Of a DNA stretch of 64,000 nt, positions 1 through 64,000 are shown in pieces. The notes under the pieces were generated by a model. It saw only the letters and a list, made by a program, of their open reading frames with translations. It had not been told where the DNA came from and searched no databases. How positions within the stretch are numbered: the stretch's first letter is position 1; the number at the start of each line of letters is the position of its first letter. The stretch is from Zootoca vivipara (lineage: Eukaryota), in the NCBI RefSeq assembly GCF_963506605.1, contig NC_083280.1:45322001-45386000 (forward strand), given 5' to 3'. The translations under genes were made by a program, and so were the position numbers.

Positions 1-20000: not shown

Positions 20001-22544
20001 CTCAGTTTGGAGGCACTTGTGAAGCACACATTCCCTTGCCATCAGGACGTAAGGAGTCTTGTTATGTATTTCTTTCACATTTTTGAAATGTTCTTTGTAC
20101 CGGTTTAAGCTTGTGGGCTACGGATCACTACCAGCCTTTGCGGATCTTTGCTGGCCATCTTGCTGATGTCACATCGACGCGTTTTCACCCAAACTCCAAC
20201 TACGTTGCTACAGGCTCAGCAGATAGGACTGTGCGGCTGTGGGATGTCCTGAATGGGAATTGTGTCAGAATTTTCACAGGACATAAGGTAAATTAATGTG
20301 AAAATAGCACTGAAATACATTAGTTGCAGAAAAATGGTAACTGTAGATGGCTGAAACCTTTGCACACAGTAGTAGAAAATAGTTAAAAACTGACCTGTTG
20401 CTCAGTTTCCTTTTGAACTTATCTTTTAACTTCCCACTGGGAAAGAAGAGGTCATCTAAGAAGAGGTGATACAGAGTGCTCTGAAATGACATTATTTATT
20501 TGAAGGGTGCTTGCTAAGTAAAACAAGGCATACTGTTGACAGTTTTGTTTTTGGATTTTATATATAGGATTTTCTGTAGCTTTGAGTTATCATTTCTAGT
20601 GTAATTTACCTTCTAGTGTAATTTACCTTGTAGGTGATACATAACGTGTTTCTCATAAAATAAGACGTGCCTATAAAATAAGCCATGGCACGATTTTCTT
20701 GAGGCAACAAAATATAAGACATACCCCCAAAATAAGCCGTTATGGGGTAGTGGTGGGAGCAGGTCTGGATGGCGCTTCTGTAAGGAGCCGGCAAAAGCTG
20801 CAGCGGGACCCAGCAAGAGCCGCAGCACGCGGCGCGCCCTGACTGAGTGGGAGCCAGCGAGAGCCGCAGCGTGCGCCGAGCCCCGACTGAGCGGGAGCTG
20901 GCAAGGGCCGCAGCGTGCGCCGCACCGAGCCACGACCCAGCCGGACCCAGCAAGAGCTGCAGCGGGTACTATACTTAATAAAAAAATAAGACATCCCCTG
21001 AAAATAAGCCGTGGTGTGTTTTTTGGAGGAAAAATAAATATAAGACACTGTCTTATTTTAGGAGAAACACGGGAAGTGTTGTTGCTGTTGTTAATAGGCT
21101 TATTTTTGTTCCAGGGACCAGTTCATTCATTGGCATTTTCTCCTAATGGAAGATTCTTGGCAACTGGGGCAACAGATGGAAGAGTGCTTTTGTGGGATAT
21201 TGGGCATGGTTTGATGGTTGGAGAATTAAAAGGACACACAGACACAATCTACACACTCAGATTCAGTAGAGATGGAGAGATTTTAGCATCAGGTATTTAA
21301 GTCAATTTCGCTCTGGAATCTATCACCTGGAATCTTAGACTTGCCTCTATTTTGACAGCTCAGTCTTCCATTTAGTGAGGAATTGTTAATGCATAGAATA
21401 CTCATTTAATACTTTAATTTGCTAGCCTTGTCTGTTAACTAAAAAAACTGAACCTAAAGGACTAGATGGTGCCATATCCAACCAACTTTCCATGTATAGC
21501 AGCAGACTGGCAAATGGTGAGGGGAGGTATCATGTACTGCACCTGTGGGAAGCCAGATAGCTTGGGAGCTGCAGGAGAGGCCACATGGCGCACAGCTTTG
21601 TCCATAAACACACTGCTTCTACACTGTACCCCCCCAGCATCCACCACCTGAGGCTAACAGGCCATCCCCGAACTTCCTTTTATGCAATTATACACCTTTT
21701 GAAACAAAGCTATTATCTACGGTATGTATTTACCAAAGTGGACATGCTAAATTAGGGCAGGCTTTGCAGAATACTTTAAATATTTTTCTCATCAGAATTT
21801 GGCTTTTTTTTTAACCTATTATGAACAAGAAGTGAGCCTTTCTGAAAAAGTAAATGGGTTTAGAAGTTTAACCGTCCTTATTCATTCTCACCCACTGTAA
21901 TTTTATTAGCATCAGCCCCCAATCTACCCAAATATATACTTTTTACTATTGCTGGGGTTTCAGCTTGTATCTTTTAAACTATAAATTATGAGAGTGGGAC
22001 GTGCATTTTCTGTCCTGTTACTAGAATTTTAGAAACATTGGGTCGTATTCTACAGAGTCCATAGATGAGTGAAATGGGTTCCAACTCATGCATTAGGACT
22101 TCCTCTCCTCCTCCTCCTCCCCTGCAAGCAGGTTGGAGGATCTTTGAAATGGCTTTATCTTTGAAAGGCTATTAACTACTACAGAGTACTTAGCAGTGAA
22201 TATAAGTGATTAGTATTTTTTAAGATCCTCAGCTTGACAAATGGGTTGTGGTGTATAGTGGATGTTTTTTCTTTATATCCAGAATTAAATGTTATGTCCT
22301 GTTAAATTAGTTTTCATTTTTCCTAGGTTCAATGGATAACACGGTAAAGCTATGGGATGCTGTGAAAGCCTTTGAGGACTTAGAAACAGATGATTTTACT
22401 ACAGCCACTGGACATATAAACCTGCCTGAAAGCTCTCAAGACTTGCTGTTGGGTACATACATGTCCAAATCGACCCCTGTCACACACCTTCATTTTACCC
22501 GCAGAAATTTGCTTCTTGCTGCTGGGGCATACAGTCCTCAGTGA
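11060..22544 (+). CDS. TAF5: TFIID subunit TAF5 (LisH, NTD2, WD40 repeats), 11 exons, 804 aa
   Basis: Exons: 11060-11633, 12613-12847, 13705-14020, 14701-14864, 15806-15941, 16601-16721, 17526-17655, 18871-19035, 20110-20287, 21115-21292, 22327-22544. Total 2415 nt with consistent phases. Diagnostic peptides: DRQTLLAVLQFLRRSNLRE, EDQPDVSAVLSAYNQQGDP, WD40 repeats (LWATDHYQPLRIFAGH, GHTDTIYTLRFSRDG) and C-terminus AAGAYSPQ*. Confidence 0.97.
11804..11939 (+). mobile_element. L2-type LINE 3' tail fragment
   Basis: Near-identical to 62745-62870. Confidence 0.8.
15143..15278. mobile_element. hAT-type hairpin MITE
   Basis: TIRs CAGGCATCCCCAAACT...; perfect 8-bp TSD ATCTAGGA. Confidence 0.9.
15428..15563. 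mobile_element. hAT-type hairpin MITE
   Basis: Same internal sequence as 15143-15278; TIR TTCCTCAAACT...AGTTCGAGGAA. Confidence 0.8.
19404..19593. mobile_element. Tc1/mariner-type MITE nested in an older hAT-like element (~19136-19877)
   Basis: Ends CAGTAGT... and ...GATACTACTG|TA with a CpG-rich interior. Flanks carry hAT-like ends (AGGGTAGGGAACCT... / ...AGGTACCTCATCCCTG). Confidence 0.6.
20644..21072. mobile_element. pogo/Tigger-like MITE with internal GC-rich ~42-bp repeats
   Basis: TIR CGTGTTTCTCxTAAAATAAGAC / GTCTTATTTTAGGAGAAACACG, with repeated AAAATAAG(A/C)C subterminal motifs. Confidence 0.75.
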
Positions 22545-23481
22545 ACCACCAAACTACAAGACTTGATTGTACAAGTATCATGTATATCTTAGAATAACTT
22601 GAATTAATGAAGACCACAATGTACATATTATACAAATGAACTGAACTTGTCTGCCAGAACAAACGGTGCAAACTGATGATGATTCAAGCTACACCTTCAG
22701 AAACTGCTATTTTAAACACCCCACCCCACCCCCAGTGTAAGTGTTGAGACATTGACATCATAAAAATAGGGGAAGAAACATATACATGTGGTATGGCTTT
22801 TTAAAAGAAGTAAACAGTATATGGGAATACCTTGCTTAACCTTGTCCACAAAATGGCAACTGGCACTACAAAACTGTAGTGCCAGTTGCATATGGCAAAG
22901 TTGTTTGAACAATTTAAAAGCACTTAGTTTGGCATTAACACAGGTTTAATCAGTACCCAAAATTTTCTTTCCCAGTAAGACTTGTTCATATAAGTTCTTC
23001 AAGAGTGGAATTTGTCTCTATGGAGCTGTTACTTAAAAAACTGTGAAGAGGCCTAAGTAGTTATCTGACTTATGTAAGTACGGTAACCTAGTTTCTTCAA
23101 AGCTGAAAAGCACAAATTGAACAAGATTGAAAATTTCTAAACGTAATTACCAGTAAATTAAGCAGCATTTTAGGAAATGCAAACAATAATTGAAACCTTT
23201 ATAACTGAAATTTCGCTTTCCTAACTATTTTGGATACAAAAGGTATACCAACCTCCCCCCACAAGAAACTTGAATCACCCCCCTTAAGTATTTGCCGGGG
23301 GGGGGGGGGAATACGTTTTGAGCCCTTTCCATAATGACAAAGCATAAATGTCATTTATGCTTTCTGTGAAAAATTGTGCCACAGCTATACACCAATTGTT
23401 GAAAACTAGTATGGATCCATTAGTTTAAAAACACTGCCATGGTTTTGCATTATGTACAGTTTTATACTTTTGATATTTTAT

Positions 23482-23487
23482 AATAAA
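23482..23487 (+). terminator. Probable TAF5 polyadenylation signal
   Basis: AATAAA ~940 nt after the TAF5 stop codon, followed by a U/GU-rich tract. Confidence 0.6.
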
Positions 23488-24854
23488 ATCTATTTTGTGC
23501 CTGTCTTTCAGTTTCATTTGCTCACAAGGGCCTTGTTTTTACCTGTCTGAACCTATATTCTATAGTTCCAGCAAAAGCAGCCCTTGTACTACAAGCTTTT
23601 ATCTTCAAAGACAAAGCAAATGAGAGAATCATGATTTTAAAGAAAAAAATGTGAGGCTGCCGAATACTTCTTGTGGAAGATTCCCACTTACATAATTCCA
23701 GAAATGGTGTAATGCTTTGTCAAGTTTACAACTGGATTTTTAAAATGTATGTATAGAAACCAGTGTTTCAGGGAAGCCAGTTAGTCACATCTTTTAAAAT
23801 GGGGGTGGGGAACCACAGGCCTGAAAGCAGTCATCTGGGCCTCTCTGCCTGGCCTTTGCAAGTCTTCTCAGGCCACAAGCCTACCCCAGCCATATTCTAG
23901 TGGCTGTACTTTGTACTCTTGAACAATGATAATGTCTCTTTTGATTCCCTGGATGGAGACTAGAGGGATGTGTGTAGAAATTAGCAAACTGTACAAAAGT
24001 AAAAAATGCATTCTTTGACCCTGCTCACTACTAGCCTCTAGGTGACTGATTAGAACATTTGTCCATCAGAAGGGGCCTGCAGGTCACTGGAAGTACAGCA
24101 TCTGGGATGAAATGTATATGCAGCATCATAAAGGATGTTTACTAAGAGGTAAATTGCAGAAAGTGGTGGAATTTAGGCCTGGTTTGAGTCTCAACACTAA
24201 ATATGTTTTTGCATTACATAAATAAGCAAGCCACTTCTGGCAGGACTGCAAGATTAGAAGCTTCCCTTTCTACTTTCAATTTAATTATATGTACTGTTGC
24301 ATTTGAAGCCTTAACAGTAGTTAATCTTTACTATGGATTGGTGAATGATCAGTTCATAAACCAGTTTCACTAAACCATAGGTAAGACTACCCATTTTTTC
24401 TCCATTTGGACATAATAACCACAACTGGTTAAGAGCAAGTGAGAGCTTTGTGACCCCACAATGGATGCAACCCACGATCCCGATTATCCATCTGCATTTC
24501 ACTTCGCTGTGCAGAATGGGGCAGACAGATATTTGCTCAGAAATAAGATCAGTCAAGTATTCTAACACCTATCATTCAGCACCATCCACATGTTTAAGAC
24601 ACAGGAAATAGGATCATGTTCCTCCCCTACTATAAATGGAACACGAATGGTTGTAATGAAAGCCACAATTTACTTTTGGAACAGAATGCAGTGTAACATT
24701 TATCCTAGAGATACAGTAATGCCTAAGGATGTATCCATCATTTCTCAACACAGATTGAAAGGGCTCCTTAACTGAACTGTACACACCAGAACTTTGCACA
24801 CTGTTTATATGTAGGACAGTCACTTCTGTAATGGCAATGTGTACAGATGACAAA

Positions 24855-24936
24855 CTTCATCACTGTTCATGATTTATTGAAGTGTACATCAACTTCTAGT
24901 TATATTATGTGCATGGTCCAGTGTCAACATGTCAAC
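24855..24936 (-). other. ATP5MK: Probable non-coding last (3'UTR) exon of ATP5MK
   Basis: GTAAGT donor 5 nt after the stop codon (exon ends at 26227). Minus-strand acceptor tttttttgacAG at 24937 and AATAAA at 24873-24878. The 3' end coordinate is approximate. Confidence 0.7.
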
Positions 24937-25093
24937 CTGTCAAAAAAATAAACATGATTCAGTTACTATATCTTGCACAACTTCTATTTATTAACACACA
25001 GTGGCAGTATTTTGCCCAAACCAGGAAAATTCATATACTGGCTTGTTCTGAAGCCATTAACCAGTTTCCTGGCTCAGACAAAATGGGAAATTA

Positions 25094-25268
25094 CAGTGGT
25101 ACCTCGGTTTATGAACACAATCGGTTCCGGAAGTCTGTTCATAAACTGAAGCGTTCATAAACTGAAGCGAACTTTCCCATTGAAAGTAATGGAAAGTGGA
25201 TTAATCCGTTCCAGACGGGTCCGCGGAGTACTCAACCTGAAGCGTACTTAACCTGAAGCATGGCCTGC
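25094..25268. mobile_element. Tc1/mariner-type MITE (related copy, degenerate right end)
   Basis: TA|CAGTGGTACCTCGGTTT...; the first ~130 bp are nearly identical to 25312-25440. Confidence 0.8.
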
Positions 25269-25311
25269 ACCTTGTCTGTCTGAGTTATGGTCTCCCTGTC
25301 CAGGGTTTATA

Positions 25312-25499
25312 CAGTGGAACCTCGGTTTACGAACACAATCGGTTCCGGAAGTCTGTTCATAAACTGAAGCGTTCATAAACTGAAGTGAACTTTCCCATTG
25401 AAAGTAATGGAAAGTGAATTAATCCGTTCCAGATGGGTCTGCGGCGTTCGCAAACCGAAAATTTGTAAACCGAGGTGTTCGTAAACCGAGGTTCCACTG
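25312..25499. mobile_element. Tc1/mariner-type MITE
   Basis: Perfect 25-bp TIR CAGTGGAACCTCGGTTTACGAACAC with TA on both flanks. Confidence 0.9.
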
Positions 25500-26231
25500 T
25501 ATAGTTAACAGAAGACTTCCTGGTTGGTTTGCTGGCTCACACATTGGGGGGGGGAAGGTTAAGGCTTATTAAGCAGATACAAATCGGGGATACACTGTAC
25601 TAACATGAAATAACAGGCTATTTAGTTGGGCAGAACTTAAAGGTATGCTCACAACTGGATGTCAAGAGGATATGAAAGCAACCACTTGCCCTTATTTCTG
25701 CATTAATATACTCTTTTGTCATGCCGCTCAGTGAAGAACTGAGTGACATAAAATACTGTAGGATAAAAATGCACATGCTGAGCAATTGCTGCTATCTGAA
25801 CTATCAACATTTCCTTAGCCAACTCTATTAAGACATCTATGAAATTTAAACTCATGGCAAACATCTCAGGTTTCAAACACAAGCAAATTAACTTTGCATA
25901 TCCTGTATCAAATTCTGGTACTATGCATCTGCTCCTGGTGTTTGATTAGCTGAAGAATACAGTGTTCTGCAAACTTTGTTATGCCATTTAAGAAAGCAAT
26001 TCTATGTTCAAGCTGAGATTAGAGACAACAACATATGATACAATATTCTTGGTAAAAAATAACTTCATTCATGTTGCAATCTGCTTAAAGCCCTATGAAA
26101 AGATTTACTTGTAACAATACAAGTGCTTAGGATCCTAAACTTGCATTTGACATTTCATGTACAGATACCTGTATTTCTGGAGGTTTTAAGCCCTACTGGC
26201 ATCAGTAAAATATGGTAGACACTTACCCATC

Positions 26232-26908
26232 TTATTTCTGTGTCACAGCTGGAGTTTGCTTCTTAGGCCTCAGTTTAAAATACAGGACGATAGTTGCAAT
26301 CGTTGCATATGTAGCTATAACATACTAAAGACAGAAAATGATAATATTCCTCTGATCAAACACATTTCAAAGGCTTGTTTTTCTGTTATTTAAGTGCAGG
26401 AAAAAGAGAAATGGATTATTAAAAGTACCTGAGTTTATTAAAACCCAAATCTGACAGGAGGGCAGGGCTGCCCACCTGTCAAATCACCTAATGTAATAAT
26501 GCTACCAAGTGACACCACCTTGGATGCAAAAACATCACCTTCTGAAGTGTGTTCCGAGGAGTTTTTATTCAAACTTATTAGAAACGTATTTCAAAGTGAA
26601 GGCCACACCTTCACCTGCCTGCCATCTGACATCACAGGATACCAGAGGCAGGGCAAGTGGTTTGTGGTATAGAGCCTTGCAAACCAAATTAAGATCCCTG
26701 CCAAGCCTAATTTGGCCTGTGTGCCAGAGGTTCCCACCCCACACATTCCCATATCAATTCAGGAACTTTTGAGAATCAACTTCTTTTTTGTTTCATAGCA
26801 GTTATTTAACTGGATACTTACATTTCTTCTGCCTGTTATGGTGTAGGTATTGAAGTATTTCTGAAACCCTGTGAATTGGTGTTGTGACCCAGCATCGTGC
26901 CCTGCCAT
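26232..26908 (-). CDS. ATP5MK: ATP synthase membrane subunit k (DAPIT/USMG5), 59 aa
   Basis: Coding segments 26822-26908 (MAGHDAGSQHQFTGFQKYFNTYTITGRRN) and 26232-26324 (YVIATYATIATIVLYFKLRPKKQTPAVTQK*), with GT-AG boundaries. The FTGxxKYFNxYTxTGR motif plus a single TM helix is characteristic. Syntenic position between TAF5 and PDCD11. Absent from the ORF track. Confidence 0.95.
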
Positions 26909-27639
26909 CACTATTAGTCCTAGATTAAAAAAAAGAAGTTAGTACTGCATCTTTTTTTAAAAAAAATCTACCAGCCAAAAGTAGACCAAAAAAATCTTCC
27001 AGCCAAAGTAGACCAACTTCATTCCAATTATTTACAGTTCAGCATGAAAGCATTAGCTACTAAAACTAAAACTACATAGGAGGATCTATTCAAAGCTGTT
27101 ATTCTTAATTGTTTGCTACATCTAATACCAATATATTTTATGGTGCTGACCTTCAAACAATAATGGTTACTTCTGAAGTTGAGAGCAATGCTTCAAGAAA
27201 CGTAATATGGGCTTGTAAATAACTAATTGTTTAGCCACCTGAGCCTCCATAGAGCAGGTTACGGATTTGCCACTATTCATATGCATGGGTAATAATAATA
27301 ATAGATAACCTAATAAAAGTTGCATGTATTTTAATTGACATTAGAATACTTCATGCAGTAAATTTATCTTATCATTCCAGACTACAACTTCTGTACCACC
27401 TATACTTGGTTGAGTCAATGACCAACAAGACCAACAACTGTAGTTTCCCACCCCAAGGAGTCAGGCCATCGATGTCATAGCTAAAAGCATAAGTCTGGGC
27501 AGAAAGCAAGCGCTTTCAAAGAGACCTTCAATCACTGTTGTTCAGCAAGAAGTGGAAGGGAATAGGCACCAACCATTGAAACATTCAAATCAATTCACTG
27601 AGGAAAGCTAGTTAGATCTAATATAGCAGACCAACTTAC

Positions 27640-27708
27640 CAAATGTTTCTCAACTGCAATTAACACAGATTATCTCCTCAACAGGTGGATTGATTTTACA
27701 CTGCAAAT
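27640..27708 (-). other. ATP5MK: Probable 69-nt 5'UTR exon of ATP5MK
   Basis: Minus-strand acceptor ctgtctctcctttttccgccAG and donor TTG|GTAAGT; no ATG inside. The first exon probably ends at 28372 (CGG|GTAATA). Confidence 0.55.
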
Positions 27709-28329
27709 CTGGCGGAAAAAGGAGAGACAGCTCATCCTCTTGCAAATTCAGGGACATTATGGAGTCATAAGCAAAGCCAACCAGAGTCTGGTGCTATGCA
27801 TAACACCAGAACTTCAGAAAAAGGAAACCACTCTGTTTTGCATATTCTCATTAGTATATTTCACTAGACAGAAAGTTATTTTATGCATCATTGTTTACTA
27901 GTGAAATAATAACCTTTCAACAGTTCAAACTGCTCAGTACTTTTCAATCAACATAATAGAAGCTCCTTTAGACCTCGGCTAGCTATTACCATTGAGCTAA
28001 CTTTAGTTATTTCATATGAACAGCAACCTGCATATAAAGAGTATCAAACGCTAAATTACTCTATGTACCAACCAATGAGATTCATAACGAGTTTTGAGGA
28101 CAACACACAGAATAGAAAATGACAGCCTAGATCCCTCGGCCAGGTCGGAAACAGGAGCACAAAAATGCTGACCCTTTGGACCTATGCAGTAGCTATTGGC
28201 TTACTAAACTGAATTTCAATTGCCATGGCAAGGTTACTCCTACCAGGGTGTATGTGTGTGTCACAAGACACTAACAGGGCCTCTACTCCTTTTACCGATG
28301 CTACTCACACTCCCCAACAAAATTAACCT

Positions 28330-28910
28330 TCTGCATAACCGAGCCAAATCAGCGCCCACCGCAGTTATTACCCGTTTCTCCTCCCGATAACAACCATTCA
28401 ATGTCCTTCGCGTGCAAGATGGCGTCGCTCAAACAGCCGTCCTTTCCGCTTGCCTCTGATTGGCTGAAGCGCGCCGCCCTGCAGAGTAAGGCGGCACTGC
28501 TTCAGAAAAGTATGGTGTGATTGGGCAATTTGCGTGTTTGTCAAAGTTACCGGATTCCTTTCGCTCTGTGACGACTAATAAACCGTCCCGCGAGTTCTAC
28601 CACGGCCCGGTTTCCGTAAAGCCCACTTCCGGTTGCCCTTTGCTGGCCTTCGAATTCGTTTCCGGGTTACGGAGCAGATGGCTGCTCTCACTCGTCAGGC
28701 GTGCCAGTGACTTGAAGAAGCGTGGGGGAAAGGTACATAAGCTGAGCTCTCTGGAGAAGAGGGATAATGAAGGAAAGGAGGGTGGGCTAAGGAGAGGGGA
28801 CCGAATCCGACTGAGCTGGGGATTGAGAAATACGGCAAGGTGGGTTACACGTGTAGAACTAGCGTGGCGGGTTCGCCGCCGGAGTGCCTGCTGTGACGCG
28901 TCTCCGCTCT
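28330..28910. promoter_or_regulatory. Bidirectional CpG-island promoter of ATP5MK/PDCD11
   Basis: CpG-rich. YY1-type CAAGATGGCG at 28415-28424, reverse CCAAT boxes (GATTGG at ~28458 and ~28519), ETS/GABP CACTTCCGG at 28624-28632. Probable PDCD11 non-coding exon 1 donor AAG|GTACAT at ~28733. Confidence 0.75.
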
Positions 28911-29483
28911 TCTGATTGCAGGATCTCTCACAGAAGACACGGGAGGGGGGCTGTGTGGCTTGATTTAACTTCTATGCAGAAAATTCAATAGTCTGTAACC
29001 CTAGAAATCAGGGTGTGGGGTGATCATACGGCTTCCCACCCTCAAACTCTTTATTTTGCTAAGGGGTTGGGGGACGGTGGAGTGTGGAGTATGGACGACC
29101 GTCTGTGCCCCACTTTCTTCCCACTAATGCCATCACCCCGTTTGTTGTTATTTATTTTTTAACATCGAAAGCTGCTTTATGGACATAAAAGCAGAGTGAA
29201 AATAGTGCTCTTATCTGCCCCAGCTTCCACTTTGTGCCTTCTGAGCTACATAAAAATGTTTATATTTTAAATAAAGCATAGATTGCTAGATTTTTCTGAG
29301 TGTATGTGGGGGAAATGATTAAAATCCTGGTATGGTTATGAAGTAAAGTCACTTGGAAGAGTGCATGTTGTTTGTGAAATGCTCTCTTCTTAGTTTGTCA
29401 TATTTTAAAATGCAAAAGTTCTGGGTCTCTAATAGCTGCACAACAGCCAGAAATCAGCAGGTGAGTTATTTTCTTGGTGCAGT

Positions 29484-29631
29484 GATAGAATCATAGACTT
29501 GGAAGAGTACCCAATCATAGAGTTGGAAGGGACCCTGAGGATCATCTAGTCCAGCCCCTGGGGTGCACCCATGCAGGGATCAAACCTGTGACCTTGGTGT
29601 TATTGGTACCATGCTCTAACCAACTGAGCTA
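29484..29631 (-). mobile_element. tRNA-derived SINE with CR1-type tail
   Basis: Minus strand: TAGCTCAGTTGGTTAGAGCATGG...GGTTTGATCCC head, then GGGTCCCTTCCAACTCTATGATT...TCTATGATTCTAT tail. Confidence 0.75.
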
Positions 29632-29982
29632 ATGGTAGAAAAAACTGTTTATTGATCTCAGCTTATGTTGGCATTTGAATACCTAGACTCTTGGTTCATG
29701 AAATAGCAATTCTTTGTCACTTAAGAACAAAGGAAGACTAGCTTCTTTTTGCATTCAGTTTTGCATTCAGAGTTTGCACATCAAAGATTAACAACATTTA
29801 TAAGCTCTTAGCGTCCTGATCCTCTCATGAATGTTACCTTGTTTTAGAGAATCAAATCATCTTCAAAATCTTTTAAAGTCGGTTCTCCTTCTAGAAATGA
29901 AAATGTTTGTGTTGATTTTGCCATTTTGAACACAATTTGTATATGCAAATAACTTTGTTGCTTCCATTGGAGAAAGACAACC

Positions 29983-32900
29983 ATGTCATCTGTAGAAGAG
30001 AATTTCCCTCGAGGTGGCCCACAAAGGAAAAGTCAAGAAGAAAAAGCGGCCAGACAGTCAACAGTGGACCAGGATACTTTATTCAAAGTATGCAAATTGT
30101 GAACATATTTAGTTGCCTTCTACTAAGTCAGATCATAGGTTCATCCTGTAGCTTATTATTGTCTATTCTGCTTTGTAGCAATTCTCTCTAACTGCTTACA
30201 GAGGTGTTTCTCAAACCCTCTTACCTGCAGCAATTTTAACTGGAGTTGCCAAGGATTCAGCCCAGACTCCTCAGCATTCAATGCATATGCTTTATCACTG
30301 TGCTATAGCTCCAGATTGATGCACTGACATTGTTCTTAAGAATAACACAATAAGTGGTTCTGGGAACCCTTCAGGATAGAATAGAAATGCATGTGCTGTA
30401 TAAACAAGTTTCCTGCTGATTAAAACTAGTTTCTGATTTTGGTTCATTTCAACAAGCCAGAGTTTGGCCTGGTTTGGGCATATCAACAAATTGTGGTTAG
30501 TTTAGTTTAAACTCGAAAGTGAATGTTTCAAATTTCTTCCAGTGATGTGTATCAGTAGGAGAGAGGAGGTGGAGCACTTCAGCCTCAATGTTGAGCTCAC
30601 TTGCTTCTATAACACTAAACTGGGTTAGTGCAGGAAATTGTAGATCTCAAGATGTTATTTTTATTTATTTATTTATACCCCACCCATCTGGCTGGGTTTC
30701 CCCCGTCACACTGGGTGGCTTCCAACAAATACCAGAAAACATTAAAATATCACAGATTAAAAACTTCCCTAAACAGGGCTGCCTTGGGGGGCTGCCTTTA
30801 TGTTGTTGGTCTCCAACTCCCACCAGCCCTAGCTACTATGGCCATTGGTTAGGAATGATGGAAGTTGTAATCCAGCAATATCTGGAAGGTCACAGGATCT
30901 CCATTCTTGTTTAATTTTAGATCTGTACTGCTCCTTTGAGTTTCAGACCAGGCCTTCCTTAAGATTAAACTCTCTTAAACATGCTTTCCTGCAGGTTACA
31001 TTCATGGGTCCCTTTGCAGCTGTAAAACTAAACTAATGTTTTAGGGAAACAACTGTCTTTTCAAAATCTTGAAACGTCTTTCTTTTTTTTAACTGTCTTA
31101 GACGCAACATGAAGAAGTGACCAAGAAAAGAAAGAAAAACCATCAAGATGAACCGAAGCCAAAAAAACTCAAGATTGAGAAGAAAGCTGTTGTAAAAATC
31201 GGTGTTAAACATTTTGAATTTTTAACAGTTGAGGTTGGTCTATAATTTGTATTATGGTTTCTTTTCACGCTGTGGCAAATAACTACACAATAATAAGTAG
31301 TACCATTTCAAATAGTAGCGTATGGGGCAGGAGTAGATTGTACATCATTGTGGTATTGAGAGATAATTAATAGCATGCAGAAGGAAATGATGTAATTTTC
31401 CCTTTCCACTTTTATTTGGATTTTTAAAGGTCTTGTTAAAAAGGGGACTTACAGCTTTTATTAACATTATACCTTTTTCCCCTGTGGGGGACAGTCTAGT
31501 TGTGTAAAACACATGAGAAAAAAGTGTTTCTGAAAGTTGCTCATTACATGTCCTTGTTTTTTAAACAGTCCCTCACTGCAGGGGTACTGCTCTTAGGATG
31601 CGTGAAAGAGTCTAATCAGTTTGAGCTGGTGATCAGCTTGCCCAATGGGCTCACTGGATTTGTGCAAGTGACACGTATAAGTGATGCCTACAATGAGATG
31701 CTGAATGAACAGGTGGCTACAGATGAGCACTTAGAGGTAAGACAAGGTGCATGTGTGTTACGTAGTTGTTTGGTGGGTTCTGCAAGTACCACCAAGCAGC
31801 AGGTTTCTTCTGTTTAGGCCATTCTCTTGCCTCCTCTGTTTCCTGCTCTGTCCTGAAGAGGCCTACATTGTAGAAGACCATTTAGAACTGCCTTTAAAAC
31901 ACCTGACTTGCTTTGGTGCCAAGATGGGGAACTTGAGGCCATCCAGATGTTGATGGCTACAGCTAGAGGTGATGTGCCCAACAGCTACAGCTAGAGGTGA
32001 TGTGAGTTGTAGTCCAACATCTGGAATGCCCTGCTTTGGTGTTTTGCACACTGCAAGAATGGGAGGATGTGCATTGAAATATCTTCAGAACTGAATAAAA
32101 ACCCAAAAAGTAGACCTTAAAAAAACACTTCTAGATTTTGACTGACGCATCCCATTCCACTCTGGAACAACATAGGCCATTAACATGAATTTCCTTTGGC
32201 TTGCCATCTGTATTTTGGAGGAAATAAGATTTGAATAGTTAAATGGCTATATCACAACCCCTTCAGTAATCAACATTCTCCGTAGCATGTTCAAAAATGC
32301 AGTTGTATTGCTTACAGCAGAACATTTTGTTTGGTCAAAGTTTCAGAGTCAGTTGCTGTTTCTGTTTTGATATGTTCATTATTTTAGTCTTTACCTATTA
32401 AACTATCTTTTTGCAGAATCTGAATTCTCTCTCAGATCTCTTCACCCCAGGAATGCTGGTCAGATGTGCTGTGGTTGGTGTGGAGAAGACTACTACAGGT
32501 CGTCAGAGTATACAGCTAACAATCAACCCCAAAGATGTCAACAAGGCTTTGAATGCTGCCACTCTGAGACCAGGCATGGTATGAAACACATGAATTATCT
32601 GTTTTTGCCTGCCTCTCCAACATTTTTTCATGTAGCTTAAAAAAATAATAATAAAGCAAAATAAAAAGCACAAAACTACAACAATTAATAACAACAGATT
32701 AGCAGAAAAAATAGTTTTGAAATGTAAAGTAACAATTGAAAGAAGCAGTAATAAAAACACAGTGTGATGAATTAAGATGTCTGGGTAAATAAAAATGACT
32801 TTACTTGGTGCCAGAAAGTCATCCATGTTGGTGCCAGGTATAGCACCAAGTCATCCATGTTGGTGCCAGGTATACAGACCTAGAGAGGGGCTTCCATGGA

Positions 32901-35900
32901 AAAGAACCTCTCTGGTATCATCACCTGCCCTAACTTCATTAGCTGGGGAACCTGGCATCAGATGAGTTCAAAACATATCATCTGTTAATTTTTTGTGATT
33001 TGATATGGGAAAATGTTATTGTGCCTTTTATAAGAATGCAGGGAATAGAATTTCAGCAGGTGCAGATATCTTGTCCTAATATTGCTGTGAAGGGTATAGG
33101 TCTCCTTTGTGGGAGCCCAAAGTCGTTTCTTTTCAGATAAACTTGAGTGCTTGAGGAGGGAGGAACAACAACAACAAGTCTGATAAAATTTCCTTTAAGC
33201 TTACGCTTCTTCTCCAAACAGCTGCTCTCTGGCTGCATCTCTAGTGTGGAAGATCACGGCTACCTTATTGACATAGGCATCCAAGCAACAAAAGCATTTC
33301 TGCCTCGTCAGAAAGCCAAGGCCTACCTGCAGTCAGCCAACAAAGGTATAACTATACTTAGGAGTACTGGGTTTAAGGCAGGGGGAGAAGCAAATGGGTG
33401 GTTTAGAGAACTGTAAAATCTTAGATTTGGGAGTTACCAGAGGCAGAATTTACTGCCGTGTGTACATATCATTGTACAGTAACTTGTAAGTGGCCAGCTG
33501 GTGCCTGGCTTCTCTTGTTTAGGAAGCTTTTTATGCAAAGTGGAGTATTTCAGTCTAGGATGAAAAGCCTTTTAATGTGATGAACATGTGAAAGGATTTC
33601 AGAAGTAGCTGGTGCCAGGAAATAATGGCCATAGTGACAGAAAGGTAATGTCAAAGCTTTGCTGATAAGTGATGATAGTTGCATGTGTTGGTCTCTTAGG
33701 GACTGAGCTGAAGATAGGCCAATACTTCAACTGCCTTATTGAAGAAGTAAAGAATGGTGGGAGGATAATCCGCATGGCCATTGATCAGTCAGAGGTTGCT
33801 GCAGCTATTGCCACAGAAGAACAAAACTGGTCCCTTGGCAATTTGCTACCTGGGCTGGTGGTGAAAGCCCAGATTCAGGAGGTAAGCTGTTCTTTACGAA
33901 TTAATGTACTAATCTTATTTTCTTCTCCCTTGGAAGAGTACAGTGAAATTATTAAATTCCCTCACACACCTGCATTTTAAACAAAAGATGCATTCACTTT
34001 TACACAGCTGTGAATTGTTCCAGTCTTACTACTGAAGTGGGTTAAAATATAAGGATAATTGCAAAAATAGAGGCTTTTTGCTGGAAACATCTATGACCCT
34101 ATGTCTGAACCACATGAGGTTTTTGGTTTTTTTGTCTTCTAACTTAACCTAGATTTAAAAAAATCCCTAAAGTGTGATATTCAACATTAGCCTTACTCAA
34201 GGTAATCCACTAGAGTTAATGGATGTGACTTAGGTTCATTAATTTCAATGTGTCTACTCTGAGTATGACTTTGTTGATTACCATCCTAAAATGTTATTAA
34301 ATCTAGTGATTTACAGCAGTAGAAGACATAATTTGGAACCACCAGCAAGAGAATCATTAATATTGTATACATACATATAAGCATATAATACATATAAACC
34401 ATAATATTGTATACATACATATAAGCATATAATACATATAAACCATAAAACACACATTTACATTTCATGACAGCCACATTAAGAACTAAATATTCATCTA
34501 GATCTGTCGGAGAAATTCTTCTGTTTAATTTTACATCTTGCAGGGCAATTTTTGTTTCCTTTTGAATATTTCCAGGTGACTCCTTTTGGAATTTCTCTGA
34601 GTTTTCTGTCTTCCTTCTCTGGACTTGTGGACTACATGCACATGACTTCTACAAAAACAAGAACCTACTCACCAGGTCAGACGGTAAGTGATTTTATAGC
34701 AAGTCTTAAATTTTGTTAAGGTGGTGCTGCGGGACTTGTTTAAGATATGAATTGAATGGGTGCATTTCTGTATGGTTTTGCCACAGTCATGGAGGCTAGA
34801 ATGTTCAAGAGAAGTAAAGCACCATTCTCAGCACATTCCCTATTTTACCTACAAATTTAACAACTTCCCCCCTCTCTTTGTTTCCCCCCCCCCAGGTGAA
34901 AGCATGCATTCTCTTCAACAATCCTACCTCCAAGGCAATACGCCTATCTCTGCGCCCAGTTTTCCTCCAGCCTGGCACTCAACTTGGCAAGCTGTCTAGT
35001 GATCAGATTGGCAGGGTAGTTCCAGACTCCACAGTTGAGACCTTTCTCAAAAAGACTGGTGCCATCTTCAAGCTGGATGGTGGCTGCCTAGCTTTTGCAC
35101 ATGTAAGTAACTCAGTGCTGATTGCACCTTGTAGGAGGGTAGACCCTTTCAACCATCATGGCTGATATTTGGAGAGCAGTACATCAGTACTTTTGCCCGT
35201 TACCGATTCAATACATAGATGTGTATTGGCATCTGTTTGTGAATGTGTTATATGATGTCTCAATTTGTTCTGGTGTATTGAGAAGAGCCCAGAGTCTGAA
35301 GGTAGCAAAGGGCTTTTCTAGATTCCCTTATTGTTTGCTCACCCTTGTTAAATGCAATCATAACCTCTGCGGTTACATTGTGATCATAACGTCTGTTGTC
35401 ACGTTGTGATTCATATTGGAAGGTAGAATCAGACAGGTGCAGCATCTAGGCTTTGCTTTGCTTTCTGGATTACAGCAGGGTTAATCCTAAACTAGAAAAC
35501 TGCCTGGATTTATAATTCAATCTTCATTTTCTGCACTATCTTTATACCTCTTTCAGATAAAACATCTTTCAGATACTGCCAAATCTTTCAAACCTGCAGC
35601 ATTCAAGCCTGGAAGCAAGCATAAATGCCGAATTATTGACTACAGCCCAATGGATGATGTGGTGCTGGTGTCTCTCAAACAGTAAGCTTTAGAGTGCAGT
35701 TTGAATGAACCAATCTATGAAGTATCTTCATATACAGTACTCGTGTTTCAAGCATATTTCCGTCTCTTAAATTCTATGCATAGATGGAACTTCCTCATGC
35801 CTAACAAATAATCAATACATTTCAGTTGGGACACAAGTCCCATTGCTTTCAGAACAGCTGAGATGGAGTGGGCTATCTTTAAGGAATACATCAATGTGGA

Positions 35901-38900
35901 AAAAGTAGAACTTTTGACAGATATTGAAGGAATCCAGAAAATGATTAGAGTGAAAGGAGAGAAAGTTAAGATAGAAGAGATTAAAGAAATAATGAAATGC
36001 ATCTAAGCTAATTGGAAAAATAAAGTAGCATAACAAGAATGGCTGGAAGTCAAGTCACTTGGTCCGTGTGGGGTAGGCATAGCTGCCAAGTTTTCCCTTT
36101 TCTCGCGAGGAAGCCTATTCAGCATAAGGGAAAATCCCTTTAAAAAAGGGATAACTTGGCAGCTATGGGTAGGTGTGTAGGTATGTTGATATGTATAGTT
36201 TAGGTAGGTATTATATAGAGTAATGTAGGCATGTTTTATGCTATGAAAATAAGGTAGTGTCTTGTGTATATGTATTGTGTAAATGTATGCATTTTATATG
36301 TTAATAAGATTTTTAAAAACTATAAAAAACAGAACAGCTGAGATGGCTACATTATACACACCTGTGTAGTGGATTGCATCTGCACATTTTTAAAATTGGT
36401 TCCCTAGGTATCCAAACTTTCTGCCTTCAGGTGATGTTTTGCTCCTTCAGTTGCAAAGGAAAATCTGTTGAGTCCAGACACTTTCTGTCCAGACACATCC
36501 ATTACCCCACCCTATGTACACCAAGGCCAGTATCGGTCTAGATCATGGCACATAATGTGAATGATATTTAGACCTCATTTAGATAATATATACCAAGTTT
36601 CATACTGACAGCACAGATATAAAAAGAGCCAGTATAGTGGCAGGCCAGGAACATAGGAGACCAGGGTTCAAATCTCTGCTTGGCCATGAAGCTGACTTGG
36701 TGACCTGTTCTGAAGGGCAGGAGGAAGAATTGGAGGTGGGGGCGAATCGGTTCTCTTTACTCTTTCATCTGTTTCTCTTCCACCTCACAGATCAATTTTC
36801 ACTTCCCTTCTTTTTGTTTGCAGACACATTATTGAGGCTCCATTCCTGAGATACCATGATATTCATCCTGGACAGGTGGTGGAAGTAAGTTCAGGGAGAA
36901 AAAAATAATCCTTGAAATCTTGGTTATCTTGCTGAACAAACCTGAGGCGAGGGCTTTGGTCCAATTTTGTCCAGCAATTATTTCCTTCTGACTTGTGTGC
37001 TTAATGTCTCTTTGAACCTAAATCCTGCTGTGTGACATTAATGGAACACTATTAATTTCACTTTAGCATAGCAAAGCAGTTGCATTAGTTGTACAGAAAT
37101 CAGTCTGGTTTCTGCTACATTCCACAAAGTTAGGTGCAATGGATTTGCCTATCATTTAGTTAATGTAATCATGCTTTATTTAGATATTTATATGCTGCTT
37201 TTTAGGCAAGCCTTGCCAGGCAGTCATCATAAAAAGGTTTAAATAATGAACATCAATTAAACTGTATGATAAAACAATAAACATAAGCTTCAAGGGGGAA
37301 ATGAAATTATTGAAAGCTAGATCTCTCCCCTTCAAGATGGTTCTTAAGTAACGCTGTAGTAGCAGCTGAGGGGAGAGGGACATTTGGGGGCTGGGGTAGC
37401 CAATGTGGTGCCCTCCAAATGGTTGCCCAAAGGAGTTGTTGGGCTGCAGCTCCCATCGCCTCTGACTGTTTGTCATGCTGGCTGAGGCTGATGGGAGTTA
37501 GAGTCAAACATTTGACATGGCCCACATTCGCTACCTGAAAGCTAAATGGAGGGCATCTCTTTCTGTACTAGTTTTTCTTGCTTTCTGATCCCTCGTTCTT
37601 TTGGACTTTAGTGCACGGTGTTGGCTCTGAAGCCCTTTGGCATGCAAGTAAAGGTGACTCAGCACATCAAGGGCCTGGTTCCCCGACTGCATCTGGCAGA
37701 TGTGCTTCTGAAACAGCCAGAGAAGAAATACAGTGTGGGGAGCACTGTCCGGTGTCGGGTAAGAACTCTCTGTAAGGGACCACTTTGGACTGCTTTATCG
37801 ATTTCTCTAGCAAGGAAAGACCAAGGGGGCTTCCTCCATGCAATAATCTGTCTTTATAATGAGAGCTGCTGTGGTTCTGTGGGTAACATTAGGTTGAATG
37901 TGCAAAACCTAGGATCAGAATCCCTCTTAGCCATTGTGTTTACTGTGTAATCCTTGGATCAGTTACTATCTCTCAACCTAGCTTATTCAGAACTAGTGTC
38001 TTCAGCCCGTTAAATAAACGGGCGCTAGAATGCATGCCGGCTCCTCGATCCGGTGCTCCGCGCAGCGCTGATCAGCGCCGACCCGGCAGGCCACCAGATC
38101 AAGGAAGCGGCCTGCCAGGTCGGCACCCAGCAGCGCTGCACGAAGCACCGGGGGGACTGGCGGCGGGGAAGACAGGCAGGCGCTTGCTCTATTGCCTGCC
38201 TGCATTCCCCACTGCCTGTCACACGAAGATCGGCGGGCGCTGTTTGCCGGGGTTGACAACCCCGGCAAACAGCGCCCGCCGATCTTCGGCTGTCCCCCGA
38301 TGCGCTACGGCTCGGGGAAGCAGGCAGGGAGACGCAACAGCCCGCAGCTTCCCGGGCTGTTGCGTCTCCCTGCCTGCTTCCCCAAACTAAAGCGCGTGGG
38401 GGACAGAGCCGAACTGCGGCGCGGGGGGGGGGCTTTTCGCCGTTTGCCTTCCCCGAGCTAAGGGGGAGGCAAACGGCAAAAAGCCCCTGCCACGCTGCAA
38501 TTCGGCTCCGGGACTGGCTTGGCGGTGGCGGGAAGAAGGGGAGGAATTCCTCCCCTTCTTCCCGCCACCGCCAAGCCAGTCCGCAGTGGGGGCTTTTCGT
38601 CGTTTGCCTTCCCCCCAGGGGGAGGCAAACGGCGAAAAACCCCGCCGCACCATACTTTGGCTCGGAGACTGGCTTGGCGGCGGCGGGAAGAAGGGGAGGA
38701 ATTCCTCCCCTTCTTCCCGCCGCCGCCAAGCCAGTCCGCGAGCCGAAGTGCGGCGCGGCGGGTGCTTTTCGCCGTTTGCCTCCCCCTTCACTCCGGGAAG
38801 TCAAACAGCGAAAAGCCCCCGCCGCGCCGCACTTCGGCTTGGGGACTGGCTTGGCGGCGGCGGGAAAAAGAGGTGGAATTCCTCTTCTTTCCGCCGCCGC

Positions 38901-41900
38901 CAAGCCAAAGCCGGCTTCCCTCGGCGCCCGCTGCCGCTTCGGCCGAGGAAGCGCCGTCCCATGCCGGAGGTGCGCGGCAAGGCTGCCGGGGGGAGCGCTT
39001 CTTTCCCCCGCCGCCTCGCCGCGCACCTCCAGCATGAGACTGGGCTTCGGAGCGGCGGTTGGCGGAGCGGCGGTTGGCCGTTGTCCCTCCGTCCAATCCC
39101 TGTGTCGCTGGGGTACATGCGCAGTACCCCAGGGACACACGGGACAACTGGACGCAGGGACAACTTGGACATTATTATATAGGATTGTAGTGAATCTAAA
39201 ATGGGGATGATGACATGTATTCATAATTTCTAATATTTCTATTTTACCTACTCAGAAGTAAGGCTTGCTGAGTTCTGTGGGACTTGCTGGCAGGTGTGTA
39301 GGATTACAGCCCCACAGGATGAGATGTAAACAGTGTTTCCGTCTAGGCAGGAGTTTGTGGCAGAATTCTGGGGCCCCACTCAGCAGAATGAGCAGGAGAG
39401 GCCCCGATGCAGTCAGACTGGGTTGCTACATATTTAACAAGGTGAAGTAATAAACATTACCAATTAAAGAGGATCCCACGGTAGGACGCTTAAGAGTCTA
39501 AAATTACAATCCTTTCTTCCTTTGCACTGACTTCAGCACTGACATCCTTGACTTTAGCACAGACTGCAAGCCCTGCTTTTGGTAGGCAACTTCTGAGTGC
39601 AGCTTCTTCTAGCAGGGCTTGAAGTTGGCACCAATCAGATGATTGCTGCTAACTTTAGAAGGGATTGCCTCCACTTGGTATTTTAAAGGTGCCGAATGCA
39701 AGCCCTGCTTGCCTAGGAACAGTTGAGAGCTCACTTTAAGGCTCTGAATTGCTCCTTTACAGATACGTCTTAACCTGTCACACACCTGATATCATCTGAC
39801 ATCAGGTCTTGGGCAAGTGGGTGTGCCTTAGGGAAATAACCTTGTCAGCCACATTAGGACCCATGCAGTGGCCCATTTAGCTTGCAAGCCAGAGATTTCC
39901 CATGCCTATTTTGAATAGTTAAAGAAGTATTATTCAAGTCCTGTTACAGGATGAGCTCTGTCTCTGACAGCTACCTCCTAAAATTTCGTAGCCCTTACAT
40001 TTCTAAGGTGATGGGTTGTGCCAGCCGTATTAGGACTGAGCCCATGAGTTCCAAGCTGACATTTTGGACATTCCTTCATTTTGATTCAATTGCAGTTTCC
40101 TGCCAGTTGGCATATATAATTCCAATTTCTTTTTCTTCTCCAGGTGCTTTCCTGCAATCCTGAAGCAAGGAAACTCGCTCTGACGCTTAAGAGAACACTT
40201 GTCAATTCTGAACTCCCTGCCGTTTCCAGTTATGAAGATGCAAAGCCAGGCTTGATCACCCATGGTTTTGTTGCATGTGCTAAGGACTTTGGCTGCATTG
40301 TGAAATTCTATAACGACATAAAGGGCCTTGTTCCCAAAAATGAGCTCGGTGGGGCACCTTCAATTGTTCCTCAAGAAACATTTTATGCAGGCCAGGTAAA
40401 AGCTGGGTAAAAGTAAAAAGTCTGATTATACTTGATATAAATTTTTTAGTTGTTAATAGCTGTACACATTTGCATAACAGATTTGCGTAACATCTTTAAT
40501 GCACATTTGTCTAGTGATAGAACATGAGTTGCAGATTATTGTTACCGAATTCGACCCTTGATATGCTTATGTAGTAGGACATACCAGTAGCAGTGGTCTC
40601 TCTTCCTCTCTTGAAAAACATTTAAGTAAAAGATTTTGAACTACTAGTAAAATGACTTCTGGTACATTTGTTACTTTAACACACAGAGAGGCATAAAGCC
40701 AGTGGAAAGTTACAAAACTTCCACATTTTATCCAGGTAAAGTGGAGGAAAATGGGTTAGGACCCAGATAGGATGCAGTAGTGGGATGTTTGGGGACACAT
40801 TCAGGTGATCCTGTTTTTGAAGTGTGAGAGTGAACATGCCTGCAATATGAAGATTCTTTTGTTTTGCTCATCAGGTGGTCAAAGTGATTGTCTTAAAATG
40901 TGAGCCTGAGCAGGAGAGACTGCTGCTGTCATTCAAGCTGACAAATGAAGCACTAGCTGAGGATGGTGGAGGAAAAAAGACTTCAAAGAAGCGAGAAGTA
41001 ACATATGAAACCGGACAGGTAGTTAATTCTAAAAGATCTCCTTTCCCTGGTAGACCTGTTGACAATCCGTTAGGATGCTAGGAGCAAAGACAGGAATTTA
41101 TGATATTTCTAACTTGGGTTTTATTTCATACAAAACGATTAGATTATCAGTTCATATACAGTGGTACCTCAGGTTAAGTACTTAATTGGTTCTGGAAGTC
41201 CGTACTTAACCTGAAGCGTACTTAACCTGAAGTGAACTTTTCCATTGTAAGTAATGGAAAGTGGATTAATCCGTTCCAGATGGGTCCGCGGAGTACTTAA
41301 ACTGAAAGTACTCAACCTGAAGTGTACTTAACACTTAAGGTATGACTGTATCTTAAGAAGGACTATGCTATGGGGTCCCAATTATAGTACTACTTCATGC
41401 AAACATGGAGCATTTCTGTTGGATTTAAACCACTTATTCTTACTTGAAGTGTTCTGCACATCAGAATAAATGCTCAATCTGGTTGGTCTAGATTTAAATT
41501 TAAACATAAATTATTATCTTCACTTTGAACTCCCCTCCCACATTCATCAGTATACCAACACATATTGTTTCATTGATAACCTAAGAGTAATAATGACTAT
41601 TGCACTTACTGAATCTAAGCACAACCAGAAGGGCTGCTGAATAGGCATTTAACGATGTAATGATGAATGTTATCTGTCAGCTATATTCTATACTGTTCCC
41701 CACCTCCTTTTTAAAAATCAATTCACAAACCAAGAACTTATACAATGACCACTAATAATGAACTATTTGTTGTAGATATTACTGCAGATTTATTGTGCTA
41801 TTTTTGTTATAGTCAAATAAGAACTGGTTTGTTTATTTATTTGTATCGATTATTATTCCTATGATCCTTGTTTATAAAACCCAATAAAAAGTTATTCAAA

Positions 41901-44781
41901 ATAAAATAAAATATGCTCCTAGACTTTAACTTTGATTGTTGATATCATTTCTTTCTTTTATCTTTTAAGTTGCTTGCATTTTGAGAAACCTTGTTATCCT
42001 GGGAATATTGCATTTTAGGCGGTCTTCCACGTATTAAAAAAGTGTCGCCTTTTTTCTCTCTTGTTCAGATTGTTGATGTAAAAATTCTGAGGAAAAAAGA
42101 AGATGGCCTTGAAGTTACAATCTTGCCGGACAATGTTTTCGCCTACCTTTCCACAAATCATCTCTCTGACTATGTGTCTAATAGCAAGTTGTGGTGGTCC
42201 TGCCTTAAAGCAGATGATATACTCCATAGAGTGTTATGCCTCCATGACAAGGGAGGTCATGTTGTATCCTTTTGAAGTCCATCCAAGCTTGATGAAACCA
42301 TTTAGCCATTTTATGTTGTACAACAGCATTAACTTGCATTGCATTGCATATACTGTCTCCCAGACAAGTGATCTTCAAAGATTCTGTCTGTGTCAGTTTT
42401 GCCTCTGTGTCTATGCAGTCTGAAGGAAAGAAATGGTCTTAGAAGATATTTCTTTTAGATGGAGTGAGAGTAGAAGTGAGCAATGGTTTTTGTAGCCTTT
42501 AGTGTCTTCACCACCTTGGTTTTTGGATAAAGCAATTATTCCCTTTGCTTTCTTCAGTTGTTTTTTTTTTAATGGCTGTCTGCCAATTGGGATCCAGTGG
42601 AATCTTGTTGCTGACAGAACTTTTCTTTCCCCCCTGCAGAATCTGAATGGAATCAGGCAGTTGGTTGGTTGCAACATGATCTTACTTTTTGTCCTTTGTC
42701 CCCTGTGTCATAACAGTCTGTCTTCCTCCCCCTCTATGTTGAGAGGCTTTGGTGAAATGCTTGTTTTGTGGCTGCCAAATAAAAACAAACTCCCTGTAGG
42801 CTCCTCCTCCCCAATTTTATTCCTTGACCCATTGTTTAGACCCTGAGCAGAAAGCCAACAGTGATTTCGGCAATTGAGGAGGAACGGGTGGTGAAGAGCT
42901 TTTCAGACATCCAGCCTGGATTGATCCTGACTGGCTTTGTGAGAAACGTCATGCCTTATGGTGTGTTTGTGGAGTTTCCATATGGTCTGACAGGACTGGC
43001 ACCCAAGTCGGTAAGGCATGTTGCTAGGTTTATTCACAGATGTTGAGGAAGAGGTGCTTTCTAGTTAAAATAATCTCTTATGCTGCACTGCTCAAGGATA
43101 AAAATTCCTGCTGAGAGAAGTTCTCTAGGTGGAATTGGGAGTAAGGGCACAAAACAGTACATAGGAATTTCCTGCTTGCAAGTGGTGTGAGAGAAGCTGT
43201 TGTCTAGTGGTACGTTTTGAAAGGCAGGCACTCAAGATGGCCCCCATCCAAAGGTAAAGGACCCCTGGACAGTTAAGTCCAGTCAAAGGTGACTAGGGTG
43301 CAGCGCTCATCTCGCTTCAGGCCAAGGGAGCCGGCATTAGCCCGCAGACTGCTTTCCAGGTCATGTGACCAGCATGACTAAACCGCTTCTGGCGCAACCA
43401 TTCATAGCCAGTGCCCCCAGAGAGAGTTCAAGCAGCTGTGCTGATCCGTATACTGTATACACTTGTCACATGCCCCAAAGAGCAGTAGTACATGGCACAA
43501 TTCCCAATTTATAAGCATCAGGTGACTGTCGAAGAATAGATGTTTATAGAACAAATTCGACTTTTAAAACACATTGAACATTATCCAAAGATCTTCAGCT
43601 AGCTGAAAATGCAACCTTTAGTCTTTATTTAGAAAGGCAAACATTCTAGCGATGAAGTGTTAATTAGAATGCTAGCATGAAGTAGCTAATAGAGCTGTCT
43701 CTTAACTCAGCCTAGGTAAAAGGTTTCTTGTTTGGAACTGTTTTGATTGCATTCCTTCCTTTCTGGAAGTCTTGAGGCTGATGGTGTTGATAGCTCTCTT
43801 GCAAAGACACTCTCAAGGAACAGTATTAATTGGTTCTTATCTCCTAATTGCTATAGGCAATGAGTGACAAGTTTGTGACAGACACCAAAGACCATTATGT
43901 GGTAGGTCAGACTGTTGTTGCCAAAGTGACCAGCATTGACGAGGAGAAGCAACGCATCCTGCTGTCCCTGAAGGTGTCTGAGTGCTCCTCCGAGGATTCT
44001 GTTTCTGAGAGCTTCTCTTTGCTGCACAAATACTTTAAGGAGCTGCAGGAGATCAAGAGTATCAGGAGTGGAAGAGGTAAAGGCTGTCATGGTGATAAAA
44101 CATGGCCCATGGAAACCTTGTGTTGGCCACATACACATAGTGGATGCATGTGAGCGTCCTGGTTTTGGGGCACAAGCTGGAATCACCGTTTCTCAAGATT
44201 TTGTCTGAAATCAGGAGGAACTGTTCAAAATTTTATTTAAAGAGAGGTTCAAAGATTCAGTTTCAGGTAAAACATCTAGTCACTCGGCGTGGTTTTCTGC
44301 TATATGTGATTGCCAAGTGAGTTTCGCTTAACTTGCAGTTGGAGAAAGATTACATTTCTTTGACTGGCACTTTGTTTCTGGGTGACTGGCTCATTTGCTA
44401 TGAGCTTAAAAGACCCCATTTTTTCCTTCCATTTTCATATTGACTTAAAGATACAGTAAGAAAGTTACTTTCAGGCACCAGTGCATAATCCCTCAAACTA
44501 GGAATCCACTCATTTTTAATAGTTAATCCTTATTGTACTTACTCTGACTTTCTATAGTTCAGTGATGAAACATCAAGCTGCAAATGGGACTTAGTTCTTT
44601 CTTTATCCTCAGATGATGTCGGTGTGGTTCAAAAAGTCTGTGAATTAAAACCTGGGCAGAGGCTGATGCTGACAGCTCGCAAAGTCAACACTGATGGTTC
44701 AGCACTATTTGATAGCACCTCTGTTTCTGGCTTGGCTATAATGGCTACTCATAGTCACCTTGGAGGTAGGACATACTTTGT

Positions 44782-44821
<40 letters not shown>

Positions 44822-47800
44822 CCCCCCCCCCCCGGTCTACTTTGTCCTGATATACTATATTTTGCTCTTCGGGTTGGAAACAAATAATTGATTGCAAAGA
44901 GTGGAATCTTTTTGAACAGTCTGAGCAGCAGAAGTGTGTCTGAGACCTGAGTGAATTCTGTTTTTTTTTCCTGACTCAGCTATCAGTGATGTAATGTAAA
45001 TAAATAGTTTCTCTTACTGAAGTACTGAAGTACAGTTGCTTCATTTTGCCCCAGTTATATCAGGCAATAATCCTAAGGTGCATGTTTTGTTTGTTTGTTT
45101 TTAAAGGCAAAAACATTGTCCAGGGTGAAAAAACAAGAGCTGTGGTTCTCTACATTGATTCCCTAGAATCAAAGGTCCATGTGTCGCTTAGAGAGGAGTT
45201 GCTGTCCCCCAAACCTAAGAAGGTATGATTAGCCTGAAATGGCTTTTATGCTGGATACCAACCTGTGTAGCTGGTTAATAACAGAGTCATAGAAGAGAGG
45301 TTCATAGCATACCATAGAAATGAGCAACATATGAAGATAATTCAATGGAATAACTAGGCCAGGGGTGGTTGACCCACCCTCCAGAGAGCTGTTTTAGCTT
45401 CCTAGTCATATTTTTCTGCCTCCAGCAGCAGCAAAGAGAAAATCAAAGTAGACACAGTGTGGGGAGGAGAGATATCTGTGTGCATCCTGTGTGTGTCTGT
45501 ACAAGAGTGGTGTATAGCCATTATTACCACTTGCATATGACTGCTGGAGGACTGGGCAAAGGTGAATGCAGTCATTGAGACCAAAACAATTGATTAGCTT
45601 ATATTCAGATGTCAAGGGGCCATAATGAGGAGGAGGGAACAGCTTTCCCTTCCTGTGTCCTAGAAGGAATAACTGGATTAAAGCTACAACTTCTTCAATA
45701 TTATTTCATCCTTAGGAAAAATTGATCACTTGTTAGGCTCACATCTGAGAAAACCCCAGGGAGTGTTGGCATTTTCTGCTTTTGCGTAGGAATTCAGCTG
45801 GGACCTAAAAATGAAAAATAAATGTTGCGTCCTGAGATTTTGAAGTAATTTCCTAGTCTTTCCTGGCAAAACCCTGGAAGGTGCATTACTGGAGTTTTTC
45901 TGATGAGGGTAAAACATCTGTCAGGAATGCTTCTAAATAATAGATTTAAGCCTTGGGCCAAATTGGCTGCTGAAGTCTGTACCAGGTTTTTTTTGGTGTG
46001 TGTGACTTTCTCTGGATGTTTTTTCTGTGTTTTCCAGTTAAAACTGAACTCTCAGCACCAAGCCATCGTGCAGCATGTGGCTACAGAGCATGCAGTTGTT
46101 TCATTGGTAGGAAATGGTCATCTGGTTGCCATACCTGTGGCTTCCCACTTCAATGACACTTTCCGCTTTGATTCTGAAAAACTGAAAGTGGGACAGTCGG
46201 TCCTAGTGGTTCTGAAAACTCTCCAGCCAGGCGACTGTGGGCTCTTACTTGCTGTGCAAGATCAGAAGAAGAGAAAGGCTGTAATCAGGTCACGGCGTGA
46301 ATCTGAAACACTTGGGGAAACCTCGGCCATTGTGAATCACTCACTGTGCTTGGGAGATGTGGTCAAAGGAACTGTCAAGTCAGTCAAGCCTACCCATGTC
46401 CTAGTGGCAATTAATGATCAGCTGATTGGCTCCATTCATGCATCCCAGATCCTGGATAATGTTTCCATAGGCACCTTTCCAACATCAGTGCTAAGAGTTG
46501 GGCAGCAGCTGACTGCTCGGGTGATTGGGGGCAAAGACATTAAAAATCACAGGTAAGATCCCTCCAAGCTTCTGAGTGCCTTTTCTGAGTTTTAGCCAAT
46601 TACTAAATTTTAGTTCAGTGTTCTAGCAGGCACAGAACTTTCCAGATCTGTGTCCTAAGTGCAAGTGTTGTCCTCATGCATTTATTGCTCTGTTACTAAT
46701 TTTCAGTCCAAGTCAGGCAATTAAAGCATAGTCACTTGTCTCTCTTCCTACCTGGATATAGATCCATTTCCATCTACAGCTGACAAGGAGGCAACTTGCA
46801 GTTCTCTGTTGGAGAGACGTTACCCAGAGTGGGTTTTCTCCTCCCACTCACTCTAGAAGAAGGACTTATGCAAATTAAGGAAACACTTTTGTGTGGAAAA
46901 GACCTCTTCCAGTTTTAGTCCTGTATGCTCGGAGAGTGATTATTTCTTCCCCTAGAGCAGATAAAGAGGGAACTTTGAGAAACTATCAAATGCTGAAGGG
47001 CCACTTACAACTGGAGTAAGGATGATGTGCTAATCTGCTCTTAATTTTTAGGTATTTGCCCATCACCCATCCCCATTTTACCCGTACCTGCCCAGAGCTC
47101 AGCATCCGACCAAGGTAAGATAGCCTTTAGATACTTTGTTTGAGGAGGTTTTACAACATGTTAAAGGCTAACAGATACACCTATCCAAGCATCTCCTGGT
47201 CTGAATGTTAGTCAGTGACAGAGTAGGAGTTCTCTACATAAAATTCTGCATCTAGGAATTAACGTATTTGGAACATATTGCACAAATATGTTAGACCCAA
47301 GTAACAATTGGCTTAATTTTAATGATTCTGGCATTATTCTTATTTAATAATATAATTATAATTATACCCTGCCCATCCAGCTGGGTTTCCCCAGCCGCTC
47401 TGGGTGGCTCCCAACAGATTAAAAACAAAATAAAACATTCAGATCTTGAAGACGAGAGAAGTTATTGGTGGGTGCTAGTCTTATAGTATACATTGAGGGG
47501 AGGCAGCCTGGAGTTTTACAGATAGGAAATCTTGGATTGGTTGGCAAATGCTTGGACCTAGAAATATTGGAAGGGAGCAGGGAGTGGATCTCAAGCTGTT
47601 CGCCCTCTAAGGATCTATAGAGACTGCCTAGAACATGTCTGGTGATCAAGCTATTGTAGAATGATGGCTTCAATTTTAAGTTGCTCCTTTCCCCCCAGTT
47701 AAGATAGTAGGCAGTTCCCACCACTTTCCCCTCTTTATCTTCAGCCCCCCAACCATATCCCACACCATTCCCAAGGGCCCTACAATGTCCACAAGCAATT

Positions 47801-50800
47801 TCCTTGGGGTGGGAGTTCATTGAGCTGCAGTAGGAGACATGCAAAAACATGTTCTGTGAACTCTCTTTTACTCAGAGCCAATTTATTCTAAATCATAGGA
47901 AATGTCTGTAGATCTCCAGCATTCTTGAGAATTTACCAGTCCTGTAATACACATCCTGGTATGTGTCTTGTGCACTGTGTCCCTTGCTTTTGATTGCCAA
48001 CTTAAAATTGGGAGTCCTGTGTTTTACGTGAGCATGGATAGGAGACTTCCACTTTGATCAGGGACGGGAAATATTGGCATGTCAAAGCAAAGAAGCTAAG
48101 GGTATAACTGGTGTATGTGTGCTATTGGGCTGTTTTTTGTTTTATATCTTGATTTTATTCTGTGAACCACCCTGAGCCCCTGGGTATAGAGCGGTATATA
48201 AATTAAATAAATAAATAAATAAAAATAATCTCCACTTATAATCAGTGAGCTGTCTGGAGAAAGCAAAACTGCCCTGGGTCCAGAAGATGGCAATCCAGAA
48301 GAAATACTGAAACCCTTTAAGCCTGGGCAGATGGTGACATGCTTTGTTAAGAAGGTGAGGCCTGAAACTTCTCTAACTTTGCGTAGTAAGGGTTTCCCCC
48401 TCCCCCTTCATTTTAAAAAGTTGGGCCAGTCTTCACTGTAGATTTGGGAAGCATGACATGCTTCAGAATATTATGGGTTGATGCAATTTCCCAATGGGTT
48501 GATGCATCTATTGGGGTATAGCAGGCATAGGCAAACTCTGCCATCCAGAGGTTTTAGGGACTACAACTCCCATCATCCCTGACCACTGGTCCTGTTAGCT
48601 AGGGATGATTGGGGTTGTAGTCCCAAAACATCTGGAGGGCCGAGTTTGCCTATGTCTGGGGTATAGTGTCCAAAGTGTGTAGTTGTATGTGTGTCCATAA
48701 GCTCTTGTTTCACTTGGGTTGGGGAGGTTGAGGTAGAAATTCTGGAATAATTTATAGGACATATTACCAGGGAATGCATGATAAAAACTGTATCTGCCTT
48801 TTCTAGTGAAGAGTTTTTTTATTTTCTCCTGTTCGCTTCTATTCTTAGTACGCTGCTGCAAATAAATGGCTGGAGGTGGAGGTCACCCCTAACATTAGAG
48901 GGAGAATTCAACAGCTGCTACTTTCCCTTCGACCCACAGTAAGTAATTGCCAAGGAATGAAGGGCACAGGACTCTTCTATGCAGGAGGCTACACTAAATA
49001 ACATGAAAATCTGCAGTAAAGAAACAGAAGCATTAAAATGTTAGAAGTGTGTTGTCCTGGCTATTACCAGAGACATAGCCATGGTAGTCAAACAAAGTCT
49101 TAAAGCATTTTTTAAAACGCTAACAAATTTATTATGACATAACCTCTATATGTCATAATAAATTTGTTAGTCTTTGCAAAGCCAAAAGGAAACATCCTTG
49201 GGATGCTTTAAGAATTCTACAGCCATATAAAAGCCTGTTTACATAGTCAATAGCAGGCACAACAAGGGTTGCTTCTTTCAGCATAAGAGGAACACAAGGC
49301 TTCTTTTTGTTCAGATTTTCACTGGAAAGGTGTAGGAAATGTTCTGGTCTCTCTCAGGGCATTTCCCAAATAAGTACACGATTTGAAACCTTAACTATTT
49401 CAAAATGGTTTTTATGAAGAGCTAAACACTAGTCCAGTTCCCCCCTCCCCAATGCATCACCGCTCTGGGGAATTCTTCACAGGCACAATTAAGTGGTTGG
49501 ATGATGGGAATGAACAGGTCATTGTCTCCCAACAGATCTTAAAACACGCAGGGAAACACTTCAGAAATGGACAAGCTTTGGCTGCGACGGTGACAGGCTC
49601 TGATGTCACTGAAACTAAGCTCCATCTGTCGCTTACAGGTATGATGAGAAGAGAGCGCCACAACATTAAGATCCCAGAAAGAGATAGTCAATGATGGTCA
49701 CTCTCCATCTAGTCATCAGAGGCTTATAAACCCATTTCCATATGCTCACAATAACTCTGATCCTGTAGTTCCTTGTGTGTGAAAAGCTTCAGGTGTGTCA
49801 TGGAATTCTTGGGCATAAAAGGGCTTTCCATTTACTCGTGTTGTCTCTCTCTCACACAGCCCCCTGTTCATATCCACATTGTATGCATGTAAATGCCTCT
49901 GGGGCATTGTAATAAATAGGGAAGGCCGTGCTAGGTTGGAACTCTGTGCACGTTAATATGCTTGCAGAAAGCGGGGCCAGGCTGTATGTCAGTCAAAGTG
50001 AATGGATGAGTAATCATTTTGTAGCTCTTGATGATGATGCCTTTAGTAGTAGGGGCTTGTTTATGTCATCAAAGTGGCACAGCTAGAGGATGAGCAACCA
50101 AATGCTGAGCAGTGGCTGCTGGTCATAGCTCTTGCCTTTATACCAAGTCAGACCAACGGTCCATTTAGCTCAGCATTGTCTACACTGACTGGTAGTGGCT
50201 CTCCAGGGTTTCAGGCAGCTGTACGTAATGATGCCAGAACTTGAACCTGAGACCGTCTGCGTACAAAGCACATGCTCTCTACCACTAAACTGCGACCCTT
50301 CCCCTGTTGGTTGTGAGCTACCTCCAGCGCTGGAGACAGTATTCCTCCAGATGCCGGCTGCTGGCAGAAACAAGCCAGAGAATGTTGTTGTATTCATATC
50401 GTGCTTGCAAGCTTCCCTTAGGCGCCTGGCTCACTACTGGGGGGAATGGGATACTGGACTAGGTAGAGGCTTTCATCTGATCTGACAGGGCTGCTCTTCT
50501 TGTTCTGTTTTTGTCTCTCCTGTTGTGGTTCTGACAAAGTTTGAAAGACAGTGTTTTTGTCAGTGTTTATGTGCAAGGCAGGGAGAGTATATTTCCTTGT
50601 TACTTTTAGAAATCAAATATAGTCCTCCCCTGTGTGCCAGTTAAGTTCCTGGTGCAATTTGTACTAGGGACTGGATTAGGTCCTCCGTATGCGGGAATTG
50701 ACCGTAGATGCACTTGGGGTTCAGGATCCAGCCCGACAACCTTTAAGTGTATAAGTAGGCCATAGGGGGGTGTGGTATTATAATATCTGACTTGATCTGT

Positions 50801-53655
50801 TTGAACCTTCTCACGCTTGAACAGGAGTTTACACTCTGGAGAAAGGAACCATCACACTAGGCTATGTGAGCAAGGTGATTCCGCATGTTGGCCTGAATGT
50901 TCAGCTTCCCTTTGAAAGGAAGGGGAAAGTCAGCCTTTTCCACCTGAGTGATTCATATGCTGAGCAGCCGCTAGAAATGTTCAGCATTGGGAAAATTGTC
51001 AGGTAAGAGTCTCATGCAAAATCATGTCTGTAGACAACGGGGTGAATTTTATTTGATAGTCATTTAACCCCAAATCCTTTCTGGTCCTGAGCTTCATTGG
51101 TTCTCTTGGATCCTTTATGCCCCCATGAAGCCCATGACCAAGAACAGTTATCACATAACTAATTTAATCCCAATATTTTCTGTGGAGAGGGTCTTTTCAA
51201 AACGTGCAGAAGTTCCATATTTTCTTTTTCTGCATACAGGTGCTATATCCTTTCCAGTGAAGGTAATAAAATGGAAGTGTCCCTTCGACAATCCAGGTAA
51301 CGATCTACACCCTAAATTTAGGTGGGAAGAAGATTTAATAATAATAATAATTAATATTTGAAAATACTCTGTATCCTATTGCACAGGTTTTCAAAATTAG
51401 CATAAACTGCCCTGCTATTTGGGACATGGGAAGAGGGAACCTAACATTTGGGCCTAAAGTGCAACTATAAAATTTTGTTGCATTTAGAATGGATTCTGCA
51501 AACTAGATAAATATGTGTCCTTTGATTCCTTTGCTAAAGTTGCTTGCTGTTTTTGAGTTTTTGGAAATTTTTTAGAATACTGTGGTTTCTTGTTTGTTCT
51601 TGACTTTTTTGTGTCCTGTTCTTAAGAACAGGCAAAGTAAAGAAATCCCGTTAGGACTTTGACTACATTCATTGATTTCTAAACTGTAAGCTTTTCGAAG
51701 GCAGCTAGAGCTTTTCTTTTTTAACAAAGTGGAGATTTTCAAAGCCCTTGCATATGTTGCAATGGTTTCTGTACTATGGATATGGGGATTTTTTTTTACT
51801 ATATTGTCAGGATTTTCTGCTTTGCAGTCACCAGAAGTGTCTTTTCTAATAAAGAGGCCTATCCAGAAATAGGGCATTTCACTACTTCTCCATTTTTGTT
51901 ATAGGATAAATCCCAAGGGCCATTGTAAAGTGGAAGACCCTGAAATCACATCCCTCGATGATCTTCAGAATGGTCAGCTTGTCAGAGGCTATGTCAAATC
52001 CATCACTCCATCGGGCATCTTCTTTGGGTAAGTTTCCCTTGCTGACCATAAAAAAGTGGATTCCATGTTGCGAATGTTTGTTGGAATGGTGCCTAAATAA
52101 ATTGTAGAGCAGTTTGGAGCCTATAGTTTTAGAAGTCAGGAATGGCCAATGGTTCCATCTCAGATCAACTTTACCTAACCCTGAACAATCTGAATGAATT
52201 TTAATCAATTGGGGGTGGAGTTTGTCCACCATTTCACTTATAACTTAAAGACATTTTTCTTTTAAGAAATAAAGCTGGTCTGCAACAGGAGCAAAATAAA
52301 CCCGTGTTACTATGTCACTATCTTTTTTTTCCCCTTGGCAGGTTGTCTGACTCGGTCGTGGGTCAAATCCCACCACAATTTATCTCTCCTCTCTTCATTT
52401 CGGATCATTCATTGTGTGCAAAATACATACATGCCGGCCAGTTTCTTACTGCCAAGGTTTTCGGGTAGGTGTGATGTTTCCTAATAGAGGGGTGAATCTG
52501 GGGTGGAAAATCTTGCGGAGATACATGAGGACAGTATGGTTCACAGGACAACAGAGACCAGAGTTCAGATATCACAACATCTGTGGGCTAACCAAGGTGG
52601 CTTTGAGAAAGCATTTCTATATTTTCCTCTGCTCACTATCTTATGAAATGGAAATTATAATGACTACCATAGAGGGCTGGTGTGATGCTCAACAAGTTGA
52701 ATAATGTTAAAGCCTGTGTTACTATTAAGAAAGTACTGTATAGCGTTAATGTTTATAGCAGTTCCTCATCTCTCCTGCGACTTTCCTTCTGCCCCTTCTC
52801 TTTTACTCATTCTGCAGTATAAATAAAGAAAAGAAACTTGCAGAGCTGTCTCTCCTTCCTGAAGACACTGGGAAGCCAAGCATTATCCCAGAGTCCCTGG
52901 AACTGCCAGTTGGTGAAAAGGACACACCGCCGAGAAAGCGAAAAAGGGGAAACTCTGAAAGTGAGCAGGTATCTATCCTGGAAAAAGGGGCTTTGAGCCT
53001 GAGAGATGGAGATGGGGAGGATTTTTTTTCTTTTTTAACCCCACTGTTGTTGTGAACAGTTATCCAGCGATGCAAACAAACTGCACACACAAAAATGTTA
53101 ATGTTTTTTAAAAAAATTAAGCTGCTCTACCTGAACTTTTTTTAGGAGGTTCAAGCACGAAAGAAGAAAACTCGTTGCCCTGAAGATGATGATAGTGGTG
53201 TTGAGGTCTACTATCGGGAAGAAGAGGAGAGAGAAGAGAAGAAGTGTGCAACAGAATCTAAGGTGGAAAGACTGCCTGGAGCATTGTTCATGCTTTGTGT
53301 GGGATGCTTGCTGTGTGTGTTTCTAAATAGATGCTTTTTTCTTGATTGTGTTTTCTGCAGGAAAAGAAAGTTCCAAGGCTGCAGGTTTCAGCCAGCTTTA
53401 CATGGGAGGAAGGCTTAAGTGTGCTAGATACGACCATGTTGAAACAGAGGGAGCAAAGCTCTGACAGCGAAGAAGAAGAAGACAATGTTACAGAGTCCAC
53501 GGTAGAGTATCTCACTCACGGTAGAGTATTTTGCTTTGCATAGTGCTTGGTATGCAATCCTGTTTACTTAGGCTTTAATAGAGTACTCTGTTGGAAGCCG
53601 CCCAGAGTGGCTGGGGAAACCCAGCCAGATGGGTGGGGTATTAATAATAATAATA

Positions 53656-53698
<43 letters not shown>

Positions 53699-56600
53699 GG
53701 CCTCTCTTAAGAGAAGTACTATCTTGCTGGCCTAGAAAGTACAAAGGCAGTGCTTTGCTTTCTAAAATTAGCTTAGCTAATGTCAGGAATTAATTTGTGC
53801 AAAAGGCCTTTTGTGTTTTGGGCTTGCATCTGGGATTCATTGATCACTTATTTATATATACCTAAGTCTATAGAGACTATCCATATATAATTCCTTTTCT
53901 CTAAATGTGTTGCTCTGAAAAGAATGTTTTTGTATATGCAGCTGAATTTTGAGCCATGCCCCTACTTGCAAAACTCTCTCTGTCCTTTTCAACTAATTGC
54001 CTTCCTCTCCTGTCTTGGCCTTCTGTTTAAGACCAAGAAGCAGACAAAGAAGAAAAAAGAGCTCGAGAAGCAGAAGGCAGAGAAGGAACTCTCCAAACTT
54101 GAAGCTGCCCTGATGGATCCCAGCCGGCAACCTCAGACAGCTGACGACTTTGACCGTTTGCTCCTTGGCAACCCTGACAGCTCCATCCTCTGGTTGCAGT
54201 ATATGGCTTTTCACCTCCAGGCTACGGAGATAGAGAAAGCAAGAGCTGTGGCAGAAAGGGCACTCAAAACCATCTCCTTTAGGTGAACTGCTCCACCTTA
54301 TCATCTTTTAGTTGATGAGCTGCTATTGCCTATGTATGCTTAAAAAGGTAAAGGGACCACAGACCATTAGGTCCAGTCGCGAACGACTCGAGGGAGCCGG
54401 CGTACAGCTTCCGGGTTATGTGGCCAGCATAGCTTGGCAAACCAGAGCAGCACACGGAAACGCCATTTACCTTCCCGCCGGAGCGGTACCTATTTATCTA
54501 CTTGCACTTTGACGTTCTTTCGAACTGCTAGGTTGGCAGGAGCTGGGACCGAGCAATGGGAGCTCACCCCGTCGCGGGGATTCGAACCGCTGACCTTCTG
54601 ATTGGCAAGCCCTAGGCTCTGTGGTTTAACCCAAAGCGCCACCTGTGCTTAGCTTGGCTTTTTCTCATGGGAGGGGTACCTGCAGAACAAAGTGGACAAT
54701 TCTGTTACTTTCTCTCCCCTGCCCCTTCACTTCCTTCACAGATGTTGTCCAGTCAGATCACCTGCTTTCTCTTCCAGGTAGCTTGGGGTCAGACTGTTGA
54801 GCAAAAGGCTAGCACTGAGCCATGTGAGGTAGGGTGATTATTTGTGGTGCTTTTTTTCTTTCAGAGAGGAGCAAGAAAAGCTGAATGTGTGGGTTGCACT
54901 GCTGAACCTGGAGAATATGTATGGCACCGAGGAAGCACTAATGAAAGTCTTCGAAAGAGCCATCCAGTACAACGAGCCTCTGAAGGTATTCCAGCAGCTG
55001 GCAGACATCTACAGTGGCTCTGAGAAATATAAGGTAAGGCTGGGTTTACAGTGTTGCTGAGAGAAAGATCACTTCTGCTCACTGAGTCTGGCAGGGAAAT
55101 TGCTTGTTCATTCTGTTCTTGGGAAGAGCCACCTTGATTGATCCACTTGGATCCTGCGCTTCCATCTATCATGCTGTGGATTTTCCCTCCATTTTGGACA
55201 AGCATCAGGCTGATTCCCTACACGCCTCTTTCTCATCTAAGCAGTACCACCACATTGCCTCTTGCTCTAGCTTGTTGGCGGCATAAATATCTCCTGGGAC
55301 CCATGAGTTGAGTTCTGTACTCCAAGATTGTATACAGTTGTGAATGAAGATATTGGAATAGCATACGAAGGCAAGGGAGAAACACAGGATTCAAAGTGTG
55401 TTTCCATGGTTTGAATGATCCTCTCTCCTCTAATTTTTATTTTCAGCAAGCTGATGACCTGTACAACACAATGCTGAAGCGATTTCGTCAAGAAAAGTCT
55501 GTGTGGGTGAAGTACGCCACTTTTCTCCTGAAAAGAGGCTCGGTGGAGGCAGCTCATCGGCTCCTCCCACGTGCACTGAAGTGCCTGCCAGTCAAAGAAC
55601 GTAAGAACCACTTCGCTCTTCTTTCCTATGATTAGCATCTAAACGTCATGTTGGCTATTTATGCAGTACACAGGTAATATCTAGGAAATGCAGCATATGC
55701 AGTGAATCTAAAAATATCTTTAGCCATTGTTAGCAAATTCTCTTTCAGTAATTTTATTGGTACTTTCCTTTAAAAAAACTTTTCAAAGTTTATCAGTTAG
55801 GGATTGGGGGGAGCAGAGCATGTTCTGATTGGGGAGATTTCAAAGTAACTATAAAGGATTCCTGGATGCTGCAATTTTACCAATGGCTTGAGAAATTCAG
55901 ACAGGATTTTCATAGCCTAGATTGACTCTTCAGTCTTCAGCACTAGTGATGTATTGATACCCTTTTGCATTGATTGCATAATTTCATTTCTTTCCCTCCT
56001 GATGCACTGAAGCAAACCCAAACAATAAAAAAAATTGCCAACACAATGAACAATACACATTTTTGAAATAAGGGTGTTTCCCCCCCATAATTTTAGCTTT
56101 GTTGCCTACCCTGGGAATTAGATAGCATGGAACCCCAATTCCTTGCTAATATTATTGCCAAAATAACTACAGAACCCTTGAACCCTATGCAGAGGCAGTG
56201 ACGACTAGCCAGAAGAACACTTCTAAAATGCACTTTTGCACTTTTGCAGATCTGGATATGATTTCAAAGCTGGCACAGCTGGAGTTCCAGTTTGGTGATC
56301 TGGAATATGGCAAGACCGTTTTTGAGAATACCCTGAGCACCTACCCGAAGCGTACGGACATCTGGTCGGTATACATAGACATGATGATCAAACATGGCAG
56401 CCAGAAGGAAGTACGGTGAGTACTAGCATGGGAAAGTGGGCTAGTACTTCTTAACTCGCTAGGAAATGATGTAAATACAACATAAGGGATGCTTATTGGT
56501 CTTAAATTCAGGGAAGCTGGGAAGCTTGATTTCATGTGAGCAAATATTGCAACCCTGAAAGGTGCCACAGCAAGTGACTGGATGATAAGCATTAATGACC

Positions 56601-64000: not shown

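What the first reader, a model, noticed from the sequence alone, without database searches (positions are those of the whole stretch)
38224..38910. Alternating array of long perfect palindromes with arm-symmetric substitutions inside the Helitron
Seen: a 65-nt inverted repeat with 32-bp arms and a 1-nt spacer (38224-38288), a second hairpin (~38314-38384), then an A-B-A-B-A-B array with ~155-180 bp period. Unit A is the hairpin GGGGCTTTTCGCCGTTTGCCT...AGGCAAACGGC(G/A)AAAA(G/A)CCCC. Unit B is a spacerless palindrome centred on GAATTC: perfect over 72 nt (38511-38582) and 70 nt (38667-38736), and degenerate at ~38848-38907. The first two B copies differ by a change mirrored on both arms (GGCGGTGGCG/CGCCACCGCC versus GGCGGCGGCG/CGCCGCCGCC). 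Inference: arm-to-arm templated correction or fold-back synthesis in the ssDNA intermediate of rolling-circle transposition. The array should form cruciforms in DNA and a chain of 30-36 bp dsRNA stems in PDCD11 pre-mRNA, a potential source of endo-siRNA/miRNA, editing or fragility.
Basis: partly seen in the sequence, partly recalled or inferred. Interest (0 to 1): 0.7.

Follow-up and report, generated by a model that had tools for sequence, protein, structure and literature searches.

The report
Helitron carrying borrowed Tigger hairpin mosaic
A 1.2-kb rolling-circle transposon in an intron of a lizard ribosome-assembly gene, absent in two of four samples checked, is filled with long DNA palindromes that it shares with, and likely copied from, an older cut-and-paste transposon family; the palindromes decay rather than self-repair, apart from one likely DNA-copying slip in this copy.

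Summary
The palindromes are real and are a family trait. They lie in a 1192-bp non-autonomous Helitron (37993-39184, minus strand; ends like Heli1Xen1) in a PDCD11/RRP5 intron; 2 of 4 samples hold the empty site. The A-B array is a zig-zag of one ~88-nt monomer whose unit number varies between copies. The proposed mechanism mostly fails. In 41 copies, 234 substitutions break a stem and 1 pair is mirrored (about 1.3 expected). The quoted mirror change is two CpG transitions, also present in a TIR element. The same hairpin modules fill an older Tigger/pogo-like cut-and-paste family and are absent from the autonomous Helitron; 27 of 44 Helitrons picked by their 5' end share such interiors. They were probably captured, not made by rolling-circle fold-back. 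One templated event stands out: only this copy (1 of 65) has the 65-nt palindrome perfected, with its centre base inverted. That marks an inter-strand switch, not fold-back; read contigs neither confirm nor refute it. No RNA evidence. The scan had no look-alike; one note on other DNA of this genome reports CpG-rich capture by a Helitron.

The parts
37993..39184 (-). Non-autonomous Helitron, 1192 bp, inserted between A and T; polymorphic insertion
   Evidence: A|TC...CTAG|T; one contig skips exactly 1192 nt in runs X2 and X8, flank contigs enter the element in X1 and X4
39080..39184 (-). Helitron 5' end, 105 nt, 93% identical to the autonomous partner
   Evidence: start TCCTATATAATAA also in Heli1Xen1 (compared by eye)
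37993..38031 (-). Helitron 3' end with terminator hairpin (38005-38023) and CTAG (37993-37996)
   Evidence: 92% over 39 nt to the autonomous partner; like the Heli1Xen1 3' end (by eye)
38050..38151 (.). Imperfect hairpin next to the 3' end; origin unresolved, not found in the TIR elements sampled
   Evidence: the 40 scored of 411 candidates were 96-100% identical, mostly at known Helitron places
38151..39052 (.). Interior made of hairpin modules shared with Tigger/pogo-like TIR elements; its left border matches the fixed start of the GC-rich interior in the TIR family
   Evidence: L172 colinear over 38216-38697 at 90.3%, L132 over 38667-38956 at 85.7%
38224..38288 (.). H1 palindrome, perfect only in this copy. 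38224-38259 equals the reverse complement of the family's centre plus right arm (changes at 38241, 38243, a 1-nt loss near 38252, centre T>A at 38256)
   Evidence: not confirmed by read contigs
38314..38383 (.). H2 hairpin, 31-bp arms, 8-nt loop; perfect in the family majority
38404..38907 (.). Zig-zag array: five alternately inverted ~88-nt monomers (half A + linker + half B; one with a shortened linker) plus two partial ones, giving A1-B1-A2-B2-A3-B3
38511..38582 (.). B1, 72-nt spacerless palindrome carrying the mirrored CpG transitions
   Evidence: all pairs intact in 12 of 22 copies; the same mirrored state in TIR element L172
38667..38736 (.). B2, 70-nt spacerless palindrome; overlap zone of two TIR-type blocks
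38948..39048 (.). Imperfect hairpin, also matched in TIR elements
37759..40143 (+). Host intron of PDCD11/RRP5; the element is antisense and starts 234 nt after the splice donor
   Evidence: GT and AG read; upstream exon hits Pfam S1_RRP5 at E 2.7e-07; downstream exon hits Rrp5 chains at E 2.6e-20

Best explanation
This is a young, still polymorphic non-autonomous Helitron whose palindrome-filled interior is shared with, and was likely captured from, an older Tigger/pogo-like cut-and-paste family, and whose palindromes now decay as likely neutral cargo, apart from one likely inter-strand template switch that perfected the 65-nt palindrome in this copy. Shown: Helitron ends and an autonomous partner; presence/absence between samples; the same modules, in one case 482 nt in the same order, inside TA-flanked TIR elements; single-arm decay across copies; varying unit number. 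Inferred, step 1: in the TIR lineage, short inverted copying (template switching, probably during gap repair after excision) made long hairpins from neighbouring sequence, and tandem duplication of a head-to-head dimer turned one of them into the A-B zig-zag. Inferred, step 2: a Helitron template-switched into such an interior (the left border has a shared CCGG). Once one module was on board, homology let it pick up further blocks; the array looks like two TIR-type blocks joined in B2. This would explain why only interiors and no TIR ends were taken. Inferred, step 3: rolling-circle transposition multiplied the result; slippage between units and deletions across hairpin tips changed the unit number. 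Inferred, step 4: in this copy a polymerase briefly copied the opposite strand over up to 36 nt, rewriting the left arm of H1 and inverting its centre base.
For: Ends: 95 of 100 extracted elements are A|TC..CTAG|T and 5 follow another copy's G. 8 intact 1658-aa RepHel frames; two fetched are 99.97-100% identical, share both ends with this element and none of its interior. Empty site in 2 of 4 runs. Modules in 11 of 11 TIR elements chosen for holding them and in 22 of 30 chosen only by the TIR-side junction, covering 38151-39052 but neither Helitron end. That junction occurs at 152 places and lies 66-121 nt from a TIR in 28 of 30. The family's ends bound a decayed DDE_1 copy, L255. TIR ends are older: 7.3% from their majority against 1.1-3.2% for Helitron ends. 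27 of 44 Helitrons picked by the 5' end have 20% or more TIR-interior matches, with 0 hits to shuffled interiors and no Helitron ends in 32 TIR interiors. Decay; 206 of 481 substitutions are CpG transitions. Early symmetry: linkers flanking A agree in 6 of 6 TIR and 48 of 57 Helitron cases, probably from about two founding events. H1 switch: 1 clean case in 101 mutation clusters, 1 place in the genome; the closest sister copy L028 has the imperfect form.
Against: Direction is not proven. In the block tree the 3 true TIR rows form their own clade (98/96) beside older Helitrons, and the tree has no root (a fourth row labelled TIR, L042, is a Helitron with TIR elements inserted nearby). No TIR end was found in 100 Helitrons, so a third, unsampled source is possible. 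No single TIR element holds the whole array. Most TIR-family members are short and AT-rich: only 2 of 30 picked by the TIR alone matched the element. The perfected H1 was not seen in contigs of X1 or X4, both of which carry the insertion; such contigs drop rare variants, and another private base, 38488, was also unseen in X1. The spacer inversion rests on one base.
Confidence: 0.68

Rival explanations
1. The palindromes arise and are kept by fold-back synthesis in the Helitron's single-stranded intermediate, and the TIR elements got them from Helitrons.
For: Two different zig-zag arrays occur in sister Helitron subfamilies (period 155-177 here; period 152 in L088, L116, L143). Arrays reach more units in Helitrons (A up to 6). 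The tree does not fix the direction.
Against: No mirrored excess in 41 copies. The second array also matches TIR interiors. The autonomous Helitron has none of the modules. TIR ends are more diverged. The one templated event inverts the spacer, which needs the other strand (PMC5453318, passages). Helraiser needs double-stranded donors and makes double-stranded circles, though only one strand is used (PMC5876387, abstract).
Confidence: 0.12
2. Both families drew the hairpin modules independently from a third source (a host GC-rich locus or another repeat).
For: Neither family carries the other's ends. The modules do not come from the decayed pogo copy's flanks as far as read.
Against: Nearly every locus examined from the B-core and H1 searches lay in a Helitron or a TIR element (L162 was unclear). 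The Helitron block begins where the TIR interior begins in a junction fixed at 152 places.
Confidence: 0.14
3. The perfect 65-nt palindrome of this copy is an assembly or polishing error at a hairpin; the rest of the picture stands.
For: No contig in X1, X4 or X9 links the perfected left arm to its flank or spans the centre. An inverted mis-mapping would give the same letters.
Against: 0 of 64 other H1 instances show it. Only one arm is rewritten. Such contigs drop rare variants, and X1 also lacks the private base at 38488 while holding the copy-specific 38066-38133 contig. The event type is common in real genomes: 23% of human-chimp events (PMC5453318, passages).
Confidence: 0.2
4. The stems act as RNA in PDCD11 pre-mRNA (small-RNA source, editing substrate or splicing control) and are kept for that.
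For: Very stable predicted fold; lies in a transcribed intron.
Against: The insertion is absent in 2 of 4 samples. Stems decay on one arm. No Rfam family reaches its gathering score among the 150 of 165 matches listed.
Confidence: 0.05

Closest known systems
Heli1Xen1 non-autonomous Helitrons (Li and Pollet 2025, PMC12001565; abstract, passages, section 20 and supplement search hits seen)
   Same: 5' TCCTATATAATAA start and 3' GCCCGTT..AACGGGC hairpin before CTAG (by eye); present in Lacertidae; young, polymorphic, captures sequence.
   Different: The paper reports captured coding sequence. Its main text has 0 hits for 'palindrom' and 1 for 'hairpin'. Here the cargo is a hairpin mosaic shared with a TIR family. 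The RepHel sequences were not compared.
Composite non-autonomous DNA transposons of Anolis carolinensis (Novick et al. 2010, PMC3014272; passages)
   Same: Inter-element recombination and uptake of other transposon pieces; Helitron-2N3 holds Poseidon and SINE pieces; TcMar-N11 and N17 have Tigger-like ends.
   Different: There Helitron capture is called rare (one family) and 'palindrom' has 0 hits. Here 27 of 44 sampled Helitrons carry TIR-type interiors.
Bat Helitrons carrying host sequence including DNA transposons (Thomas et al. 2014, PMC4224331; passages)
   Same: Helitrons carry pieces of other transposons; promoter-bearing ones reach higher copy numbers.
   Different: No palindromic cargo in the passages seen ('palindrom' 0 hits).
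Short-range template switch, type 1-3-4-2 / 3-1-2-4 (Loytynoja and Goldman 2017, PMC5453318, passages; yeast REG2 case in PMC8604942, passages; PMC8794818, abstract)
   Same: A cluster of four changes explained by one 36-nt reverse-complement copy that perfects the arms and inverts the spacer.
   Different: The spacer is a single base, and the event is seen in one assembly only.
Tigger family of pogo transposons (PMC9219625; passages)
   Same: The partner family has TIRs of about 24 bp and TA duplication, and its ends bound a decayed DDE_1 frame.
   Different: The long members hold mostly unique GC-rich hairpin mosaics in place of a transposase.

Membership tests
Helitron (canonical, non-autonomous) | 5' TC and 3' CTRR, inserted between A and T without duplication | tested here: met
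   95 of 100 elements; empty site lacks exactly 1192 nt
Helitron (canonical, non-autonomous) | Short hairpin about 10 nt before the 3' end | tested here: met
   38005-38023
Helitron (canonical, non-autonomous) | RepHel-coding partner with the same ends | tested here: met
   8 frames of 1658 aa; 93% over 105 nt and 92% over 39 nt in 2 of 2 fetched
Heli1Xen1 | Terminal sequences like the published ones | tested here: met
   supplement hits compared by eye; similar, not identical
Heli1Xen1 | RepHel at least about 81% identical to the published consensus | not tested
   the consensus was not retrieved
Tigger/pogo (partner family) | Short TIRs and TA duplication | tested here: met
   10 of 11 long elements have TA on both sides; 21 of 26 closed elements from the TIR-only sample
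Tigger/pogo (partner family) | DDE_1 transposase between the same ends | tested here: met
   L255, broken frame, family ends on both sides; 1 of 24 DDE_1 loci examined
Tigger/pogo (partner family) | Placement in the Tigger clade on a transposase tree | not tested
   no tree built; 'Tigger-like' rests on the ends (partly recalled) and the DDE_1 hit
Inter-strand template switch mutation | Mutation cluster fully explained by a nearby reverse-complement copy | tested here: met
   4 of 4 changes, 36 nt
Inter-strand template switch mutation | Spacer inverted | tested here: met
   centre T>A, one base
Inter-strand template switch mutation | Variant confirmed in reads | tested here: inconclusive
   not seen in contigs of X1, X4, X9; contigs drop rare variants
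Self-correcting palindrome array (concerted arm evolution) | Mirrored substitutions above chance across copies | tested here: not met
   1 observed, about 1.3 expected, 234 breaks; 0 against 89
Known microRNA or structured RNA family | Rfam gathering score reached | tested here: not met
   none of the 150 listed of 165 matches
Transposon-derived small-RNA locus | Small-RNA reads or A-to-I edits on the stems | not testable with these tools
   no small-RNA run was offered

The most novel reading that the evidence does not exclude
Two unrelated transposon classes in this lizard share one pool of GC-rich hairpin modules, and the newly arrived Helitron loads them repeatedly and preferentially, by homology-primed template switching, because a self-folding interior compacts and shields the peeled-off single strand and so raises transposition. 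The palindromes would then be selected at the level of the transposon.
Probability: 0.2. Interest if true: 0.7.

Novelty: new variant of a known kind. Interest (0 to 1): 0.42.

Why it matters
Helitron capture of other transposons is known but was called rare in a lizard. Here most sampled members (27 of 44) of a young family, with near-identical intact partners, carry hairpin interiors shared with a cut-and-paste family. That gives a natural system to test how Helitrons capture DNA and whether cargo structure affects their success. The family also spreads long GC-rich spacerless palindromes (119 places for the 26-nt core) as presence/absence variants. These allow direct counts of hairpin deletion and template switching, and the H1 change is a clean textbook example if reads confirm it. 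For PDCD11 itself the insertion is probably neutral.

Tried and rejected
Ongoing arm-to-arm correction: rejected. The 63 'restoring' changes are largely states shared by a subfamily, CpG transitions or mosaic copies; they were listed, not counted as corrections. A second candidate switch (L017) is equally a direct copy from another unit or a 3-nt slip plus a CpG change, and was not counted. Block tree for direction: uninformative. Read check of the perfect H1: inconclusive; X1's k-mers with T at 38241 are explained by other copies. RNA: no RNA holder listed, and 0 reads laid from about 6% of run X21; this is no test. Rfam matches are generic hairpin hits. Origin of the 38050-38151 hairpin: unresolved. 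Long open frames across the element were not scanned and are taken as a by-product of high GC. The TIR end count of 3099 places does not argue for direction, since most members are short and AT-rich. Literature: no description of this shared hairpin mosaic came up in searches (open-access library only; most hits seen as listings; Repbase and Dfam entries could not be checked). No look-alike in the scan's own notes.
Full report
Observation. The region folds far better than shuffles (z -35). Further hairpins at 38050-38151, 38155-38220 and 38948-39048 bring stem cover to 69% of the element, against 0 in shuffles. Cutting the array at each palindrome centre and reversing every second piece aligns five copies of one ~88-nt monomer. 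The array is therefore a head-to-head, tail-to-tail zig-zag, not two separate units.

The element. It runs from 39184 to 37993 on the minus strand, from A|TC to a hairpin and CTAG|T. It lies in an intron of PDCD11/RRP5, antisense, 234 nt from the donor. The genome holds 22 full-length copies among 40 scored candidates and 337 exact 5' ends of the wider family. Of 100 extracted elements, 95 are A|TC..CTAG|T and 5 follow another copy. Eight intact 1658-aa RepHel frames exist. Two fetched copies are 99.97-100% identical, share both ends with this element and hold none of its interior. The ends resemble Heli1Xen1 by eye, a family reported in Lacertidae. Two of four runs hold the empty site, with one contig skipping exactly 1192 nt; two carry the insertion.

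Against family majorities, 41 copies in four clusters carry 481 substitutions. Of these, 234 break a stem and 1 pair is mirrored, with about 1.3 expected by permutation; 206 are CpG transitions. With the eight local stems named explicitly, 22 copies show 89 breaks and 0 mirrored pairs. The 63 pair-restoring changes are largely shared subfamily states, CpG transitions or mosaic copies. The quoted B1/B2 difference is a CpG transition on each arm and is in the majority sequence. Other subfamilies carry the left-arm change alone. Ongoing correction is therefore not supported. Unit number does vary (A up to 6, B up to 4 among array-bearing copies), and several deletions cross hairpin tips (L020/L022, L037, L071, L090), as expected if the stems form during copying (inference).

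Where the palindromes come from. Searches for the H1 and B modules returned loci with no Helitron ends. They are TA-flanked elements with TIRs of about 24 bp, whose ends also bound a decayed DDE_1 copy, so they are Tigger/pogo-like. One of them, L172, holds 38216-38697 in the same order at 90.3%, including B1 with the mirrored change; L132 and L080 hold 38667-38956 and 38667-38940 at about 86%. The junction between this family's subterminal hairpin and its GC-rich interior occurs at 152 places. Of 30 such loci, 28 have the TIR close upstream, their interiors are mostly unique mosaics, and 22 match the window element, together covering 38151-39052 but neither Helitron end. The Helitron's shared block starts where that interior starts. 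Of 44 Helitrons picked by their 5' end, 27 have at least 20% of their length matched by TIR interiors, with 0 hits to shuffled interiors. This includes a second zig-zag of period 152 with no match to the first. TIR ends are more diverged than Helitron ends: 7.3% against 1.1-3.2% from the majority. I infer capture from TIR elements into the Helitron. Against this, the block tree does not fix the direction, no TIR end lies in 100 Helitrons, and most TIR-family members are short and AT-rich, with only 2 of 30 matching.

The linkers on both sides of an A hairpin agree at a non-CpG site in 6 of 6 TIR and 48 of 57 Helitron cases. These descend from about two founding palindromes, so this is a small sample, but it fits each long palindrome being made by local inverted copying after the monomer had diverged. 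That step is seen in TIR elements too, so it needs no rolling circle.

The one templated event. Only this copy has H1 perfect: 1 of 65 instances and 1 place in the genome. It differs from the majority by two substitutions, a 1-nt loss and a T>A at the centre. All four are explained by a 36-nt reverse-complement copy of the centre and right arm, the only clean case among 101 mutation clusters. The sister copy L028, which shares nearby private bases, keeps the imperfect form. Spacer inversion cannot come from fold-back of the new strand; it marks an inter-strand switch (PMC5453318 and PMC8604942, passages). It could have happened during chromosome replication or on a double-stranded Helitron circle (PMC5876387, abstract). 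Caution: contigs of X1, X4 and X9 do not show it. Such contigs drop rare variants, and X1 also lacks another private base, so an assembly error stays possible (about 20%).

RNA. Nothing was shown. No Rfam family reaches its threshold among the 150 of 165 matches listed, and the RNA run laid was no test. Polymorphism and one-sided decay point to neutral cargo.

Comparison and verdict. The element meets the Helitron tests and looks like Heli1Xen1 at its ends; the RepHel was not compared. Capture of transposon pieces by Helitrons and exchange between elements are known (PMC4224331 and PMC3014272, passages), and so are template switches that make or perfect hairpins (PMC8794818, abstract). I found no description of a hairpin-module pool shared by a Tigger-like family and a Helitron in searches, which cover open-access papers only. 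The host is a lizard by an earlier scan note (e1-9927881), not tested here. Verdict: observation confirmed, interpretation partly supported, new variant of a known kind, interest 0.42.

Noticed in passing
L088, L092, L116, L142, L143 and others: A second zig-zag array (period 152; about 1 to 8 units) in sister Helitrons, with no match to the window's array but matching TIR-family interiors.
   Followed up: partly
L206-L235, L080, L127, L132, L134, L136, L169, L172, L173, L175: Long Tigger-like elements (0.5-2 kb) with a fixed start and mostly unique GC-rich hairpin mosaics; the family may deserve its own study.
   Followed up: partly
L236-L243, L256-L259: Eight intact 1658-aa RepHel frames with equal scores; the two fetched (about 6.6 kb) are 99.97-100% identical, so the family is likely still active.
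   Followed up: partly
L019 and L025 (G000 C6, 24.855-24.858 Mb): Two copies about 1.2 kb apart in opposite orientation, 99.3% identical over 305 nt; L025 is cut at the centre of B3.
   Followed up: no
L023, L048, L092, L097: Helitron copies nested in, or joined head-to-tail to, other copies (CTAG|TCC).
   Followed up: no
L091, L099, L124, L106, L102, L105, L100, L117: Sister Helitrons with GC-rich but hairpin-poor cargo and no TIR-interior match; possibly the captured gene starts of note e1-9927881.
   Followed up: no
window 11060-21295 and about 28400-28900: A GC-rich first exon and WD-repeat exons that look like TAF5 (recalled, not searched), and a second GC-rich promoter-like stretch upstream of PDCD11.
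   Followed up: no
window about 20640-21075: A small element with pogo-type ends (label recalled) and a GC-rich 44-nt tandem repeat inside (20802-20922).
   Followed up: no
window 25092-25600 and about 41157-41400: Further Tigger-like MITE ends (TACAGTGG...), nested at 25092-25501.
   Followed up: no
window 15143-15278 and 15433-15558: Two imperfect inverted repeats with arms of 56-59 bp, not examined.
   Followed up: no
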